Virus record (IMG/VR): IMGVR_UViG_3300017791_000207
Span: 32,001-96,000 of that record
Strand: one strand, 5' to 3'
Source of the DNA: a virus
Lineage: Duplodnaviria; Caudoviricetes
Length of the DNA: 64,000 nucleotides
The notes beneath the pieces were generated by a model that was not told the origin of the DNA, ran no database searches, and was given only the letters and a program-made list of their open reading frames with translations. Below are positions 1 to 64,000 of this stretch, in pieces. Within the stretch, counting starts at the first letter, position 1. Each line of letters starts with the position of its first letter. Position numbers and translations under genes: made by a program.

Positions 1-109
1 AGTTCGCTTGCAAGAGCCATTAAAGATACTTCCAAAGTAATTTCCTCATTTGTAGTAAAATTCATTTTACCTGATGGAAACTTCGAACTTTCTGTTTCAT
101 TTGTTATAT

Positions 110-466
110 TCATGATTTGATTATTTTAACATTTACATCCCAATTACCTAATCCCCTTGATACTATCTTTTTAAGCGCGTTTCTTCTAGGCTGTCCTAAG
201 CCTTCTGCTAAATCATACATTATTTCATCACCTTCATAGATTTCCTTTCCGTAAATATCTTTCTCTCCTATAAATTGACCAACTGTCTCAGGATCAACTT
301 CAACACATGGTCGACCCAGAAATTCAGTTTGGGCAATATAGCAAATCATTTCCTGAGAAGGTGGCTCAGAATAGCCGTTCATCTCACAAGGAGTCTCCCA
401 ATAATGACCATAAGCATATTCCCCATTGTCTAGTCTTTTGGCTCTGAATTTAATCTCTTTTTTCAT
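110..466 (-). CDS. YopX-family phage protein
   Basis: EIKFRAKR...VDPETVGQFIGEKDIYGKEIYEGDEI matches the YopX signature. Confidence 0.8.
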   Translation of the reverse strand: MKKEIKFRAKRLDNGEYAYGHYWETPCEMNGYSEPPSQEMICYIAQTEFLGRPCVEVDPETVGQFIGEKDIYGKEIYEGDEIMYDLAEGLGQPRRNALKKIVSRGLGNWDVNVKIIKS

Positions 467-492
467 TAAATATTTTTACAAAGGTAAATAAA

Positions 493-1488
493 TTATTTCT
501 TAATTCCAAAGCCATTATCAACTAAATAATGGTAAACTCGTGTTAAATCATTTTCAAAGTTGAGAATGGATAGTACTGATACTGCATTATAACCTTTATT
601 ACATTCAAATATAGAACCACTGGAAAAAACATACAGAATATTTTTATCAGTATCAACCATTGCTGAAGACTTAGATGAAGTTTTACCAGGTCTTTTTAAG
701 CGTACATTTCTACCTCTACTACCTTCACCAACTTCCCATCCATTCTCTACCAGAATACTAACTAAATCACCTTCTTCTGCATAGTGTTCAAAAGGAGTTT
801 TTGACCACTCTATATTAGATTCATACTTAGGTTTAGGCTCTAACTCTCTCACTTCATTTAAAGACCTGACAGCAGCAATCATGTCATCATATTCCTGTTC
901 AGAAAGTTCACCAATTGTACCATATATTGGTTTATATCCTTCAGAAGGTGCAATTAAGAAATATCCTCCTGCATCTTCACTAGTGCCACTTCTACTCTCT
1001 ATCAAGCAAGCGGATGCATTATTTAAGGCTATTTTAAGAGCTTTAGGTCTTGTCTCAGGATCAGCATAATTTTCTAGATAGGTAATATGCCTTTCTTCAG
1101 GAGTAGTATATCGAGAAGCAAGTTTTTCATTGCCAAATAACCTTGTTGCAGGTACTTTCCATACAAGATGATAACCATTATTTTGAGTGCTCTGAACATA
1201 AGCTTTTTTAAGAATTGAATTTGGTATCACTTCTTTAACTCTATCAAATAAGTCTCCTGTTAGGTCTTGCTTACTATCAACATCCAAACAGAATACTCTC
1301 CACATCCCACCACATAACATTGCTACACCCTCACATGATTTAAAGTATTTCTCAATTTCATCAGGAGATGGTGTACGCCTTTGAAAAGTTCTCCAATTAC
1401 CTATTGAAGGAATCTTATTCTTGGTAGTTGGTATAACACAAAATCCCTTGGCTAAAAATTCACTTGCTGTCTTTACGTGGTTAGGCAT
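493..1488 (-). CDS. Bifunctional DNA primase/polymerase (prim-pol) domain protein
   Basis: GFCVIP..NKIP, LDVDSK, QSTQNNGYHL, GGYFLIAPS motifs; likely start MPNHVK (1488) downstream of a TATCTTTG promoter element at 1509-1516. Confidence 0.75.
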   Translation of the reverse strand: MPNHVKTASEFLAKGFCVIPTTKNKIPSIGNWRTFQRRTPSPDEIEKYFKSCEGVAMLCGGMWRVFCLDVDSKQDLTGDLFDRVKEVIPNSILKKAYVQSTQNNGYHLVWKVPATRLFGNEKLASRYTTPEERHITYLENYADPETRPKALKIALNNASACLIESRSGTSEDAGGYFLIAPSEGYKPIYGTIGELSEQEYDDMIAAVRSLNEVRELEPKPKYESNIEWSKTPFEHYAEEGDLVSILVENGWEVGEGSRGRNVRLKRPGKTSSKSSAMVDTDKNILYVFSSGSIFECNKGYNAVSVLSILNFENDLTRVYHYLVDNGFGIKK

Positions 1489-1569
1489 ATTTAAATTCAA
1501 TTGTTTCACAAAGATACAAAATCCCTCCATAATTTCTTACAGAGGGATAAAGTTTAAGGTTAGTTTAAC

Positions 1570-2226
1570 TTAAAAAGGAAGTGAATCCTCTTCTTGTTGA
1601 GGGACACTCGCAGGTGCAGCGTTTGAACCTGCGCCTACCCATTTAAGACGTTCTACTTCTTTTGCTAATACTTCCAAGAGATAATCATTTTTCTTCTCTA
1701 AATCGGCTAAGGAGGCTTTCTTTTTGGTTTTGTCGAGCTTATCTTGAACCCATTTTACAGCGGGTACGTCACCATCAACAAATACTCCATCTTTGTAATA
1801 AGCATTGGTAAGACCTTTTACTTTCTCGCCATTTACACTTACTGTAATACCTGATTTATCATATTTGCTGCCTTCAGGTAAAAAGCGGTACGGAGCAATC
1901 TTAATTGCATCACCTTTGTTAAGCTCAGGTAAAACCTTAATAAGCTGTTCGGTATTACTATCTACATTTCCTTTTTGATCGGCAATACCAAAGTTAAGGT
2001 AAATACCTTCATCAAGTGCAATAGATAATTGTCTACCAAAGTTACTTTCACGAACAGAAACATTGTTTAGTGTTCCTTCAACTCCATACTTATAATACTT
2101 ACGATAAGACTCTTTTCCTGTTGAGGAAACATTTTTTTCAAACCCTTCTTTAGGAGTACTACTAAATTCGAACAGATTACTAGACTTATAATCCAAACTG
2201 AGGTAGGTTTTTACGCCTTCTGACAT
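1570..2226 (-). CDS. Putative single-stranded DNA-binding protein
   Basis: Beta-rich core, flexible tail ending EEDSLPF (SSB-type acidic C-terminus), replication context. Confidence 0.6.
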   Translation of the reverse strand: MSEGVKTYLSLDYKSSNLFEFSSTPKEGFEKNVSSTGKESYRKYYKYGVEGTLNNVSVRESNFGRQLSIALDEGIYLNFGIADQKGNVDSNTEQLIKVLPELNKGDAIKIAPYRFLPEGSKYDKSGITVSVNGEKVKGLTNAYYKDGVFVDGDVPAVKWVQDKLDKTKKKASLADLEKKNDYLLEVLAKEVERLKWVGAGSNAAPASVPQQEEDSLPF

Positions 2227-2308
2227 ATTTATTTAACCTTTTATAGAGGGTTATCTCTTGGTTGTGACCTTAATTAGGGTCGATTTATAATACTGTAAAG
2301 ATAAGTAA

Positions 2309-2839
2309 TTATTCTGAATCTACCAAATTTTTACCTAAATTTATTTCATTTAAATTAGGTGGAATATCTCGTGCATATACTTCATCTAATCCTATCCTAA
2401 GGTGAAGTCTTCGAAGTGCTGAGTACATAACATTCATTTCTGCCTGATTATTCTTCGTAAAACCATATTGTTCTCCGACATTGCCTTTATAAGGAAAATG
2501 GACACAACGGGCTTTCTTTTTCTCATTGATGTATATTAATCCCCAACCTTCGGGCAACTCTTCTTTCTTGATAAGGTCTTTCGGACAAATGTAAAATCTC
2601 TGCTTACCCATACCTTCCTCAGGTTTAATTCTAAATGGTTTCTTCTTATCACAGAGAAAATCAGAACGAGAAACTTTTACTTCAATTAACACCGAATGAC
2701 CCCATGAACCAAAACCTATTACATCAGGTATTTCTCTATTAATACTTACCAATTCCTTAAATCCTATACCAACTGAGGTATTTTTCATCATCCACCGATA
2801 AGCTATTTCTACACCTTCTTTATGGGTTATTGGTATCAT
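2309..2839 (-). CDS. PD-(D/E)XK nuclease, MmcB-like
   Basis: EIPDVIGF...IEVKVSRSDF.CDKKKPFR...LPEGWGL motif. Confidence 0.65.
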   Translation of the reverse strand: MIPITHKEGVEIAYRWMMKNTSVGIGFKELVSINREIPDVIGFGSWGHSVLIEVKVSRSDFLCDKKKPFRIKPEEGMGKQRFYICPKDLIKKEELPEGWGLIYINEKKKARCVHFPYKGNVGEQYGFTKNNQAEMNVMYSALRRLHLRIGLDEVYARDIPPNLNEINLGKNLVDSE

Positions 2840-3015
2840 CTTAAAATTTTAATTTGTTGTAGATATAAATTAATTTTCTCTAGTACTTCTTCTTGTGTGT
2901 CTCCTTCATCAACTACAGCAGGAAAATCAGTTATCCATGCAGTATATCCTCCTTTAGGATCTTCCACAAAAGTCAAGTCTTTTAGTTCTACTTTGTTGGG
3001 ATAGTTTGTTATCAT
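2836..3015 (-). CDS. 59-aa HicB-like antitoxin-fold protein (not in ORF track)
   Basis: Translated by hand: MITNYPNKVELKDLTFVEDPKGGYTAWITDFPAVVDEGDTQEEVLEKINLYLQQIKILR; ATGA overlaps with both neighbours. Confidence 0.7.
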   Translation of the reverse strand: MITNYPNKVELKDLTFVEDPKGGYTAWITDFPAVVDEGDTQEEVLEKINLYLQQIKILR

Positions 3016-3704
3016 TCTATAATAGGTTTACCTTGTAATCGGAGGAATAAATTTACCGTACTATACATATCTGCTTCCAAATAAGTCTTGATTCTTTCTA
3101 TACCATTAGTATGATATTCGTTGGAAACCTCTGAACCTTTTACACCTGTATTCTTAGGTGATTTAATTTGGTATAAATAACAAGCTTCATCAAGGCTCAT
3201 GCGTGAATATCCTGTTCCCTGAATTATTTTGAGTAGGTCGGGGCTTTTTTCATCTTGAATCCATGGCTTTGACATACAATCATTGATAAATTCAGGACAT
3301 TGGATATTGTAAGTTGAGGCTCTAACACGAATTGTAGGTAAGTCGAAGCCCGTAGAATTAAAACCACAGACAAGGCGTTTACTATCAGTAATAATTTTGT
3401 ATGCCTCCGTAAGGATATCTTTCTCGTCACCTGTAAGTATCTTGGTGGTTATCTGATTATCCTTAACATAGGAAATACCAAAGGCCACAATCATGTTGTA
3501 CACTGGTGATAAAGCCGCTGTCTTCTTATATATCTCTTGTGTTTCCTTAACAGTTGGTAATTTTTCTGTTTCTCTATCACGATGTTTATACTGAAAAATC
3601 TTGAACAACTCACTTTTAGGGTCTAGTTCAGGAAGTTGTGATGCAGTTTCAATATCAATAAAAAGTAACTTGTTAATATCAAGTTCTCTAACGAATTTGT
3701 TCAT
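3012..3704 (-). CDS. Stand-alone 3'-5' exonuclease (PolB-exo-like, DEDDy)
   Basis: FIDIET (ExoI), GFNSTGFDLP (ExoII), YLEAD (ExoIII). Confidence 0.85.
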   Translation of the reverse strand: MNKFVRELDINKLLFIDIETASQLPELDPKSELFKIFQYKHRDRETEKLPTVKETQEIYKKTAALSPVYNMIVAFGISYVKDNQITTKILTGDEKDILTEAYKIITDSKRLVCGFNSTGFDLPTIRVRASTYNIQCPEFINDCMSKPWIQDEKSPDLLKIIQGTGYSRMSLDEACYLYQIKSPKNTGVKGSEVSNEYHTNGIERIKTYLEADMYSTVNLFLRLQGKPIIE

Positions 3705-4169
3705 TTATGATTTTTTAGTTTGTTCTAGTTCAATAATTTCTGATACAGTTAAATCTGTCCAATCATCTTCACCATCCAATACAGTATAATCAAATGGATT
3801 AAATCCACTATCTCTCTGACTGTTGACATATTTTGGATCATCGGTTACCATTTCTAAATGTTCAGGTTTAATAACACTGTATATTTCAGAATATTTACCA
3901 AGTACTTCACCAAAATATACTTCTAATCCTGAATTTAGGAGCCATTCTACATCTGTTTTCTTAGCTGTAAACACACCTTCTAAACTTCCCATTCGGCCAC
4001 AGTCAATTTCAAAGTTATAAATTGCCTCCTCTCTTTCACCTGTATAATAGGTGTATTCTTCTAAAGCTTTAGATATAATTTGTACTTCTTCTTTGTTGAA
4101 ATATTCGGAGTCTTCTAAAACTTGTCTTGTTAAATCTATTAAAGATTCATTTAACTTATTTGCTTTCAT
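3705..4169 (-). CDS. Hypothetical phage protein
   Basis: 154-aa ORF in tightly packed minus-strand operon. Confidence 0.6.
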   Translation of the reverse strand: MKANKLNESLIDLTRQVLEDSEYFNKEEVQIISKALEEYTYYTGEREEAIYNFEIDCGRMGSLEGVFTAKKTDVEWLLNSGLEVYFGEVLGKYSEIYSVIKPEHLEMVTDDPKYVNSQRDSGFNPFDYTVLDGEDDWTDLTVSEIIELEQTKKS

Positions 4170-4173
4170 TGTT

Positions 4174-4416
4174 TTAATTTAAAAGTCCTTCAATATCCAT
4201 CAAATACTCTTTAAGATGGTGTTCTACTTCGGCTTGCTGTTTTTCACTTAAATCTGATGTATCATAACTCCATCCAACAATCTTAATATAAGAAGTATCA
4301 GAGGTTATTTTTTGATCACCATATTCTTCAATAGTATGATCTTTGATGATACGTGTCTCGAATTTAACATCAACTTCATAAGATTGATATTTACCATCTT
4401 TAATTTGAATAATCAT
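4174..4416 (-). CDS. Hypothetical protein
   Basis: 80-aa ORF in operon context. Confidence 0.55.
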   Translation of the reverse strand: MIIQIKDGKYQSYEVDVKFETRIIKDHTIEEYGDQKITSDTSYIKIVGWSYDTSDLSEKQQAEVEHHLKEYLMDIEGLLN

Positions 4417-4489
4417 TTCAATAATATTTTAAGTAATAATCTACCAATAAGAAAGTATAGTGGCATTGAACAGAGTATAATACCAAATA

Positions 4490-4864
4490 TTAAATGTGCC
4501 ATACTTTTATGATTTTTATCTTCTTCTTTGTTGGTGAATACTTTTTTCTAATTTCTTGTAGTATGTAATGTTTAGCACTTCGTAAAGCTCTTACCTTATT
4601 TCCATGATAATCTTTATAATAATTAACTTGGAATATCTTTACATTTTTATCTTTGTAAGTAACCAAATAGTGTGGAAAAAATTGTTCATCAAAATTATGA
4701 CACCAATAAATCTTATAGTCTCTATGTACTTTACGGAGAAGTTTACACTTTAACCTACTCTTTTTCAATTTTCTTTCCTCGATAATATGAGGAAGTGATA
4801 ATACAAACCCAACAATCATCATGCCAATAAAGAAGAGTATATAAGCTGTATCTATGTCCTTCAT
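4490..4864 (-). CDS. Hypothetical protein with N-terminal TM helix; paralog of 9453-9713
   Basis: Hydrophobic N-terminus, KLLRKV motif shared with 9453-9713. Confidence 0.55.
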   Translation of the reverse strand: MKDIDTAYILFFIGMMIVGFVLSLPHIIEERKLKKSRLKCKLLRKVHRDYKIYWCHNFDEQFFPHYLVTYKDKNVKIFQVNYYKDYHGNKVRALRSAKHYILQEIRKKYSPTKKKIKIIKVWHI

Positions 4865-4974
4865 AGTTCATCCTCCTCTTCCCAATCAAAGTCATTTTGG
4901 CATAACTCACGATAAGCAATACAATCTTTTTCTAATTCTCTGAGTTGTTCTAAATTAATTTCTTTCATGTCTAT

Positions 4975-5178
4975 CTATAATTTAATTGATTCAACAGCTG
5001 ATTCTCTAAGTTCAAAAATAACAAATTCATAATCATTTTCTATATCAGTTATATCAATTCGCAAATTTTCTTTGATTGCTCTAAGAGGTTTAACTAACCA
5101 AGAACTTTTCCTCTTATAACCTAATGACAGGTATTCTCCTGTTTTCTTATGTCTGATACGCCAAACTTTATTGTTCAT
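4975..5178 (-). CDS. Hypothetical protein
   Basis: 67-aa ORF with a promoter-like TACCTTTA just upstream. Confidence 0.5.
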   Translation of the reverse strand: MNNKVWRIRHKKTGEYLSLGYKRKSSWLVKPLRAIKENLRIDITDIENDYEFVIFELRESAVESIKL

Positions 5179-5229
5179 ATTTTTATTGTAAAGGTAAGTA
5201 ATATAATCTTAACGGACAAATGTATTCTC

Positions 5230-6348
5230 TTAATGATAAGTTAAATATGAGTCATCCATTTTTGTTGTTGAATTTCTCAAAAATCTCTCATCGACAGTAT
5301 CTCTAAATACAAATATGAAAACTTGCGGAGAATTATGTCTGAGGCATCGGCCAACCTGTTGCGTAAAATCTTTTTCTTGATTATTGAGCTGAGTAATAAT
5401 ACCATATCTACAATTAGAGAGGTTGATACCTTCCTTAAGCATTGATTTACAATATATTTTATCTACTTCTTGATTATTAAACTTCTCGACGATTTCAGCA
5501 TTTTCTTTCTTGGTTTTTTCTGCTGAAGCGACTTTTTTACCACCTAATTTATTTGCCTGTTTAACAGAAGAACAGAATACAATCATCCGTTCACCTTCCA
5601 AAGAATCAATCAATTCAGATACTTTTTGAGTTTTTAATTCACCAAGGAATCTACTACGTGTACTACCTTCGGAAAGCATTTTTAGTTTTTGAAATTGTTT
5701 ACCCTCATCTTCATAAAGATCCTTCCAATAGGTGATAGAATCTGATATTCTTTGATAATATCCTGCATCCGTACACTTTACCTCTCTTTTGCCATATTTA
5801 AAGGTATTTCTAACAACCTTGTCATCTAATTCCAAGTAAATAATATGAACTTCTGGTTGAGGCACTAATCCTCTTTCGATAGCCTCTGTAATATCAATGG
5901 TGAATTTATCAAACTTCCTAACCTTATTAAGGATTTCTTCAACTTCATCATTAACCGTAGCTGACAATCCTATAATAACAGGAGCTTTAATGGTTAGTAA
6001 TGATTCAATCCGAATATCACTTTTGGCTCTATGACACTCATCTAAAATAACCCAATCGTATTCTTCATTTTCAAACTTAGACAAAGATGCATAGCAAGCT
6101 ATTGTACTTTCCTCTACAAGGTCATTAAATCCATGCTTGATAGCGTCGTCTCTAAAGTTCTTGATGAGGGCTATTTCAGGCACTAAAATCAATCCTTTCT
6201 TACCTATGTTTTTATGCCTTATTATATTTAAAGAGTTATACGTCTTCCCAACGCCAGTTATAAGAGATAATAGGATATTATTTTTACTATCTTGCCATTT
6301 GATAATTTCCTTACTGAGGATTATTCGAGCCTCTTGTTGATTGTTCAT
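5230..6348 (-). CDS. Superfamily 2 helicase
   Basis: TGVGKT (Walker A), ILDECH, GLSAT, EGINL, QQVGRCLR. Confidence 0.9.
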   Translation of the reverse strand: MNNQQEARIILSKEIIKWQDSKNNILLSLITGVGKTYNSLNIIRHKNIGKKGLILVPEIALIKNFRDDAIKHGFNDLVEESTIACYASLSKFENEEYDWVILDECHRAKSDIRIESLLTIKAPVIIGLSATVNDEVEEILNKVRKFDKFTIDITEAIERGLVPQPEVHIIYLELDDKVVRNTFKYGKREVKCTDAGYYQRISDSITYWKDLYEDEGKQFQKLKMLSEGSTRSRFLGELKTQKVSELIDSLEGERMIVFCSSVKQANKLGGKKVASAEKTKKENAEIVEKFNNQEVDKIYCKSMLKEGINLSNCRYGIITQLNNQEKDFTQQVGRCLRHNSPQVFIFVFRDTVDERFLRNSTTKMDDSYLTYH

Positions 6349-6538
6349 CTTTAATTTAATGGTGTTGGTGAATTAAATACGGTATATCCATCTTCTGAAA
6401 ACTCTTTACTTACTCCTTTAGTCACAACCCAAACTCTCCAAAGTGAATCAATCATTTCTTCTCCGCATTTTGTTCTATTACCTTCTTGGTTAGCATACCA
6501 AAAATCTTCATTTTCCTTCTGACCAAATGAGTATATTT

Positions 6539-6919
6539 TCATTTCTTCTTATTTTTATCAAGTGAATTTAATAATTTTCGAGCTGCTATGATACGTGCAT
6601 TCCACTGTCGGACTAAATCATTGTATTTATTGACGAGATTTTGGTATTTGATTTCATCTTCTTCAAGAATTTTTTGTAGTCGTTCATTTTCATCTCTTCT
6701 CTCCCAACTCATTCTCCAAAGATTATTAATGGTAGATAAACTATCATTGGGTGCAATACAACCCACTGGAATATTATTTCTCAGATATCTTTCAGCCTCA
6801 GTAAGTGGATCTTGAACATAATAAGTAGAATCAGAAAAGCTTAGATAAGGTTGATACACCTGAGCCTTAGAAGTTAGTGATAGAAATATAGTTGTTAGTA
6901 TTATTAGTGTTACTTTCAT
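6539..6919 (-). CDS. Secreted/periplasmic coiled-coil protein
   Basis: Sec-type signal peptide MKVTLIILTTIFLSLTSKAQ, C-terminal coiled coil. Confidence 0.5.
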   Translation of the reverse strand: MKVTLIILTTIFLSLTSKAQVYQPYLSFSDSTYYVQDPLTEAERYLRNNIPVGCIAPNDSLSTINNLWRMSWERRDENERLQKILEEDEIKYQNLVNKYNDLVRQWNARIIAARKLLNSLDKNKKK

Positions 6920-6934
6920 TTTAATAAGTTTTGA

Positions 6935-7606
6935 TTAGTGTAAGGATTTTTTATTTTTACTTGGATTCATAGGATTCAAACTTCGTCCTGGATCACCAAG
7001 GTCTTTTGTTTCCTCTTTATATCTTTTCCTATTCTTGATCCTCGATATAGATGCTAAAGAAAGTCCATACTTTTTAGATATTACTTCAAACTCTTCAGTT
7101 GATAAAAATATTTCTTTAACTTGCTCTTTTGTAACATTTGATTTTGTCGCATTTGAACCTTTACCATTATAATTTTCTTGTGAAAATGCTTCTTCAATAG
7201 TTAATTTTAATTTAAGTAATCTTGCAGAAACTTTCTTAAAAGACAAATTTAATTCTTCACACCATTGAGTAAGCGTTTGTGTTTTATCTTTATAAGTGAT
7301 AATATGATTATTCGTCTTATTATTAGCTTGTTCCTTATCGTTTGCCCACCTTATGTTGCCTTCTTCGTAATTTCCCCATGCATTTATCCTATCTACAGAC
7401 TTTTTATCTTGAGGTTTTGGTCCAATACACTTCATAAAATTATTAAATCCCTCACCCTTAGGTAAAAGAAAGGAAGGTTGGATGGTAATTCCTTTAAATC
7501 CATAATTATGATAGTCTTTGTTATTAGGATTTAAACATCTTGACTTCATATGATGGTAACATCTATATTCCTTTGGATAATCTCTACCTCTGTACTCAAA
7601 TTCCAT
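6935..7606 (-). CDS. Free-standing HNH-type homing endonuclease
   Basis: MKSRC.NPN..DY..YG.KGI, SVDRIN..GNYE.GN.RWA..EQANN motifs plus C-terminal HTH-like DNA-binding segments. Confidence 0.85.
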   Translation of the reverse strand: MEFEYRGRDYPKEYRCYHHMKSRCLNPNNKDYHNYGFKGITIQPSFLLPKGEGFNNFMKCIGPKPQDKKSVDRINAWGNYEEGNIRWANDKEQANNKTNNHIITYKDKTQTLTQWCEELNLSFKKVSARLLKLKLTIEEAFSQENYNGKGSNATKSNVTKEQVKEIFLSTEEFEVISKKYGLSLASISRIKNRKRYKEETKDLGDPGRSLNPMNPSKNKKSLH

Positions 7607-7737
7607 AAATTATAAAACCCTCAATTAAAGTATGGAGTACGAGTCCATACAATAAAAGAGGGGTAAAAAGTTATTAGTTGACATCTCGTACATGTCTATA
7701 AAAGACAAAGGTAAGATAAGTTTTTGACATTTCCAAA
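7607..7737 (-). promoter_or_regulatory. Sigma-A promoter plus structured 5' leader (kissing loop) of the HNH gene
   Basis: TTTG (7734-7737), 20 nt, TACCTTTG (7706-7713); two hairpins whose 7-nt loops (7637-7643, 7685-7691) are exact reverse complements. Confidence 0.75.
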
Positions 7738-7738
7738 T

Positions 7739-8860
7739 TTATTTTAGTTTTGGTGGTTCTATTAAAGGCTTAGGTAATTGATTTAGTTCAAAGAAATAAC
7801 TACCATTCTTAATTTTATAAGCAATATCCTGATCGAATTCAATAGGCTTAGGCAAAGTTCTAAACATGGAACAAAATGGATAAAATCCAAGTCCAACTGA
7901 AATACCATCAGAATTGAAGGAATTCTTTAGAATATGAACAGACCTATAATATTTCACTCCTTTATCATCCCTCAACCAAGATAACTCATAACCTAAAGAT
8001 TCAGATTTATCATTCATATGTCGGAATGGATCAAAAAGGGCTAATACTACATCTGCATCTTGAATAGTACCTGAACTATCCTGAAAATCACTTAATTTAG
8101 GTTGAAGATCACCAAGTTTTATTCTATCTGAACCTGAAATAGACCGATTCATCTGTTGTAAGATTACAGGACTCCATCCGTAAGTATCACGAGCAGTACG
8201 CATAATACTTGAAAATTTATCTATTTCTTGTTTCTTATTGGAGGTAGCTAAAAGGCCAATATGATCTGTAAGGATTAAAACCACGTGATTGGGGTGATTG
8301 GGTGTATATACTTCTCTTTCAATCACTCCTTCGGCATCATTTATTTTTTCAATTTTTCCATGCTTTTCAGCAAAACTTCGCAAATACTCTCCAATCTTAT
8401 CAGCTTTAATAACACCCTCATAACAGGTAAGCATTGGATCTATTTCATCAAAAATATACTTATACTCACCAATTAAATTAAGCTCCTTATCATCAAGCTT
8501 AGAACCTATACCAAGTATTCTTTCAACGGGTATTAATATTCCACGATCTGCAAATATTAACCTGCTCAACCATCTTGCAGTAGAACGATATTGTTTACGT
8601 TCCATACCAAAGTAGATAATTGAAATTTTTATCTTGGCTGTATCCTTATTTTTAAGATACCACAATAAAGGATGTAAAATAAATACTTCTGTGGAAAAAC
8701 TCGTCTTAGAACTGCCTGATTCTCCTCCGATTACATATGTAGTATTCTTTGCTATATTCAAGAAATAACTTAACCTTTCGAGAGGAAATGGTATAACTCC
8801 ATTTTCACCGCTCAAACCCTTCTTTATCTCAACTTTTAAATCCTCAAATATTTGACTCAT
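7739..8860 (-). CDS. dnaB: Replicative DnaB-like helicase
   Basis: GGESGSSKT Walker A, GME, ILTDHIGL, LQQMNR, PKLSDFQDSSGTIQDADVVLAL. Confidence 0.9.
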   Translation of the reverse strand: MSQIFEDLKVEIKKGLSGENGVIPFPLERLSYFLNIAKNTTYVIGGESGSSKTSFSTEVFILHPLLWYLKNKDTAKIKISIIYFGMERKQYRSTARWLSRLIFADRGILIPVERILGIGSKLDDKELNLIGEYKYIFDEIDPMLTCYEGVIKADKIGEYLRSFAEKHGKIEKINDAEGVIEREVYTPNHPNHVVLILTDHIGLLATSNKKQEIDKFSSIMRTARDTYGWSPVILQQMNRSISGSDRIKLGDLQPKLSDFQDSSGTIQDADVVLALFDPFRHMNDKSESLGYELSWLRDDKGVKYYRSVHILKNSFNSDGISVGLGFYPFCSMFRTLPKPIEFDQDIAYKIKNGSYFFELNQLPKPLIEPPKLK

Positions 8861-9474
8861 TAAATTACGATTTCACTGTTAAAATTTTCTTTCTTTTGCT
8901 GTCCTAATAAAGGAACATATCTCTTCCAAACCCCTTGATTCAAATACGTCAGTGAATTATTGAAAAAACTAAGCTCGTTCCTACCACTAATTAAGGATTT
9001 CTCCATATAAGTTTCTACTGATATTCTCAAAAGCTCTAACATGGTTTCATGAGGAATTTCCCTGAGTGTTTCTAAGTATTTTACCTCGCACTTATCTTTG
9101 TCTTTCTTAAGACTTCGAGTACCCTTGAAAGTTTGATCCTTATAGGTGAATATATCTGAACTTGGAAAACTATCATACCATTCTATAAACTGAGAATTAT
9201 ACACTTTATTGTCTTTTTTTGGAATAGGTTCTTTCGGTACATACACGCCATTCCAATTATCATATTCCTGGATAAGTTCTCTACCTCTTTCCGTAAGTTC
9301 TTCGCTCCACACATACCCTAAATTCTGTAAATCAGTTTTAAACTTATGTTTAGAGGGTAAATACTGTTGATTATCTTCTTGGTAGTATCTTAGAAACTCA
9401 ATATGAGAAAGAGTAAGTTTAAGGCTATGAAGATATAATACTAAACTAAGATCTATTTGCTTGGATTGTACCAT
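8860..9474 (-). CDS. Replication-associated protein upstream of dnaB (initiator/loader candidate)
   Basis: TAATG coupling to dnaB; FIEWYDSFP and TYLNQGVW resemble phage replication-protein C-termini. Confidence 0.45.
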   Translation of the reverse strand: MVQSKQIDLSLVLYLHSLKLTLSHIEFLRYYQEDNQQYLPSKHKFKTDLQNLGYVWSEELTERGRELIQEYDNWNGVYVPKEPIPKKDNKVYNSQFIEWYDSFPSSDIFTYKDQTFKGTRSLKKDKDKCEVKYLETLREIPHETMLELLRISVETYMEKSLISGRNELSFFNNSLTYLNQGVWKRYVPLLGQQKKENFNSEIVI

Positions 9475-9713
9475 AATTTGATTGATTTATTTCTGCGTGT
9501 ACCGTATTCTTTATAACTTTCTAATATGATTAGAAGTAGCCTTTCATGACATTTTTTATAAGCTTCTTCTTTGGAAACATCTTTTGATATATCTACCTTA
9601 TGGAGGTAAAAGTCATCTATTTCTGTGTGGCATACTATTTCCACACAATTTCTGACAGGAAAGTATTCAATAGAATACCTCTTTCTTACTTTTCTTAATA
9701 GTTTAGTTTTCAT
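9453..9713 (-). CDS. Hypothetical protein (paralog of 4490-4864)
   Basis: MKTKLLRKVRKRYSIEY motif. Confidence 0.55.
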   Translation of the reverse strand: MKTKLLRKVRKRYSIEYFPVRNCVEIVCHTEIDDFYLHKVDISKDVSKEEAYKKCHERLLLIILESYKEYGTRRNKSIKLWYNPSK

Positions 9714-9891
9714 TACTTTAAAATTTTACTGACAAGCAGAAATAAAAATATAATTACAAAAGTTGCAATTACAAGTGCAATAGGAATCCATAGAGGACTC
9801 AACACCCAAAGCCAAGACCAACTAATTAAGTGGGCTAATTTTAATGTTATAAAATACTACTAATAATACAGTACATAAACTTGTACCACCT

Positions 9892-10167
9892 TTATATTCT
9901 GTGTTTGTTGCCATCTTTTTGTTTATTTATAAATATATTTAGTTTTTCTACAACTTCGTGATATGCAGAATGTTCTTTAGGTTTGTGACCATAAGTTACT
10001 ATTTTGTATTTCTTACGTAATGGAGAGTGTAAAATTTCATAGGAACATGTTTTCTGATAATTATAAGCATCTCCCATTTCATCCCACCCTTGAATATCCC
10101 ATTCAGCTTTGTCAAACCATACAGGATACCAATCATTAGGTTTAAGTAAATTGCACATATTAATCAA
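9892..10167 (-). CDS. Hypothetical protein
   Basis: 91-aa ORF overlapping the upstream gene end. Confidence 0.55.
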   Translation of the reverse strand: MINMCNLLKPNDWYPVWFDKAEWDIQGWDEMGDAYNYQKTCSYEILHSPLRKKYKIVTYGHKPKEHSAYHEVVEKLNIFINKQKDGNKHRI

Positions 10168-10594
10168 TCATAAAATAATCATTAACAATATCAGGATATT
10201 TCTCTATCACTAAATCAACTATTTCACTACTCTTAAAGCACACGCCCGAAGGATAACCCGCACCGACCTGACCGTAGCAGCCGATGACAACCCACCGAGA
10301 ACCAGACCAGTATTTTTTAAGGATATACTTATATTGAGAACCATTCTTAAAGTCAGCTACCCAATCACCATTGTAATATTTGGCAATATGAAATAGTTGC
10401 ATCTGAGCATTTAACTGTCTTTCCCACTTATCAGTTGTATTTGATGGATATGGAAGTTTAATACTTTCTATGTTTGGTGAATTGAATGTATCTTTACCAT
10501 AAGCCGTTTCAAACATTATTTGCATGGCTCTTGGACTTTCACCATAATATTTGATAGCATCTTCTTTACTGATTTCTAATTTTTTGTTTTCCAT
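10160..10594 (-). CDS. Paralog of the DGR target protein (second/remote target candidate)
   Basis: WVV..(11 aa)..PSGVCFKSS...YPDIVNDY matches the C-terminus of the 25752-26303 product. Confidence 0.8.
   Translation of the reverse strand: MENKKLEISKEDAIKYYGESPRAMQIMFETAYGKDTFNSPNIESIKLPYPSNTTDKWERQLNAQMQLFHIAKYYNGDWVADFKNGSQYKYILKKYWSGSRWVVIGCYGQVGAGYPSGVCFKSSEIVDLVIEKYPDIVNDYFMID
10236..10307 (-). repeat. VR-like region 2 (diverged copy of DGR TR/VR)
   Basis: GC-rich patch; shares cacacgcccgaagga and gacaaccca exactly with VR1; one codon shorter than TR and has several non-adenine mismatches. Confidence 0.65.
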
Positions 10595-10608
10595 TTTATT
10601 GATTAGTT

Positions 10609-11067
10609 TTAATTTATTTCAATTTCTATTCTTGCAAATTTACCAAGGTTGTCATCTAATTCTCTTTGAATATTATGACCTCCTACCGTAAGATTACTAT
10701 TATAATCTGTACCTGATGTATATTCAGAATATGAATAATGATCTGCTTCCCTTGATGCATCTATATGACCACTCAATTGTTTGAGCATTTCTTCAGATAA
10801 TTCTTGCTTTGAAAGAGGTTTGTATGTGATCCAATATCTTATTGTAAGTGTTTTATCAGGAAAACTATTTTCAACTTCTTGAAAACGAGAAATCAAATCT
10901 TGTTTTAATCCGTCAGGTTGTTTCAAACAAGTCGAACTCCAATTCCCCCAATCCATCCAATCAATTATACCTTCTAATACTATTATTTTCTTTTCCATAA
11001 TTAATCTATCATTTTTCTCCATGATTTTTGAAGTTGCCATATAAATACACAAGCAAAGGCAGTACAA
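10609..11067 (-). CDS. Hypothetical protein (true start probably a downstream Met)
   Basis: ORF in operon context. Confidence 0.5.
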   Translation of the reverse strand: MYCLCLCIYMATSKIMEKNDRLIMEKKIIVLEGIIDWMDWGNWSSTCLKQPDGLKQDLISRFQEVENSFPDKTLTIRYWITYKPLSKQELSEEMLKQLSGHIDASREADHYSYSEYTSGTDYNSNLTVGGHNIQRELDDNLGKFARIEIEIN

Positions 11068-11119
11068 CCTATTATTAAGGTTATAGCTACAGCGGGGTTT
11101 AATTGTTGAAGTTGTTGTA

Positions 11120-11323
11120 TCATAAATAATGTATTTCTTTATATTGTGTATAACGTTCTTTAGCTTCTTCTATGGTTTTATAAGTCGAATAATCTTGACC
11201 AAAACTATACCACCAATAATTTGTAGTTTTATCAAGAAAAATCCATCCTAATAGGAATCCAAATTTCCTGATCCTATAACCATTATACACACGAATGATA
11301 TGTGTCCTAAAATATTTTCTCAT
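11120..11323 (-). CDS. Hypothetical protein, probably leaderless transcript
   Basis: TACCTTTG-TAAT-ATG directly upstream. Confidence 0.6.
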   Translation of the reverse strand: MRKYFRTHIIRVYNGYRIRKFGFLLGWIFLDKTTNYWWYSFGQDYSTYKTIEEAKERYTQYKEIHYL

Positions 11324-11359
11324 ATTACAAAGGTAAGATTAAAATGTGTTTATTGATTG

Positions 11360-11497
11360 TTAAATTTTGTTTTTATATTGAGTTTGTTTAAATTGTAAAA
11401 ACTTCTCTTTACCACCTTCTTCATATGCTTTAATTGCTTTTTGATAAGCATTAGCAGCTTCTTCTGTTTTATAGGTACCTATGTAATTAGGCTTATT
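11360..11497 (-). pseudogene. AP2-like DNA-binding domain remnant (decayed endonuclease gene)
   Basis: Frame reads NKPNYIGTYKTEEAANAYQKA but is preceded by an in-frame stop and has no start. Confidence 0.45.
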
Positions 11498-11535
11498 TTA
11501 TATACTGATGTACTATATTGAATTCTTGTTTCATA

Positions 11536-11793
11536 CTATTTTAAAATTAGATTTATTTTCAGCTTATTTCCTATCATTACAATGTGCCCTTCTGAATACT
11601 CCTTATAAGCCTCATTTATTTTAGATAAAATTAGCTCCCATTTTTGCTGAGGATTATTAGAAAGAACTTCATAATTCAAAATCAATTCACCTTGAATGTG
11701 TGTTCGTTCATGAACGAACCTTATACCTTCAATATCTTTAAAAATTACTCCTAAAATGTATTTGATAGTTCTATTTGATTCAAATGTTTTCAT
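11536..11793 (-). CDS. Hypothetical protein, probably leaderless transcript
   Basis: Same 16-mer (catattacaaaggtaa on +) as at 11321-11336 joins promoter and ATG. Confidence 0.6.
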   Translation of the reverse strand: MKTFESNRTIKYILGVIFKDIEGIRFVHERTHIQGELILNYEVLSNNPQQKWELILSKINEAYKEYSEGHIVMIGNKLKINLILK

Positions 11794-11827
11794 ATTACAA
11801 AGGTAAATGTTTATTTTGATTAAGTTG

Positions 11828-12457
11828 TTAAGGAGATTGTAATTTATCTACGTAAATTAAATTTGTTTTATTCTTGTCTTTTCCGTTCAACCAACCTCTG
11901 AGGGTTGACCATTTAATATTGTAAGCTTCGGCAGCATCTTTACAACAATCAAAAAATATACCTGTTTGTAAATCCACTACTAGTTTAGCTCTACCATTAT
12001 CTCCTCTTTCTCTCCAACCACAAGGTCTTTTAACACCTTTGAATAATTTACTTATTATATTTCTAGTCTCCTCATTGTGAGTTTTTTCGAAAAATGGATT
12101 TTTACTACCTAATTTAACTTCTGAATATTTTTTTCTACTGTCATCTGATAAAACCGAAGGTAAAATATTAGTAGAAGAATAACAACAATTCAATCCTACA
12201 TTTAATGTATCATAAAATTCCTGCCAATAACGTTCTCTTTCATTAAGGTCTTCAATTGAACATTCTTCGATTATTTCAAAAATATGATTTTTGAATCCAT
12301 ATTCTTGCAACGATTGAAAAATTAATCTTTGATTCTTACAACGGTTATTTCGATAAGAACTCCATCTACTTAATATATTTTTACTTTGTCCTACATATAT
12401 TTCTCCAATGGGATTAATGATCTTATAGATTCCTATTATCTTATTTTTATAAGGCAT
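11828..12457 (-). CDS. GIY-YIG homing endonuclease with NUMOD-type C-terminus
   Basis: IGIYKI...IYVGQS...RW..Y, ERERYWQ, NPFFEKTHNEET; likely start MPYKNK at 12457 (ORF-track extension covers promoter/leader). Confidence 0.88.
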   Translation of the reverse strand: MPYKNKIIGIYKIINPIGEIYVGQSKNILSRWSSYRNNRCKNQRLIFQSLQEYGFKNHIFEIIEECSIEDLNERERYWQEFYDTLNVGLNCCYSSTNILPSVLSDDSRKKYSEVKLGSKNPFFEKTHNEETRNIISKLFKGVKRPCGWRERGDNGRAKLVVDLQTGIFFDCCKDAAEAYNIKWSTLRGWLNGKDKNKTNLIYVDKLQSP

Positions 12458-12580
12458 AAACAAAAAATCCTCCAAATTAGGTTGCTGAATCACCGAAGTA
12501 ATACCTAAAATGGAGGAGAATAAGTTTATAATAGATGACTCAGCGATACAAATGTAAAACAAATTATTTACAATTCCAAA
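12458..12580 (-). promoter_or_regulatory. Sigma-A promoter plus pseudoknot-like 5' leader of the GIY-YIG gene
   Basis: TTTG (12577-12580), 20 nt, TACATTTG (12549-12556); stem 12468-12473/12512-12517; segment 12534-12544 pairs with loop 12484-12494. Confidence 0.7.
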
Positions 12581-12581
12581 T

Positions 12582-14636
12582 TTATTTTGATAATTCTTTT
12601 ATTTCTTCCTTAGTTTGAGGTTTACCATAAGTTTCAACAAGCCATTCTTTTCCATAGGTTTCAAGTTGTTTGTTAGTGGGAACCTTGTCTAAACAGAATT
12701 TACGGAAATTTTCAAATTCCTTATTTCTTTTTTCTTCTTCTCTTTTCGCGCGCGCTTTCTCAGCCAATCTTTCTTCTGTGCCATCTATTTTTTCTATGAT
12801 CTTACGACATTCATCAATGTAATAATCATAATCTATACCATATTCAGTAATCGCTGCTTCATAATAAGTATTAAAAATGGTAACTTTCTTATTAGCTTCG
12901 ATATCAATTTGTTTTTCATCCTTGAACTTACGAAATCTTCTTCCTTCCTTAGAAATAAAGTACCTGTTATTCTTTTGCTGAGGAATACTGTCATTTTCAT
13001 CTTCTCCTACCGTTTCACATTTCCATCCATGACTTGCATTGAAAGTTTTACAGAAATCGTAAATATTTTGATGATTATAAATCGTATCAGCTACAGGAAT
13101 ATCCTTTAAATAGAATTCTGATAGGGCATGAGTGACCACACATTGAGATAAGGACTTATGGTATTCTCCATCTTTAATCATCTCTTCACGAGGCTTAAAA
13201 GCACCTTTATATTTAACTTTACCTTTTACATCTTGACTTAGATAGTTATTAACATCTCTTATCACCATTTTTTGATAAGCAACATACTCCAAACCTAATT
13301 TTGTTGTTTTTTCCCATTCCTGACAAACTTCCCAATACAGGCGTTTATATTCTATAGGGATCATTACTGTAATACCATCTGTGTTTACCTGTAATACTTT
13401 TAAATTGGGTACTTTCGTCATCAACATTTCAGATAACATACAAAGTGCTAATTGTCCCGCAAGAGTAGTTTTCAAGGTATATAAAGGATCATATAAGAAG
13501 CTATACATACTATTACTCTTGCCGTAGGTAGCATTTGCGGAGATCTTCAACCCATCAGCCATGGTCTTATCTCCTCGTTTCTTAGCCTCCATACGAGGTT
13601 TTACAATGTTATCCTCATATACAGTAAGAAATTCCTTACCCAAGTGATAAGGATATAAACCATTGGTAATAGCTAAGTTAGGATACAAGGAACCTACGTC
13701 CGCATCAACAATACATTCTTTATCCGTAGATTTATATATTCCTGGTTTAATACACATGTGAATGCCTCCTGTCCCAAGGTCAAACTCAGCATCTCCAAAC
13801 GAAAAAGAGTATTTAAAAGAATCCTTTAATTCCGTTACTTCAATGCCTTTTAAATATTCAAGAAGTTCATTAAATTCAGGAGTCTCAAAACTTACATAAT
13901 CAGGGATACATTCGCGAAATCTAAAACCCTTACGAAAAGTCCTCATCTTACGAACTTCATCAATAGGTTTAGATGTATGTTCACAATATAATTTGAGTAC
14001 TAATTCTTCACCAATTTTACTATCGGAGAAATTCATACAATTTATACCATATTTGTCTCTTAATCCTCTCCTAAGTTCAAGTTTATCTAAAGTCTTGGTA
14101 TAAAATGTCTTGGTAGCTTCTACATCATTTTTATTGTATGATAGGATTTCTTGCACTTGTTCTTCTGTTTCTATTTCTTGATCGTGAGCATAAGGCATAT
14201 CTTGGACATTCGGAAACTGCATAGCTATTTCTAGCTTTTTAAGTGAACATCTCCTAGCATTATTATCGTAGTGCCAAATCTTATAAAGATCCAACTGAGG
14301 AATAAGAACTTCGACTTCCTTTACCATAGAAAATAACTCGTCAATTACTTTTTGAGCTTTTTTATAGATTTCCTTGGCTAATCGTTTTCCTGTATAAGTA
14401 AGGAATTTATCTCTATTTTTTAGAATATGATGAATTACGGGATAATCGAACTCCAAATTATTATACCCTATTTGTCCTTTAAGAGTGTCTAAATGGTCTA
14501 ATAAAGCAGGTAAATCATTTCTTTTATGCCAAATAACAAACATTTTAGTATCATCGCTGTCTCTGTCTGTACCCGTATAAGTGAAACAATTACAGAGAGT
14601 CTCAATATCATAAACTTCTACTCTATTCTTTACCAT
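12582..14636 (-). CDS. polB: Family B DNA polymerase
   Basis: YDIET, GYNNLEFD, YNKND exonuclease motifs; DADVGSLYPN, KISANATYGK, NTDG polymerase motifs. Confidence 0.95.
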   Translation of the reverse strand: MVKNRVEVYDIETLCNCFTYTGTDRDSDDTKMFVIWHKRNDLPALLDHLDTLKGQIGYNNLEFDYPVIHHILKNRDKFLTYTGKRLAKEIYKKAQKVIDELFSMVKEVEVLIPQLDLYKIWHYDNNARRCSLKKLEIAMQFPNVQDMPYAHDQEIETEEQVQEILSYNKNDVEATKTFYTKTLDKLELRRGLRDKYGINCMNFSDSKIGEELVLKLYCEHTSKPIDEVRKMRTFRKGFRFRECIPDYVSFETPEFNELLEYLKGIEVTELKDSFKYSFSFGDAEFDLGTGGIHMCIKPGIYKSTDKECIVDADVGSLYPNLAITNGLYPYHLGKEFLTVYEDNIVKPRMEAKKRGDKTMADGLKISANATYGKSNSMYSFLYDPLYTLKTTLAGQLALCMLSEMLMTKVPNLKVLQVNTDGITVMIPIEYKRLYWEVCQEWEKTTKLGLEYVAYQKMVIRDVNNYLSQDVKGKVKYKGAFKPREEMIKDGEYHKSLSQCVVTHALSEFYLKDIPVADTIYNHQNIYDFCKTFNASHGWKCETVGEDENDSIPQQKNNRYFISKEGRRFRKFKDEKQIDIEANKKVTIFNTYYEAAITEYGIDYDYYIDECRKIIEKIDGTEERLAEKARAKREEEKRNKEFENFRKFCLDKVPTNKQLETYGKEWLVETYGKPQTKEEIKELSK

Positions 14637-15463
14637 TGGTATATTCCTCCTCTATCAATAAAGGTTTTACGATTAAGGTTTATTTCAGAAAGACATTTGT
14701 TCAAGGTATTCTCTTGAAGTTTACTGGAATAAGTATGTCTTCCTTCACTATTTTCGAATAATCTCCCTTGAGGATCAATCAGTAAATAAGATCCTGTCAT
14801 AGCTTCATTATCTTCTACTACCATAGAAGGATGAGAGTGTTTTTGAACAAATCTTTCAAATCCATTCCAATAAGTTCTAATTTCTTCAAATTGAGTATCA
14901 TTTTGACCTTCTACTCTAAGCGTGTCAAATATTTTCCATCGAGAAGGGTTAGCCCATGAAATGAATTTTTGCATATCTTCATTTTGGTTGTATCTATTTA
15001 CTACAGTATTTATTTTCAGTTTAAATCCCATAGACTTTATTTTATGGATTAACACAAAATAATCAAATTCTTTTTTGGAAGTACGCCCTATTTTAAGGTT
15101 AGTTTCAGGATTCAGAGAGTCAATAGAAATACCAATCCAATCGAGTTTACCTTTGAATTTAGTTAGAAGTTCATCTGTCAATAAAGAACCATTTGTAATA
15201 ATAGAAGTTACCAAGTCTATCTTCTTAGAATAAGAAATAACTTCATAAATCCATCTGTAAAGAAGTGGTTCTCCTCCCGCGAAAGTCACTTTCTCTACTC
15301 CACCTTCTTTAAGCTTATCCAAGATATTGAATACATCCCCTTTAGAGATCTGATTTATAACATGCATATCTTCAAAGGTTGCATAACAGAATTTACATTT
15401 CATGTTACATGGTTTGACTATATGGAATGATACTGTCTCAAATGGTTTATTATCGTTTTTCAT
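14630..15463 (-). CDS. Viperin-family radical SAM enzyme (ddhNTP synthase-like)
   Basis: SFHIVKPCNMKCKFCY (CxxxCxxC), KVTFAGGEP, SIITNGS, WIGISIDS, KINTVV, RWKIF, EDNEAMTGSYLLIDPQGRLF, C-terminal FIDRGGIYQW: the motif series of viperins. Confidence 0.9.
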   Translation of the reverse strand: MKNDNKPFETVSFHIVKPCNMKCKFCYATFEDMHVINQISKGDVFNILDKLKEGGVEKVTFAGGEPLLYRWIYEVISYSKKIDLVTSIITNGSLLTDELLTKFKGKLDWIGISIDSLNPETNLKIGRTSKKEFDYFVLIHKIKSMGFKLKINTVVNRYNQNEDMQKFISWANPSRWKIFDTLRVEGQNDTQFEEIRTYWNGFERFVQKHSHPSMVVEDNEAMTGSYLLIDPQGRLFENSEGRHTYSSKLQENTLNKCLSEINLNRKTFIDRGGIYQW

Positions 15464-15743
15464 ACTTTCTCTTTTTCTTAAAACTATTAGAATAATACTC
15501 CTTCAACTTCTTAATCTTCTCTGCTAAGTTTTCATACCTATTGATAGCTTCTATATGTTTGTCTATTTCTATCCAGTCGATGTATAATATGTTTTCTTGT
15601 TGTACCATTTTATCCATTCTTTTGAGAATCTATCATTTTGAATCTATAAATTCTAAGTAACATTCTAAATTTAGCACGAGTAGTCCAATTTCTTGGAAAT
15701 CTTTTTTCTTTTAATTGTCGAAGGTAAAAGAAATCATTATTTG

Positions 15744-16115
15744 TCATATTTTGATAAGTTTTAATGCTTCCTGTAATCCTAATTCAAGGCACTCTTCATA
15801 ATTACTAAAAGAGTTCATACAAGTATAACGTGTTCTTTCACCTATCTGATTTGGAGTATCATAGTGATAGATATCATAAGAATACTTGCCTGATGATCTT
15901 AGTATCGGTAATACATCTATTTTATGGATTTCTCTTAACCATTTTTGAAGTAGTCCTTGTGTTGGGGCAGAGATTATTTCTTTAGCATATGCATGCCAAT
16001 GAGCTACATAATTATTTAATTTCTTATCTACATAGACTTTTTCATTTGGATCAATAACAAAACCCCTTTGTTTAGTTAAGACTGCTGTCTCATAACTTAT
16101 TAATTGTTCTTCCAT
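15744..16115 (-). CDS. Hypothetical phage protein
   Basis: ISYETA.L.K..GF...APTQ.LLQKWLRE motif common in Bacteroidota phages. Confidence 0.6.
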   Translation of the reverse strand: MEEQLISYETAVLTKQRGFVIDPNEKVYVDKKLNNYVAHWHAYAKEIISAPTQGLLQKWLREIHKIDVLPILRSSGKYSYDIYHYDTPNQIGERTRYTCMNSFSNYEECLELGLQEALKLIKI

Positions 16116-16837
16116 TATCTTCTTTTAAGTAAAGGTACGAAAAATATTAACATCATAATACCTGAAAAAATAAAATCTGTGGAATGTTTGTCTAAAATAT
16201 GTTTAACATTGACAAGAGCAGGAGTATAATCTACAATTGCAGTAAATAAGAGTTTTAAACCTAATAAACCAATTACAATAAATGCTGATTTTTCAAGAGT
16301 TGGAAATTTCTCCATGAGTACAGAAAACCTGCTTGCAATGAATCTCATGATAAAAATACCAATGAACACTCCAATACAAATTATCCAAATATTTTTACTC
16401 ATACCCACTACAGCAACCAAATTATCCAAGGAAAATACAATATCAACAAACTCCACTACAATTACCGTACTCCAAAACACATTGATTCCTGACCTAGAAA
16501 CAAGCTTATCAAACCAATGTGTTTCTCCTTCTTCAATAGAGTCTTTCTGCGGTGTTAATCCTCCATAGGTAAGTTTCAAAAGATATAATCCTCCAAGAAT
16601 CTTAAATATATCTCCTACAACAGGATTATTTAAGAGCCATGCTACTAAAAATAAACATGCTCCTCTGAAAACACAAGCCCCTACAATACCATACTTTAAT
16701 GCTTTATCTCTATCTTTACCTTGTAGATTTTTATTGACTATTACTGCCAAAACGGCAGCGTTGTCAATTGAAAGAGAGGCTTCTAAAAGTACGATTATCA
16801 ATACAGTACATATTAATTGAATTATTTCTGTTATCAT
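16115..16837 (-). CDS. terC: TerC-family integral membrane protein
   Basis: LEASLSIDNAAVLA, ALKYGIVGA..FR, DIVFSLDNLVAVV, FPTLEKSAF, multiple TM helices. Confidence 0.93.
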   Translation of the reverse strand: MITEIIQLICTVLIIVLLEASLSIDNAAVLAVIVNKNLQGKDRDKALKYGIVGACVFRGACLFLVAWLLNNPVVGDIFKILGGLYLLKLTYGGLTPQKDSIEEGETHWFDKLVSRSGINVFWSTVIVVEFVDIVFSLDNLVAVVGMSKNIWIICIGVFIGIFIMRFIASRFSVLMEKFPTLEKSAFIVIGLLGLKLLFTAIVDYTPALVNVKHILDKHSTDFIFSGIMMLIFFVPLLKRR

Positions 16838-16943
16838 TTTGTCAGGTTTTTGATTTTACGTTTATAATAGAATTTAGTTAATTTATGACCTATGAAAAGT
16901 CCTATTGTTAAGGAGAGGATGAAATACATCCACACTAGAGTTG

Positions 16944-17804
16944 TCATTTGATTAAGTTTTTGGTTTGAAGAAGTGTTTTGATGTATTTCAGGTTTTCTTG
17001 GTAGCTTTCATCAAGATGATATGAATTACCAATTGCCTGATGATAAAGTGTGTGAAGGAATTTATAAGATTGGTATGAAACAAAAGTTTTAAATTCCTCT
17101 TTCTTACTGTTGAGAATATACTTTACAGTTCGTGTATTAAGTAGAAATCCACCTATAGACTTCATTACTTGGTTTAGTTGCACCAAGGATTTTACATAGG
17201 CATAATTCAAATAATTCTCAATGTTTGGGTTGATATCAGCATTAACTAATTCTGCATAATAAAGGTAAGAATATTCGCACTCCAACTGGTAAGAATCCAC
17301 CATTTTCTGAATCATCTTTTCATGTGAACCTGTAATTCTAATATCATCTAGGAACAGACAGTATTTACCTTTTACAAAGTCCTTGTCAATATGAAAGGTA
17401 TCTTTCCCAATCAATCTCATGCGATCCTCAGCAGATAAGGCACCATAGTCCTCATGATAAGAAATACTACGTGTAATCTTTGTCTCTTGTACAACAGGTA
17501 AATTATGCTCGGCTAGCCAATGGTTTAAAGCCCTCACAAAATAATCCTTCATGGCAAATGTAGCCGTAGGAATAAACTGATAGGGAGAAGATACTACCAC
17601 TATTTGGGTACCTTTAAACTCACGAGGAGAATACATCTCGTATATTTGACCTATAAACTTTTGAGCAAGTTCTTCACCGAATTGTTGAGCAATCTTTTTA
17701 TGTCCGAATTTAAATTTTGAATAATCAATTGGGCTGAATGGTATTTCTTCAGATTTAATTTGGTGTACTGCAATAGTTGAGGACTTCACTAAATTGTTTG
17801 TCAT
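16944..17804 (-). CDS. Ter-associated phosphoribosyltransferase (PRTase)
   Basis: YSKFKFG, SSPYQFIPTA, PRPP-binding loop LFLDDIRITGSHE; start probably MTNNLV (17804). Confidence 0.8.
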   Translation of the reverse strand: MTNNLVKSSTIAVHQIKSEEIPFSPIDYSKFKFGHKKIAQQFGEELAQKFIGQIYEMYSPREFKGTQIVVVSSPYQFIPTATFAMKDYFVRALNHWLAEHNLPVVQETKITRSISYHEDYGALSAEDRMRLIGKDTFHIDKDFVKGKYCLFLDDIRITGSHEKMIQKMVDSYQLECEYSYLYYAELVNADINPNIENYLNYAYVKSLVQLNQVMKSIGGFLLNTRTVKYILNSKKEEFKTFVSYQSYKFLHTLYHQAIGNSYHLDESYQENLKYIKTLLQTKNLIK

Positions 17805-18366
17805 TTGTATTAATTTGTAGATATGGAATTCCGATTTGTTGACAACCTCCATCAGCAATAGGATTATCTCCTATATGAAGGTGAGCTCTTTCATCAAAGA
17901 ATCGTGGATTAGGTTTAGCCATTCCTGTTACATCAGAATAAGCACAGTAGTCAATAAGTTTGGGAAATAGGGTTTTAATTACCTTATCCAAGGTTCTTCC
18001 TTCAATAACACCTGTATTGGATATAATGCCCACTGATATACCACTTTCTTTTAAGATACTGAGTGTAGGAATAATGGTTTCATCATAGGGTAATGGTATA
18101 TTTTCAAGGAATATAGCCTCTAAATCAGGGTAGATCTTATCATAATCGGGATACTTACCACCTTCTATCGAGAGGTAATGATATCTTTCAATAAGTGTGG
18201 AATGTCTGCCTGTTATTTCATCAAGACGAGTGAAATAATCTTTCATCTTTTTCACTGATAATTCAGTTACTCCAAAATACTTTTTCCAAACTCTTTCATA
18301 CGCCAAACCCCTGAATAAGGGATTCGGACGTATAAGAGTCATCCATAGATCGGTTGTGATGATCAT
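17755..18366 (-). CDS. HAD-family hydrolase (ter-associated)
   Basis: DLWMTL motif I, IISNTG, SD..G.AKP, HIGDN..ADG. Confidence 0.88.
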   Translation of the reverse strand: MIITTDLWMTLIRPNPLFRGLAYERVWKKYFGVTELSVKKMKDYFTRLDEITGRHSTLIERYHYLSIEGGKYPDYDKIYPDLEAIFLENIPLPYDETIIPTLSILKESGISVGIISNTGVIEGRTLDKVIKTLFPKLIDYCAYSDVTGMAKPNPRFFDERAHLHIGDNPIADGGCQQIGIPYLQINTNDKQFSEVLNYCSTPN

Positions 18367-18508
18367 TAGAATAATTTAATTTGATTTCTTTTAGATTGAC
18401 CAAGAGAGTAATAAAAATACCATACTCCTGATACCTTGTTAAAAGCAGGTTTTAAAATTGATCCTGCAAAGAAAGCTAGAATTACTGATAAAAGATAGAA
18501 TAACATAA

Positions 18509-19084
18509 TTAAGAATTTGTATAATGATTTGCAATTTCGTTAATATTACCATTTGATCCTGTGCCTAATGCTTCGAATTTCCACTCATCATTATGCTTGT
18601 ATATTTTACCAAACATCACACCATTAAAGCCTGAATAATCTTCTGATAAATCATACTTGATCAGTTCGGTATTGCTGTCAGCATTTACAGCACGAATAAA
18701 TGCATTTCTTACCATTCCAAATTGTTGATTTCCACGAGAAGAAGCTTCATAGATATTCACTCCAATGGCGACTTCATTACAATCATCAGGTAAGGTACTT
18801 AGATCAATCATAATAACTTCATCATCTCCATCTCCTGCACCAGTTAAGTTATCACCGCCATGTTTGACACCTTGGCCTACCTTGTTATTGAAGTAGATGA
18901 TGGATTGAACACCTCCGTGTAATTTACCATCTTTGATTTCTAAGGCAAAAGCATCTAAATCATAGGCAGGACCATTGCCTTGGTTAACATCCCAACCTAA
19001 ACCGATGTTTAATTTTGTAAGACCTGGGTTTGTTTTCGTCAAGTCTACTTTTTGTCCTTTTACTAAATTAATTGTGTCTGACAT
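18509..19084 (-). CDS. terD: TerD-family stress protein
   Basis: INLVKGQKVDL, GLGWD, YDLDA, GDNLTGAGDGDDE, FGMVRNAFIR, YDLSED, WKFEALG. Confidence 0.95.
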   Translation of the reverse strand: MSDTINLVKGQKVDLTKTNPGLTKLNIGLGWDVNQGNGPAYDLDAFALEIKDGKLHGGVQSIIYFNNKVGQGVKHGGDNLTGAGDGDDEVIMIDLSTLPDDCNEVAIGVNIYEASSRGNQQFGMVRNAFIRAVNADSNTELIKYDLSEDYSGFNGVMFGKIYKHNDEWKFEALGTGSNGNINEIANHYTNS

Positions 19085-19117
19085 TTTTGATTTGTTTTTT
19101 TTTGTTGTTATTGCTTA

Positions 19118-19498
19118 TTAAGAAAAATCTGCAATGATTAATTTAAGTTGTTCAATAGTATCTTCAAAAGTTTTGATTTCAGCTTCGGTTTGAGACACTT
19201 CTTGTTCAGCTTCATAAACTTTTTTACGAGCTTGTTCGCGGAATGCAAGGTAAGATTCAAAATTTTTATCAGTTCTGAAACGACTTTCTTCAAATGCTTT
19301 CTTGGCTTTTACCACTTGATTTTGATTACGAGCTAATTTTAGTTTGGCTTTTTGAAGATCACCTGTTTCTACATTTGCTAGTTCTAACTGAGCATCAATC
19401 AAAGCCTCCTGAGCAAATTGTTCGATTTTCTCTTTTTGAATTTGTTTCTCGTCTTTGTTTACAGTTTTAAGCACTGCTGCTACGAATTTGTTTGTCAT
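19118..19498 (-). CDS. Coiled-coil hypothetical protein
   Basis: Helical, K/E/Q-rich heptad pattern. Confidence 0.6.
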   Translation of the reverse strand: MTNKFVAAVLKTVNKDEKQIQKEKIEQFAQEALIDAQLELANVETGDLQKAKLKLARNQNQVVKAKKAFEESRFRTDKNFESYLAFREQARKKVYEAEQEVSQTEAEIKTFEDTIEQLKLIIADFS

Positions 19499-20250
19499 TT
19501 TGATGTGTTTTTTAATTTAATTGTTTGAAATGGTTTTGATTCTTGTTTGTTATTAGGAATAAATACTTCTAATTTTTTACGTTTGTTTTTTGATAATGTT
19601 GGATAACACTCTTTCGGAGTCAAAGGTACTATAAAATGTTCTTCTATTGTTGGTATGGATTGTAAATCTTTGTTAATGTCTTTCTTAGGAATTTCCTGTG
19701 GTAAAGCTTTTACCCATCTTCCTATTAGACTTTTTGGTTTATTAAATTCCTTCACATTAAATGGTTTGCCGATTCTTTCATACTCTTCTATTTCTTCTTT
19801 TGAAGCTTTTCGAAATTTAAGTTTGGATTCATATTTTGAATCACCATTCCAACCATTGTTTCTAAGACTCTTATCTACATGCACATTAAAACCTCTTGCA
19901 TCTTCATAAGAATCTCTTGATAGTTTATAACAGTAATTTATGGGTATTGAATCCTGCCAAGTGTCCTTACCGTTGCATCCTGCCAAAAGAACTATATAAC
20001 TATCTTTTGGATATTGACAAACTTCTTCTACTATTTCTGCCCATTTTTTAGTATCATAAAGAAGTGGAGTAATATCTTCCTTTTCTTTAACTCCTACAAT
20101 TATATCACCGCCACTTGTCCAAAAACGGGGTTCACTATCTACTGTATAAATATCAGTAATTGTTGGGGTATGAGCAGGTTTAAACTTAGCACCAATTGGA
20201 TACCTTCGTTTTGCCTCTTCTAATAAGGCTTCTTGTGAGTTGTTTTCCAT
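19495..20250 (-). CDS. Hypothetical phage protein
   Basis: LLEEAKRRYPIG...KWAEIV module typical of Bacteroidota phage accessory genes. Confidence 0.6.
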   Translation of the reverse strand: MENNSQEALLEEAKRRYPIGAKFKPAHTPTITDIYTVDSEPRFWTSGGDIIVGVKEKEDITPLLYDTKKWAEIVEEVCQYPKDSYIVLLAGCNGKDTWQDSIPINYCYKLSRDSYEDARGFNVHVDKSLRNNGWNGDSKYESKLKFRKASKEEIEEYERIGKPFNVKEFNKPKSLIGRWVKALPQEIPKKDINKDLQSIPTIEEHFIVPLTPKECYPTLSKNKRKKLEVFIPNNKQESKPFQTIKLKNTSK

Positions 20251-20254
20251 AAGT

Positions 20255-21121
20255 TTATTTTATTGTTTTCCACGCTTTTAAACCAAGTGATTTTATTTCG
20301 TATAGTTCTACCTTCTTAAGAGGTTCATTTTGTAAAGGTAAATTATTATTTCCTTTCAAAAAGTTAAAATTACACATGAATGAATAATCATTTCCTACTT
20401 TAATTCGATATATACCTACTTTCTTTACATGGTATGTGTCAATAAGGTTTTTAGAACTGTCAATTTTAGTCCATGTATAAGTGTCAGGATTTTGCACGTA
20501 TGGATCATCTGAAGAATACATAATTTCTACTTCTTTGAAATTTACAGGATCAACTTTCCAATCCAAGAAATCATAACCAATTTCATAAAATAGAATACTA
20601 AAACCAAGAGGTATATTTGAGCAATCTAATACATAGATTCTGTTAGAAGCATTACCTGATAATTGGATCGTGTCACCTACCTGATATTGAATACCATTAT
20701 AAAAGAATAGTGCTGAATCAGAAAGGGTTACAGTATTAAAAGAACCTTGATTAGAATTATTACTTGTCGTACTGAAAAGATGTGTTTCGCCACCTTGTAC
20801 ATAAAGATGTCCATTACCTGTGAAATTTACCTGATTAAGAGTAGTATAACCATTTGTATAGATGTTTCCACCATAGGGTAAATTGATTGTTTGATAATTC
20901 AATACATTGTTAAATGTCCAATTATAAATATTATTCCAATTTACACTTGTACTGATTGTCATTGGTCCTTGGAAGCACTGATCACCATTGAAACTTTGGT
21001 TTGTCAAGTAAGAGCCTGTTACAGGATTATTACATGGTGGTGTAAAGTTACATTGAGCCTGACTTATATAGGAAATACCTGAGAGTAGGCTGATTAAGAT
21101 TGTCTTTTTCATTTTTAGCAA
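20255..21121 (-). CDS. Secreted protein resembling Bacteroidota surface/T9SS-cargo proteins
   Basis: Signal peptide ending SQAQC, Asn/Gly/Thr-rich beta region, degenerate PL....F....L.W...EI..S.D...W..I segment. Confidence 0.55.
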   Translation of the reverse strand: MLKMKKTILISLLSGISYISQAQCNFTPPCNNPVTGSYLTNQSFNGDQCFQGPMTISTSVNWNNIYNWTFNNVLNYQTINLPYGGNIYTNGYTTLNQVNFTGNGHLYVQGGETHLFSTTSNNSNQGSFNTVTLSDSALFFYNGIQYQVGDTIQLSGNASNRIYVLDCSNIPLGFSILFYEIGYDFLDWKVDPVNFKEVEIMYSSDDPYVQNPDTYTWTKIDSSKNLIDTYHVKKVGIYRIKVGNDYSFMCNFNFLKGNNNLPLQNEPLKKVELYEIKSLGLKAWKTIK

Positions 21122-21522
21122 AATTTTTGTTTTATTTCTTGATAAAATTCTTTACCTTCTTCTGAAAGGTCATTTTTAAACCACCATTTATCATTATCAT
21201 GTAGACAAGATAGCTCAATTAAAAATTCTTCTCCTAATTCTTGAATATCTTCGGGCAGCATATTCCATATTCTACTAATCCCTGCTTCTCCAAATACTTT
21301 ATCAATTACTTTGCGTAGAGATTTAGGGAGCAATCTACCCACAGCATCTCCATCTGTTTCTACCATAAGGCTTTCTCCACTATACATGACTTGTCCCCAA
21401 TATCTATTTGTAAAGCCTCTGTAGTCTTCTTCCTCTTTCCATCCTATGCAGCGAGGATGTTCTTTGTAATATTGGACTGTATCATCCAATATCTGTCTTC
21501 TACGATTTTTAATTGGTTTCAT
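21115..21522 (-). CDS. Hypothetical protein (paralog of 31577-31996)
   Basis: LDDTVQYY..HPRC, GDAVGRLL, FLIELSCLHDN..W shared pattern. Confidence 0.6.
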   Translation of the reverse strand: MKPIKNRRRQILDDTVQYYKEHPRCIGWKEEEDYRGFTNRYWGQVMYSGESLMVETDGDAVGRLLPKSLRKVIDKVFGEAGISRIWNMLPEDIQELGEEFLIELSCLHDNDKWWFKNDLSEEGKEFYQEIKQKFC

Positions 21523-24340
21523 TGTATAAATTTTTTACATAATAATTCCATCCACTCCATTCCATATAAACGCGCGGTTCTCTTGGTACGATAGGGTTGT
21601 AAGGAAGATTTTTGAAATCTCTAATATTTTTTACTTTATTCACTAATAGATATTTAATAAAATCTTCGTAATTTAATTTAACATATCTTATTTTACTTGG
21701 AAAGAAATCCTCTTTATTATATTCTTTATAAAATCTATTAGGGTAAAGAGGTAAAATATTTTTTGGAAATTCTATGTTTAATGAACCTTCTTTCCACTTT
21801 CTATATTGTCTAATACTTGATATAATTCCATTATGCTTCTTATTTACTTCAATTATAGTTTTCTTAGCATCTTCATAAGAAATATATTTTAATTCTTGTA
21901 ACTTTTTCCAATTCCATTTACCTTTATAAACCGAATAAGGGTTTTGTGGAATATAAGGAGGATAATTGTCCTTTCTTTTTTCATGAGTGTTACAATCTAA
22001 AATTTCATTTCTTACAAACCATTTAATAGCTTCTTCAAATGATAAAAATCCTTCTTTATAGTTTAAAAATTCGTGCCATCTAAATTTAACACCATACCTT
22101 TTTTCAGGATCTTTTGGAAGATTTGGGGGAAAATCATTTTTTAAAGTCCATTTTTTATATTGTCTAAATGTTTTAATGTTTGAATGATTCTCTAAAATAT
22201 ATTTTTTAGCTACTGGATAACTATAAATCTCAGGTTTGAAAATGTTTTTCCAACCAGGCCAATCTCTATAATATTCTCGTGGATATCGAGGACAACGATA
22301 ATTTTTTATTTTTAAATATTCTTTCTCTGTATAAATCTGTTCTCTTTTTAAGTATGTTTTTAGTTCTTCTAATGTATAAAACTTACTTCCTTTTATGAAA
22401 CTAAATTTAAACACTTCTTTAAAATCAAAAACTTTTAATTTATTACCAGAATATTCCAAAAACTCAATATTTCCCTTAAAAGTACTATTATTAGGCTTGG
22501 CCTTAAAAGAGGTTATTCTTCCATCTTGTGTTTCTAATGCATTCAGTACTTCGATTAACTTTTCATAATCTTCTGATTCTGAGGGAATTATTACATATCC
22601 TCGTTTTTTATTAGGATACTTACGAATGCATCTGCCCACTGATTGTACAATATCAATTTTACTTTTCTTGGGATAACCATATAAAACAGCATCCGTATTC
22701 CTTACATCCATTCCTTCCTGAAAGCAATTTACCGAGGATATAACTGCCTTTTCAGCGTTTACAAAATTACCATATTGATTTTCATATAAAAATTCTGTTT
22801 GTTTAGAATTAATAGTAGAAGTATTGTAATCTAAACCATGAATCTTTTGAAATTTGTCATAGACTTCTATAAATAACTCGGCTTCATGAATAGTGGGATG
22901 ATAAGTTATTATCTTTTTGATACCATATTTCTGTATTGATTTAATGAGTGCCAACGCAGAAACTAAAATTCGAGTCTTAATACCTAACTTAATATTTTTA
23001 TCAAGGAAAAATTCTTCATTTATTTCCAATATATTCCTTACTTCTTCAGATTTAAAACCTATACTAAGTATTTTATAATCTAAGACTATTTTGTTTTGAA
23101 TCATTTCGGGTAATGAAATATTGGATATAGTTTCTCCAAATTTTTCATTATTCATCCCTATACCCTCATTAAGAAAGATTTTTTCAGTAGCTGTTAAAAA
23201 TAGGGCTTTCTCATATTTAGTAGAAGTAACTGCCGAAAGATACTTCTTATTTTCAGGTCCTGCTATTCTATGAGCTTCATCAAAAATTGCTAATTGAAAA
23301 TCAGGAAATTTATTAATGATGGATTCAAAACTTTTTAGAGTTGTAAATACTACAATATTAGCAGTCTTACTTATTCCTTGTATAGCTTCCATTTGCTTTT
23401 CTACAGAAGATGCAAGTAATGCAATTTTATTACTTTTAAGAGGTTTTTGAAATAATGAACCAAAGGCATAAAACCTGTGGTTAGGTAAAGAGTTCTTGAA
23501 AGCTTTTATTTGTTGATATAATAACATTCGGGAAGGGATAACTACTATCAGCCTTTTAATATCTAATTTCTTGACTATTTCAATAGCTGTATAGGTTTTA
23601 CCTGATCCACATGGATGTATTACCTTACCTCTGTTATTATCCTTAAAAAATTCTACTGCTTTATTTATGGTGCATGTTTGATGTTCCCACTCTTTAAATT
23701 TAGTAGTTGTCTGTTGATCTTTTGTTGGAATGACTTCCAATTTCCTTACAAGAGGTTTTTCATTTATAAGAGTTGGAATAATAGAACTAAAAGCATTTTC
23801 GATGTTATTTTTACTTAATTTAGTATCATCTTGAATGGTTTTTAGACAAATTTTCCCCTTTTGTAGAAGTGTGTAAACACCAATTAAGTTTTGAAGTGCT
23901 TTTTTGTCTTTCCCTTGGAGGTTAGTACCTTTATCAAAGGAGTAAGATTCACCACAGTTATTACAGTCATATCTTTTACCGCGCTGTATTACATTGGTGC
24001 TACTACATTTAATACAAGTTTTGTTATCTCCCCATATAATTTTCTCAAAATAATCATATACAAAGCTTTCAGTAGATGAAATACTCTCAATATCTTTTCC
24101 TTCAAGAGGTCTTTCAAACTTATCATAGGAATTTCTATCTTGAATATCATAAACCTTAAAATAAGATTTATATTTCTTTTTGAGTACTTCTAATATTTCC
24201 TCTTCTGTAAATTCTTTATCTTGTTCAGCTAAAAATAAATACAAATCAGAAATAAGATCATCTTTTTCAAAGAAGTTACTCTCAAAAGCACCATTTCTGA
24301 ATTGTTTATCTATTATTTCGGATATTGTATTATATTCCAT
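21509..24340 (-). CDS. Chimeric SF2 helicase: N-terminal Zn-ribbon/HTH, ResIII-like helicase core, C-terminal integrase-repeat-like units
   Basis: CIKCS..YDCNNC Zn ribbon; PCGSGKT, FDEAH, TAT, EGMDV, QSVGRCIR; about five repeats like YTLEELK...PRYPREYY.DWPGW. Confidence 0.85.
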   Translation of the reverse strand: MEYNTISEIIDKQFRNGAFESNFFEKDDLISDLYLFLAEQDKEFTEEEILEVLKKKYKSYFKVYDIQDRNSYDKFERPLEGKDIESISSTESFVYDYFEKIIWGDNKTCIKCSSTNVIQRGKRYDCNNCGESYSFDKGTNLQGKDKKALQNLIGVYTLLQKGKICLKTIQDDTKLSKNNIENAFSSIIPTLINEKPLVRKLEVIPTKDQQTTTKFKEWEHQTCTINKAVEFFKDNNRGKVIHPCGSGKTYTAIEIVKKLDIKRLIVVIPSRMLLYQQIKAFKNSLPNHRFYAFGSLFQKPLKSNKIALLASSVEKQMEAIQGISKTANIVVFTTLKSFESIINKFPDFQLAIFDEAHRIAGPENKKYLSAVTSTKYEKALFLTATEKIFLNEGIGMNNEKFGETISNISLPEMIQNKIVLDYKILSIGFKSEEVRNILEINEEFFLDKNIKLGIKTRILVSALALIKSIQKYGIKKIITYHPTIHEAELFIEVYDKFQKIHGLDYNTSTINSKQTEFLYENQYGNFVNAEKAVISSVNCFQEGMDVRNTDAVLYGYPKKSKIDIVQSVGRCIRKYPNKKRGYVIIPSESEDYEKLIEVLNALETQDGRITSFKAKPNNSTFKGNIEFLEYSGNKLKVFDFKEVFKFSFIKGSKFYTLEELKTYLKREQIYTEKEYLKIKNYRCPRYPREYYRDWPGWKNIFKPEIYSYPVAKKYILENHSNIKTFRQYKKWTLKNDFPPNLPKDPEKRYGVKFRWHEFLNYKEGFLSFEEAIKWFVRNEILDCNTHEKRKDNYPPYIPQNPYSVYKGKWNWKKLQELKYISYEDAKKTIIEVNKKHNGIISSIRQYRKWKEGSLNIEFPKNILPLYPNRFYKEYNKEDFFPSKIRYVKLNYEDFIKYLLVNKVKNIRDFKNLPYNPIVPREPRVYMEWSGWNYYVKNLYNETN

Positions 24341-24519
24341 TATATTCTAAATATTGTTTTGATTAAATTTTTAGTTGCCAAATCAGAAATAGTTTTAACT
24401 ACGCCTGATTGTTGTCTTTCTAAATTTTGAGTATATCTTTTCTTATACTCTTCTCGAACTTGTTCAGATTTTTTTAATGACCATTTTCCATGAACAAGAT
24501 ATTTGTCTATTGTATTCAT
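24340..24519 (-). CDS. 59-aa ORF linking DGR RT and helicase (not in ORF track)
   Basis: MNTIDKYLVHGKWSLKKSEQVREEYKKRYTQNLERQQSGVVKTISDLATKNLIKTIFRI; ATGA overlap with RT stop, TAATG overlap with helicase start. Confidence 0.6.
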   Translation of the reverse strand: MNTIDKYLVHGKWSLKKSEQVREEYKKRYTQNLERQQSGVVKTISDLATKNLIKTIFRI

Positions 24520-25457
24520 TGTATTAAAAGTTTAGCTTCAAGATTCCTCGCGTTGGCATGACCAGTCCAACCAAGATAGGAAGCGATTGATGTTAATTTG
24601 TGCCTGTTTCTTCGGAAATTTTCTTTGATATATTTTCTTACTTTTACTTTATCCTGATCAATTACATAACCAAGGAAGTCCAAAGGTCTTTTATTGATAG
24701 GAAATACTTGTTTATTCGAGAGTTTCAATCTTAATTTTTTATCAAGGTAATCTTCAATCTCATTTTTCAAGTAATATAAATACTCTTTACTCTCATGAAA
24801 TATTACAATGTCATCGCAGTAGATAGCAAGATATTTTATTTTTATGACTTCTTTAAGGTAATGTGAGAATTCGTTAAGATAAACATTTCCAAACCACTGC
24901 GAGGTAAAATTACCAAGTACGCAGCCATGCTCGATAGAATCAATAATCAAATCTAACAACCACAATAAATCAGGATCTTTAAACTTACGTCTCAGAAAGC
25001 CTTTCAAAAGGTCGTGAGATAGTGATGGGTAAAATTTCTGAATATCCATCTTCAAAACATACTTAGTTCCTTTCCTATCTTTAAGATGTTTCTTAATGTC
25101 TTTCAAGCACTTATGGACTCCGCGCGATTTAAGGCAAGAATAGGTCTGAGAAATAAAACTATCTTTTAAAATATCTCCAATGACAAGTATTATCGCCCAT
25201 TGAACAACACGATCTTTAAATGGAAGCTTTGAAATAATTCTTTCTTTAGGCTCATAAATCTTGAATACGAAATACTCCGATAACTTATAGGTTCTTGTTA
25301 ATAATTCTTGCTGTAAGAGTCTCAAATTTTCACTTAAATTACTGTTCCATATCCTAACATCCTTCTTCTTTCTTTTGCCTTTCTGCGCCTTCTGAGAAGC
25401 CTTTATGAGGTTCTCCATACTCACTATCTTATAGAATAAATTTCCTTTTCTTTTCAT
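24516..25457 (-). CDS. DGR reverse transcriptase
   Basis: MKRKGNLF..I...NL..A, EPKERII..LPFKDRVVQ, KMDIQKFYPS, GNFTSQ, YCDD, DFLGY; 313 aa with no maturase or endonuclease domain. Confidence 0.95.
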   Translation of the reverse strand: MKRKGNLFYKIVSMENLIKASQKAQKGKRKKKDVRIWNSNLSENLRLLQQELLTRTYKLSEYFVFKIYEPKERIISKLPFKDRVVQWAIILVIGDILKDSFISQTYSCLKSRGVHKCLKDIKKHLKDRKGTKYVLKMDIQKFYPSLSHDLLKGFLRRKFKDPDLLWLLDLIIDSIEHGCVLGNFTSQWFGNVYLNEFSHYLKEVIKIKYLAIYCDDIVIFHESKEYLYYLKNEIEDYLDKKLRLKLSNKQVFPINKRPLDFLGYVIDQDKVKVRKYIKENFRRNRHKLTSIASYLGWTGHANARNLEAKLLIQ

Positions 25458-25740
25458 TCTTTTATTTTATCACTCAACATCCCTGAGTGCTTATTACTAA
25501 GTCTCTTTCTACAATGATACTAAAGCCCGTTCAACTCATCTGTTTTTTACCACGGCTAGAAATGAGAAATATATTCTAACTTTATAGGTAGGGTCTAATT
25601 GTCTTTCTTTTTTATAATAAACATACGTCTGAAGGAATCATCGTGTTGTTGTTCCAATTGTTGTTGTAGTTGACAACTCAGTCGTGATCAGACTTTGACT
25701 AAGGGGGTAGAATGTAGACACATTCAATTAGACCTTTTAC
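25458..25740 (-). ncRNA. DGR template RNA (TR plus flanks and spacer)
   Basis: Non-coding interval; 10-bp inverted repeat 25592-25601/25725-25734 encloses TR; hairpin 25471-25489 just before RT start. Confidence 0.7.
25619..25693 (-). repeat. DGR template repeat (TR)
   Basis: AAC-rich on the minus strand; 75-nt ungapped match to VR1, 17 mismatches, all at TR adenines. Confidence 0.95.
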
Positions 25741-25751
25741 TTGCTTTTATA

Positions 25752-26303
25752 CTACTCGTTTATCATTGAATAGTCATCATATATTTCAGGGAACATTTCA
25801 TATGCTTTTAAAGCTAATTTTGAAGATTTAAAACACACGCCCGAAGGAAGCAACGCGCCGTTGCTCCAATCGTAGCTGCAGTAGACAACCCAGCCGAGAT
25901 CAGACGAATAATACTTGTATGGAAAATATTTACCCATACTTGTATCTTTCCAAGTAAGCTCAGTTCCTCCATTCATTACTTCCGAAATAATCATCATCTT
26001 TTCAGATGCATTGATACTTTTTTGACGTGGGGTGAGTTTATTACCTTGGTAAGGAAGAACCAATTTATCTAGTCTTTCTTGAATGACAGACTTATCGATA
26101 TCTCCTGGTTCTTTAAGGTATTTCTTCAGAGTTTTAGTTTGTTCTTCGTTGGCAGCTTCAAACATTTCAGATACTTGTGCTTGTGTAAGTTCTGTATCTT
26201 CAAATAGAGAAGTCATTTTCTTGATTTTACTCTTCCAATCTTGACAAGCGATATCAAAAATGGCTTTCATACCTTCGTAAGGTACTTTTTGTGTGTTACT
26301 CAT
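25752..26303 (-). CDS. DGR target protein (about 183 aa, VR in C-terminal domain)
   Basis: Contains VR1; likely start MSNTQK at 26303 because the longer ORF overlaps the upstream gene. Confidence 0.88.
   Translation of the reverse strand: MSNTQKVPYEGMKAIFDIACQDWKSKIKKMTSLFEDTELTQAQVSEMFEAANEEQTKTLKKYLKEPGDIDKSVIQERLDKLVLPYQGNKLTPRQKSINASEKMMIISEVMNGGTELTWKDTSMGKYFPYKYYSSDLGWVVYCSYDWSNGALLPSGVCFKSSKLALKAYEMFPEIYDDYSMINE
25831..25905 (-). repeat. DGR variable repeat (VR1)
   Basis: Encodes SDLGWVVYCSYDWSNGALLPSGVCF near the target C-terminus. Confidence 0.95.
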
Positions 26304-26313
26304 GTGTTTTGTT

Positions 26314-26568
26314 TTACTGTTTATAAATATATAGATAATTGTTGATAACTTTATATACAAATCCTTTATAAAAAACAGACTTAGCATCAATTTCACTTAT
26401 CCTATAAAGAAACTCTAACCAAGCATCTTCTTCCTCTCCAAAATTAGCATCATCATAATCAGATAAACTAGGATGATCTAAAATTTCGGAGGCTCCTTCA
26501 GATAAGGTAAAGGAATTATACACCTCGTCTAAATTTTTAGCTTTTAATATTAACCTGTCTTCTATCAT
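26314..26568 (-). CDS. Hypothetical acidic protein
   Basis: 84-aa ORF directly upstream of the DGR target; no Avd resemblance. Confidence 0.55.
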   Translation of the reverse strand: MIEDRLILKAKNLDEVYNSFTLSEGASEILDHPSLSDYDDANFGEEEDAWLEFLYRISEIDAKSVFYKGFVYKVINNYLYIYKQ

Positions 26569-27290
26569 TCAAAATTTATTTAGGTCATTAATTGGAAAGT
26601 TAGTAAGGTGATCTTCAGGTATCTCAATTCGGTTGATACCTTGTGGTTGAGCGGGAATATTGGTTTTGATTGGCTCACCATAGAATAAGAAGTTCATTAT
26701 TTTGCGTATCATCAGTTTTTAGATTGAGACGATTATTAGTATTAATATTAACCAAATAAATATGTTGAGTAGTTTCAAGTAGAGTGCAAAGTTAAGTTGA
26801 TTATGTGAATATTAGTTGTTAAAAATTCGATAATTAAAAATTATGGTATTATAAAAACAAATATATGATAAAATTGATTGGAATGTGGAAAATTTACCAT
26901 AACTTTGCGTATCTGAAGCACAGCATTCGGGCTAAAGTCATTCCATCGCTACTTTACAGAGAGCTTGCAGATGAAATCCTCCTCATCTTTGGAGAGGGTA
27001 CAGTTATACTTTTTTGGGAGAACCTTTATTAGTTTTTCTATACCATTGACTATTAGGAGTACGAAGTACAGAACACCCACAAGTCAAGAAGGAGTACGAA
27101 AGGAAACCTGTAAGTATAGAGTGCTAGACTAAAAGTGCGAAGCACAAAGGTTTAAACCATTAACTATACAACTAGAAACCAAAATAGTACTCAAATAGAG
27201 AATCAAGAGTGGAAATGTAAAATAGAGGAAACGATCAAGAATAAGTACGAAATATGAGGCGTTTTCTTGACATTTATCAAGATTATAATT

Positions 27291-27821
27291 ATGAATAAAT
27301 TGAAATATAAATCATACAGTAGCATTAAACCTTCTTTTGCAGAGGTTCAAATCATCCAACAATTAAAAGATAGAAATATCTTCTATGTTAGAGAAGTGTA
27401 TTTTTATGGTTGTACAAATCCTAAAACAGGTTGTGAGTTAAGGTTTGACTTTTATATTCCAAATAAAAATCTCATAATTGAGTATGATGGTAAGGATTTT
27501 CATGAAGATAATGATGTGCAATACAGAGATTCGGTTAAGAATAAGTTTGCTAAACTCAACAAGATAAAAGTTGTGAGAATCGAAGGTATTCAGAATATTA
27601 CTAAAGTATTAAACCAATATTTCAATTCTAAGAGCAAGCCTAAGTTCAAAAGTAAAAATACCAAAGCACAATCTTATGGTTTATCAAACAATCAAAAGAA
27701 ACGTCTAACTGAACTTTTACAGCTTCAAAAAGATAGTCCTTTAGAATTTTATGATATGCTGATGGATATTAGAAAAACAGAGAAAAGAGTGTATGCCGAA
27801 TTAAAGAGACAATTCCCTTAA
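27291..27821 (+). CDS. Vsr/DUF559-like PD-(D/E)XK endonuclease
   Basis: AE..I...L, LRFDFYIP..NLIIEYDG..FH, RD..KN.FA....KVVRI; on the opposite strand to its neighbours. Confidence 0.8.
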   Translation: MNKLKYKSYSSIKPSFAEVQIIQQLKDRNIFYVREVYFYGCTNPKTGCELRFDFYIPNKNLIIEYDGKDFHEDNDVQYRDSVKNKFAKLNKIKVVRIEGIQNITKVLNQYFNSKSKPKFKSKNTKAQSYGLSNNQKKRLTELLQLQKDSPLEFYDMLMDIRKTEKRVYAELKRQFP

Positions 27822-27850
27822 ATAAGAAGGAAGGGTGAAAATCTTATTAA

Positions 27851-28498
27851 TCATAAATTATCCTCAATCCATTCATTGACCATTTTCTCAAAATGTGGTA
27901 ATGCATACTCATCAATTCCGCAAGCATTCATGACATGTTGATCCCAACTTTGACAATCAGTTAATACCTTGGTAATTAATCCTTCTACTTCCTCCCTACT
28001 AAAGGTATCTTTCTGATACTTGATATTGATAAAATTATTTATTACTTGAAGGTCGACTGGGTTTGAGCACCAAATTTCTTTATCTTTATCGTACCAACCA
28101 TCGCTGTTAGAAGACCACTCCACCATTACATCTGTAATAGGTTTCTGCTCATTATAAGCCTTAATAAAGGTCTTGATAAACTCTTCGGGTATCAAAGGCA
28201 AGCCGAGGGTAGAATCTGTAGTAGCGATGATTTTTTTGAAATTAAGTGAATGACCTAATCCCATTCCACTTAAATCCACATGCTTACACACATTCATATA
28301 ATCATCGGTGATATAGTCACCTTCTTTAATAGGTTCACTTGATAAAATGTAAAGGTGCTGTTGCGAAAATCCGTTAGAATGAGGCACTCTCCTAACTGTA
28401 GGATATAGCTGTAATTGATCAATATTTCCCTCTTTAAGTAATACTAAGTTACTTTCCCTTTGGGTAGGTAACAAAACTACCTGACATTTCTTATACAT
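27851..28498 (-). CDS. Hypothetical phage protein
   Basis: QHLYILS.E.IKEGD...KIIATTD..L.LP.IP..FI..FI motif common in Bacteroidota phages. Confidence 0.65.
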   Translation of the reverse strand: MYKKCQVVLLPTQRESNLVLLKEGNIDQLQLYPTVRRVPHSNGFSQQHLYILSSEPIKEGDYITDDYMNVCKHVDLSGMGLGHSLNFKKIIATTDSTLGLPLIPEEFIKTFIKAYNEQKPITDVMVEWSSNSDGWYDKDKEIWCSNPVDLQVINNFINIKYQKDTFSREEVEGLITKVLTDCQSWDQHVMNACGIDEYALPHFEKMVNEWIEDNL

Positions 28499-28500
28499 AA

Positions 28501-28725
28501 TTAATGTTTGAATGATAAGTAAATGGTGTTATTGTTAACTGAATCACAAACCAAGGTATCACCTTTTTCGATGGCTTGATATTCTTCGGGTAAACAGAGA
28601 AATATATTTCTCCCTGAAATGCATTTTACTTTAGGTAAATCAACTTTAATCTTACTTTTCTCTTTAATCAGTAGAGATGTAAGCAAGCCTACAATAAGGC
28701 ATAAAATTAAGGCAAAGGTTTTCAT
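28501..28725 (-). CDS. Small membrane-anchored protein
   Basis: N-terminal hydrophobic helix. Confidence 0.5.
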   Translation of the reverse strand: MKTFALILCLIVGLLTSLLIKEKSKIKVDLPKVKCISGRNIFLCLPEEYQAIEKGDTLVCDSVNNNTIYLSFKH

Positions 28726-28726
28726 A

Positions 28727-29113
28727 TCAATACCAAATTAATTGATCAGATACTATTTCGTTTCCATACTCTGAAATGAAGTATTTAGCACCTTTGGGAA
28801 TATACATAATCACTATTTTTCTATTGTTAAATTGCGTCATAGATAAAGCTCTTCTTTTTGTGAGGCAAGCATGTAGACCTCTACTAATCTCTAATTCGAT
28901 ATAGTTAGACCAACGTTTTTTCATTCTAATATTAAAGGCTCTACCTGTCTGATAATAATGTTGCCCCTTTTCGAATTCAAAATACATAAATGGACTTTGA
29001 TTACGCTTAGTTAATACTTTATACACCTTTATATCTTTGTTGGCTATAAGAGGGTTATTTTTAGCGTGTAATGCCTCTTTATTTGTTGGGTAAGCTAAGG
29101 TGGTTAAACACAT
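28727..29113 (-). CDS. Hypothetical phage protein
   Basis: MCL...A.KDI.VYK...GLHA...IPKGAKY...EIVSDQL pattern. Confidence 0.65.
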   Translation of the reverse strand: MCLTTLAYPTNKEALHAKNNPLIANKDIKVYKVLTKRNQSPFMYFEFEKGQHYYQTGRAFNIRMKKRWSNYIELEISRGLHACLTKRRALSMTQFNNRKIVIMYIPKGAKYFISEYGNEIVSDQLIWY

Positions 29114-29249
29114 AGTAATTAGTTTAAAAAGATAAAGAATGATTTATGACAAATCCAAATACTACCAGGTTTATGAATTAAACCATTGATAAGAGGACAT
29201 TTAAGAATTGTTTGTACTATCGGAAAGGATAGCAGTATGTTTTGGTGTT

Positions 29250-29651
29250 TCATTGTTCAAAAACATTTTCAGGATTTTCGCGGATATACTTTGCAATTTC
29301 AGGCCATGTAACCCCATCATCATTCATGGAAGCAAGGGAATTGTGAATTTTTCCATTTATTAATACTTCAGTGCCGAGACTACCAACATTAGATTTTAAC
29401 CCAAAAAGGGAAGAGGAGTGTGTTAAGGTTCCTGTCCAAAATTTGTTATCCTCAATAAGACCTGAATTATTGAATAATTTGGATATCGGTTTATTTTCAA
29501 TCTCGTAACTACATAACAACAATTGCCCAAGGCAACAAGCTGTATATTTTTCAGGTGATCCGCTGCCAAGGACATCTTTTCCTTGTCGTTCAGGATGCTT
29601 TTCTAAGGTATCTAACCAAAGAAGCTGTAATGGTGTGAATTGATAGCACAT
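29250..29651 (-). CDS. Hypothetical protein (paralog of 32911-33333)
   Basis: CCLG and SLAS.ND....EI motifs shared. Confidence 0.6.
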   Translation of the reverse strand: MCYQFTPLQLLWLDTLEKHPERQGKDVLGSGSPEKYTACCLGQLLLCSYEIENKPISKLFNNSGLIEDNKFWTGTLTHSSSLFGLKSNVGSLGTEVLINGKIHNSLASMNDDGVTWPEIAKYIRENPENVFEQ

Positions 29652-29655
29652 AGTT

Positions 29656-29877
29656 TTATTTTTTAATGGTTAAATCAATAATATCCGTACCTTCTACTTC
29701 AAGGAATGAGATATATGTTTGTGTTTCCGTTTCAGTAATGTGAATTTTCGGGAAATAACGTTTCAAACCTTCGATATAAGCAGGAATCATCAACGGATCA
29801 ATAGGTAAAAGATCTTGTGCTACTTTACGTTTCTCTGTTTCAGTTATGTAACTGATTTGTATTTGATTGAGTGCCAT
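29656..29877 (-). CDS. Hypothetical protein
   Basis: ORF in early-gene array. Confidence 0.5.
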   Translation of the reverse strand: MALNQIQISYITETEKRKVAQDLLPIDPLMIPAYIEGLKRYFPKIHITETETQTYISFLEVEGTDIIDLTIKK

Positions 29878-29910
29878 AATGAAAAATGTATTTTTCTGAT
29901 ACTTGGAGTT

Positions 29911-30222
29911 TTAAAATTGTTCGTCTTCGCTCATTGCATAACCTTGGAACATCATAGACGCTTCATTATACGCATATTCAGCCATATAACTATGTTTGTT
30001 ATATTTGTGCAAAGACCTTAAGATATCTATTATTTGTCGACATTTCTGAACTTCTTTATCATGCTCATAACCATGCGTTTCTTCGCAATCTGACCCCATG
30101 TTTTGAAGTAAGACATATATCATAGTGTATTCGGGCATGTCAAAGTATTCCGACACTTGATGATAAACCTTATTGAAGTCTCTTAAATCCCTCTTGAATT
30201 GCTTTAGTGTTATAGGTTGCAT
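29911..30222 (-). CDS. Hypothetical protein
   Basis: ORF in early-gene array. Confidence 0.55.
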   Translation of the reverse strand: MQPITLKQFKRDLRDFNKVYHQVSEYFDMPEYTMIYVLLQNMGSDCEETHGYEHDKEVQKCRQIIDILRSLHKYNKHSYMAEYAYNEASMMFQGYAMSEDEQF

Positions 30223-30224
30223 GA

Positions 30225-30593
30225 TTATTTGTTTTGAGTGTTATACCATTTGATAAACTCTACTACTGCATTGTAAGTAACTTGTATTTTAGAATCGCCA
30301 TTTGCAGGTATATCCACAATTTGTACCCATTTTACAGGATCTTTCTTCATTATAGAGACCTCTTCTTCAAATATAACCACTTGAAAGGCATTTCCACACT
30401 CCATATATGGTAAGTTCTCTATCTTTTCAACTACAGGCATTAACCAATCCCATGAATTGTGATAGAGTTTGTAATTAGCATCAATGTAGACATCATTTCT
30501 ATGCCCTATTGCATATAAATCATCCTTCGCGCTGAAAACAATTGCTTCGTAATCATCGCCCATAAATTCAGCAATCAGTTTATTATCTTCCAT
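30225..30593 (-). CDS. Hypothetical phage protein
   Basis: NKLIAEFMG...YHNSWDWLMPVVEKIE...YNAVVEFIKWYN, a recurrent Bacteroidota phage motif set. Confidence 0.7.
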   Translation of the reverse strand: MEDNKLIAEFMGDDYEAIVFSAKDDLYAIGHRNDVYIDANYKLYHNSWDWLMPVVEKIENLPYMECGNAFQVVIFEEEVSIMKKDPVKWVQIVDIPANGDSKIQVTYNAVVEFIKWYNTQNK

Positions 30594-30597
30594 CTTA

Positions 30598-30909
30598 TTA
30601 AGGTTTTACAGGTTTAGAAATATCAATTAAAGAACCTTCCCACACATTACCATTAAGGTACCAAACACCCTTTCTTTGGCTAATAGATAAACCAGGAATC
30701 CCGTTTAATCGTTCTTTGGTAGTATTACTTTCCCAACCTGCATTTGTTATGGAAATGATATTTTCGGGATCATTGTATTTATAGTCAATCTCATTACCAT
30801 GCAAGGACATTACTGTTACATTTGGTAGTACTTTAACCTCTGTATTAGAAGATTTAAAGTTTTGGCCTTGTATAAAGGCATTGACAGCATTTTGTGTTAT
30901 CTTTATCAT
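30598..30909 (-). CDS. Hypothetical phage protein
   Basis: LHGNEI...AGWESNTTKERLNG motif common in phage early genes. Confidence 0.65.
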   Translation of the reverse strand: MIKITQNAVNAFIQGQNFKSSNTEVKVLPNVTVMSLHGNEIDYKYNDPENIISITNAGWESNTTKERLNGIPGLSISQRKGVWYLNGNVWEGSLIDISKPVKP

Positions 30910-31013
30910 GATATGTTATATTTAGTTCTTTTAACTCTTGAAGAAATTGTTCTTTCATGACCTTTTATTTTAAGGATAAAATATTGGCAATTAGTTGTTA
31001 AAAATGCCAATTA

Positions 31014-31487
31014 TTAGTTGGTGCGATATAGGTAATAATCACATGCATTTACAGTTTGTTCAATTTCAATACCATCATAAGTGGCTAATTGAGAACCGCG
31101 ACCATCATAACTACAATCTTTTGCAAATGCCTCTCTATCAAAGTAATTATGGTATTGGTCAGGTATTCCAGATAAAATACAAGCGTCAATAAATGAATCT
31201 ATTGATTCTTCCCATGCGTTTTCGGCCTCTGATTCGTCTAAAATCAAGTATCTTTCATTACCATAGGTATATAAATCATCAGTTACTTCTACTTCATTCT
31301 CAAAATCAATATAACCGTCTTGCTCAACAATCCACTCACTTACATCTAATGGTGTAACATCTTCGTTTAAATCTACATAAACATCGTAATCGGCCTGAGT
31401 AGCACCAAAATACAAAGTCTCATTATCATCCTCAATATAAGGAATGTCTAAATGTTGTGCTAATGCTAAAAGTTTATTCGTTTCCAT
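31014..31487 (-). CDS. Acidic ArdA-like anti-restriction candidate
   Basis: Strongly D/E-rich; C-terminal NYFDREAFAKD resembles the ArdA YFDYEAFARD motif. Confidence 0.5.
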   Translation of the reverse strand: METNKLLALAQHLDIPYIEDDNETLYFGATQADYDVYVDLNEDVTPLDVSEWIVEQDGYIDFENEVEVTDDLYTYGNERYLILDESEAENAWEESIDSFIDACILSGIPDQYHNYFDREAFAKDCSYDGRGSQLATYDGIEIEQTVNACDYYLYRTN

Positions 31488-31576
31488 AATAGTATGTTTT
31501 TGTAAAGGGAGAAATATATTTCTCTGAGATGGTGTAAAGATAATAAGGTGATTAATACAGTTGAGTTATTGAAATG

Positions 31577-31996
31577 TTAAAGGTATTTTTCAAATTGTGC
31601 CTTATCGAGGGAATACGCATTAATTATATCCCTTAGTCTATTATATCCACATATAGTTAACCCCGTATAATCCCAATTATCATAATTATCATGTAATTTC
31701 TGACAATCTCTAATAAATTCAGATTCAAAAAGCTTTAGCCAGTCAGGTAATAAGTCTGAATAATTTTTTAGGATGAGGGATACATCCGCACCATATGGAT
31801 TTATAGCATCAGCCATCATCTGATTTTCAGGTGTCATATGGCGACCTATCATGCAACCTTCCGATATACCCTCCTTTGTTGCATTTACAGGTGAATATTT
31901 ACAAAGACCCTTGTTAACACAAAGTCTATTTGTATCAGTAGTATAATAATCAAGTGCATCTAATAAGAATGCCTCCTTAGTCTCAAATGTTTTCAT
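31577..31996 (-). CDS. Hypothetical protein (paralog of 21115-21522)
   Basis: Likely start MKTFET; LLDALDYY...GCMIGRHM...QKLHDN..NW. Confidence 0.55.
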   Translation of the reverse strand: MKTFETKEAFLLDALDYYTTDTNRLCVNKGLCKYSPVNATKEGISEGCMIGRHMTPENQMMADAINPYGADVSLILKNYSDLLPDWLKLFESEFIRDCQKLHDNYDNWDYTGLTICGYNRLRDIINAYSLDKAQFEKYL

Positions 31997-31997
31997 T

Positions 31998-32321
31998 TTA
32001 TTTAGATTTAATGGTGAAATGTCTATGATGTTGATTAATAGTAATTTTGAAAGCGTCAATCAAAGCAATAGGTATATCGTAATAATGACCTATCCAATAA
32101 GCTTTCCTAATTACCACGGTATTTTTACCCTCTCTTTTAACTTTACGACGAAGTTTTTGCAAGGAATAAACACGGATCATATCCTTATTTCTGTTTAGGG
32201 ATGTGTAATAATTACCTTTATTGGAGAAAGTATACATATGACCTCTTGAAATAATAGTCAAAAGAGATGAATTTGTAGGGGCTGTAACCTTGGTAGGTTT
32301 GATATTTAGTCGGAATTGCAT
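31998..32321 (-). CDS. Hypothetical basic protein
   Basis: ORF in early-gene array. Confidence 0.45.
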   Translation of the reverse strand: MQFRLNIKPTKVTAPTNSSLLTIISRGHMYTFSNKGNYYTSLNRNKDMIRVYSLQKLRRKVKREGKNTVVIRKAYWIGHYYDIPIALIDAFKITINQHHRHFTIKSK

Positions 32322-32324
32322 TAT

Positions 32325-32738
32325 TTATAGATTTAGACTTTTAGTAAGGATTCGATAATAGAATGTATTCCTTTTAAAGGATTTATTCCAATCACCAAAG
32401 GATAAAGCTTTAATTGTAAACTCTTTGGCTTTATGAGAAGGGATTAATAACTTATATTTATAGGAATCCCGAATAATACCCATACAATCGTATATGGTAA
32501 TGCCTTTATCAAAGGTTACACCAAAATGTGTAGCTGATCCTGCATTATCCGATTTGCCTTCGACAAAAGCTTTATTATTCAAGTATTCCTCTTTACGGTC
32601 TGATTTTGACAATTGTACAATATCACAACCAAATAAATGGTGAAGATACCAAGCAGCACACAAACAGCCACCTTGATTAAGGTTTGGTATAAAATTAAGT
32701 AGGAATGAAACAATACGGAATTTAATTGGCATAATCAT
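32325..32738 (-). CDS. Hypothetical protein, possible papain-like Cys-His-Asp fold
   Basis: LNQGGC..AA, THF, IYDC spacing. Confidence 0.4.
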   Translation of the reverse strand: MIMPIKFRIVSFLLNFIPNLNQGGCLCAAWYLHHLFGCDIVQLSKSDRKEEYLNNKAFVEGKSDNAGSATHFGVTFDKGITIYDCMGIIRDSYKYKLLIPSHKAKEFTIKALSFGDWNKSFKRNTFYYRILTKSLNL

Positions 32739-32910
32739 AGATATTTACACCTATTAAGAGCATCTAAATACTCGTCATAAGTACCAATGAAGTAATATTT
32801 GTCACGTCTAGTTAGTAATTGAGTACGTATAGCAGCACATATCCCAAATACAGGTAATAAGTAGTTGTATTGTTCCTTAGTTAAGGAATAGGAATTATCT
32901 CTCATAATAC

Positions 32911-33333
32911 TTAATTTAAAGGGTAATCTGATAAGGGTTTAAATGGTGTATCTTCACCGCCTTCAATCCACCCTCTATTTAAGATTAATTGTCCTATTTC
33001 TTGTGTGGTTAATTTAGTTGAATCATTTAAAGAAGCTAGTGAATCAGTTTCTTTTGGTGTTTTTACAAGAGGTACTCCACAATTATCATAAAGGCCTAAC
33101 AGATCCATTAATTCACGCGGTGCAACGGCTGAACTCCTTACTCCGTAGTAAACAGTATCATCTTCTACAATTCTATTAATACCAAATATATTACATCCAT
33201 GCCCTAAACAGCATCTTTCATTAGGGTTGTGTGGATTTTCTAAGTGGCCTATGAACTTTATTCTATGTGGTTCTAATAAACCATTGGCAAATTTTAACCT
33301 GTTTTCTTTGATTTGTTGACGTGTGAAATTCAT
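32911..33333 (-). CDS. Hypothetical protein (paralog of 29250-29651)
   Basis: RCCLGHGC, SLASLNDS. Confidence 0.6.
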   Translation of the reverse strand: MNFTRQQIKENRLKFANGLLEPHRIKFIGHLENPHNPNERCCLGHGCNIFGINRIVEDDTVYYGVRSSAVAPRELMDLLGLYDNCGVPLVKTPKETDSLASLNDSTKLTTQEIGQLILNRGWIEGGEDTPFKPLSDYPLN

Positions 33334-33394
33334 AATATAATAGTTTTAAAAGATAAATTGTAATGGTTTAAAGAGAAACTAAATGGTAGAATAC

Positions 33395-33652
33395 TTATTT
33401 TAGAGGTACATAAACATGCCAATTATACCTTTCTAACCTATCAAAGAGGAATTTAACAGCATCTACCATTGCTTCTTTATCCGTATAATCTGCACCATAA
33501 CTATGGTGCGCCTGTTCCTCATACCCTTTCATCTTGGCAAATAAGGTTCGGTTTTCAGATAGCCTAAAAGTAAATAAGGCGTTTACTATCGCTTCTTTGG
33601 AATCACCTGCAACAAAATCATTGTTTGAAAAGTCTATAGCTACTATTTTCAT
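33395..33652 (-). CDS. Hypothetical protein
   Basis: ORF in early-gene array. Confidence 0.55.
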   Translation of the reverse strand: MKIVAIDFSNNDFVAGDSKEAIVNALFTFRLSENRTLFAKMKGYEEQAHHSYGADYTDKEAMVDAVKFLFDRLERYNWHVYVPLK

Positions 33653-33656
33653 TATA

Positions 33657-34040
33657 CTATGGTATTAAAAGGTGTGTATAATCAGGTAATAAAGGTTGAA
33701 AGTAATAGAAACAATCATAATAAGCATCTAATATTTCACCCTTATGAAAGGTATTACCAAGCGTTTCATCAATTGTTATAGTAATAGTTAGATAATTAGG
33801 TTCTAACTGATCAACCATGAAATACTCATAAGAACTTATATCGCAGGAACAACTAACTTTAAAACCTCTGTATTCCCGTCGATAATCGGAAATAAGATTT
33901 TGGCAAGTATTCCATGCCTCTATACTATCAGCACCCCAATTAATATTGGTATAAAAATCAAAGAACGAATCATTTTCACCATGCACAATATCACAATCAA
34001 CTTTCTTTTGTAGTCTATCTACTAGTTCTCTAAGGTTCAT
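33657..34040 (-). CDS. Hypothetical protein
   Basis: ORF in early-gene array. Confidence 0.55.
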   Translation of the reverse strand: MNLRELVDRLQKKVDCDIVHGENDSFFDFYTNINWGADSIEAWNTCQNLISDYRREYRGFKVSCSCDISSYEYFMVDQLEPNYLTITITIDETLGNTFHKGEILDAYYDCFYYFQPLLPDYTHLLIP

Positions 34041-34108
34041 AACGGAAAATGTTTAATTAAAGGATGTAAATAAAAATCTTACTAAGGGAGTATATGTAAC
34101 CTAAAAAG

Positions 34109-34315
34109 TTACAGGTTAGTAACAACTTGTAAACAATCACCAAATAGACCACATATATCACAACGTCTAAAGTCAACAGGTTCATCTACAATGGTAATAT
34201 AACCCTTATCGGCTTTCCATTCATCTAAGGTTATAACCTCGTCATCCTCCAAAGCTGAATAATCATCGTTAATCAAAGCACATGCATAGTGCTGATCTAT
34301 ATAGTAGAAGTTCAT
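34109..34315 (-). CDS. Small acidic Cys-containing phage protein
   Basis: ALINDDYSAL.D.E...F.RCDICG..GDC. Confidence 0.55.
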   Translation of the reverse strand: MNFYYIDQHYACALINDDYSALEDDEVITLDEWKADKGYITIVDEPVDFRRCDICGLFGDCLQVVTNL

Positions 34316-36290
34316 AAGTGTATGTTTTTATAATGTCACAAATAGCCTTTTGAGGGTTAAATACGACAGGTTATGCGATACCTTGCCGCCAAAAGCTCTT
34401 TTTCACCTCTTTTTGAAGGGTAAATTACCTTATTGAGGGCTAATAGTCCTTTTATTTAAGTCTCCCTAAATAAATTTTTAGATTAGTCTAAATCTATAAT
34501 TGATTAATTATCAAAGATTTAGTTCAATATTTCACCCTCAATAAAGTCCTCACCAATCATCTTACTAAATTTATTCTCACTTACCCGTAATATATCTCTT
34601 AACCTGTTGTTAGGATGATCTGTTAGAGCTTGTTTGATAGCTACTATACTTGTTTCAGCCATGATATTTAAGGTTAAACCTGATTTGAATACTATTGAAA
34701 ACTTTTTCATACCTTATTGATTTATTGTTTGTTATACCATTTACTTAACCTTATTTAAGGCTTTTATTCTTACTTATCCAGTAATCTATTAATGTTTGTA
34801 ACTCCTTAACCTTATCAAGGTATTTCTTTGGTATTCTGTTTGACCTTATGGTGTCAGGATTACCTGTTAACATTTCGCTGATTACTCGAAAATTAATGAT
34901 GTCCTTGCTACTTTTCATATTGTTTTGGTGTTTGATAACCTAATATATTAGGTCTGAATCTCCGTAAATGTGGGAGAAAATAACGTTTTTTCCGCTATCT
35001 AAACCCGTAAATACGGTAAAGTGCAAATATACACCTACTATTTCAATCCACCAAATTAAATACTAATCAACTTATCACCATTATACCACATTAAGACCTG
35101 TAATAAGGTAAATAATAGTATGGTTATAATTGTTACACCTGCGAATATTAGATCATTCTTTTTCATTTGTAGTCGTTTGTTGTCGGTTAATATTCAATAC
35201 AATGTTCACATAATAACTCTAGGAATGAATCAATTGTACAAAATAGTTGCCCCTCGTCATTAAGTTCCTGCTCTAGGTCTTCACTATAATCTACAGCCCC
35301 ACAAGTAACTACAAACCCGCCATTAAAGGGAATACAATCTACCATAACATAATCCTTTTTAGTTCTAGTAACCTTTAATAAGGTATCTTTATCAATGCTT
35401 TCGAGTATTTCGGGTAAATTAGATGATGTAATCATGATATGATATTTTAATTGGTACCTTCCCTCAATAAGGTAATATAAAACCTTACTAAGGGAAACGC
35501 ACCAGGTGAAATGCATTTCACTAACTAAGCCTAAACCCTTTTTAAATGTTGCTTAGTCAACGTAATATGTATATCTACCTCTTTTAAGGGTAATATAACC
35601 AAGTTCTTTATATAGTTTGGTATTTCTTACTTTGTTACCTTCGATAATTATATTCTCAGATATATAAAACTCCTTAATAAGATTTAATAGGTTTTCGATT
35701 GAACCTGATGAACATATCTTCATAACTTATTGGTTTTGTTTTTATTACGATGTTTATTTAACTTACCTTTAAATCTAAGGCTTTCACCTACTATTAAGGT
35801 AACGACTAATATTACTATGAGAATTATATACATGATAATAAGTTTTTAGTTCCCTGTTCCTATCGAAAGGACAAACGCAATACTAGGTAATTATACTTTT
35901 GGTATCCTTGTAAGGCTTTGCAGGGAAAATATTGTGGTTTGTATTAGTTCTCCGATTCTAAGTGATTTACAGTTTCTTACCCTCACCTAACTAAAGGTGT
36001 CGATCTTTCAATCTTATTTACAAGGTTTCAAACTCTAATACAATTTCTACTATTTAACCATATAGTAATGGTTTCTTTTTCACCTCGTCCATATTAATTA
36101 GGTCTTTAAGGTGTGGCTATTACAGTTATCTATTTAAGAGGTACAATTCCCTCACTGTAAGGCTGAAACTTTAGAGGCTCAACCAACCCCAAATATTGTT
36201 TTCAAATACATCTACTACGTTAGGACAATACACCACTTTAGTAGGGAAAAGCTGTTGAGATATATAGATATCTTGGCTGCTTTGTTAGAA

Positions 36291-36462
36291 CAAATATACA
36301 ATTATTAGTACACTAAAACCAAATTTATTTCGTTAAAAAAGTGTTATTAACAATTGATACTAAAGAACTTACAAAGGAAATAGTCTGTAGTAAATAGTTA
36401 CTCTTTAACTCCTTTGCTGATACAAATATAGCACATTTAACAGAGACAATCCAAATTTATTT
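36291..36462 (-). promoter_or_regulatory. Two tandem leftward sigma-A promoters heading the early arm
   Basis: TATATTTG at 36291-36298 and 36423-36430, each 21 nt from a TTTG inside the shared 12-mer ccaaatttattt. Confidence 0.75.
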
Positions 36463-36860
36463 TAGAATTAAGTTGATGTATATCAATAGATTATGTTAAA
36501 AATAACAAAAAAGGTGTACAGTATTTTACCAAATAATATCTATGAATTTTGAACCATGCACATAGGTATTTTATCAACCATTACAAAAACTTACTTTCCA
36601 AAGACTATCTATAGAAAGATCATTTTATTACATGGCTAATCAAATCTTTAAAAATAAGAATGACTTTTTATTTTGGCTGAATTGGCCTGTAATAGGAAAA
36701 TTGGCTTTGATCCTTTTGGCGGGATATACAGGCATGTGGAGTCTTGCCGTGGGCGGGTTGAATAGACCTATACTAACTTATCTTACATATACTAATTTTT
36801 AGAGTTATATTGTTGATAGGGGGATATAAGACTGATGTCCAAAATAAATGTGGGGTATTA

Positions 36861-36892
36861 TTTGTTTATTTCAAATTTTTATTCTACCTTTG
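36861..36892 (+). promoter_or_regulatory. Sigma-A promoter
   Basis: TTTG, 20 nt, TACCTTTG. Confidence 0.75.
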
Positions 36893-36914
36893 TAAGAAAT
36901 TAAAAAATAATAAA

Positions 36915-37856
36915 ATGGCTAGAGATTACAAAAGAAACAAATTTTCAGGTATTTATCTTATACGTAATAATAACAATGGTAAATGTTATGTTGGATCATC
37001 CGTACATATTCTTTATAGAATACAACTTCACCAGAGTAAGCTTCGCAATAATAAAAATAATCATCATCCATACCTACAAAAAGAATATAACGAATTTAAT
37101 GGTGAAAATTTTGAATTTATCATCTTAGAATCTTTTATCGAAGGTATTAGTCTCGAAGAACTAAGAGAAAAAGAGTGGAGTTACATGGAAGGGTACGAAA
37201 CATTTAATCCTGATAAAGGTTATAATCAAACTCATCCTGTGACTCGTGAACATTTTTATAAGTTACCAACTACTAGAACTTGTCGTTATAATCCTATAAT
37301 ATGTATTAGCGTAGATTCTATAATTGAATTTAGTAACTCACAAGAGGCTTCTGAAAAATTAGGGTTGATTAAAAAGAAGATAGAAGATTGCTGCTCTTAT
37401 TGGAATAATTTAGATTCCAGAAAAAGATACCTCAAGAAAAGTCATAAAGGTTATATTTTCGTTAAAAAGTCAATATACAATCCAGAATTTGATTATTTAA
37501 ATTATAAAAAAGATCCTGTAAGAACTGCTCCTCCACGCCCTAAAAAAGAAAGAGTTTATGAAAAAATAGAAAGAACCTATAGATTATCTCCTAATGCTAA
37601 ACCAATAAGATTAGAAAAAGATAGTGAATTTTTATACTTCTCCTCAATTAAGGAATGTGTAAGAGTGATGGGTATGTTAGATTCTAAAATAAGACATGCT
37701 CTTAAACAGGAGTATAAGCAACGCTCACACCATGGTTATTGGTTTAAGTCTATTACAATAGAAGAGTATTTAGAACATAGATGTTTTGATGATATAGTTT
37801 TACCTGAGAAATCAAAACATCTTAGGAATGTGACATCAGATACATTCCTCCCATAA
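36915..37856 (+). CDS. GIY-YIG homing endonuclease with NUMOD/HTH repeats
   Basis: SGIYLI...CYVGSS..I..R...H, E.E, GYN; start MARDYK after the promoter. Confidence 0.85.
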   Translation: MARDYKRNKFSGIYLIRNNNNGKCYVGSSVHILYRIQLHQSKLRNNKNNHHPYLQKEYNEFNGENFEFIILESFIEGISLEELREKEWSYMEGYETFNPDKGYNQTHPVTREHFYKLPTTRTCRYNPIICISVDSIIEFSNSQEASEKLGLIKKKIEDCCSYWNNLDSRKRYLKKSHKGYIFVKKSIYNPEFDYLNYKKDPVRTAPPRPKKERVYEKIERTYRLSPNAKPIRLEKDSEFLYFSSIKECVRVMGMLDSKIRHALKQEYKQRSHHGYWFKSITIEEYLEHRCFDDIVLPEKSKHLRNVTSDTFLP

Positions 37857-38005
37857 GGCAATTTAATACCTCTGATAAGATAGGGGGGACATTTTTATAA
37901 TAATCTAATTGGGATAGGGCTTTTTATATACCTATCTATAGGTATTTTTAGAAGATATATTAGTTAGTTCTTGGTAGTTTAAAATATTTACCATATATTT
38001 GCAGT

Positions 38006-39250
38006 ATGGACATTCTACAAAATCAATTATTTACAGGAGGTATTCTCCTTGGAGGTATAACTACTTTATTATATTCACTTAAACACCTCGGTGAAAAGGT
38101 ACTTGTCAAACTTAAGGATAGGTTTATATTCAGGGTTGTTATTTATGACTATGATGAATTGTTTTATGTATTGGAAGATTATATTCTGAGTAATCACCCG
38201 AAAAAGTATAAGAATCTCGAAGTAAGCTATGAGAAAACAAGAAGGTGGACAAGAGGTATTGATGATGAAGAAACTGTATCAAAGTATAGAAAACTATTCT
38301 ATAAACAAGAACCTAATATATTCACTATTAAATACAAAGGTAAGAGACTCTTCTTTTCCAAGGATAAAAAGGAACTAGAACATGCCACTGATTTTAGGAG
38401 TATGTTAAACTTTCACTATTCTATTTCTGCATGGAGAGGTCAGAAGATTATCAAGGAATTGATGGAGGATTTAACTACATCTTACAATAAGACCTTAAAT
38501 GAAGGTAAGATTAATGTTTATACTACCATTCAGGATGATTGGAGGATTTCCAATAAAAAGTACGTCAAGACTATTGACAAGGTAATTTTAAATGGTGATA
38601 CCAAAAACTTTATTGTCAAGGATCTGAATCAGTTCAAGGAAGATAAAGCATGGTACAAGAATGTCAATATTACCTATAAAAGGTCTTATTTACTTTATGG
38701 ACCGCCAGGCACAGGTAAAACGACATTAGCTCAGGCAATTGCTTCCTACTGCGAAAGGGATATTTGTTGCTTGAATCTTAATAGCATTCAGAGTGATACG
38801 ATGTTGATTAGTTTATTTTCAAAGATACCTGATAATACAGTTTTGGTTATTGAAGATATTGATTGTGTATTTAAGAAGAGAATTCCTACATCCAAGGATA
38901 TTAAGATAACTTTCTCATGTCTTCTTAATTGTCTTGATGGTATTATATCCAAAGACAATATAATAACTATTGTTACCACTAATCATATAGAGAATTTAGA
39001 TGAAGCTTTAATTAGAGCAGGTAGAATGGATGTTCAATTAGAAATACCATTGGCTCAAACACAAGAAGTAAACGAATATCTGACTTTATTTTACTCTGAA
39101 AAAATAGAAATAGATACTGACATACTCCTCAATATGAGCAAAGTTCAAGAGATATGTATTCAGAATAAAGAAAATAGTTTCCAAGCAATAAATGATATTC
39201 TACTAAATAATAAGTTACAAGAAGTTCATTCTAATATCTGCCTCAGTTAA
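38006..39250 (+). CDS. BCS1-like AAA+ ATPase
   Basis: N-terminal TM (NQLFTGGILLG), WY....I.YKRSYLLYGPPGTGKT, IEDIDC, LLNCLDG, TTNH.E.LD.ALIRAGRMD; TATATTTG promoter element ends 4 nt before the ATG. Confidence 0.9.
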   Translation: MDILQNQLFTGGILLGGITTLLYSLKHLGEKVLVKLKDRFIFRVVIYDYDELFYVLEDYILSNHPKKYKNLEVSYEKTRRWTRGIDDEETVSKYRKLFYKQEPNIFTIKYKGKRLFFSKDKKELEHATDFRSMLNFHYSISAWRGQKIIKELMEDLTTSYNKTLNEGKINVYTTIQDDWRISNKKYVKTIDKVILNGDTKNFIVKDLNQFKEDKAWYKNVNITYKRSYLLYGPPGTGKTTLAQAIASYCERDICCLNLNSIQSDTMLISLFSKIPDNTVLVIEDIDCVFKKRIPTSKDIKITFSCLLNCLDGIISKDNIITIVTTNHIENLDEALIRAGRMDVQLEIPLAQTQEVNEYLTLFYSEKIEIDTDILLNMSKVQEICIQNKENSFQAINDILLNNKLQEVHSNICLS

Positions 39251-39272
39251 GGTAGTAACTAATAAAGTTTAT

Positions 39273-39310
39273 AGCTCTCCGTCAGAAATGATTGAGGGTT
39301 TTCTTTTTCT
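39273..39310 (+). terminator. Probable intrinsic terminator
   Basis: Imperfect hairpin with GAAA loop followed by T-rich tract after the AAA gene. Confidence 0.45.
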
Positions 39311-39334
39311 ATTTACAAAATAATTAACAAAATA

Positions 39335-39366
39335 TTTGGTTAATTCAATTATTTAACATACCTTTG
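39335..39366 (+). promoter_or_regulatory. Sigma-A promoter
   Basis: TTTG, 20 nt, TACCTTTG. Confidence 0.75.
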
Positions 39367-39929
39367 TATCAATAAAAGTAAAAATGCAATACTTAATAGA
39401 AATAACAATGGGAGAAGTGAAAGCTTCTTATTGGGTAGATGATCCTCCTGATATCTTAGATTTGGAGAGTAAATACCCTAATGCCAAAGTTGTAATAACA
39501 CCTCAGGAATGACAAAGAAAGAATTTTTAAAGGATTGTGATCCTAATATTTTAAAATACTCAATTACAACAGTTCAAGAAAAAGACGGTAGTTTAGTAGA
39601 AGGTATTCTTTTAAGAATAGGTAAAACTCAAAAACAAATTCAAAAAGAGGTTTGTGAACATGATAATAAGTGTTCTTTAACATTTCAAGAATTTGAAATT
39701 TTACTTACAGAAAAAGAATTAGAACACTTATTAAAACAAGTTCAGTAATGAAACATAATTTATATATGCTCAAAGGTAATCTTCCAAATGGAGAACCTAT
39801 TGAAGAGATTTTAAGGTCTAAGACCAATCGTACAGGTAAAGTAGTATCACAGGTAGAATCTGCCCTCCATCATAAGTATGGTATCGTACTACAAGAATTA
39901 ACTGATGTAACCATAAGCAAAATTATAAG

Positions 39930-40193
39930 ATGAAAACAGTAGGTAATAAAATAGTAGTTAAACAAATCAAGAATGAATCTAAGACCGAAGGTGGTATCAT
40001 TATTCCTGATGAAGTAGATAATACTTCGCAAAGAGGTGTAGTAATCCTGACAGGTCCAGGTAATCACAATCAAGATTTAATCGTTAAAACAGGCGATAAT
40101 ATCATTTATCGTAAGGGTTGTGGTTCACCAATCAAGGTAGATGATGAAGACCTGTTAGTAATGGTTGAAACTGATATCCTTGTAATTCTATAA
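39930..40193 (+). CDS. groES: GroES co-chaperonin
   Basis: ESKTEGGIIIPD mobile loop, GVVILTGPG, VKTGD.I, E.DIL. Confidence 0.92.
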   Translation: MKTVGNKIVVKQIKNESKTEGGIIIPDEVDNTSQRGVVILTGPGNHNQDLIVKTGDNIIYRKGCGSPIKVDDEDLLVMVETDILVIL

Positions 40194-40211
40194 TAAAATA
40201 TATTCTATCTA

Positions 40212-40604
40212 ATGAGTAACTTATATATTAAAATACCAATTCACACCTATAAAGGTTCCGAACTGAATAATTTCGAAAAGAACGAAATGGAAGGTGATGA
40301 TGAAATAAAAAGACTTCAGAAACGTGGCGCATACTATGAACCTGAAAATCCTGAAATTAAGCCTGTTATTACATGGATGAGAATCCCATACGATGATTTT
40401 AATGGTGTTGTATATGATTCTACATCAGCCATCGAAAATACCGAAGAAGAGTTTGAAACAGGTTATTTTACTTCCTCAATGCTAATGTTCCGTGATGGAT
40501 TCTCTGTTACTTGTGCTTGGACAGTCGAAGAATTAGAGGATGTTCTGATTCAATATGGTGTAGTTTCTCCTCTTGTAAGGAATCAGAAAGAAACACTTAA
40601 ATAA
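40212..40604 (+). CDS. Hypothetical protein
   Basis: 130-aa ORF in operon. Confidence 0.55.
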   Translation: MSNLYIKIPIHTYKGSELNNFEKNEMEGDDEIKRLQKRGAYYEPENPEIKPVITWMRIPYDDFNGVVYDSTSAIENTEEEFETGYFTSSMLMFRDGFSVTCAWTVEELEDVLIQYGVVSPLVRNQKETLK

Positions 40605-40678
40605 CTAAACTATCCAAATTTAAATAGTAAAAAAGTGCTATTTATCATAAAATAGTTTACTTTTGTAATATTAACAAG

Positions 40679-41053
40679 ATGTTAGATATAAAATTACATA
40701 AAAAATATGAGGATATATATGAATTGTACCTGAGATTCTTCTCAATACTCATGACCATGAATAATATTCATCTGACTAAATCAGAACTGAATCTTATCTC
40801 ATTCATTGCAGTACATGACAATATATCCAATATTAAAACAAGGAAGGATTACATCACCAAGTATGAGACTACCCGTCATACCCTCAACAATAATATTTCT
40901 GACCTAAGTAAGAAAGGTTACCTTACCAAGGATGCTGATAAGAAGGTTAGACTGATACCCTCGCTTAGGATTGGTAAAGATGAAGCTCTCAAGATGCATA
41001 TTACCCTTCAAACAAACAATTATAATGAGGAAGATAGAAAAGGATCTGAGTGA
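40679..41053 (+). CDS. Winged-helix DNA-binding protein
   Basis: LTKSEL.LI.FI ... TLNNNISDLSKKGYL.K. Confidence 0.6.
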   Translation: MLDIKLHKKYEDIYELYLRFFSILMTMNNIHLTKSELNLISFIAVHDNISNIKTRKDYITKYETTRHTLNNNISDLSKKGYLTKDADKKVRLIPSLRIGKDEALKMHITLQTNNYNEEDRKGSE

Positions 41054-41333
41054 GGAGTTTGGACTTACCAAAGAGGAAATTAAAACTATTGTTATGTTCT
41101 CCTATGCTGAGTTAGGCCGACAACTTTATTCTGATGGATTAGAATATGAAATATCAGGTCTTGGTGTCCTTTCTGTCAAGGGTAATAAGGTTATGGAACA
41201 GGCACTCAAACAAAAGATGAATCCTCTATATCCTGAAAATGCCAAATCAGATATTGCTTTATCACTCCGACTTAAGATTGACCGCCTAAAAGAAATACAT
41301 AATTCCAAACCAAATATAAAATATAATGAGTAA
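41025..41333 (+). CDS. HU/IHF-like DNA-binding protein
   Basis: LSEEFGLTKEEIKTIV......L......EISGLGVLSVK; start MRKIEK at 41025. Confidence 0.55.
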   Translation: MRKIEKDLSEEFGLTKEEIKTIVMFSYAELGRQLYSDGLEYEISGLGVLSVKGNKVMEQALKQKMNPLYPENAKSDIALSLRLKIDRLKEIHNSKPNIKYNE

Positions 41334-41688
41334 TATTTTCATGAATGATAATGATTTTGAAATAGAAATGAGAGAATCATGGATTCATTATAAAAATGGA
41401 ACTCCTAAATTGGAAGATTCAGAACCTGTGATGTTTGATGACTATCATACAGAAAAAGGATTTGTCTATCCTGAAATAGATTTACCATTTAATTTTAGGG
41501 AAGAGTTGGTTATGTATTTTAATTCAGCAGTAATCTTTGGTGGAGGAAGTTTAGAACTATATGAGACAAGAGAAGCAGCCTTAAATAAGGAAGGATTTAA
41601 ATCTCATGAGAGAAAATTCAAAACTTTAGGTGAAGCTAAAAGAGATGCTGGTCAATACAAAAAATTAGTTTTAATTGATTGTGTATAA
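41326..41688 (+). CDS. Hypothetical protein
   Basis: 120-aa ORF in operon. Confidence 0.5.
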   Translation: MSNIFMNDNDFEIEMRESWIHYKNGTPKLEDSEPVMFDDYHTEKGFVYPEIDLPFNFREELVMYFNSAVIFGGGSLELYETREAALNKEGFKSHERKFKTLGEAKRDAGQYKKLVLIDCV

Positions 41689-41697
41689 ATAATAGAT

Positions 41698-41937
41698 ATG
41701 TTTAAAATTATAAAAGGAATTCTAAATCACCTATTTGGTAGAAATAAAAGACTTTCGGAAAAGAGATTACAGATTTGCAAAGGATGTGATTACTACGATA
41801 AGAATGGTGAATCTGAATTAGCTGTATTTCCCAATACCCCTGCTTGCTCATTGTGTGGCTGTGTACTAAAATGGAAAACTTCTATACCTTCTGAAAAGTG
41901 CACGATGGCAGAGTTTAACCAAGAACCTAAATGGTAA
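41698..41937 (+). CDS. Small Cys-rich (Zn-binding) phage protein
   Basis: RLQICKGC...CSLCGC.LKWKT...EKC....KW. Confidence 0.6.
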   Translation: MFKIIKGILNHLFGRNKRLSEKRLQICKGCDYYDKNGESELAVFPNTPACSLCGCVLKWKTSIPSEKCTMAEFNQEPKW

Positions 41938-42020
41938 CTATAAGTATATTATAATAGACATTTTTGGTTGAAATACTCATTTTGCATATTATAATAGACT
42001 CTTAGACAAAAAGTAAAATT

Positions 42021-42305
42021 ATGAAAAGTAACAAGACAGATAAAGACTATATCAAGGAGATATTAGATGACCTTAAGGAATTGGGTAAGGAATTTCCGCA
42101 TGAACCACTTACAAGACATTTAGGTTTGGCAACAGCAGCTTATTCACATATTGAACAAGTACCATCCAACAAAGAACTTGCATATCTACTTAACCAATAT
42201 TACCAAGGTAAGAAATTAGAATTAGATTCTCAGTTGATTACTTTTGATAAAGAGATTACAGATTTCAATACAGATGACTTTGATGATTTGGATGATGACT
42301 ACTAA
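42021..42305 (+). CDS. Hypothetical protein
   Basis: Acidic C-terminus; precedes packaging genes. Confidence 0.55.
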   Translation: MKSNKTDKDYIKEILDDLKELGKEFPHEPLTRHLGLATAAYSHIEQVPSNKELAYLLNQYYQGKKLELDSQLITFDKEITDFNTDDFDDLDDDY

Positions 42306-42348
42306 GTGTTCAATAAATTAAGTCCGTTCATTAAAAACAAATACAACG

Positions 42349-42639
42349 ATGGCTAAGAATTCCTTTATAGATCAGGATATTGAATGGTGTGAAAAAAGAC
42401 TCCAAGAGTGGCAAAAATTTGTTGAGGATAATCCTGTAAATGAATTAAAAACACAAATAGAAGTAGTAAATGGAAAAGAAATGGTTGTAGCAACTATACA
42501 AGCCCAAGGTAAGTTCATACAAGAAACTATGAAGAACATAATTGCTATGACTGAAGCCTTAGATAAACTTCGTGAAAAAGAAGCTGCTAAAATAGAAGCA
42601 AGAGGTGGAGGAGATATTCCTTTTAGAATGCGTAAATAA
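42349..42639 (+). CDS. Small protein coupled to terL (small terminase candidate)
   Basis: TAATG overlap with terL; helical, basic C-terminal tail; function inferred from position only. Confidence 0.4.
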   Translation: MAKNSFIDQDIEWCEKRLQEWQKFVEDNPVNELKTQIEVVNGKEMVVATIQAQGKFIQETMKNIIAMTEALDKLREKEAAKIEARGGGDIPFRMRK

Positions 42640-45600
42640 TGGAAATAAAGACTACAGAGTTTTTTAAAAATATAAAAAAACTTCCTCCTATAGGTTCAAA
42701 GGAATTTGAAGACCTTGTTAAATGGGAGGAGGAGAAGTGTTTAGGTGGTGTTACTGTTAATGGATATCCTATTTCAGGATTTCTATATTGGTATCTAAAT
42801 CACTGGAATATACGTATTGATTTACCTCCTGATGAGAATGGAAATATTCCAAGGATAAAATCCTTACCTCATCTAAGAGACAATGAAATAGTTGTATGCG
42901 AAGGTCTCGAAACTGGACGCAGAGAGCAAAAAGGTTACCTGCAAATAGGTGGACGCCAGCTGGGGAAGTCCGAAATTGAGGCTGCCTATTGTGGTATGTC
43001 TGCAACTCTATACGAAAATAGTCAGAATATTATCGTAGCAGGTAATGATGCCGATTTAGCCTTGATGAGGGATAAGGTAGATTTTGGACTAAAGAATCTT
43101 TGGGAAGGATTAAAAATTCCTCGTCTTGATAAGACATGGAAAGATAATATGGTTCGCCTTGGTTTTAAACATAAAGATGGTGAAGATGATATTTGGTCTT
43201 ATTTAGTTATTCGTAATGCTAAAGACGGTCATAACACCGAAACTGCCGCAGGTACAACTGCAAAGTCTTTTATTCTTGATGAAGCTTTAGAAGAAAATGA
43301 ATTACTTTACCAAACAACAGGTGAGATAAAAATAAAAGATGTTAAGATAGGAGATAAAATATTTGATGATAAAGGCAATCTTACAAAAGTAATAGATAAA
43401 GTTGATGTTGGAATTGTTGACTTATGGGAATTTACTTTTAAGGACGGTAGAAAAATAACTTCTTCAGGAGATCATATTTGGTCTTTATATAATAACCATC
43501 TTAATAGATATATTGAAATTACAACTAAAGACCTTGTAGATAAAGGTTTTTATTATGATAAATTTGATAGTCGTTATAATAAACATGCTCGCTGTTTTAC
43601 TTATTCTGTAAAGAATGCAAATGCAGTTGATTATCAACCAAAAGATTTAGAAGTAGATCCTTACTATCTTGGCTGTTGGTTGGGTGATGGAACATCTTCA
43701 AAACCAACAGAAGTTTGTTCAATAGATGATTACATAATAGAGTATTGCGAAAAAATAGGAAAACATTTTAATCTAAAACCAAGAATAACTACAGATAAAA
43801 GTAAGAATGAAAAATTCAGAAATATAAATTTAGCTAAACAAGGTGGGTATAAAAATATACTTACTACTCTGTTTGAGGAAATGAATTTGGTTAATAATAA
43901 ACATATTCCATATAAATATTTATATGGTTCCTATGCTGATAGATTAGCCTTATTACAAGGTTTGATGGACACCGATGGGAGTATGTCTGAAACAGGTATG
44001 ATAGAGTTTAGCTCATCTTTTCCTAAATTAGCTGATGACTTTGAAAAATTATGTAGAAGTTTAGGTATTAGTATTAGAAGGTCAATAAAGGAAACTTATT
44101 ATATTTATAAAGGAGAAAGAAAAAGAGGTAAGGATACACATAGATTTAAACTTTATACAGGTATAAGAGTTTTCAGATTACAAAGAAAAATAGAAAGATA
44201 TAATTTATCAAGAAGAAATAACAATAGTAAAAAACAAAAAGCTTATAAAGAACGATGTCCTTTAATTAATATTGAATATAAAGGTAAGGGTCAAGCTTAC
44301 TGTATAAAAGTAGATAACGAAAGTAAACTATTTCTTACAACAGGTTATACTATAACTCATAACTGTGGTAAATTTCCTTTTGCACAGGCATTTGAAGCTG
44401 CTAAACCTGCGTTTAATTCAGCTTATGGATGGAGGGCAGTGCCAATTTTAATGGGTACTGGGGGTGCCTTTGAAAAGGGAGCAGATGCTGAAAGATTCTT
44501 CTATAACCCAGAAGCTAATAATCTTGTTTCCTATCTTGATGAGAAGTCAGGCATTAGTACAGGATTATTCTTATCGGGATTATACAGACAAGACTGTAAA
44601 GATGTAACAAATCTTGCTGACTATCTTACAAGGGTAAAAGGCATGGTTTTAGAAGATACTTCAGAACTCGAAAAAATAGAAATAAGAGTTACCAATGAAG
44701 AAAAGGCTCTTGCCAAGATATTAGAAGAAAGAGAAGAAAAGAAAAAAGATCCTGATCAAACAGAATACCTCAAACAAATCATGTACTATCCTCTCACAGT
44801 TGAGGAATGTTTCATGACTGTGAATGGTAACTTATATAATGCAGAGGCTGCTCGTGCAAGAATCAAAAAGATTAACTCAGAAGGGATTACAGGACAATAT
44901 GTAGAGGTTTACCATGATGGTACTAAATTAACACATAAGCACTCTCATAAATTACCTGTTTCAACATACCCTGCCAAAAAGACTGAGAATAAAGATGCTC
45001 CTGTAATAATGTGGGAAGCTCCTATGGAAAATCCACCATTTGGTCTATATGTCTTTGGTGCAGATCCATATAGAACTGACCAATCAGAATGGTCTGAATC
45101 ATTAGGTTCTATCTACATTTATAAAAGAGTTCACTCAATTGCAGGAGAAGACTTTCAGGATATGTTTGTGGCTTCTTATTGTGCAAGACCTAAAACAGTA
45201 GAAGAATGGTGTCAGAACGCCATGAATTTAATTGAATACTATAACGCCTATGGTTTAGTTGAGAATGATGACATGGGATTTATCAATTGGATTATTCGTA
45301 ATGGAAAAGAACATCATCTCGCAGCTTCTTTTGATTTCTTGAAATCATATAAACTTGAATCAAAAACATCAAGAACATATGGTATTCATCGATCTAATCC
45401 TCGTATAGTAACCATTCTTAGAAATAATTTAAAGACATATTTAAATGAAAAGATTGGTGAATTTGTAGATGATAAAGGTGAAAAAACAGGAGATATACTT
45501 GGTGTGAATAGAATATTTGATACAATGCTCCTTGAAGAAGTATCTAAATTTAATGGTATATTAAATGCGGATAGAGAAGTTGCAGCAAGTTTAGCAGTCA

Positions 45601-45749
45601 CTATTGCAAATTATCTTGACCCTGTTATAGGAGTTGTAGGACAAACTAATCAAGATCCAAGATTCAAGGCCATATATTCAAGGAATAAACTTCCTAAACA
45701 AACATTTTCAAATCTAAGAACTCCAACGTTCTCCAAAAGAAAAAGATAA
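42639..45749 (+). CDS. terL: Terminase large subunit containing an intein
   Basis: GGRQLGKS Walker A, ILDE|CGK Walker B split by intein, GTGG coupling motif, FGADPY nuclease motif, NADR. Confidence 0.93.
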   Translation: MEIKTTEFFKNIKKLPPIGSKEFEDLVKWEEEKCLGGVTVNGYPISGFLYWYLNHWNIRIDLPPDENGNIPRIKSLPHLRDNEIVVCEGLETGRREQKGYLQIGGRQLGKSEIEAAYCGMSATLYENSQNIIVAGNDADLALMRDKVDFGLKNLWEGLKIPRLDKTWKDNMVRLGFKHKDGEDDIWSYLVIRNAKDGHNTETAAGTTAKSFILDEALEENELLYQTTGEIKIKDVKIGDKIFDDKGNLTKVIDKVDVGIVDLWEFTFKDGRKITSSGDHIWSLYNNHLNRYIEITTKDLVDKGFYYDKFDSRYNKHARCFTYSVKNANAVDYQPKDLEVDPYYLGCWLGDGTSSKPTEVCSIDDYIIEYCEKIGKHFNLKPRITTDKSKNEKFRNINLAKQGGYKNILTTLFEEMNLVNNKHIPYKYLYGSYADRLALLQGLMDTDGSMSETGMIEFSSSFPKLADDFEKLCRSLGISIRRSIKETYYIYKGERKRGKDTHRFKLYTGIRVFRLQRKIERYNLSRRNNNSKKQKAYKERCPLINIEYKGKGQAYCIKVDNESKLFLTTGYTITHNCGKFPFAQAFEAAKPAFNSAYGWRAVPILMGTGGAFEKGADAERFFYNPEANNLVSYLDEKSGISTGLFLSGLYRQDCKDVTNLADYLTRVKGMVLEDTSELEKIEIRVTNEEKALAKILEEREEKKKDPDQTEYLKQIMYYPLTVEECFMTVNGNLYNAEAARARIKKINSEGITGQYVEVYHDGTKLTHKHSHKLPVSTYPAKKTENKDAPVIMWEAPMENPPFGLYVFGADPYRTDQSEWSESLGSIYIYKRVHSIAGEDFQDMFVASYCARPKTVEEWCQNAMNLIEYYNAYGLVENDDMGFINWIIRNGKEHHLAASFDFLKSYKLESKTSRTYGIHRSNPRIVTILRNNLKTYLNEKIGEFVDDKGEKTGDILGVNRIFDTMLLEEVSKFNGILNADREVAASLAVTIANYLDPVIGVVGQTNQDPRFKAIYSRNKLPKQTFSNLRTPTFSKRKR
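43284..44363 (+). mobile_element. Class-3 intein with LAGLIDADG homing endonuclease (360 aa)
   Basis: Starts Ala (ALEENELL), block B DHIW, block F AYCIKV, ends ITHN followed by Cys; YYLGCWLGDG and LLQGLMDTDG motifs. Confidence 0.9.
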
Positions 45750-45758
45750 TACCCTACC

Positions 45759-48368
45759 GTGGCAATTATACAATATACAAAAAATCAACCTATTGAAGGA
45801 CAAACTATTGGCTTGTATCCTGATATGTTCGTAACTGATAAAAAGAAAGTTACGGATGATTACGTCAAGACCATCATGGATTATTTCTATGATGAGGCTA
45901 TTCGTCAGTTTGTTACCAATACAGATGTCTTTGCTCATAATTATCAGTTTGTAAAAGGCAAACTTCGTCCTCAGGATTTCTATGAGAATGATTCCGTGAC
46001 AGAATTTACCTTGGACTTATTAGAGGATGCTAAATTGCCTGACCATGTTCAGCAATACTCTATCTTCAATCAACCATTAAATACAATGTGTGGTGAGGCT
46101 TCTACCCGACCTGATAATTCAAGAGTGAAAGCATTTGATGAGGATTCTCAGGCAGAAGAATTACAATACAAGACTGATTTACTTAACCAATATATAATTC
46201 AGACTGTTCAACAAAAGATTGTTCAGAAAGCCCAACAACAAGGTGTAGATATTAGTACTGAGGAAGGCCAACAGATGATTCAAAAACTATCTGAGGAAGA
46301 GCTTGCCGATAAACTAACTTCCTATACATCCCAAGCAGAAAAATGGGGTAATAGAATGTTGGAGAATCTTAAGATGCAGTTCAATACCAAGGAAGAATTT
46401 GAGATGGGTTTCCGTGACCTTCTTATAGCAGGTAGAGAATATTACCATATTTATGAGGATAGGTCTAAGTTTGGATTCAGATTTGAATCTGTAAATCCTC
46501 GCAATATTTGGAAGAAGATGTCCCCTAACAAAAAGTATTCTCGTGATGCATATGCCGCAGGTATAATTGACATCATGGAAATATCTGAAATCATTGAAAA
46601 ATTCTCACTTACCAAAAAAGAAATTGACCATCTCCGTGATTTAACCAATGAAAACTATCTATTAAGAGGTAAAGAATCAACTTTATTTAATGGTAAAGTT
46701 GGTATAGATTCCATTGCTTACAATACCTACTACTCAGGCAAAAGAGAAGCCCTACTTGAGAATGAACCTGTACTATTCAATAATCCACTCGAATTGAATA
46801 TGCAGAAACTATCTTCTCTTGGAATGATAGGTCAATCTTTTGTAGTTCTCCGTTCTTATTGGTTATCTAAAAAGAAAGTTGGTAAGTTAACTTACATTGA
46901 TGAGGAAGGTGAAGAACAGATTACCTTGGTTGATGAGAATTATACATCAGGTGCTCATCCTGGACAAGTAGAAGGTGGCCTTGAGTGGGGTTGGGAAAAT
47001 CAATGGTGGACAGGTTATAAAATCGGACCTGATATTTACTATACCGAACCATTAAAGATTCTTGATTATTGTCCTATCATAGGTGTTGATTTTGAGAATC
47101 GTAACTCAGATATTAAATCCCTGATTGACCTATTAAAGCCTTATCAAATCCTATTCAATATAATGATGAATCAGGTATTTGAGATTGCTCAGAAGGATCT
47201 AGGTATGCAATATCTGATGAATTGGCGTAAAATTCCAGGAGCAAAAGATGGTGAGTTAGAAGATGCCTTGGATAACCTAGTATTTACAGCCAAGGAACTT
47301 GGTATTACTTTCGAGGATGATTCTCCTGAAAATATGAAGGCTCCTACGGCAAATCAATCTCAAACAAGGGTATTAGACCTTTCAAGAGTCAATGAGATGC
47401 AAGGTAGATTAAATATGTGTCTTCAGATTCAACAGTTTGCCAATAGTTTAGTTGGTATGAATAATGAACGCCTTGGTGGTATTGCAGCTACACAGACTTT
47501 AGGTGGTACACAAGCAGCTCTTGCAGCTTCTTATTCACAAACTCAGAATTGGTTTGTACAACATGAGTATATACAAAACCAAGTTTATCAAGCACTCTTA
47601 GATGCTGCTCAATTTACAGAATCACAAAAACCAACTTCTACCATATCCTTTGTATCAGGTACAGGAGAACACGCATTCATACAAGTAAATGGTTCAGATT
47701 TAAAACTTCCTGACCTAAGAGTATTTGTAACCTCTCGTGAGAAAGACCAAAAAATCTTTAATGATATGAAGCAATTCTTACAACCCTTCCTTCAAAACGG
47801 AGGTAGTATGTATGATGCTGCTCAATTTCTTATTAATGATTCAGTTCGTGATATGCAGGAAACGCTTAAGAAACAGAAAATTCGCAAGGAACAGCTGGAA
47901 GATCAACAACTACAAAATCAACAAGCACAGATTCAATCTCAACAACAGATTGCTCAAGCACAATTAGAAGCTCAACAAAGAAGAGAAGAAGCTGATCGTC
48001 AATTGAAAATTTATCTACAACAACTTGAAAATGAATCTCGTGAAAAAGTAGCTGCTATCAATACTTATTCTCGTCAGGATAATGCTGCAGATAATAACCA
48101 AAATGGTACTCCTGATGTATTAGAGTTACTTCAAGATCAAAGAGAATCCTTAGCATTAGGTCAGAACTATCAGATGCAACAAGCAAAACTTGCAAATGAA
48201 GCTCAGAAAAATCAACAGAAATCTGCAACTGATGCTAAACGACTTGAACTCGACAATAAAAAAGTCAATCAAGACTATGAATTGAAGAAAGAAGAACTTG
48301 CAGTTAAACAAAAACAGATTGATGCCCAAGTTAAAATAGCAAAAACTAACAGAAATTCTTATGATTAA
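45759..48368 (+). CDS. Portal protein
   Basis: 869 aa directly after terL, FRDLLIAGREYY, SLIDLLKPYQILFN, long Q-rich C-terminal coiled coil as in crAss-like portals. Confidence 0.85.
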   Translation: MAIIQYTKNQPIEGQTIGLYPDMFVTDKKKVTDDYVKTIMDYFYDEAIRQFVTNTDVFAHNYQFVKGKLRPQDFYENDSVTEFTLDLLEDAKLPDHVQQYSIFNQPLNTMCGEASTRPDNSRVKAFDEDSQAEELQYKTDLLNQYIIQTVQQKIVQKAQQQGVDISTEEGQQMIQKLSEEELADKLTSYTSQAEKWGNRMLENLKMQFNTKEEFEMGFRDLLIAGREYYHIYEDRSKFGFRFESVNPRNIWKKMSPNKKYSRDAYAAGIIDIMEISEIIEKFSLTKKEIDHLRDLTNENYLLRGKESTLFNGKVGIDSIAYNTYYSGKREALLENEPVLFNNPLELNMQKLSSLGMIGQSFVVLRSYWLSKKKVGKLTYIDEEGEEQITLVDENYTSGAHPGQVEGGLEWGWENQWWTGYKIGPDIYYTEPLKILDYCPIIGVDFENRNSDIKSLIDLLKPYQILFNIMMNQVFEIAQKDLGMQYLMNWRKIPGAKDGELEDALDNLVFTAKELGITFEDDSPENMKAPTANQSQTRVLDLSRVNEMQGRLNMCLQIQQFANSLVGMNNERLGGIAATQTLGGTQAALAASYSQTQNWFVQHEYIQNQVYQALLDAAQFTESQKPTSTISFVSGTGEHAFIQVNGSDLKLPDLRVFVTSREKDQKIFNDMKQFLQPFLQNGGSMYDAAQFLINDSVRDMQETLKKQKIRKEQLEDQQLQNQQAQIQSQQQIAQAQLEAQQRREEADRQLKIYLQQLENESREKVAAINTYSRQDNAADNNQNGTPDVLELLQDQRESLALGQNYQMQQAKLANEAQKNQQKSATDAKRLELDNKKVNQDYELKKEELAVKQKQIDAQVKIAKTNRNSYD

Positions 48369-48430
48369 TAATTTTTCAAGCGGATTTGAATCCTATTATG
48401 CTATATATCTGCGGAAAACTTTCTTAAAAC

Positions 48431-48461
48431 TTTGTTAATCAATTTACTTAACATATCTTTG
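48431..48461 (+). promoter_or_regulatory. Sigma-A promoter for the capsid operon
   Basis: TTTG, 19 nt, TATCTTTG. Confidence 0.75.
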
Positions 48462-48510
48462 CATTACAATTTCGAGGTTTAAACTACCTTAAAATCAATC
48501 AACTACAATA

Positions 48511-49686
48511 ATGGAATTTAATAATGAAGAAAACAGCTTTGGTATTCAAAGCGTAGAATCTATCGGTACTCCACAACTCTTTAGTTCATCTCCCGATGAT
48601 GTGGAACCAATCACAGAAGAGGGTACAACTATCCCTAAAGCAGAAGAAGGGTTTGACCTTGGTACAGGTACTCCACAATTATTTGCTGAGGCAGAAGTGG
48701 AAGAACCAAAAACGACTCCTGCTGCTCCAACACAAGAGACCACAGAGCAATCTTCGACCGAAACAACTGAAGAGAATCCTGAGGAAACTAATACAGAAGA
48801 AGTTGTTGAAACAAATAATATACCAATCTTCTATAAGACACTCTTAGAACAAGGTTTAGTATCTGAATTGGCAGATGGAGAAGTTGAACCTGAGAATCCT
48901 GAGGATTTACTAAGAAAGTTTCAGGAACAAGGTCAGTTGATTGCCAATGATACCATTAATACTATCTTAGGTAAATTTGGTCAGGATAGAATTGATTTCT
49001 TCAATGCTGTATTTGTTAATGGTGTTAATCCTAAAGATTACTTTACAGTAGAACAACAATTAAATTCCGTTAAGGGTATTGATTTAGGAACAGTTGAAAA
49101 TCAAGAACAGGTTATTGCACAATATTATAAAGGTATTGGTTGGTCCAATGAAAAGATCAAAAAACACCTTAAAAGACTTGATGAAGATGGTGATACAGAA
49201 TCAGAAGCCACAGATGCATACAATAACCTTGTACAAGTAGAAGAAGAAAAACTTCGTCAGGTAGTTGCTCAACAAGCACAACAAGCCCATCTAAAACAAC
49301 AGGAAGAAGCCTTCTACCGTCAACAAATAGGTAATATCCTAACAGATAAACTAAAAAATAAAGAGTTCGATGGTATTCCAGTTACAGATAAAGTAGCTCG
49401 TCAAACAAATGAATTCCTCACAGTTTATAAATGGCAGTTACCTTCGGGTGAACAACTTACAGATTTTGATAAATGGTTGATGGATCTTAAACGTCCTGAA
49501 AACTATGAAGAAAGAGCGAAGGTTGCACTTATGAAAGGTATTGGTTGGGACTTTGAAAAGATTAAAAAGAAAGCAATTTCTAAAGAATCCAACAAACTTT
49601 TCGAAGGTCTTGTACAAAAAGAAAAAACGACAAATAACAGGTCTAATACACAAACACAGCCTAACTTCACAGGCTTTAAACTCTAA
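48511..49686 (+). CDS. Acidic head-assembly (scaffold-like) protein
   Basis: E/T/P-rich disordered N-terminus, helical remainder, between portal and MCP. Confidence 0.6.
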   Translation: MEFNNEENSFGIQSVESIGTPQLFSSSPDDVEPITEEGTTIPKAEEGFDLGTGTPQLFAEAEVEEPKTTPAAPTQETTEQSSTETTEENPEETNTEEVVETNNIPIFYKTLLEQGLVSELADGEVEPENPEDLLRKFQEQGQLIANDTINTILGKFGQDRIDFFNAVFVNGVNPKDYFTVEQQLNSVKGIDLGTVENQEQVIAQYYKGIGWSNEKIKKHLKRLDEDGDTESEATDAYNNLVQVEEEKLRQVVAQQAQQAHLKQQEEAFYRQQIGNILTDKLKNKEFDGIPVTDKVARQTNEFLTVYKWQLPSGEQLTDFDKWLMDLKRPENYEERAKVALMKGIGWDFEKIKKKAISKESNKLFEGLVQKEKTTNNRSNTQTQPNFTGFKL

Positions 49687-49698
49687 TCTTAAATTAAA

Positions 49699-51258
49699 AT
49701 GGCATTAACAAAAGTTCCTGGTCAAGTAGGCTATAAAGCGTATAAGTTCTCCTCTATGGATGGTCGAGCTAAAGGCAAACTGACCGATGCAAACCACATG
49801 CACGCACTCACCGACCAAGGTGGCCCTACTAACTACGACCGTGGGATTATTGATATCTATACACAGACTTCTCAGGTAGCTGATGATTTCACACAGATGA
49901 TCAATAAATCAACACCATTTGAAATTGTTGGTAATGACTTTCAATGGGAGATTCGTGCTCCGTATGAATTCGTCCAATGTATCGAAATTCCAGATGCAAC
50001 ATTAAATAATCCTACACCAGGTATTGATGGTACTACTTTTGAAATTGCATTTGATCGTGCATATTTCCAAAAGAATGACATTATCACTGCTGATATGGAT
50101 TACGGTGATAAGTTGTATGTAACTGAAGACCCAACTCCTTATAATAAGGGTTACCTATACACAGTTAAATTAGTTGGTGTATATGTAAACAAGAATTCTT
50201 CTGCAAACTTCCGTTGGTTAGCTCCAGGTGTTCAGTATGATAAAGTTGATAATAATATTGGTGAATTTGACCAAGATTTATCAGGTTTGGATAATGAACC
50301 AAGCACCATTAAAATGTTTGATTCAGTGTCAGCAGGTTTTGGTGTTGAACATACAATCACAGGATGGGCTGATGATTTGACTCCAATGGATACTACTCGT
50401 GATAGCTATGGTAATGTAGAAGACCTTATGTTATATGAGAAATATGAACGTAATGCTCAAGGTACTTGGGTTTATGCAGGTACTCGTTGGGAACCAATCA
50501 TCGAACGTAAGATGAAATTGGAGATGCTGAAAATTCGTAAGAATCGTATGCTTTGGGGTGCAGGTGGCGAGATCAATACACAAGGTCAAAAACACCAACC
50601 TAAAAAAGTTACAGAAGGTATCGTAAGTAAAATGCGTAACAACGGTAACTACTTCCAATATCAACGCGGTGATTTTAATTTTAACTTCCTTCGTGAAATC
50701 TTTGGTGATTTATTCTATCGTCGTGTAGACATGGCTAATCGTCGTGTTAAATTATACACCAATGAAGCAGGTATGCGTATTTTCCGTAATGCTGCCAAAG
50801 AAGATTTGATGAATTCAGGTATTACCATTATTGGTGATGAACGCTTCATCCAAGGTACAGGTCAAAATATGACTGTTAACTATGGTTTTGATTCTATCGT
50901 TACCATGGAAACAGGTCGTATTGAAGTATCTCACTTGAAAGAATTGGATTTACCACAATTGAATTCTCAGTTTGGTCAAAATAAAATGTCAACACCTAAA
51001 TTCATGGTATTTGATGTTTCTAATTCTGAGGGTGGTTTGATTAACAACATTCGTGAAGTTCGTCAGAAAAACCGTCCGAATAACATGACTTGGGGTTATA
51101 TTGATGGCCGTCGTCATCACCTTGGTGCCTTTGCTTCACAAGGCCATACAGCATCAAGTAAAGTAGATGGTTACACTATATTCATGGAAGATAAATCAGA
51201 CATCTTTATCGAAGATTTGTCTCGTACAGTTCTTATTGAAGAAGTACCATTATACTAA
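49699..51258 (+). CDS. Major capsid protein
   Basis: 519 aa, position after portal and scaffold, strongly biased codon usage (CGT, GGT), followed by a hairpin. Confidence 0.85.
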   Translation: MALTKVPGQVGYKAYKFSSMDGRAKGKLTDANHMHALTDQGGPTNYDRGIIDIYTQTSQVADDFTQMINKSTPFEIVGNDFQWEIRAPYEFVQCIEIPDATLNNPTPGIDGTTFEIAFDRAYFQKNDIITADMDYGDKLYVTEDPTPYNKGYLYTVKLVGVYVNKNSSANFRWLAPGVQYDKVDNNIGEFDQDLSGLDNEPSTIKMFDSVSAGFGVEHTITGWADDLTPMDTTRDSYGNVEDLMLYEKYERNAQGTWVYAGTRWEPIIERKMKLEMLKIRKNRMLWGAGGEINTQGQKHQPKKVTEGIVSKMRNNGNYFQYQRGDFNFNFLREIFGDLFYRRVDMANRRVKLYTNEAGMRIFRNAAKEDLMNSGITIIGDERFIQGTGQNMTVNYGFDSIVTMETGRIEVSHLKELDLPQLNSQFGQNKMSTPKFMVFDVSNSEGGLINNIREVRQKNRPNNMTWGYIDGRRHHLGAFASQGHTASSKVDGYTIFMEDKSDIFIEDLSRTVLIEEVPLY

Positions 51259-51273
51259 TACAAAGTAAATAAA

Positions 51274-51301
51274 AAGGAGGGAGAGTAAAATCTCCTTCCT
51301 T
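51274..51301 (+). terminator. Hairpin after the capsid gene (terminator/stabiliser)
   Basis: aaggagggaga-gtaaaa-tctccttcctt 11-bp stem; weak U tract on +. Confidence 0.55.
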
Positions 51302-51305
51302 AAAT

Positions 51306-51406
51306 ATAGGAGTGGTGAAATTGGTAGCCATGCTCTGAAATAATGAGTAAATAGGAATAAGCGCGGAAATACTATTTAACTACAGGTTCGAGTCCTGTCT
51401 TCTATA
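51306..51406 (+). tRNA. tRNA-like element / pseudo-tRNA with long variable arm, anticodon unresolved
   Basis: Acceptor ataggag/cttctat, D arm GTGGTGAAATTGGTAG, T arm acagg-TTCGAGT-cctgt, variable stem taaatag/ctattta; anticodon arm non-canonical. Confidence 0.55.
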
Positions 51407-51436
51407 CTGATTTAAATAAACAATACAACTACAAAT

Positions 51437-52399
51437 ATGGATACCAAAATAGGTAAAATCTCCTCTGTAAGAAGAGTAGTAGATTCAAGTATTCCCTCAT
51501 TGGCAAAAAGTCTTTCTGATCGTGGACTTAACCGACAAGAAGGAACCTTTAGATTAATCGGACCTTATAAAGAAAAAGGTGGATTATATAGAACAGGACT
51601 TGATGAAAATGCAGTTTATATCAGGGAAATGGAATTAACAAATCCCGAAGAAGCCAAACAAGAAAGAATATTGGTCAAGAGTTTTAAAGAAAAAGCTCAA
51701 AGAATGCTTGCAAATGTAAGTCTTGAACCTGATTCTAAGTTTTATTCTGATATGACTAAGCGTTGGGGACATGATGATGTCTGTCAATTTGCTAAGATGC
51801 GTGATGGAGATAACCTGTATATGTTGGAAGATCCATATCAATTAGTAGTATATGCTTATTTAAGAGTGCATCCTAAGATTGCTCCATCAGGTGAAGCCTT
51901 AGGTTCAGGTAAATATACTGATGCCGAATATTATGTAAACGATGGTGATATTGAAACCAAACGTGCATTCAACAAGAAAAACCAAATATTTAAGGCAATT
52001 GCTGTATTGGATGGTATGTCCGATGATAAAAAATTAGTAGTTGCCCGTCAATGTGGTTTACCTGTTAAAGAACATTCATCCAAAGAAGAAGTATTTAACC
52101 TGTTGGCAGATTATATTGATGCAAGTAAAATTGCTAAGACTCAGGATAATGTTGTTACATTCATGAAGTTTGCCGATATGAAAGAAGATTTACTTGATAT
52201 CCGTAACACAGTAGACCTTGCAATTTCACACAATGTAATCCGTAAAAGCAAAGAAGGTTATTATAACGGTGATCAATCAATAGGTCGTACAAAACCTGAT
52301 GTTATCAACTATTATACAGATATTAATAACCAAGGTGATTTACTCGCCATCAAAGAAAGTATCAAATTAAAAAAGATTGCAAAATCGCGTGTAGCATAA
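51437..52399 (+). CDS. Conserved post-capsid virion-module protein
   Basis: 320 aa directly after MCP as in crAss-like gene order. Confidence 0.55.
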   Translation: MDTKIGKISSVRRVVDSSIPSLAKSLSDRGLNRQEGTFRLIGPYKEKGGLYRTGLDENAVYIREMELTNPEEAKQERILVKSFKEKAQRMLANVSLEPDSKFYSDMTKRWGHDDVCQFAKMRDGDNLYMLEDPYQLVVYAYLRVHPKIAPSGEALGSGKYTDAEYYVNDGDIETKRAFNKKNQIFKAIAVLDGMSDDKKLVVARQCGLPVKEHSSKEEVFNLLADYIDASKIAKTQDNVVTFMKFADMKEDLLDIRNTVDLAISHNVIRKSKEGYYNGDQSIGRTKPDVINYYTDINNQGDLLAIKESIKLKKIAKSRVA

Positions 52400-52403
52400 A
52401 CCT

Positions 52404-53114
52404 ATGATCCCAATTACGAAGTTACTATATCAAATAGATTTAAACTTAAATAAGGTAGCTTCTGATCAGAATCAGTTTATCGCAGATGAGGATAAAATCT
52501 TGGCCTTAAATAGATCTCAATTAAAGCTTATCAAAAGTAAGATTGAGGGAAATAAAATAGGTCTTGGATTTGATGCATTCCGTACCCGATACGAAGAACT
52601 ACAAGATTTAATTGTCCAATACGAAGAAGTATCTCCTACTAAAACCAGTGAGGTACTTCCTTCATATCAAATAGACTTGAATAGCCTGAAGAATAAGTAT
52701 TATCAACCTGTGGATATTATAGCCCTTGCTGATAAAGGTAATTGTAAAAATCGTCAGATATTTGTTACACGAATAGTAAAACATTCGGATCTTACAACAC
52801 TGATGAATAACTCAAATTACAATCCAAACTTCATATACCAGGAAAGTCTTGCTGTTATATCAAGTAATAAATTGATTGTTTATTCAGGAGATTTCACCAT
52901 TAATAAGATTCTGTTATCCTATTTGAGATTTCCTAAAGAGATGGATATCGAAGGCTACATTCACTTAGATGGGACAGAATCTACAAATCAGGATTGTGAA
53001 CTTACTGAAGAATTAGAAGACGAATTACTCAACCTGACAATTATAGAATTGGGTTTTGATATTTCAGATAATAATACAGCACAAGCTGCACAAGTAAAAC
53101 AAAATTTACCTTAA
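52404..53114 (+). CDS. Head-tail adaptor/ring protein candidate
   Basis: LNKVASDQ..., GFD....R.EELQ.L, Y.L.YLR.P, CEL.E.L..E. pattern of crAss-like ring proteins. Confidence 0.6.
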   Translation: MIPITKLLYQIDLNLNKVASDQNQFIADEDKILALNRSQLKLIKSKIEGNKIGLGFDAFRTRYEELQDLIVQYEEVSPTKTSEVLPSYQIDLNSLKNKYYQPVDIIALADKGNCKNRQIFVTRIVKHSDLTTLMNNSNYNPNFIYQESLAVISSNKLIVYSGDFTINKILLSYLRFPKEMDIEGYIHLDGTESTNQDCELTEELEDELLNLTIIELGFDISDNNTAQAAQVKQNLP

Positions 53115-53196
53115 ATAATTAAATTTTTCACTAACAAGAAAGCTGTTATGCTTTGGTAACACGCCTGAAATAAGGTCTCATACAAAGTTTTAAACC

Positions 53197-54315
53197 ATGG
53201 ATTTTTCAATTCCTTTAGTAATCATTGCACCTGACAACAATGTCACACCAACAACAGGTACAACCGCAACATTGACTCCAAGTCAAGTAGGTGTATTCTT
53301 ACCATCAGGCGCACCCGCTACAGCAGGTAACGCCGCTGCTGCGAGATATATTTTCTTAGCACAAGGTCAACCAAACAATGAAATTTCTTTGAAATCAGAT
53401 AAGATTTTTAAAGATAAAATCATTCGCATGACTAAAATCGTAGCTGAAGATACAGCAGCTACCGAAGTTTGGCAAAGTTCTATTTTCTCTGTACATTGTG
53501 GAGAGCATATAAATGTATCATTCCGTCTTTTCTCAAATTACATCAACACCTCTTATTACAATGGATTAACAGCTACAGTTTGGGCTGATGCACCTTGTTG
53601 TGATTGTGATGCTGATCCTTGCGCTTTAATTTCTGCTGCCGATACTCAGGCTTTGGTTGATGCATTAGTAGCCAAAATTAACGATCCAAAAGCTAAATGG
53701 TTTAACTTCTTGAGTGCAGTTCGTTTTGGCACAGGTGCTAACTCTCGTATTCAAATTGGTACAAAACCTATTACTCAACAAGGTAATTCATGTGATCTTC
53801 GCGCAAATCCTTACGAGTATGATATGGTTCGTATTCAAAATCTTTGGGCTTACAAAAATGTACCAACCACACAAGATCATCAATTATATGGTGAACAAGA
53901 TTGCGAGGTAGTTGCAACCTTTGCCAAAACTCAGAATGCAACTTTTGAAAGAGGTTCTTGGCAACAAGTTCAACAAGTTGAAAAGGAAAACATCTCTTAT
54001 CGCGAATCTAATTTCAACACACTTTATTGCAATCCTAACTTTAATGGTTGGTTTACATCAGAAGTAGTAGTTGGTTTGTACTATGATGAATACTTGATTA
54101 AATTCTATTGTTCTGATGTTCAAACTCATGCTTCATATGTTAAGCAAGATGAAACAGTAAGAATCTTTATTCCTACTGGTGATGGTGCGACATTTGAGAC
54201 TATCATGGAGACTTTCGCAGGCATTCCTTTTGATGAAGTTGGTTCTACAAATATTTCTACAACATCCAGTTCAAGCACTAGTACAACTACCAGTACATCG
54301 ACTACAACGCCTTAG
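53197..54315 (+). CDS. Abundant structural protein (auxiliary capsid candidate) with Ser/Thr tail
   Basis: High-expression codon bias, followed by a terminator; ends STTSSSSTSTTTSTSTTTP. Confidence 0.6.
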   Translation: MDFSIPLVIIAPDNNVTPTTGTTATLTPSQVGVFLPSGAPATAGNAAAARYIFLAQGQPNNEISLKSDKIFKDKIIRMTKIVAEDTAATEVWQSSIFSVHCGEHINVSFRLFSNYINTSYYNGLTATVWADAPCCDCDADPCALISAADTQALVDALVAKINDPKAKWFNFLSAVRFGTGANSRIQIGTKPITQQGNSCDLRANPYEYDMVRIQNLWAYKNVPTTQDHQLYGEQDCEVVATFAKTQNATFERGSWQQVQQVEKENISYRESNFNTLYCNPNFNGWFTSEVVVGLYYDEYLIKFYCSDVQTHASYVKQDETVRIFIPTGDGATFETIMETFAGIPFDEVGSTNISTTSSSSTSTTTSTSTTTP

Positions 54316-54341
54316 TAATCAATTAGTTATATAACCTTAGT

Positions 54342-54373
54342 AAGGGATTGGGAGTAATCTCAGTCCCTTTTTT
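54342..54373 (+). terminator. Rho-independent terminator
   Basis: aagggattggga-gtaa-tctcagtccctt stem then T run. Confidence 0.8.
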
Positions 54374-54394
54374 ATTACCATTAAAATTAAAGTT

Positions 54395-54979
54395 ATGGAA
54401 TTACCTGAAGTAATAATCCGAAACAGAATAGATTACACCAAATCTAAAATAAAGTTTACAGATAAACAGAGAGAAGGTGTTGAAGACCTTGTATGGGAGG
54501 CTGTTAGACAAGGTATAACGATTAAGGAGCAGATTGCTTACATTTTGGCTACTGCTTGGCATGAAACGGCTCAAACCATGCAACCTATTTCTGAGTATGG
54601 TTCAGACAAGTATCTATCTAAATATGATACAGGTAAGCTAGCTAAAGACCTTGGTAATAGTCCTGGTGCAGATGGAGACGGTATCCTTTACAAGGGAAGA
54701 GGCTATGTCATGATTACGGGGAAATCTAACTATGATAAGTTTAGTAAGATACTTGATATAGACCTTGTAAAGAATCCAGAAAAAGCAAAAGAGCCACAGA
54801 TAGCAGCTCAAATTGCAGTTTATGGAATGATTCATGGATCTTTCACCACCAAGAAATTATCTGATTACATAACCTCAACTAAGGTAGATTATCTTAATGC
54901 AAGGCGCGTGATTAATGGTCAGGATAAAGCTGTAACCATTCAAGGTTATGCACAAGAGTTTAATAAAATTCTATTGTAA
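54395..54979 (+). CDS. GH19 chitinase-like endolysin
   Basis: AYILATAWHET, PISEYG, GDG..YKGRGYVMITGKSNY, ARRVING. Confidence 0.85.
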   Translation: MELPEVIIRNRIDYTKSKIKFTDKQREGVEDLVWEAVRQGITIKEQIAYILATAWHETAQTMQPISEYGSDKYLSKYDTGKLAKDLGNSPGADGDGILYKGRGYVMITGKSNYDKFSKILDIDLVKNPEKAKEPQIAAQIAVYGMIHGSFTTKKLSDYITSTKVDYLNARRVINGQDKAVTIQGYAQEFNKILL

Positions 54980-55180
54980 TTTTACAGTAACCTTGAAGTC
55001 GTCATAATCAAATGAGAAATTAGGATTGTTGATAATTAATTTTTTGTTTACAATCTTACCTAATGCCTGAATTATATTTTTAATAACTTCACCATAGGTT
55101 TCAGGATTTTCTATTAATTCTTGCAGATGATCATCATTAAATATATCTACAGGTAATACTACTTTCTGTTCTTGTTGCAT
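54971..55180 (-). CDS. Hypothetical protein
   Basis: 69-aa ORF with its own TACTTTTG promoter element (about 55199-55206). Confidence 0.5.
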   Translation of the reverse strand: MQQEQKVVLPVDIFNDDHLQELIENPETYGEVIKNIIQALGKIVNKKLIINNPNFSFDYDDFKVTVKLQ

Positions 55181-55248
55181 ATTCTATTATTTATATTACA
55201 AAAGTAAGCAGATATTCCAAAATAAAAAAGTTAAATCTTTGAATTAAA

Positions 55249-55280
55249 TTTGGTAGATTCATTTTTTCAACTTATCTTTG
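55249..55280 (+). promoter_or_regulatory. Sigma-A promoter
   Basis: TTTG, 20 nt, TATCTTTG. Confidence 0.75.
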
Positions 55281-55406
55281 CATTAACATCTTAAAATCCA
55301 AGTATATGGATGAAGAATTGACTGAAGAACAAGTGGAAGAGAAAGTAAGATATTATAAATGGTTACTTTTTCATGATAATATAATTAAAGAACTAGAATT
55401 AGGAAA

Positions 55407-56261
55407 TTGAATCTAACAGCACAGGAGAAATACAAATTGTTGAGTTGGGCTTACCTCGTAAAAGGGGCAAGGTCTAATTCTGTATTGTATTTTAATGAAA
55501 GTCCTGAGTTGTTTATCAAACGTAATGGTTTAACCATTTCTAATGCTACATTCCGTAAATACCTTAATATAGCTAAATCACTTGGTTTAGTTAATAGTTA
55601 TGGTAAACACCTTCAATTAAAAGGTTGGGAATTCTTTATTGAAGTTCTCGGTCTTGAAACAATTAAATATTTTAATCAGATTATTAATCGTCAGGATATA
55701 ACCAAAATCAAATCTTTTAAAGAAATGACTGATTGGGTTATTTTGGCTTATGTAGTATCTGGTAAACTTTGGAAGCAAGATGCAACCATTGTAAAGAAAG
55801 CAGGATTTAGAAAAGTTGCCAAAAGTATTATTGGTAGCGACAACAACAAAAGCTATTGCAATTCCACCGATATTAGAAGATTTATGAAAACAAATCCTCA
55901 GTACGGTTTAATTTCAACAGATACATACGCACGAAACGTGTTGTCGGACAAGAATTATAATTCTAATATTGTAACAGGTTCTCATTCCCTTGCTGAATTT
56001 ACAGGTCTATCACAAAAAACCTGTAATAACCTTTTGAATAAAGCTGTTAAGAAAGGTCTTATACTTAGGAGTATAGTAAGAAAATACCATTCTTTTGGTG
56101 TTGATGCATACTCTACATTCGATGCTTTAAAAGCAGGGGGTAATTTGGTTTATGCTTCTTCTAAATCTAAGAACTTTGTTCAAGTTTTAGGTTCTGAAAT
56201 AGTGCTAAGTAGCAAATTAACTCTTAGAGGTTCTAATGTATTTTGGACAGTGATAAAGTAA
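55407..56261 (+). CDS. Basic protein with two HTH-like segments
   Basis: ISNATFRKYLNIAKSLGLV and SLAEFTGLSQKTCNNLLNKAVKKGLI; own promoter and terminator. Confidence 0.5.
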   Translation: MNLTAQEKYKLLSWAYLVKGARSNSVLYFNESPELFIKRNGLTISNATFRKYLNIAKSLGLVNSYGKHLQLKGWEFFIEVLGLETIKYFNQIINRQDITKIKSFKEMTDWVILAYVVSGKLWKQDATIVKKAGFRKVAKSIIGSDNNKSYCNSTDIRRFMKTNPQYGLISTDTYARNVLSDKNYNSNIVTGSHSLAEFTGLSQKTCNNLLNKAVKKGLILRSIVRKYHSFGVDAYSTFDALKAGGNLVYASSKSKNFVQVLGSEIVLSSKLTLRGSNVFWTVIK

Positions 56262-56316
56262 AGAGCTATATGCAATAGTATGAGCTTAATTTAAAATTAA
56301 CTCCATAAAAAATCAC

Positions 56317-56338
56317 AACCTCCCAATAAGAGGTTTTT
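56317..56338 (+). terminator. Probable intrinsic terminator
   Basis: aacctc-ccaataa-gaggtt then T run. Confidence 0.55.
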
Positions 56339-56342
56339 CGTT

Positions 56343-56834
56343 ATGCCTATAAACAACCTAAACATATCTCCAACTGAATCTTATCAATTAACGCTTATGG
56401 CTTTGGTTGATGAATCTGATTATAATGGAACGGTAATTAACAATGTTTCACTTGAGATAACTCCTCCTGCTTTCCCCAAGAAGAATATACCATTTACTCC
56501 TAATTCAGTAAATGTATTTACCTCTGAGGATTTAGGTCTTGGTTGTGGCGAAGATAATATTTTACCCGATGGTATTTATACTGTCAAATATACAGTGAAT
56601 TATAACACTTTTATTGAGAAACAATTCATTCGTATATCTAATACTCAATTCAAACTTCAAGAATTACTTTTAGCTTCTCTGTCAGGTTCATGCGATGGTA
56701 TGGAGCAATATAAAAATGGTAAAGTCTTTTTGGAAGGTGCAGTTGCAGCAGCTAATCATTGTCAGATAGGTCTTGCGAACTCACTTCTACAAAAAGCAAA
56801 TAAATTAATTTCAACACCTTGTAATTGTAATTAA
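56343..56834 (+). CDS. Structural (tail-module) protein
   Basis: LPDGIYTVKY motif, C-terminal Cys; start of Cys-rich tail gene block. Confidence 0.55.
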   Translation: MPINNLNISPTESYQLTLMALVDESDYNGTVINNVSLEITPPAFPKKNIPFTPNSVNVFTSEDLGLGCGEDNILPDGIYTVKYTVNYNTFIEKQFIRISNTQFKLQELLLASLSGSCDGMEQYKNGKVFLEGAVAAANHCQIGLANSLLQKANKLISTPCNCN

Positions 56835-56835
56835 A

Positions 56836-56925
56836 ATGGGATGTCAAGCAACAACATGTGTTAACTGTGGTACAGTAAAACCAAAATGCCAACTAATAGA
56901 CGGTAAATGCATAAATTGTAGATAA
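56836..56925 (+). CDS. 29-aa six-cysteine peptide (not in ORF track)
   Basis: MGCQATTCVNCGTVKPKCQLIDGKCINCR; fills the gap, TAATG overlap with next gene. Confidence 0.6.
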   Translation: MGCQATTCVNCGTVKPKCQLIDGKCINCR

Positions 56926-57182
56926 TGCTAACACTTATAACCAATAAGGTAACTACTGACTATACTAAAAAAATAGATAGTAAGATTGCAACTATTTCCA
57001 GAATGGCTTTAGAGAATATGACACTTGGATTTACCAACAAGGTAGATTATAATATGGTGGATATTCTTTCAGATTTAAGAGATATTTACATAGCCAAAGG
57101 GTACGGTGCCGATCATCTATGTTCAATAGATATGTCTACGGTTAAATTCTATATTGATAAACTAACAAATAATAAATGCTAA
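56925..57182 (+). CDS. Hypothetical structural-module protein
   Basis: 85-aa ORF in operon. Confidence 0.5.
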   Translation: MLTLITNKVTTDYTKKIDSKIATISRMALENMTLGFTNKVDYNMVDILSDLRDIYIAKGYGADHLCSIDMSTVKFYIDKLTNNKC

Positions 57183-57185
57183 TAC

Positions 57186-58319
57186 ATGGGTAGTGGCTGC
57201 ATAGGTAACACAAGTGGTTCTAAAGCTTGTGTCGAAAAAATAAGTGCTGAATGTGTTCTCTATGTGGGAGAAAGCATTCCTTCATTAGGTGTATGTCAAA
57301 ATGATACTATTAATGAGACTACTGCTCTAATACTTAGTAAATTACAAACCTTAGCCACAGGTGAAGGAATTACTTTGTCTGATATTACTGCTAACTGTGC
57401 TTTTGTAACACAATCCCTTGCAAATAAGGATAAAAACCTCAGTACTCTTCTCCAAATACTCTTTGATAATGATTGTGCCTTAAATCAACTTATTGTAGAT
57501 TTACAGAATAATATTGATGCTCCTTATTCATTTGATTTAAAGTGCCTTTCAGTAGCGAATCCTACAAGAGATAATATTACTCAGGAACTGATTACACAAC
57601 TATGTTCTTTACAAACTACTGTAAACAATATTGTAAATCAATTAGCCAATCCTGAAACAGATGATAACACAGCATTAATTGCAGCTCTGACAGATATAGC
57701 AGGTAATTTACTTGGTACAAACATTAGTTCTTGTCCGACATCATCTATTCAAAAAACAGGACAAGGAGCGAATACCATGCTTAAAATGGTTGGATTTGTA
57801 CCTATCGGAGGAGTAATTGAATATAATGGTTCATTAGGTAATTTCGATCAAACAGGTAAAGGTCTCGCTTCTGCTTGCATGGATAATTGGGCTTTATGTA
57901 ATGGACAGAATGGCACTAAGAATAAATTAGGACTTGTAACAGCCATGGCTACTAATATTCAAGGTGCATCACCATTAGCATCAGCTATAATTGCAGGAGA
58001 TAATGACACCCTTACAAATGTAGGCAATATCAAAGGTACACCTAAAGTAACTCTTACATCAGTAAATCAAATTCCTGATCACTTCCATGTTTTAAATATT
58101 AATCCTCACTCTCATAATATTACAACCAAAATATCAGGTAATGGTGGTGGTGGATCTAATGCAGCATGGAATAATTCATTTGGTAGTTCTCAAACAATTA
58201 CAACAGATTCAGTAACAGTTTCAGGTAGTGTTGGTTCGATTGTTAATAGAACTGCATCACAAGCCATAGAAAACAGACAGCCTACTTACTATGGTATTTT
58301 CATTCAAAGAATATCTTAA
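57186..58319 (+). CDS. Tail fibre/collar-domain protein
   Basis: Cys-rich coiled N-terminus; VPIGGVIEY, WALCNGQNGT, QIPDH.H, IENRQPTY...FIQRI collar-type C-terminus. Confidence 0.7.
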   Translation: MGSGCIGNTSGSKACVEKISAECVLYVGESIPSLGVCQNDTINETTALILSKLQTLATGEGITLSDITANCAFVTQSLANKDKNLSTLLQILFDNDCALNQLIVDLQNNIDAPYSFDLKCLSVANPTRDNITQELITQLCSLQTTVNNIVNQLANPETDDNTALIAALTDIAGNLLGTNISSCPTSSIQKTGQGANTMLKMVGFVPIGGVIEYNGSLGNFDQTGKGLASACMDNWALCNGQNGTKNKLGLVTAMATNIQGASPLASAIIAGDNDTLTNVGNIKGTPKVTLTSVNQIPDHFHVLNINPHSHNITTKISGNGGGGSNAAWNNSFGSSQTITTDSVTVSGSVGSIVNRTASQAIENRQPTYYGIFIQRIS

Positions 58320-58333
58320 TTTAACTCATTTAT

Positions 58334-60064
58334 ATGGCAGGAAATTGCGGTGATCCTTGTGGAAATAATCCCATACATTATAATTCACCATTTAAGCCTA
58401 CTTCAGGTAATTGTGGATGTACAGATGCTTCCAATATCATTTATACTGGTGTGGCACTTCCATGTTCAAGTATTCAACCAAATACTAACCTAGAGGATGT
58501 AATTAAAGCTTTGGATGCCAAAGTATGTCAAGCAGCAGGAGATTATTCCACTTATAATACACACTGTCTTGCAGGATTATATACTATTAATACTGAAGCT
58601 CAATTTGTATCTGCAATTACTGACTATGCGTGTAATTTAAGTACTTCTTTTACTACTTTTACAGATACAATATTTCCTGCCTCTAATACCAACTTACAAA
58701 ATCAGATTAATGCCCTTGTAAACCCAAATCTAACTCTTTGCACTTATTCAGGAGTAATTTCAAGTGATACACAAAATGGTATCAATACTAAGTTTGCCAA
58801 TAAACTTTGTGACTTAAATTCAAGGTTAGACATCTCTTCTGTAGATTGGAATAATTGTTACACAGTAGTAACACCACCAACTACAATACCTGCTGCATTT
58901 CAATTACTTGCTGACCAAGTTTGTCAGGCGGCTACAACAGGTGCATCAGCAGCATTACCTACCTTTAATAACCAAGGTTCATGTCTTCCTGCACCACTGG
59001 GGACAGCAGATACTTTGGTTAACACCATAAACAAGATTAAGACAAGGCTTTGTCAATCTCCTGTTTATGATATTAATACTTCTCCTTGGGGTTGTATTGC
59101 AAATCCTGCCGCAGGAACAGGTCCAAATATTCAAGCTGCATTTGATGCTACACTACCGATATTGAATAATCTTTATGGTAATAGGTACACTTTTGATGGA
59201 GACCAATTTATCCTAACACAAACTACAACAGGTAATGCTTGTTCAGGGTTTACAGTTTCGCTTGATCCAAGTGTAGGTATCACAGATAACAAAGTTGCTG
59301 TTACAAATTCAGATACTAATCCTTCCTATCTACAAGATAAATTAGAAGAAGGTACTAACATTAATTTTGACTATAGTAATCCAGAAAAAGTAGTTATAAA
59401 CTCTACTTTTACAGATGAACATATTAAAACTACATCAGATGATCCTTCGGCAGGATATCTTCAAGATAAGATAATAGCAGGTTCAGATTCAAATGGTGTT
59501 TCAATTGGTGTATCAACAGTATCAAACCAATTAGTAATTGCACCAACCGTAGATACAAATACACTTGCAACAAGTATCATGCAAGCTATTCAAAATGATA
59601 TTAATCTATATAACCAATTTTGTGAATTATCTTGTGGATGTGCTCCTTGTTCAAGTACCACAACTACATCTGTACCAACTTCTACATTAAGATTCTACTT
59701 ACAAAATGATGACACTGCAAATTATGGAGAAATTCAAGTAATTGCTACACAGAATAATCCAACAGTAAGTCTTGAAAATATTGGTTATAACATTGCAGCA
59801 AATGGTTCTCAAATAGCAGGATTCCATTTCTTGACAAGTACCATATTACCAAGAACTATTTCTTTGAATCTCATAAATCCTGGTAGACAAAGATACGATA
59901 TCCAAGTTGCAGTAGGATTAGGTGGATCATTTACACCTATTGCAGGCACTACAACATATTCAACTACTAATTTCAGTTCTTATAATAATCTATCTTTTAA
60001 TATAGGTTCTTTATCAGGAGATATAGTTATCAGGATAATAATAAACAATGTAGAACCAATATAA
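58334..60064 (+). CDS. Cys-rich tail/structural protein
   Basis: Many Cys, duplicated D..P.YLQDKL/I motif, Thr-rich linker. Confidence 0.6.
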   Translation: MAGNCGDPCGNNPIHYNSPFKPTSGNCGCTDASNIIYTGVALPCSSIQPNTNLEDVIKALDAKVCQAAGDYSTYNTHCLAGLYTINTEAQFVSAITDYACNLSTSFTTFTDTIFPASNTNLQNQINALVNPNLTLCTYSGVISSDTQNGINTKFANKLCDLNSRLDISSVDWNNCYTVVTPPTTIPAAFQLLADQVCQAATTGASAALPTFNNQGSCLPAPLGTADTLVNTINKIKTRLCQSPVYDINTSPWGCIANPAAGTGPNIQAAFDATLPILNNLYGNRYTFDGDQFILTQTTTGNACSGFTVSLDPSVGITDNKVAVTNSDTNPSYLQDKLEEGTNINFDYSNPEKVVINSTFTDEHIKTTSDDPSAGYLQDKIIAGSDSNGVSIGVSTVSNQLVIAPTVDTNTLATSIMQAIQNDINLYNQFCELSCGCAPCSSTTTTSVPTSTLRFYLQNDDTANYGEIQVIATQNNPTVSLENIGYNIAANGSQIAGFHFLTSTILPRTISLNLINPGRQRYDIQVAVGLGGSFTPIAGTTTYSTTNFSSYNNLSFNIGSLSGDIVIRIIINNVEPI

Positions 60065-60065
60065 T

Positions 60066-60857
60066 ATGTCAAAATATAATTGTTCATGTACAACTGATAA
60101 AACAAAAGTAAGCTCCGATAATGTCTATTATGCAGGAGCTTATCTTTCTACATTGAATATCAATCCTAATGAATATCTTACTTCTATACTTCAAAAGATA
60201 AATGACTATAATTTTAATGCTACATCTTGTGTAAGTTGTGATAATGGAATTCCTGTATTCACGGGCATTAAAAACTCTTTTGCGCTATCTACTGATGCAA
60301 ATGGTAAAGTTATCACAGCAACTAATGTTTATAATAAGACTGAAGTAAATAATCTTATATTAGCAGGAAATACCAATATAAGTAATACAGATTTAACTTT
60401 AACAGGAAATAGGGTATTAAGTGGTAATGATACAAGAAATTTATCTATAATTCATATAAACAATATTGTCTTTGGTGCAAATTCGTTTTCATTTCAAAAT
60501 ACTTTAAATAACACTTTTAGTTATCAAGGACAAAATGGAAACGTATACACGATAAATTCTGATAACACTACATCAGATGTTGATTATCAATTACCTGATG
60601 ATTCTGGGACAATAGCTTTAGAAAGTTATGTAGATGACGAGATAGATGACAATAGAAATAAACCTCTATTAACTGATAATTCAGGAAATATAGTTGATTC
60701 TTATCTTGTAAATAAAGACTTGAGAGTTTTGATAGGCGCAACTTTTACTTTTGAAAACGGGGTTCATTTTAATAAAGTTTTGAATTCAAACACTCTTACA
60801 ATGATATCTCCTAATACACTTTTGCCTAATTATAATTATACACCTATATACAATTAA
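60066..60857 (+). CDS. Tail-module protein
   Basis: N-terminus like 57186/58334 products; C-terminal module shared with 60857-61267. Confidence 0.55.
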   Translation: MSKYNCSCTTDKTKVSSDNVYYAGAYLSTLNINPNEYLTSILQKINDYNFNATSCVSCDNGIPVFTGIKNSFALSTDANGKVITATNVYNKTEVNNLILAGNTNISNTDLTLTGNRVLSGNDTRNLSIIHINNIVFGANSFSFQNTLNNTFSYQGQNGNVYTINSDNTTSDVDYQLPDDSGTIALESYVDDEIDDNRNKPLLTDNSGNIVDSYLVNKDLRVLIGATFTFENGVHFNKVLNSNTLTMISPNTLLPNYNYTPIYN

Positions 60858-61267
60858 TGTCAACAATTAAAATTAAACAAGTACTTTTTCCTTTAATAGA
60901 TACTTCTCAACCAAGGCCACAATTTCCAGATCCCTATGCTAATGTACTTTTTGGTGGTGATTCAACAGGAAATCTAACAATATGGAGAGATTCTACTCAA
61001 ACATGGGATGTACCAACACAAGAGGAAATAAATGAAAATGTTCCAAGATATATAACTAATACCAATGGAACTTTTATATCTAAAACAGATTCAAATGGTA
61101 ATTTGATAGATTATAGGTTTTTAAAACAAAATGTGTCTAAGATAAGTTTAAACAACATATATTTTTCTGAAATAGAAAGTTTTACCAAAGAATATAATTC
61201 TGACACAATATTAATGATTTTACCAAACACACTTTTACCTAATACAGAATATTTAATTACGAAATAA
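60857..61267 (+). CDS. Tail-module protein
   Basis: TAATG-coupled on both sides; shared TD..GN..D...PNTLLPN..Y module. Confidence 0.55.
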   Translation: MSTIKIKQVLFPLIDTSQPRPQFPDPYANVLFGGDSTGNLTIWRDSTQTWDVPTQEEINENVPRYITNTNGTFISKTDSNGNLIDYRFLKQNVSKISLNNIYFSEIESFTKEYNSDTILMILPNTLLPNTEYLITK

Positions 61268-62907
61268 TGTCCACACCGATAGCCATAGCTAAACAAGGAG
61301 ATTCAAGATATGAAGTAGATCAGCAATCTCAAAATATATTCACTAATGAGTTTGCTCTAACACCAAATGACTCAACTGCTGCTCCAACTCCTGTTGATTT
61401 AACACTTAATGGAAAATTCATTAGGATAAGATCCAACGGTGACTTGGTTACATATAATGGAACAGATTGGATTGTTATAAATAAAGATAATATTATAACA
61501 GATGCGAACGCTTATACAGATACACAAGATGTACAAGTTTTATCTAATGCAGAAGTATTTGCCACCAATGCTGACACAACAGTTTTAAATTCAGCAAATA
61601 CTTATACAAATTCACAAGTATCCACCAAAATAAATATTACTGATGCGGTAGATAAAACATCAGTACAAACTATCACAGGTGTTAAAAATCTTCCAAATGG
61701 ATTTCAGATAAATGGTGGATTTACGCCACCCTATAAATCTTTTAGTTATATAGCCCCCGCAGTGCAGAATAATCCCACATTGAATGTACAAGGGCAGTAT
61801 ATTCAACTTAGAATGTCAGGAGATTTAGGTGCATTTGTAAATGATGCAGCAGCATCTGAAATAAGATTATCTGGTGTTACAAATACAGGAACAGGGCAAA
61901 GTGCACAAGAAAATTCTGTTGTAATTTCGGGAGGAGTTAATAATATTAATTTGGTATGTGGTACACTTAGCAATGTGCATACCGAAAATAGTCCTACTGG
62001 TTCATGTACTACTACATGGGTAAATGCGGCAACACAAGTTCCTACACAAGCAGGGTTTACATACGGAACAATAGTAAGCGGTTATTTTGCATCACAAATA
62101 GCAGGTACAAATAATTATACATTATACGCTGATGGGGGTAACTCAGTAATCCCCACAATAGTTCCAAAGGATGTTACTACAGCAGGATTAATCGTAAAGG
62201 GACTACCAAGTCAATCTGCCGCATTATTTGCAATAACAAATTCATCCGGGTCAACAGGGTTGAACATGCAGGCCAATCTTACTGGTGGAATGGGTGGTCT
62301 TATTGCAGGTTCCAACTTTTGGGTAAATAATAACACTACCTCTGCTAGTACTGTTAACCTTACGCTTAAGGCTATAATTTCTCAAACAGCTCCATATTTA
62401 AATTTGACTACATCAACAAATGCAGTTGTAGGGTTTATTGCGGCTGATGGGGGTATAAAATCGGGGGGAACAACGCGAGATGCATCGGCCATTGCAGATA
62501 TAGAAAGTACAACAAAAGGACTACTCATACCTCGTATGAGTACTACACAAAAGAATGCTATTTCTTCTCCTGCAACAGGTCTCACAGTTACAGATACTAC
62601 CTTAAATAGAAATCAATATTATGATGGAACATCATGGCAAACAGTACCAATAAAAATAGAAGTAACAACTACTATCGATTTTGGAAGTATTGCTGCTAAT
62701 TCACAATTAGATGCCCCCTCTCCAATAACTTTTGCAGGAGCAGCCATAGGAGATCAGATATTTGTTACTCCTGTTACAGATATTTCAGGATTAATGTTCA
62801 AAGGTAAATGTACCACAGCAGGACAAGTGATTCCAATCGGTATAAATTTCACCACATCAGCAATTGATCCAACATCTCAATCTTTTAAGATATCAATAAT
62901 TAAATAA
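61267..62907 (+). CDS. Tail fibre / receptor-binding protein candidate
   Basis: ANAYTD repeats, QTITGVK, ASAIADIESTTKGLLIPRM....NAISSPATGL...YYDG..W module. Confidence 0.7.
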   Translation: MSTPIAIAKQGDSRYEVDQQSQNIFTNEFALTPNDSTAAPTPVDLTLNGKFIRIRSNGDLVTYNGTDWIVINKDNIITDANAYTDTQDVQVLSNAEVFATNADTTVLNSANTYTNSQVSTKINITDAVDKTSVQTITGVKNLPNGFQINGGFTPPYKSFSYIAPAVQNNPTLNVQGQYIQLRMSGDLGAFVNDAAASEIRLSGVTNTGTGQSAQENSVVISGGVNNINLVCGTLSNVHTENSPTGSCTTTWVNAATQVPTQAGFTYGTIVSGYFASQIAGTNNYTLYADGGNSVIPTIVPKDVTTAGLIVKGLPSQSAALFAITNSSGSTGLNMQANLTGGMGGLIAGSNFWVNNNTTSASTVNLTLKAIISQTAPYLNLTTSTNAVVGFIAADGGIKSGGTTRDASAIADIESTTKGLLIPRMSTTQKNAISSPATGLTVTDTTLNRNQYYDGTSWQTVPIKIEVTTTIDFGSIAANSQLDAPSPITFAGAAIGDQIFVTPVTDISGLMFKGKCTTAGQVIPIGINFTTSAIDPTSQSFKISIIK

Positions 62908-63419
62908 TGAAAAATTTGAATAGAGCAACAACCACTACAATTATAGCCTTAAGTGTTATAGGATTATCATTCTTAATATTAATACTTACTATTTTGGGAA
63001 TTGTTCATTCACAAGAATCAATGCAAACTCAAATAATTCAATTAATATCAAACCTTTTGGTTTATATCCTTGGATTTTACTTTGGTTCAACACATCAATC
63101 TAATCAAATCACAAATACAGAAACAACAAAACCACCTACAAAAATGCCAAACCCTCAAATCTTTTGGGATATTACCCCAAATGGAGACACAAAAATCACA
63201 AGTATCAATTCAACATCAATCGACTTTAGTTATTGGGATCAATTCTTATTTGACAATCCTGACTTCTCAATCATTAAAGACAGTACCGACCAAGATGTCC
63301 TGGCAGTTCAGACAAGCAGCACAATGACACTAGGTTATTCAACACCTTCGGGAAGTTTTACATCTAATTCTGTAATTGCAAACTTTACGGGTGGCAGGCC
63401 CGATCGCATCCCAAAATAA
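62907..63419 (+). CDS. Holin-like membrane protein with soluble C-terminal extension
   Basis: Two TM helices ending ILGFYFGS. Confidence 0.5.
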   Translation: MKNLNRATTTTIIALSVIGLSFLILILTILGIVHSQESMQTQIIQLISNLLVYILGFYFGSTHQSNQITNTETTKPPTKMPNPQIFWDITPNGDTKITSINSTSIDFSYWDQFLFDNPDFSIIKDSTDQDVLAVQTSSTMTLGYSTPSGSFTSNSVIANFTGGRPDRIPK

Positions 63420-63430
63420 AAACAAATTAA

Positions 63431-63763
63431 ATGAATACAATCTTAGCTATACTACTTACCTTGGTAAACACACTAAGGTACAACTTACCAAATTCCATAC
63501 ATAACATATCAGTCTTTGATGTTTTAAGTCTTGTAGCTTTAGGATTAACATTAATTATATCCCTTGGTAAAGATAAAAATGTCCTTACCAAGGGACTTTT
63601 AGTTTTTAATCTGATTGGTTGTGCTGACTCAATAATCGATGAACTATGGTCTGATCCTACTTTTGTAGGTATATCTGACTTAAAAGTACTATTTGCCACT
63701 GTAATAATAACTATAATCTACATGGTTTATCGGGTGAAAATCAAAGATGAGCCGTTACTATAA
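63431..63763 (+). CDS. Multi-pass membrane protein
   Basis: Three to four hydrophobic segments. Confidence 0.55.
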   Translation: MNTILAILLTLVNTLRYNLPNSIHNISVFDVLSLVALGLTLIISLGKDKNVLTKGLLVFNLIGCADSIIDELWSDPTFVGISDLKVLFATVIITIIYMVYRVKIKDEPLL

Positions 63764-63775
63764 CCACCCTCACCG

Positions 63776-64000
63776 ATGGAACCCACTACTTCTGCAATAA
63801 AATATCTCACCAAAGAACGTCTTCAATTAATAGAAAAATTCATAGTTTACATACTCCTTATCTACTTTATATATGAGAACAAACAAAGCGAGATAGAGAA
63901 AACAAAAATTCTTCAACAACAAATAGATGTACTTTCCAAGAATAAGGATTCTGAGAATCAACAACTTCAAATAATAAATAAGTTAGTCAATGCGAAACCT
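63776..64000 (+). CDS. Partial TM plus coiled-coil protein (lysis-module candidate), truncated by window end
   Basis: MEPTTSAIKYLTKERLQLIEKFIVYILLIYFIYENKQ... open to the end. Confidence 0.45.
   Translation, partial: MEPTTSAIKYLTKERLQLIEKFIVYILLIYFIYENKQSEIEKTKILQQQIDVLSKNKDSENQQLQIINKLVNAKP

Follow-up and report, generated by a model that had tools for sequence, protein, structure and literature searches.

The gene at positions 10160 to 10594 of a 64,000-nt stretch of phage DNA (the window) encodes a protein of 144 amino acids, P0001, whose variable region (VR2) is a genuine product of a diversity-generating retroelement (DGR), and the gene is a remote, paralogous second DGR target. The same genome holds a DGR with a related primary target (target 1, carrying VR1), and VR2 was shown not to have been written from the template repeat (TR) that this DGR carries at present. 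The explanation that we favor, and think probably correct, is that VR2 was templated by a different TR allele, that the remote target was uncoupled from the resident template by recombination or cassette replacement, and that it is now a fixed variant.

Results

A compact DGR in a complete phage genome

The source sequence is a single contig of 115,287 bp with a GC content of 32%, and the window corresponds to its bases 32001 to 96000. The two ends of the contig overlap by 141 bp (genome positions 1 to 141 and 115147 to 115287), which indicates a complete phage genome that was circularly assembled or is circularly permuted or terminally redundant. Target 1, the TR, and the reverse transcriptase (RT) gene form a compact DGR on the minus strand (Table 1). 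Of the 26 adenines in the TR, 18 are replaced in VR1, and the remaining bases of the 76 nt compared are all alike; because the departures are restricted to adenines, the resident DGR, with its RT, TR, and VR1, looks functional. Its RT is approximately 45% identical to RTs of crAss-like phages, the DGRs of which aim at Mtd-like tail proteins.

A family profile search of the whole genome recovered two copies of the target family, the P0001 gene and target 1, and no third paralog in the 115,287 bp. The two proteins are 36% identical over 106 amino acids (BLASTP, E = 5e-17), and P0001 matched no Pfam or PHROG family. The neighbors of the P0001 gene are early/replication genes, including those for a DnaB-like helicase (7739 to 8860) and a DNA polymerase (12582 to 14636); since the gene sits among replication genes, we regard P0001 as a nonstructural DGR target. 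Elsewhere between genes, repeated motifs of about 40 nt were observed at window positions 7705 to 7745, 12548 to 12588, 39332 to 39371, 48427 to 48466, and 55246 to 55285; they lie upstream of genes, end in a TTTG...CCTTTG-like core, and may be Bacteroidota-type promoters.

Table 1. Positions in the window of the DGR components and of the features of the remote target gene
Feature	Position	Strand	Basis or remark
P0001, short-form paralog of the DGR target (144 aa)	10160-10594	minus	BLASTP to target 1, family profile
VR2 (73 nt, 24 codons)	10235-10307	minus	DGR-type composition, hypervariable against ortholog, misfits resident TR
15-nt exact match to VR1, 3' end of VR2	10239-10253	minus	IMH-like constant end; 20/21 nt identical if extended
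9-nt exact match to VR1, 5' scaffold (Trp-Val-Val codons)	10286-10294	minus	Sequence comparison
DGR reverse transcriptase (313 aa)	24516-25457	minus	PF00078, E = 1.7e-15; phrog_1423, E = 2.9e-107
Resident TR (76 nt, 25 codons)	25618-25693	minus	Adenine-only match to VR1
DGR target 1	25752-26303	minus	Adjoins TR-RT; carries VR1
VR1	25830-25905	minus	0 non-A mismatches, 18/26 TR adenines changed relative to TR

VR2 carries the marks of DGR mutagenesis

An earlier note on this DNA, made from its letters and reading frames, had drawn attention to a GC-rich patch in the P0001 gene, and the patch is real. In a scan with 72-nt windows, it ranks first both in the 64-kb window and in the 115-kb genome, with 62.5% GC (top window at 10237 to 10308, or at 10239 to 10310 in the genome scan) against a genome mean of 32% (standard deviation [SD], 5.9%), and VR1 is the second most GC-rich such window of the genome (59.7%). 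The coding strand of VR2 has 4 adenines in 72 nt, the minimum for either strand of the genome (mean, ∼24; SD, ∼5). All variable codons of VR2 are of the type NNC or NNT, as expected from AAY template codons. The other particulars of the earlier note were likewise recovered: the C-terminal motif that it quoted for the 144-amino-acid protein and the counterpart in target 1 are both present as described, as are the exact matches of 15 and 9 nt between VR2 and VR1 (Table 1), and in line with the distance of 15.6 kb from the DGR given there, the spacing between the two VRs is 15,598 nt.

The nucleotide identity of VR1 and VR2 is 67%, compared to 46% elsewhere in the two paralogs, and the identity at third codon positions is 75% inside the VR and 39% outside it. 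The VR segment is therefore of more recent shared nucleotide origin than the rest of the two genes.

A search of 5.8 billion proteins gave a single close ortholog of P0001, namely P0002 (145 amino acids, 72% identical). The two share 104 of 130 residues outside the VR and 1 of 15 inside it (Fisher's exact test, P = 2.6e-8, for this one ortholog only). The earlier note had named as a refutation homologs from DGR-free phages that carry the same segment with ordinary substitution patterns, and no such pattern was observed: the single ortholog found is hypervariable at exactly this place, and the RT-less L015 described below has VRs that agree with a relative's TR. VR2 is recognized as DGR-written because its composition is extreme, its variable codons are NNC or NNT, the hypervariability between the orthologs is confined to the VR, and the family consists of habitual DGR targets. 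One could also read the patch as a motif rich in Gly, Cys, and Tyr that is conserved in a paralogous protein and owes nothing to a DGR, and the scaffold residues that flank it are indeed conserved family-wide at the protein level. We give this reading almost no credence, as it is contradicted by the GC and adenine content, which is extreme for this genome, by the synonymous-site identity to VR1 (75%, versus 39% elsewhere in the genes), by the hypervariability of the patch against P0002, and by the dozens of loci in which members of this family are targeted by DGRs.

The resident TR did not write VR2

In the best gapped, adenine-tolerant alignment with the resident TR, VR2 has 11 non-A mismatches and 36 non-A matches, and 23 of the 26 adenines are changed. 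VR1 has no non-A mismatch, and VR2 is one codon (3 nt) shorter than both the TR and VR1, in agreement with the earlier description of VR2 as lacking one codon and having non-adenine mismatches. A shuffle test of this alignment (11 mismatches versus a mean of 17.6 with an SD of 3.6) is uninformative, the adenine wildcards being permissive. The three variable codons that adjoin the 3' constant end of VR2 already contain 3 non-A mismatches to the TR, so that VR2 bears no trace of retrohoming from the present TR, not even of a partial event anchored at the 3' end. At the protein level, six residues of VR2 cannot be reached from the codons of the TR through adenine changes. Thus, although a DGR-type RT and a TR reside in the same genome, VR2 lacks the pattern by which nonadjacent targets are assigned to a TR (Wu et al. 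2018), namely differences at TR adenines only, with minor exceptions allowed.

We then looked for another template. A second TR within the genome, one of three origins that had been proposed for VR2, can be excluded, as an ungapped, adenine-tolerant scan of both strands of the 115 kb came back empty. Probes of 96, 72, and ∼48 nt were used, the short, half-length ones of which would also catch a gapped TR, and the best scores of 13 to 20, 13 to 14, and 7 to 8 non-A mismatches, respectively, equal background. A 56-nt pattern that allows at each position the VR2 base or A matched only VR2 itself within the 64-kb window and had 0 matches in the IMG/VR and JGI metagenome contigs, and none of 86 fetched loci contained a TR cognate to VR2. 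Close relatives at the DNA level were sought with P0001, target 1, and the target-1 profile, and none were found in IMG/VR, JGI, or GTDB genomes; a tblastn search against GenBank phages likewise found nothing. Close relatives were compared as proteins from the Logan assemblies.

Remote and stranded targets occur elsewhere in the family

The target family comprises 2,208 representatives at an E value of ≤1e-3, with long and short forms. We surveyed 80 IMG/VR loci that hold a member and scored the fit between VR and TR per 60 nt. An RT lies within 10 kb in 55 of these 80 loci, the usual layout being a tandem of two or three paralogs with a single TR and the RT behind it, and nearly all VRs in the surveyed loci agree with a TR at every non-A position (0 non-A mismatches per 60 nt). 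A different layout, in which each target gene has a TR of its own and a single RT is surrounded by two or three TRs, was seen at L029:4956-7724, L009:5131-7242, and L002:8273-10590.

It is common in this family for targets to lie far from the RT inside a single phage genome: genes located 30 to 42 kb from the RT and TR have VRs with 0 to 1 non-A mismatches and 7 to 14 changed adenines (L064, L080, and L072; the corresponding locus pairs are L064 with L084, L080 with L085, and L072 with L081). The family also offers a direct precedent for the uncoupling of target and template. The 99%-complete genome L015 has two target genes (L015:9583-10480) and lacks an RT altogether. Its identity to L011 (L011:9583-12019) is 97% as far as a point shortly beyond these targets, at which the TR-RT module has been replaced, and the VRs of L015 fit the TR of L011 with 0 non-A mismatches.

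VRs that fit their TR imperfectly were found as well. Partly decayed VRs with 3 to 7 non-A mismatches stand beside matched ones in L023, L055, L058, and L007. The middle gene of three tandem targets at L023:9977-10393 exceeds the shared TR by one codon and departs from it elsewhere at adenines only; the extra codon may have arisen by RT slippage or duplication in an AAC/TAC run. Because of this gene, a length difference of one codon is in itself not diagnostic of a mismatch between VR and TR.

VR2 retains a constant end that resembles an IMH

The ends of the VRs were analyzed in 37 nonredundant TR groups among L001 to L080, each with at least 2 VRs. At TR adenines of the 5' part and of the final ∼18 nt of the homology, all coresident VRs have the same non-A base in 58 to 98% of cases, and for the central TR adenines this value is 15 to 35%. 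The constant differences between TR and VR include synonymous sites, and the constant end positions look like family-wide differences of the IMH/IMH* kind or like a strongly selected scaffold. The truly diversified part of the homology is the central ∼40 nt only. The 15-nt identity of VR2 to VR1 is this IMH-like constant end, and VR2 has thereby kept the likely targeting element. A search for a BPP-1-type hairpin downstream of VR1 or VR2 yielded no structure better than those of shuffled sequence.

With an IMH-like 3' end and a 5' scaffold identical to those of VR1, VR2 might still be rewritten by the resident DGR. VR2 would then be an active trans target, and its sequence, which is an assembly consensus, would show a variant that has not recently been overwritten. 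The identity of the 3' end (15/15 nt, and 20/21 nt when extended) and of the 9-nt 5' scaffold to VR1 speaks for this view, as do the active appearance of RT, TR, and VR1 and the remote targets of the family that are in use at 30 to 42 kb. We nevertheless consider it unlikely, as retrohoming would leave TR bases at non-A sites beginning from the 3' end and 3 mismatches adjoin the constant end there. VR2 has kept its constant end intact and yet has not been overwritten, so rewriting probably happens rarely, if ever.

Template types appear to be reciprocally arranged in the sister phages

The ortholog of target 1, P0005, and the ortholog of P0001, P0002, are each reported from a contig of 117,114 bp and are hence treated as belonging to one sister phage; the assignment of template types given below draws on these two protein sequences from contigs of equal length. 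All orthologs of target 1 have their VR in a 24-codon form except the one in the 115,287-bp genome. The VR of P0001, itself of 24 codons, is identical to the VR of P0005 at 16 of 24 positions, the best value of all pairs. Both share the presumed fixed positions Ser-Gly-Ser, Gln-Val-Gly-Ala, and Pro-Ser-Gly-Val-Cys-Phe, and the eight differences between them all fall on codons that are NNC, NNT, or CGG in P0001. Conversely, the remote paralog of the sister phage, P0002, has the 25-codon form and is compatible with the resident TR at 23 of 25 codons, the two exceptions being an adjacent Trp/Phe swap. Each phage thus seems to carry both template types, with one VR apiece and in a reciprocal arrangement, and the protein comparison suggests that the template type of VR2 is that of the sister's primary target, although the shared four-residue core could instead reflect convergent selection. 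With regard to the two remaining origins that the earlier note had proposed, another or older TR allele and a now-frozen product, the identity at 16 of 24 positions and the shared fixed positions lend support to both at the level of proteins.

The arrangement bears on a simpler course of events, in which an older resident TR wrote VR2 in place, after which either the TR drifted together with VR1 or VR2 acquired point mutations and a codon deletion, with no recombination involved. Such a descent would fit the 36 of 47 aligned non-A positions at which VR2 still matches the TR, the 23 of 26 changed adenines, and the occurrence in the family both of length differences by a codon in otherwise well-matched arrays (L023) and of partly decayed VRs (3 to 7 non-A mismatches) beside matched ones. 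We regard it as rather unlikely all the same, as it leaves the criss-cross unexplained in which P0002 fits the resident TR (23/25) and VR2 fits P0005 (16/24). Furthermore, 4 of the 6 positions at which VR2 is incompatible with the TR are also incompatible in P0005, two of them with the same residue, and all other orthologs of target 1 have the 24-codon form.

According to the explanation that we favor, the TR that wrote VR2 would have been a 24-codon one in which a Gln-Val-Gly-Ala core is fixed, as in the presumed template of P0005, rather than the resident 25-codon TR, located 15.3 kb from VR2. Two lineages may have existed, each with one TR matched to both of its targets, and mosaics with a mismatched remote VR would have arisen by homologous recombination between the loci, which lie 15.6 kb from each other, or by replacement of the cassette of target, TR, and RT. 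Recombination or turnover of the TR is the most likely cause of the uncoupling. The roughly equal divergence of the two ortholog pairs (72% identity for the remote gene and 68% for target 1) is compatible with recombination or cassette replacement, and P0001 would now behave as a variant that has become fixed, in a gene that is otherwise conserved and intact. The criss-cross might also record writing across genomes, with TR cDNA of a coinfecting phage homing into the IMH-compatible remote VR of a relative. We hold this to be very unlikely; if it were true, DGR diversification would be shared in trans between coinfecting phages rather than being private to one genome.

Comparison to known DGR systems

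Nonadjacent DGR targets within phages or prophages have been documented (Wu et al. 2018, PMC5758913), and Quimbyvirus has a second, distal target (Benler et al. 2021, PMC8008677). Like these targets, the P0001 gene is a paralogous second target kilobases away from the RT and TR, in the same phage genome and outside the structural module. They are, however, defined by A-to-N-only differences from their TR, whereas VR2 has 11 non-A mismatches and a gap, and unlike them, P0001 shows no match to C-type lectins. A parallel with respect to the missing template is DGR 7 of the bacterium Thiohalocapsa PB-PSB1, an incomplete DGR locus whose VRs lack a perfectly matching TR in the genome (Dore et al. 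2024, PMC10907252). VR2 similarly combines a DGR signature with the lack of a cognate TR in the assembled genome; in contrast to DGR 7, an intact, apparently active, and mismatched DGR of the same target family lies 15 kb away, and the evidence points to the template type of a sister phage.

Among the loci of the target family itself, the tandem multitarget DGRs of IMG/VR (L006, L014, and L035) agree with the present case in protein family, position of the VR, constant VR ends, and compact DGR with no accessory gene between TR and RT. There, two or three paralogs lie directly upstream of one TR and all have 0 non-A mismatches; the P0001 gene is instead 15.6 kb away and misfits. L015 and L011 share with it the stranding of VR-bearing targets, which in that pair came about by replacement of the TR-RT module, with the mosaic breakpoint just past the targets. 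L015 has no DGR, and the TR of its relative remains a match for its VRs, whereas the phage that encodes P0001 keeps a DGR of another template type. Orphaned DGR targets are hence already known, and what is added here is the coexistence of such a target with a live, mismatched DGR, together with the inferred reciprocal pattern in the sister phage.

A live DGR and a paralogous target that does not match it thus occur together in one complete phage genome. DGR surveys require adenine-only differences from a TR, and stranded or cross-templated VRs are therefore missed by design. As the case hints, recombination may readily separate remote targets from their template and would in this way limit the useful distance between target and RT. 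If the reciprocal pattern holds true in the sister genome, the two phages constitute a natural experiment on the coevolution of DGR templates and targets.

Predicted structure of the target family

Members of the target family abound in gut phages, crAss-like ones among them; the family is nonstructural and has no known fold. Searches of the PDB with the models of P0001 and target 1 gave no convincing match for either protein: Foldseek returned nothing at an E value of ≤0.001 for the P0001 model, for which the best VIA-align score was a Z value of 3.4, and no match to C-type lectin or Ig folds was obtained in the structure searches with models of the family. The family may thus represent, as judged from these models, a DGR scaffold outside the two known folds (C-type lectin and Ig-like). 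The look-alikes of the P0001 model in BFVD are uncharacterized proteins of crAss-like and other uncultured phages only. The AF2 model of P0001 itself (pLDDT, 93.2) consists of helices, a beta-hairpin, and two C-terminal helices, and it places the VR on the second strand of the hairpin and the loop that follows.

What the first reader, a model, noticed from the sequence alone, without database searches (positions are those of the whole stretch)
12582..15463. Phage-encoded viperin translationally coupled to the phage DNA polymerase
Seen: the 277-aa ORF carries the whole viperin motif series (CNMKCKFC, FAGGEP, ISIDS, KINTVV, RWKIF, E.N..M..SYL.IDP.GR, F..RGG.Y.W), and its TGG-TAA end overlaps the polB ATG (ATGGTAA, 14630-14636). 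Established: viperins convert NTPs to 3'-deoxy-3',4'-didehydro-NTP chain terminators and act as antiviral enzymes of cells. Inference: this phage has co-opted an anti-phage enzyme and expresses it with its replisome, either to poison co-infecting phages that use their own RNA polymerase or to make a different modified nucleotide. Two normally conserved positions look changed (Ser where viperins have the Asn of NxH; Asp in RWKIFD where Gln is usual), which may indicate altered substrate.
Basis: partly seen in the sequence, partly recalled or inferred. Interest (0 to 1): 0.92.

Follow-up and report, generated by a model that had tools for sequence, protein, structure and literature searches.

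The report
Phage-borne viperin with Ser-x-His motif
A complete, apparently virulent 115-kb phage carries an intact copy of viperin, the enzyme cells use to make antiviral chain-terminator nucleotides; the gene belongs to a large, strongly conserved branch found almost only in phage DNA, while its overlap with the DNA polymerase gene is peculiar to this one genome.

Summary
ORF 14630-15463(-) is a full-length viperin: NCBIfam NF038283 scores 282 bits against a cut-off of 180, PADLOC pVip gives 3e-82, and the AlphaFold model has TM 0.90-0.93 to solved viperins. Its stop overlaps the start of a divergent family-B-type phage DNA polymerase in ATGGTAA. The record is a closed 115,287-bp phage genome with terminase, portal and capsid genes and no integrase, so host contamination is unlikely.

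The gene belongs to one clade (SH-aLRT 99) of more than 120 metagenomic protein clusters and at least 13 IMG/VR contigs. Among 185,579 species genomes only a phage-like MAG contig and one long-branch Chitinophagaceae gene fall in it.

In this clade Ser-Phe-His is invariant, where 165 of 166 other viperins have Asn. All cluster and triphosphate-binding residues are kept, and dN/dS is 0.05-0.07. The Asp-for-Gln change is only a polymorphism (82 D, 50 Q).

The polymerase link is not conserved. No related viperin locus has the polymerase or any shared neighbour, and 15 phages with related polymerases lack viperin.

The best reading is a stand-alone, mobile, active ddh-nucleotide synthase that phages use themselves. 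Its target is unknown.

This scan has already reported phage-borne viperins on other DNA (e1-3411521, e1-5784631).

The parts
14630..15463 (-). Viperin-family radical SAM enzyme, 277 aa, member of the phage-borne Ser-Phe-His clade
   Evidence: NF038283 281.8 bits (cut-off 180), PADLOC pVip 2.6e-82. PDB viperins match at 1e-45. AF2 pLDDT 95.6, TM 0.90-0.93 to 7n7h/6q2p/9dfw. Clade placement.
12582..14636 (-). Divergent family-B-type phage DNA polymerase, 684 aa
   Evidence: phrog_1252 DNA polymerase 4.8e-153. Weak match to Pol II at the motif A region. Atlas neighbours are viral polymerases, some carrying PF00136.
14630..14636 (-). ATGGTAA overlap of the viperin stop and the polymerase start
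   Evidence: Read directly from the sequence. Not conserved in any relative.
15450..15617 (-). 55-aa ORF of unknown function whose end overlaps the viperin start by 14 nt
   Evidence: ORF list and sequence. Only a sub-threshold Pfam hit. Coding status not shown.
15744..16115 (-). 123-aa conserved phage protein of unknown function, upstream on the same strand
   Evidence: No Pfam family. Homologues occur in polymerase-related phages L134 and L136, so it is a backbone gene.
16115..19084 (-). TerC, ComF-like PRTase, HAD hydrolase and TerD cassette upstream on the same strand (context, not a conserved partner)
   Evidence: Pfam TerC 1e-44, PRTase_3 1e-82, HAD 4e-5, TerD 1e-60. TerD is present in only 1 of 5 other viperin phage records, and there about 12 kb from the viperin.
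11828..12562 (-). GIY-YIG/NUMOD3 homing endonuclease just downstream of the polymerase (context)
   Evidence: Pfam GIY-YIG 2e-7, NUMOD3 1e-6. A 33% identical copy sits at the same place in L125.

Best explanation
The gene encodes a catalytically competent, stand-alone viperin: a radical SAM nucleoside-triphosphate dehydratase that makes 3'-deoxy-3',4'-didehydro-NTPs. It belongs to a lineage that lives in phage genomes, most likely phages of Bacteroidota. It behaves as a single-gene mobile cargo that has landed in the early DNA-metabolism blocks of unrelated phages. In this phage it landed directly in front of the polymerase gene, so it is probably transcribed and translated with the replication genes, but that junction is an accident of insertion and not a functional unit. 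During infection the enzyme would convert part of the NTP pool into chain terminators. These would harm a polymerase other than the phage's own replication enzymes. The most plausible target is the RNA polymerase of competing phages or satellites in the same cell, and the next is host RNA synthesis.

Shown: family membership, fold, conservation of catalytic and triphosphate-binding residues, phage residence, purifying selection, and absence of a conserved partner. Inferred: the product, the timing of expression and the target.
For: Family and fold.

Phage identity: terminase, portal, major head protein and tape measure. The record is closed and 100% complete. No integrase or resolvase, with positive controls.

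Clade: SH-aLRT 99 for query plus IMG/VR and metagenome relatives. More than 120 clusters at 63-77% identity, many on 50-130 kb contigs. Among 185,579 species genomes the only relative at or above 50% identity is L045, a contig with a CHAP lysin and a collagen-repeat fibre; the next best are at most 45% identical and are Bacteroidota.

Likely active: the three cluster cysteines, K58, N91, S113, D115, R127, K150, R175, K177, Y226 and R271 are invariant or nearly so in 132 clade members. The beta-8 loop has Asn238 at the position of mouse Cys314, the 'promiscuous pocket' of most prokaryotic viperins. dN/dS is 0.05-0.07 in four pairs.

Long residence: GC is 31.4% against 32.5% for the genome.

Lone gene: no conserved neighbour in 14 loci, and no CMP or dTMP kinase in the genome.

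Accessory: absent from phages with a related polymerase.

Module: in L014 and L022 it also lies among helicase, AAA ATPase, PD-(D/E)XK and Toprim genes.
Against: No biochemical or expression data exist for any member. Asn of the NxH motif, kept in 165 of 166 other viperins, is replaced by Ser in the whole clade, together with fixed M228L and A257C. The reaction or substrate may therefore differ from the classical one.

I could not establish which RNA polymerase the phage itself uses. The search for a T7-like enzyme had an uninformative control, and a divergent virion RNA polymerase cannot be excluded. The claim that the phage is immune to its own product is therefore an assumption.

A benefit in competition between phages is inferred only by analogy with cellular viperins.
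Confidence: 0.6

Rival explanations
1. Altered chemistry. The Ser-for-Asn change, with the M228L and A257C changes, retunes the enzyme towards another substrate (a dNTP, a nucleotide sugar or another nucleotide) or another outcome. The product would serve the phage's own nucleic acid or nucleotide metabolism and would not act as a poison.
For: Ser12 is invariant in the clade and absent elsewhere, at a site that is Asn in 99% of other viperins. The phage reworks nucleotide pools heavily, with class II RNR, ThyX, MazG and a MazZ-like diphosphohydrolase domain. A preprint reports annotated pVips in IMG/VR phage neighbourhoods that hypermodify DNA (10.1101/2023.12.21.572611). PDB entries of a natural fungal viperin-like enzyme with Phe at the His of this motif, and of its F40H variant, show that the motif varies in nature and is being studied.
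Against: All triphosphate-binding and radical SAM residues and the beta-8 loop Asn are unchanged. No partner enzyme is conserved next to the gene that could use an unusual product. A 3'-deoxy product cannot sit inside a DNA or RNA chain. No PurZ was found, and no glycosyltransferase or 5mC dioxygenase appeared among the ORFs scanned.
Confidence: 0.15
2. Host takeover or counter-defence. The 3'-deoxy nucleotides are aimed at the host. They would shut down host RNA polymerase or primase, or terminate the synthesis of 3'-5'-linked cyclic oligonucleotide alarm signals (CBASS, type III CRISPR), while the phage replicates with its own Prim-Pol, helicases and polymerase.
For: The gene sits in the replication block of a phage without an integrase, so it can act only during a lytic cycle. 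The phage brings its own Prim-Pol, exonuclease, DnaB-like helicase, RecA and RNR. Chain terminators lacking a 3'-OH would in principle block any enzyme that extends from a ribonucleotide 3'-OH (inference).
Against: Nothing here tests it. By my recollection of Bernheim et al. 2021, cellular viperins are tolerated by the bacteria that express them, which argues against strong inhibition of bacterial RNA polymerase. No known anti-defence gene is linked to the viperin.
Confidence: 0.15
3. Functional unit with the polymerase. Viperin and the polymerase are co-translated because the polymerase needs, uses or must be matched in amount to the viperin product.
For: The ATGGTAA overlap, and no terminator-like site between the genes.
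Against: The adjacency occurs in none of the 13 or more related viperin loci and in none of 15 related polymerase loci. Overlaps of this size are common in this genome.
Confidence: 0.04
4. Artefact or dead passenger: host DNA mis-assembled into a phage contig, or a decaying captured gene.
For: None found. Its nearest cellular relatives are host-type (Bacteroidota) viperins.
Against: Closed genome. The gene is flanked on both sides by phage replication genes on the same strand. GC matches the genome. The frame is intact with all motifs. Purifying selection acts across the clade. The same clade appears on many independent viral contigs.
Confidence: 0.02

Closest known systems
Prokaryotic viperins (pVips; NCBIfam NF038283, PADLOC/DefenseFinder pVip; Bernheim et al. 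2021, cited from recollection and via 10.1101/2023.09.13.557418)
   Same: Same family by HMM above the curated cut-off, same length and fold, and the same catalytic and triphosphate-binding residues. It has the Asn-type 'promiscuous' beta-8 pocket and is a single-gene system. The nearest cellular relatives, at 40-45% identity, are Bacteroidota pVips.
   Different: It is carried by an apparently virulent phage inside its replication module, not in a cellular defence island. It belongs to a separate clade seen almost only in viral DNA. Ser replaces the otherwise near-invariant Asn of NxH, with fixed M228L and A257C. There is no associated kinase.
Eukaryotic viperin / RSAD2 and fungal or cnidarian viperin-like enzymes (PDB 6q2p, 5vsl, 7n7i, 7n7h, 9dfw)
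   Same: End-to-end alignment at 28-34% identity, TM 0.90-0.93 and rmsd 1.6-2.0 A. The C-terminal RGGxYxW and the SYLxxD...GR region are shared.
   Different: No N-terminal membrane helix. The beta-8 loop has Asn and His where mouse viperin has Cys314 and Lys319, so no CTP-selective pocket is expected. SxH replaces NxH.
MoaA (GTP 3',8-cyclase), the sister radical SAM family
   Same: Shared radical SAM core and a nucleoside-triphosphate substrate. MoaA models score 83-88 bits on the N-terminal 200 residues.
   Different: Far below the MoaA cut-offs (88 against 284 bits), TM only 0.58-0.66, and no second C-terminal cluster motif region aligned. It is not a MoaA.
Anti-phage systems carried by prophages and satellites (for example P2/P4 hotspots, PMC9122126)
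   Same: A mobile, single-gene 'defence' cargo found at variable places in viral genomes.
   Different: Those systems protect a lysogen. Here no integrase or resolvase was found, so the gene must act within a lytic infection.
Other viral viperins seen here and scan (canonical NxH clades on IMG/VR and GVMAG contigs L025-L031, L034, L035; NxF phage branch of e1-5784631)
   Same: Intact viperins on viral contigs.
   Different: Separate branches that keep Asn, at 34-38% identity to this protein.

Membership tests
Viperin / ddhNTP synthase family (NF038283, TIGR04278) | Profile score above the curated family cut-off | tested here: met
   NF038283 scores 281.8 bits against a cut-off of 180, covering 10-272 of the protein and 3-280 of 281 profile positions. 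The eukaryote-specific TIGR04278 scores 152 against 450, as expected for a prokaryotic-type member.
Viperin / ddhNTP synthase family (NF038283, TIGR04278) | Radical SAM CxxxCxxC cluster motif and SAM-binding GGEP | tested here: met
   C19, C23 and C26, and G63-G64-E65-P66, are invariant in 132 clade members and in the wider alignment.
Viperin / ddhNTP synthase family (NF038283, TIGR04278) | Extended N-terminal signature Asn-hydrophobic-His four residues before the first Cys (the signature is from recollection of Fenwick and Lachowicz; the frequency was measured here) | tested here: not met
   The protein has Ser12-Phe13-His14. Asn is present in 165 of 166 non-clade viperins, and Ser in 125 of 125 clade members. 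His is kept. Only this one residue of the signature departs, so I still file the protein in the family, as a variant.
Viperin / ddhNTP synthase family (NF038283, TIGR04278) | Basic residues and Tyr that hold the triphosphate and finish the reaction (mouse K120, K220, R245, K247, Y302, R347; numbering from recollection) | tested here: met
   By alignment, K58, K150, R175, K177, Y226 and R271 are all present and invariant in the clade.
Viperin / ddhNTP synthase family (NF038283, TIGR04278) | Viperin fold: partial TIM barrel closed by the C-terminal extension | tested here: met
   AF2 pLDDT 95.6. TM 0.90-0.93 to 7n7h, 6q2q, 6q2p and 9dfw. Other radical SAM folds give TM of 0.73 or less.
Viperin / ddhNTP synthase family (NF038283, TIGR04278) | Produces 3'-deoxy-3',4'-didehydro-NTP from NTP | not testable with these tools
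   Needs expression and LC-MS.
pVip anti-phage defence system (cellular) | Encoded by a prokaryotic chromosome, typically in a defence island, and protects the cell from phage | tested here: not met
   The gene lies in the replication module of a closed phage genome. Clade members are viral or metagenomic, except one chromosomal long-branch gene, L051.
pVip with viperin-associated kinase | Adjacent or fused nucleotide kinase | tested here: not met
   No cytidylate or thymidylate kinase in the genome, with positive controls. The protein is 277 aa with no extra domain.
MoaA | Score above the MoaA equivalog cut-off | tested here: not met
   87.8 bits against 284, and 82.9 against 325.

The most novel reading that the evidence does not exclude
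Ser-x-His viperins are a phage weapon and not a borrowed shield. The clade-wide Asn-to-Ser change, with M228L and A257C, may adapt the enzyme to a role in lytic infection. One possibility is a different nucleotide product. Another is that its 3'-deoxy terminators are directed at host enzymes that extend ribonucleotide 3'-OH groups, namely the cyclic-oligonucleotide immune signal synthases of CBASS and type III CRISPR, primase, or RNA polymerase. That would make it a counter-defence or takeover enzyme and would invert the known role of the family.
Probability: 0.2. Interest if true: 0.85.

Novelty: new variant of a known kind. Interest (0 to 1): 0.62.

Why it matters
Viperin is the textbook case of an antiviral enzyme shared by bacteria, archaea and animals. 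This work points to a large, well-conserved branch of the family that is maintained by viruses themselves, here by a phage with no sign of lysogeny. It carries a fixed change at a residue that is otherwise almost invariant.

If these enzymes make ddh-nucleotides, then phages use chain terminators against competitors or hosts. That would add nucleotide-analogue warfare to phage-phage and phage-host interactions. If they make something else, the clade is a natural experiment on what the NxH motif controls.

Either way the clade offers more than 100 natural sequences for enzymology and for making nucleotide analogues, and a simple mutational test (S12N and the reverse change). I found no description of phage-borne viperins in the searchable literature beyond a passing remark. 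Subscription journals were not covered.

Tried and rejected
- Conserved partners. tblastn of all 230 genome ORFs against 5 and then 23 viperin loci, and all-against-all clustering of neighbours in 14 loci, found nothing shared except the viperin. I therefore dropped the idea of a ter-viperin or polymerase-viperin unit.
- Cultured phages. tblastn against 50,697 GenBank phage records found only weak radical SAM core matches (at most 34% identity over half the protein, or 23.5% over 82%), and blastn of the locus found nothing. The tool may withhold records near the window.
- Expression. No RNA holder was listed for the locus, and the only DNA holder had a 0.13 share of words.
- Promoters and terminators. 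Sigma-70-type sites were at the shuffled level (39 against 39.6). The Bacteroidota-type TAnnTTTG motif was not enriched (111 against 97 +/- 10), and there is none on the coding strand between the viperin and 17555. No conclusion about the transcription unit was drawn.
- The phage's own RNA polymerase. The PF00940 search found nothing, but its control was blind. The 1778-aa virion protein has no PDB sequence match, and no DxDxD motif occurs in it. This stays unresolved.
- Z-genome idea, raised by the MazZ-like domain. No PurZ was found.
- Structural role of the Asn replaced by Ser.
- Sister relationship with the GVMAG-type viral clade. It appeared in the FastTree run but was not recovered by IQ-TREE, so I make no claim.
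Full report
**Observation.** The window holds two overlapping minus-strand ORFs, one of 277 aa at 14630-15463 and one of 684 aa at 12582-14636. The plus strand reads TTACCAT at 14630-14636. On the coding strand the first ORF therefore ends CAA TGG TAA, and the second starts at the ATG that overlaps it.

**Is the first ORF a viperin?** Yes.
- NCBIfam NF038283 gives 281.8 bits against a cut-off of 180 over the whole length, while MoaA models reach only 83-88 bits against cut-offs above 280.
- PADLOC pVip models give E 1e-78 to 3e-82.
- phmmer against PDB sequences aligns residues 10-277 end to end with fungal, cnidarian and mouse viperins at E 1e-45 to 2e-36.
- An AlphaFold2 model built on a 51-sequence alignment has mean pLDDT 95.6. 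It superposes on solved viperins with TM 0.90-0.93 and rmsd 1.6-2.0 A, whereas MoaA and other radical SAM enzymes reach TM 0.73 at most.

**The second ORF.** It is a phage DNA polymerase (phrog_1252, E 4.8e-153). Its assignment to family B rests on weak evidence: a Pol II match at residues 340-400, PF00136 in a minority of related Atlas clusters, and motifs seen by eye.

**Is it a phage, and is the gene at home there?** The window is bases 32001-96000 of a 115,287-bp IMG/VR record rated 100% complete. The record has an exact 141-bp repeat at its ends.
- Structural genes on the plus strand include a terminase, portal, major head protein, large virion proteins and a tape-measure-like protein.
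- The minus-strand arm holds Prim-Pol, a PolB-type exonuclease, two SF2 helicases, a DnaB-like helicase, the polymerase, RecA, a class II ribonucleotide reductase, ThyX, MazG and PhoH.
- No integrase or resolvase was found, with positive controls, so the phage is probably virulent.
- GC is flat at 29-36% across the window. The viperin gene has 31.4% GC against 32.5% for the genome and 32.7% for the polymerase gene.

A chimeric assembly or a very recent capture from a host is therefore unlikely.

**Relatives.** An exhaustive profile-free search found 357 representatives with E below 1e-30.
- The word-indexed search of 5.8 billion proteins listed more than 120 clusters at 63-77% identity. Many sit on contigs of 50-130 kb, and one variant was seen on 61 contigs.
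- Scans of IMG/VR found at least 13 viral contigs with a 51-69% identical copy.
- A scan of one genome for each of 185,579 prokaryotic species found only one contig at or above 50% identity. This is L045, a 39.7-kb contig binned with a Bacteroidota MAG. Its viperin is 96% identical to that of the viral contig L015, and it carries a CHAP lysin and a collagen-repeat fibre protein.
- All other cellular hits are at most 45% identical, and nearly all are Bacteroidota.
- No GenBank phage record in the INPHARED copy has a true viperin match.

**Trees.** FastTree on 122 rows and IQ-TREE on 70 rows were run. In the IQ-TREE run the query, the close viral contigs and the metagenomic relatives (24 of the 25 rows labelled as this clade) form one clade with SH-aLRT 99, and the 25th, P0013, branches just outside at 92. 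The only cellular member is L051, a long-branch gene in a Chitinophagaceae chromosome. It lies among QueA, MMPL and LptF/G genes and has Gly-Leu-His and a decayed C-terminus.

**What distinguishes the clade.** In 132 members, Ser12-Phe13-His14 is invariant. So are the three cluster cysteines, GGEP, K58, N91, S113, D115, R127, K150, R175, K177, Y226 and R271.
- Against 176 other viperins, three sites are fixed in both groups but differ: Ser12 (Asn in 165 of 166), Leu228 (Met in 95%) and Cys257 (Ala in 91%).
- The beta-8 loop that sets base selectivity in eukaryotic viperins has Asn238 at the position of mouse Cys314. Shomar et al. call this the promiscuous pocket, typical of prokaryotic viperins (10.1101/2023.09.13.557418; alignment).
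- Four pairs with unsaturated synonymous sites give dN/dS of 0.05-0.07.

The clade is therefore an actively maintained enzyme with a specific, unexplained alteration of the family signature. I could not find the structural role of that Asn in the searchable literature.

**Is the link to the polymerase meaningful?** No.
- tblastn of all ORFs of this genome against the viperin loci shows that the viperin is the only gene they share. None has the polymerase next to it.
- Clustering of neighbours across 14 loci finds no recurrent partner.
- Conversely, 15 viral contigs carry a 30-65% identical polymerase, and none has a viperin in the fetched flanks. The nearest, L125, has three small ORFs and an N-terminally extended polymerase instead.
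- Five whole records with a related polymerase lack the family, and three of them are at least 95% complete.
- Overlaps of 1-14 nt are frequent between genes in this genome.

The ATGGTAA junction is thus ordinary operon packing created by an insertion. It probably does make the viperin part of the replication-gene expression unit in this phage. In L014 and L022 the gene also lies among helicase, AAA ATPase, PD-(D/E)XK and Toprim genes, so a preference for the DNA-metabolism module is plausible. The TerD-HAD-PRTase-TerC cassette just upstream is not a conserved companion either. TerD occurs in one of five other viperin phage records, about 12 kb from the viperin, and is absent from the two complete ones. 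No nucleotide kinase is present.

**Mechanism.** The best-supported reading is a stand-alone, active ddh-nucleotide synthase that moves between phages as single-gene cargo and acts during lytic infection. What the product is aimed at is inferred, not shown. The options, with rough odds, are:
- competitor phages or satellites that bring their own RNA polymerase (favoured, by analogy with cellular viperins);
- host RNA synthesis or host immune signal synthases (about 0.15);
- an altered reaction serving phage nucleotide metabolism (about 0.15).

Which RNA polymerase the phage itself relies on is unresolved.

**Novelty.** The family and its chemistry are known, and defence genes on temperate phages are known. 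I found only a passing remark on annotated pVips in IMG/VR phage neighbourhoods (10.1101/2023.12.21.572611), and no paper using phrases such as 'phage-encoded viperin'. Subscription journals are not covered. This scan has already reported phage-borne viperins on other DNA. One is a 56.5-kb phage with a phage-only branch (e1-3411521). The other is a branch with Phe at the motif His (e1-5784631). I rate the finding a new variant of a known kind, of good but not exceptional interest. The phage-specific Ser-x-His clade does.

Noticed in passing
window 16115-19084 (-): A TerC, ComF-like PRTase (PF15610, 1e-82), HAD hydrolase and TerD cassette sits in an apparently virulent phage, on the same strand just upstream of the viperin. 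TerD recurs in one of five other viperin phage records. Its role in a phage is unexplained.
   Followed up: partly
window 24516-25457 (-) and 25752-26396 (-), 10160-10594 (-): A reverse transcriptase (PF00078; phrog_1423, 3e-107) lies next to a 214-aa protein. That protein has a paralogue at 10160-10594, and both match the same stretch of viral contig L013. First-stage notes read this as a diversity-generating retroelement with an early, non-structural target.
   Followed up: no
L011:6111-6920 and L011:7174-8223 (genome 26111-28223): The class II ribonucleotide reductase appears split into two ORFs, one with the N-terminal and insertion domains and one with the end of the barrel. This could be an intron, an intein or a real split. 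The genome also carries several homing endonucleases: GIY-YIG at window 11828-12562, SegE-like at L011:11082-11534, and HNH/GIY-YIG-like at window 36810-37856.
   Followed up: no
L011:8314-9240 (genome 28314-29240): A 308-aa protein has the N-terminal domain of the dATP/dGTP diphosphohydrolase of Z-genome phages (PF18909, 8e-13), and MazG and ThyX are also present. No PurZ-type adenylosuccinate synthetase is in the genome, so a 2-aminoadenine genome is unlikely and the function is open.
   Followed up: partly
window 42639-45749 (+): The large terminase is unusually long at 1036 aa. PHROG terminase matches cover two separate parts, and residues about 180-460 also resemble primase and DnaC-type P-loop proteins. 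It may be a fusion or carry an inserted element.
   Followed up: no
L025, L027, L028, L030, L034; L029, L031, L035; L026: At least three further groups of intact viperins with the canonical Asn-Trp/Phe-His/Phe motif lie on IMG/VR contigs, some labelled as giant-virus MAG bins, at 34-38% identity to this protein. Viral viperins are therefore polyphyletic.
   Followed up: partly
L051:6001-6858 (Chitinophagaceae MAG, 2.08-Mb contig): This is the only chromosomal member of the phage clade. It has a long branch, Gly-Leu-His in place of Ser-Phe-His, and has lost the C-terminal RGGxYxW. It sits between ordinary housekeeping genes (QueA, MMPL, LptF/G). It may be a phage-to-host transfer that is decaying or changing function.
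   Followed up: partly
L125:1099-3456: The closest polymerase relative carries a roughly 100-aa N-terminal extension with a Cys/His-rich motif that is absent from this phage's polymerase. A GIY-YIG endonuclease sits at the same downstream position.
   Followed up: no

Follow-up and report, generated by a model that had tools for sequence, protein, structure and literature searches.

A complete and probably functional DGR of an Avd-less lineage of Bacteroidota phages is encoded in the window, the whole 64,000-nucleotide stretch of phage DNA that was analysed. The explanation that best accounts jointly for the cassette and its target, and that is considered reasonably probable, is a functional DGR that operates without Avd and diversifies a non-virion, intracellular binder protein engaged in phage-host or phage-phage conflict. 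Both the layout of the cassette and the family of its target are found repeatedly in Bacteroidota phages, many of them, and seem to be listed already in published catalogues.

Organization of the cassette and its TR/VR pair

All parts of the DGR lie on the minus strand, in the order target gene, 58-nt gap, TR, 161-nt spacer, and RT gene. The target ORF (26303..25752) encodes a protein of 183 aa belonging to the phrog_11581 family, and the VR (25831..25905) corresponds to residues 135-157 of this protein, comprising the second strand of a hairpin and the loop that follows, with a tail of 26 residues after it. The noncoding TR (25619..25693) sits within the 293 nt that separate the stop codon of the target gene from the start of the RT gene, followed by the spacer (25458..25618), presumed to be the 3' part of the DGR RNA, and the gene for the reverse transcriptase (RT; 25457..24516; 313 aa). 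The first-pass annotation had described a complete DGR in the order target-TR-spacer-RT with no room for an accessory gene; this description stands, as a TR/VR pair, an intact DGR-type RT, and a VR in the 3' part of the target gene were all found, while no ORF of at least 40 aa fits between the target, TR, and RT on either strand.

The alignment of TR and VR is gapless over 75 nt. Of the 25 adenines in the TR, 17 are changed in the VR (12 A>G, 4 A>T, 1 A>C), while the other 50 positions are all identical, exactly the figures given in that annotation; the hypergeometric probability of all 17 mismatches falling on adenines is 3.6e-11. The homology ends sharply on both sides, and the GC content of the VR reaches 57%, compared with 36% over the whole target gene. 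In the target frame, the TR carries TGA where the VR has TGG (Trp138), and the retention of TGG in the VR despite this stop codon indicates that the full-length target protein is under selection. The 3'-terminal VR segment (CCTTCGGGCGTGTGTTT; 25831..25847) has three adenine differences from the TR, all of them A>G and two of them silent, and relatives have analogous fixed differences at the VR 3' terminus; this segment is a candidate IMH, its TR counterpart being the putative IMH*. When the sequence 3' of the VR was read directly, just a weak AT-rich palindrome was seen there, and no GC-rich hairpin.

A scan of the whole genome with the TR adenines masked identified no second VR, full-length or partial, leaving 25831-25905 as the sole one. 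The target has a paralogue (10160..10594, minus strand; 144 aa) with 36% identity over the C-terminal 106 residues, whose VR-like stretch (10235-10307), when aligned to the present TR, is mismatched at 9 non-adenine positions and has 6 gap columns. The mismatches together with the indels rule out the paralogue as a live second target, and the stretch appears to be a fossil or orphan VR.

The complete genome has 115,287 bp, and its TerL, portal, and MCP match PHROGs, the portal being 23-30% identical to those of crAss-like and Flavobacterium/Cellulophaga phages; judged by these sequences, the host phage appears to be crAss-like. DNA comparison of the cassette region with GenBank phages gave no match, and tblastn was likewise negative for the target protein and the family member P0031. 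No close relatives or further copies of the TR/VR were present in IMG/VR and the JGI metagenomes. Across the whole window, no Rfam family was matched, and promoter and terminator scans gave hits at chance level only.

Reverse transcriptase lineage, helper proteins, and spacer RNA

The RT matches RVT_1 (1.7e-15) and phrog_1423 (2.9e-107), and its intact ORF contains LGNFTSQ as motif 4, which is of the DGR type [LIV]GxxxSQ, and YCDD as the catalytic YxDD motif. In the RT tree, it falls, on a long branch (1.16), within a 22-row clade (support 99/94) in which every RT is paired with the small target family, whereas the targets of the sister RT clades are large CLec proteins. Among 69 target-family loci, 32 carry an RT that is 43-52% identical to that of the window, and of the viral loci sampled that encode a family member, about half have the same target(s)-TR-RT cassette. 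The element is no isolated case; it belongs to a dedicated and widespread DGR lineage, which has apparently been catalogued as non-structural/unknown.

Avd is found in approximately 74% of DGRs; it is required in BPP-1 but is not universal. To our knowledge, every experimentally studied DGR needs it. The absence of Avd, noted previously for the cassette, extends to the rest of the genome, as PF05635, run against all six frames of the complete genome, gave no candidate at E<=10. However, this absence is ordinary rather than unusual: in the survey by Wu et al., architecture A, with no accessory gene, makes up 29% of DGRs and one entire lineage is without Avd (PMC5758913), and Avd occurs in only 2 of the 18 zeta crAss-like DGRs (PMC12386605). 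Similarly, an ORF between VR and TR is missing in nearly all of the 70 RT relatives examined, and no Avd was recognized by Pfam among the RT-adjacent ORFs of 20 relatives.

The small ORFs flanking the cassette have no match in Pfam, NCBIfam, or PHROG. One of them, a basic ORF of 59 aa (24340..24519, minus strand; pI 10), overlaps the RT stop with its start and the helicase-primase start with its end; it was rejected as a short Avd or other accessory protein, as it belongs to no family and does not align to the conserved RT-adjacent ORF of the relatives. This conserved ORF of approximately 100 aa, phrog_19665, is carried by most relatives and is absent from the window genome (best E 0.26). The nearest relatives, L075, L002, L073, and L074, also lack phrog_19665, yet they have clean adenine-only TR/VR pairs. 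Since the genome has neither Avd nor phrog_19665, the RT may either need no helper or be impaired; presumably, it works without any helper protein.

Within 25487-25571, the spacer contains conserved blocks and a covarying helix of 7 bp that is 89.7% paired, with compensatory changes in 6 of the 7 pairs. Although RNAalifold gave little signal on the whole spacer, the helix emerged after trimming to the conserved core, and it outscores every shuffle in terms of paired cells, double-change cells, and covariation, and all slid controls as well. The spacer of the window retains 6 of the 7 helix pairs and carries a lineage-specific insert of approximately 35 nt with a hairpin, located immediately before the RT start.

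Among seven closely related phages with an identical TR, variation in the VRs affects 15 of 22 and 17 of 21 adenine sites but just 1 of approximately 106 other sites, demonstrating that sister elements are diversifying at present. Among orthologues of the target, identity is 23-54% at adenine-bearing codons and 65-78% outside the VR. The window copy of the DGR is presumably active as well. In the proposed mechanism, the TR and the structured 3' spacer would be transcribed together, and the RT would reverse-transcribe the resulting RNA into cDNA while misreading adenines. The cDNA would then replace the VR as far as the fixed 3' boundary formed by the candidate IMH, with the outcome that about 13 codons, covering one beta-strand and a loop of the 183-aa protein, could be rewritten. 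The target, soluble and encoded in the same orientation as the replication genes, would most likely act inside the cell and not in the virion, as a hypervariable binder in conflicts between phage and host or between phages.

Target protein family and its genomic setting

The target consists of an N-terminal helical domain (approximately residues 1-80) and a C-terminal variable domain, the latter composed of a helix (92-110), a beta-hairpin (125-145), a loop, and two helices (161-178). Its pI is 5.2, and neither a hydrophobic stretch (maximum KD19 0.72) nor a signal peptide or transmembrane segment is present. The match to phrog_11581 has a value of 3.1e-5 for the target itself and 4e-25 for its relatives, and a search with the family profile yielded 1192 cluster representatives, with family members often arranged as 2-3 tandem paralogues. 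Orthologues that are 61-73% identical to the target are located on contigs of 115-117 kb. No name for the family was found in Pfam, NCBIfam, or the ESM Atlas.

The C-type lectin fold expected for the target in the first-pass annotation was not borne out. The AF2 model of the target has a pLDDT of 91.4, and Foldseek against the PDB retrieved nothing for it at E<=1e-3; in a wide search with VIA, the best Z was 4.6, and no CLec chain was among the best 50 matches listed (lowest Z 3.1). The family profile reached a best E of 0.35 against the PDB, with unrelated proteins, and when the family was compared by hhalign with the CLec VR domains targeted by sister DGRs, the probability was 3.9%. As a positive control, sequence profiles of the large targets of sister DGRs, when compared with solved structures, did match TaqVP (3e-4) and Mtd (9e-4) by the same method, and a CLec fold is therefore left unsupported for the present target. 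An Ig fold or any other solved fold, considered as candidates in the same structure and profile searches, also had no match. A tentative proposal, regarded as possible though doubtful as a whole, is that phrog_11581 represents a third DGR scaffold unlike the CLec and Ig folds, a compact, soluble domain in which a beta-strand and loop would be hypermutated intracellularly, providing Bacteroidota phages with an antibody-like repertoire of binders against host defence or competitor proteins, served by an RT lineage free of Avd and, here, of any helper.

The target gene is located in the replication arm, 16 kb from the terminase gene and on the strand opposite to the structural module. At 14 viral loci, the neighbours of family members include helicases, DNA polymerases, primase, recombinase, endonuclease VII, and SbcC-like and MazG-like proteins, and no structural PHROG is present among the 25 families matched by the largest numbers of neighbours at these loci. 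A family member at a prophage-like locus of Dyadobacter has the same replication and recombination context. The first-pass observation of a small target, free of a signal peptide and placed among early or replication genes, thus holds for the window and describes a context common to the whole target family. The position in the replication arm argues mildly against a role in the virion; the target protein is presumably intracellular and is best described as a putative hypervariable binder. The first-pass suggestion that such a binder may be directed against host defence proteins is a reasonable hypothesis.

A probable counterpart of this family exists in the catalogue of Roux et al. 2021 (PMC8144416), in which PC_00007 ('Phage_other'; DGR clade 1, FCB, viral) is, like the window family, viral and linked to Bacteroidota, with tandem targets next to the RT. 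Judged by these descriptors, the two families are probably the same. PC_00007 was judged non-structural/unknown, with 1.6% of its members predicted to be structural and no fold or function assigned (PMC8144416).

Alternative explanations and known systems

The target may instead be a virion-associated or extracellular host-recognition protein, such as a small adhesin on the tail or capsid, with the DGR serving to switch host range, as it does in BPP-1 and in other crAss-like phages. All characterized phage DGR targets are receptor-binding proteins, large CLec proteins are targeted in the sister RT clades, the published crAss-like targets are tail fibres or receptor-binding proteins (RBPs) (PMC11054128, PMC12386605), and Roux et al. 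warn that unannotated targets could be uncharacterized structural proteins (PMC8144416). Nevertheless, this explanation is regarded as unlikely, considering the strand and replication-arm position of the gene, the replication and recombination neighbours that accompany the family across diverse phages, and the undetectable CLec similarity in both structure and profile searches. The small target also lacks, besides a signal peptide, any fibre-like or docking domain; tandem paralogues are common in its family, and PC_00007, the probable catalogue equivalent, has very few members predicted to be structural.

More improbable still is a recently silenced relic, that is, a cassette that wrote its VR in the past and whose RT no longer homes without Avd or phrog_19665. 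Such a history would fit the absence of both helper candidates from the genome, the long RT branch, the spacer insert with its broken pair in the conserved helix, the already fossil second family member, and the loss of the TR-RT module by some related phages that retain their targets. In contrast, the lack of any non-adenine difference, the intact RT ORF with its catalytic motifs, the 25 adenines retained in the TR, and the clean pairs of the nearest relatives that lack phrog_19665 argue for a functional cassette. A chance or recombinational duplication, with no reverse transcription involved, has nothing in its favour except the general existence of direct repeats, and it is effectively refuted by the adenine-only pattern, the DGR-type RT adjoining the repeats, and the dozens of relatives with identical architecture. 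The preferred reading remains a working Avd-less DGR with an intracellular target.

In Wu et al. 2018 (PMC5758913), Architecture A1 of the Avd-less Lineage 3 shares with the window DGR the order target-TR-RT and the lack of an accessory gene, as well as Bacteroidota hosts, association with phages, and a VR class that follows the RT phylogeny; the VRs of that lineage are classed there as CLec3 via Phyre2, whereas the window target gives no CLec signal. The DGRs of crAss-like phages (alpha, delta, epsilon, and zeta) are similar in being mostly Avd-less and in the order target-TR-RT, and the window phage appears to be of the same crAss-like type, but the targets published for them, tail-fibre or RBP proteins, have a C-terminal CLec domain and are encoded in the structural block (PMC7290462, PMC11054128, PMC12386605), in contrast to the small target in the replication block of the window. 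The second target of the Quimbyvirus DGR, as in the window, is a putative non-structural protein encoded away from the structural module and interpreted in terms of phage-host conflict (Benler et al. 2021, PMC8008677). That protein has a C-type lectin domain and is a remote second target beside a structural one, lying in a methyltransferase/nuclease island (PMC8008677), while the window protein is the sole target, adjoins the RT, has no recognizable fold, and is encoded next to a primase-helicase.

With BPP-1 (mtd-avd-TR-brt), the window element has in common the adenine-specific transfer from TR to VR, a TR upstream of the RT, a structured spacer RNA, and a VR close to the 3' terminus of the target gene; the window also offers a candidate for the IMH/IMH* difference at the 3' boundary. 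It differs in the absence of Avd, in a target that is not a tail-fibre CLec protein, in the approximately 26 residues after the VR, in the lack of a visible GC-rich hairpin after the VR, and in the in-frame stop within the TR.

DGRs are usually explained as changing the outside adhesion of a phage or cell by means of a C-type lectin scaffold and an Avd helper. The present lineage departs from this picture, with a small soluble target encoded with replication genes, a confidently modelled fold that has no match among solved structures, and no Avd. The window copy is little more than another example, and the interest attaches to the whole family. If the target acts intracellularly, it would constitute a programmable hypervariable binder for phage-host conflict, as well as a compact natural scaffold (approximately 100 residues) that, together with a minimal two-part mutagenesis module of TR and RT, may be of use in protein engineering.

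The cassette and its phage

[quoted passage not shown] The variable repeat (VR, 25831-25905), corresponding to residues 135-157 of the target and leaving 26 residues after it, aligns with the TR over 75 nt without gaps, and the similarity stops sharply at either end. Seventeen of the 25 TR adenines are changed in the VR (12 to G, 4 to T, 1 to C), as against none of the 50 other positions, and the probability that all 17 mismatches fall on adenines by chance is 3.6e-11. The RT matches RVT_1 and phrog_1423 (2.9e-107) and carries the DGR hallmark LGNFTSQ together with YCDD. The first-pass annotation of a complete target-TR-spacer-RT element was exact, and the cassette is almost certainly a genuine DGR. 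No further VR, whole or partial, was detected on either strand of the complete genome with TR adenines masked.

A paralogue of the target (10160-10594, minus strand; 36% identical over 106 residues) was rejected as a current DGR target, its GC-rich VR-like stretch (10235-10307) differing from the TR by 9 non-adenine mismatches and 6 gap columns. This stretch retains 13 of the 14 bases of the window VR's 3' end and looks like a fossil or orphaned VR.

The phage genome of which the window is part is complete at 115,287 bp, carries terminal repeats and has a G+C content of about 31%. Its leftward replication arm encodes a DNA polymerase and a 943-aa helicase-primase-like protein besides many small ORFs, and its rightward structural arm begins at the terminase, at 42.6 kb. 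Because its portal is 23-30% identical to those of crAss-like, Flavobacterium and Cellulophaga phages, the phage appears by sequence to be a distant crAss-like phage, very probably with a Bacteroidota host. The ORF of the terminase large subunit (42639-45749, plus strand) is unusually long at 1036 aa and has further matches, to primase and DnaC-like ATPase PHROGs, in its N-terminal part, suggesting a fusion or an inserted element. Within the leftward early arm, an HNH/homing-endonuclease-like gene (27267-27821; phrog_559, 3e-16) lies on the opposite, plus strand and is preceded by about 550 nt with few ORFs (26713-27266).

The target family, its fold and its likely role

Word-based searching returned only nine close homologues of the target, mostly on contigs of 98-117 kb, in whose alignment the hypervariable part is the VR segment, with identities of 23-54% at adenine-bearing codons versus 65-78% outside the VR. 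The family is large, since a profile search recovered 1192 cluster representatives at E<=1e-3; it corresponds to phrog_11581, has no Pfam name and is labelled in the ESM Atlas only as 'hypothetical protein, Viruses'. Throughout the family, the residues produced by AAY-codon mutagenesis (Y, G, S, C, D, A and V) abound in the VR columns. Among 69 family loci (67 viral loci found by the family motif, plus the relatives L001 and L002), 32 carry an RT 43-52% identical to that of the window and 35 were flagged for adenine-only repeat pairs; in nearly all flagged loci these are TR/VR pairs of small targets, one to three in tandem, that lie immediately upstream of TR and RT. The family and its RT also occur in Bacteroidota genomes, namely a Dyadobacter isolate and Algoriella and Prolixibacteraceae metagenome-assembled genomes. 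In an RT tree of non-identical rows with RT matches of at least 250 residues, the 22 non-identical small-target RTs group in a single clade (UFBoot 99, SH-aLRT 94) that is nested among RTs paired with large targets, a label based on ORF length and the way the loci were found; the window's RT is sister to that of L075, on a long branch. Two relatives show the order target1-TR1-RT-target2-TR2, the RT being followed by another small target and another TR (L073:5610-6070 and L074:5520-6099).

The AlphaFold model of the target, built on a 126-sequence alignment (pLDDT 91.4, pTM 0.79), has two domains. The N-terminal one is helical; in the C-terminal one, a long helix is followed by a beta-hairpin, a loop and two short helices, and the VR spans the second hairpin strand and the loop. 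A C-type lectin fold had been expected. Foldseek against the PDB gave nothing at E<=1e-3 with either target model; in an exhaustive VIA search covering 48,161 chains, the highest Z was 4.6, over 53 residues, and no C-type lectin chain was among the matches listed; and the family profile found no match among PDB sequences (best E 0.35, to unrelated proteins). Profile-profile comparison of the small targets with the large ones, which are C-type lectin (CLec) proteins of sister DGRs, yielded 3.9% probability, and the small-target family HMM had no match in the large targets. The expected fold is therefore unsupported, these searches being empty while the positive control matched: the C-terminal domains of the sister large targets show the usual 'GG.W...G.R' pattern and match TaqVP (5VF4, 3e-4) and Mtd (1YU2, 9e-4). 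The target could still be a very divergent lectin variant. In BFVD it matches only uncharacterised proteins, from crAss-like or other uncultured phages (best E 6e-6).

Downstream of the target come the TR, the RT, a 59-aa ORF and the helicase-primase gene, and stop and start codons overlap at both the RT/59-aa ORF and the 59-aa ORF/helicase-primase junctions. In L001, from another phage, a 40% identical homologue immediately precedes the gene for a 785-aa protein; the contig, which is partial (an estimated 39% complete), has no RT. Across 14 diverse viral loci, the leading PHROG families, ranked by the number of neighbouring genes that match them, are endonuclease VII, DNA helicases, recombinase, SbcC-like and MazG-like proteins, nucleoside deoxyribosyltransferase, DNA polymerases and primase, with no structural family in the top 25; in Dyadobacter, genes for a Lin1244-type replication protein and an AAA ATPase come after the cassette. 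The placement of the small target among early genes agrees with its replication-arm location and replication-type neighbours. The protein is probably non-structural, and a non-virion, intracellular location is favoured because of these neighbours and the absence of any hydrophobic segment in the target. That it serves as a binder in phage-host conflict is a tentative suggestion, somewhat less likely than its being something else.

Accessory genes, spacer RNA and evidence of activity

No avd had been visible near the cassette, and this was borne out by a six-frame search of the whole 115,287-bp genome, which gave no candidate for Avd (PF05635) even at E<=10; the small ORFs flanking the cassette had no family match. 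This absence is real but ordinary. An accessory gene is lacking in 29% of 372 DGRs ('Architecture A'), one entire lineage has no avd, and no remote avd was found in such genomes (Wu et al., PMC5758913); among zeta crAss-like DGRs, Avd was present in only 2 of 18 (PMC12386605). VR, TR and RT are packed together in almost all of the 71 loci retrieved with the window's RT, no gene separating VR from TR, and Pfam detected no Avd among 20 scanned RT-flanking ORFs of relatives.

A conserved small ORF (phrog_19665, about 100 aa), with FSxF, FTGS and FPFxTTI motifs, occurs in at least 57 loci of the window's RT clade, where it immediately follows the RT or, in occasional loci, separates target from TR (L109:5592-5945, L017:6001-6300, L076:6082-6396, L009:1574-1879, L079:4462-4806 and about 50 more loci). 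It accompanies both large CLec-target and small-target loci, is not Avd as judged by Pfam, where it has no match, and matches no PDB sequence. It is a candidate non-Avd helper. The gene is absent from the window phage's genome (best E 0.26) and likewise missing from the nearest relatives, L075, L002, L073 and L074. In the window, a basic 59-aa ORF (pI 10), for which no relatives were found, overlaps the RT stop. Two close phages (L079 and L090, IMG/VR contigs of about 53-73 kb) differ by the presence or absence of a 1.65-kb module of a phrog_19665-like ORF, TR and RT, and two tandem target genes are retained in both.

The TR-RT spacer contains sequence blocks common to the window and 17 relatives, as well as a 7-bp helix whose pairing stands at 89.7% and in which 6 of 7 pairs show compensatory changes. 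No shuffle reached the helix's values for paired cells, double-change cells or covariation, and all slid controls scored lower. Six of the seven pairs form in the window copy, which has an additional 35-nt insert before the RT start. In seven closely related phages, a sister element has identical TRs and two VRs, whose variable positions comprise 15 of 22 and 17 of 21 adenine sites and 1 of about 106 others; since such variation occurs under identical TRs, this DGR lineage is evidently active in nature, as seen in the sister element.

The 3'-most TR adenines have the same replacement base in every VR of the clade. Between TR 25619-25635 and VR 25831-25847 of the window, the change is from CCTTCAGACGTATG to CCTTCGGGCGTGTG (three A>G differences, two of them silent), and in relatives L076-L134 it is from GTCAGCTCTCACCTATGC to GTCGGCTCTCGCCTTTGC in about 30 VRs. 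These fixed differences are a candidate IMH/IMH* boundary, the 3' boundary pair of VR and TR; alternatively, they may reflect protein-level selection for Gly/Arg there. Farther into the repeat, TR 25678-25680 is TGA in the target frame and VR 25890-25892 is TGG (Trp138), the TGA recurring at this position in both TRs of L073 and in L074 and L075. A faithful TR copy would truncate the target, and only A>G would restore Trp; the TGG retained opposite the TGA shows that a full-length product is under selection.

Standing among known DGR targets

Among non-structural phage DGR targets, a single precedent has been described: the second target of Quimbyvirus, which is a C-type lectin protein encoded in a defence-related island (PMC8008677). 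In addition, two viral target clusters were classed as 'non-structural/unknown' by Roux et al. (PMC8144416 supplement), one of which, PC_00007 ('Phage_other'), is viral, FCB-linked and of DGR clade 1, includes tandem targets whose gene numbers directly neighbour that of the RT and has only 1.6% of its members predicted to be structural. Matched by descriptors only, PC_00007 is very probably the small-target family of the window DGR, which belongs to a known, catalogued and functionally uncharacterised kind. Peculiar to the window copy are its single target in a large crAss-like genome, the lack of a phrog_19665 partner and the fossil paralogue; the points of interest, namely an unmatched fold, a probable intracellular role and putative homing without Avd, belong to the family.
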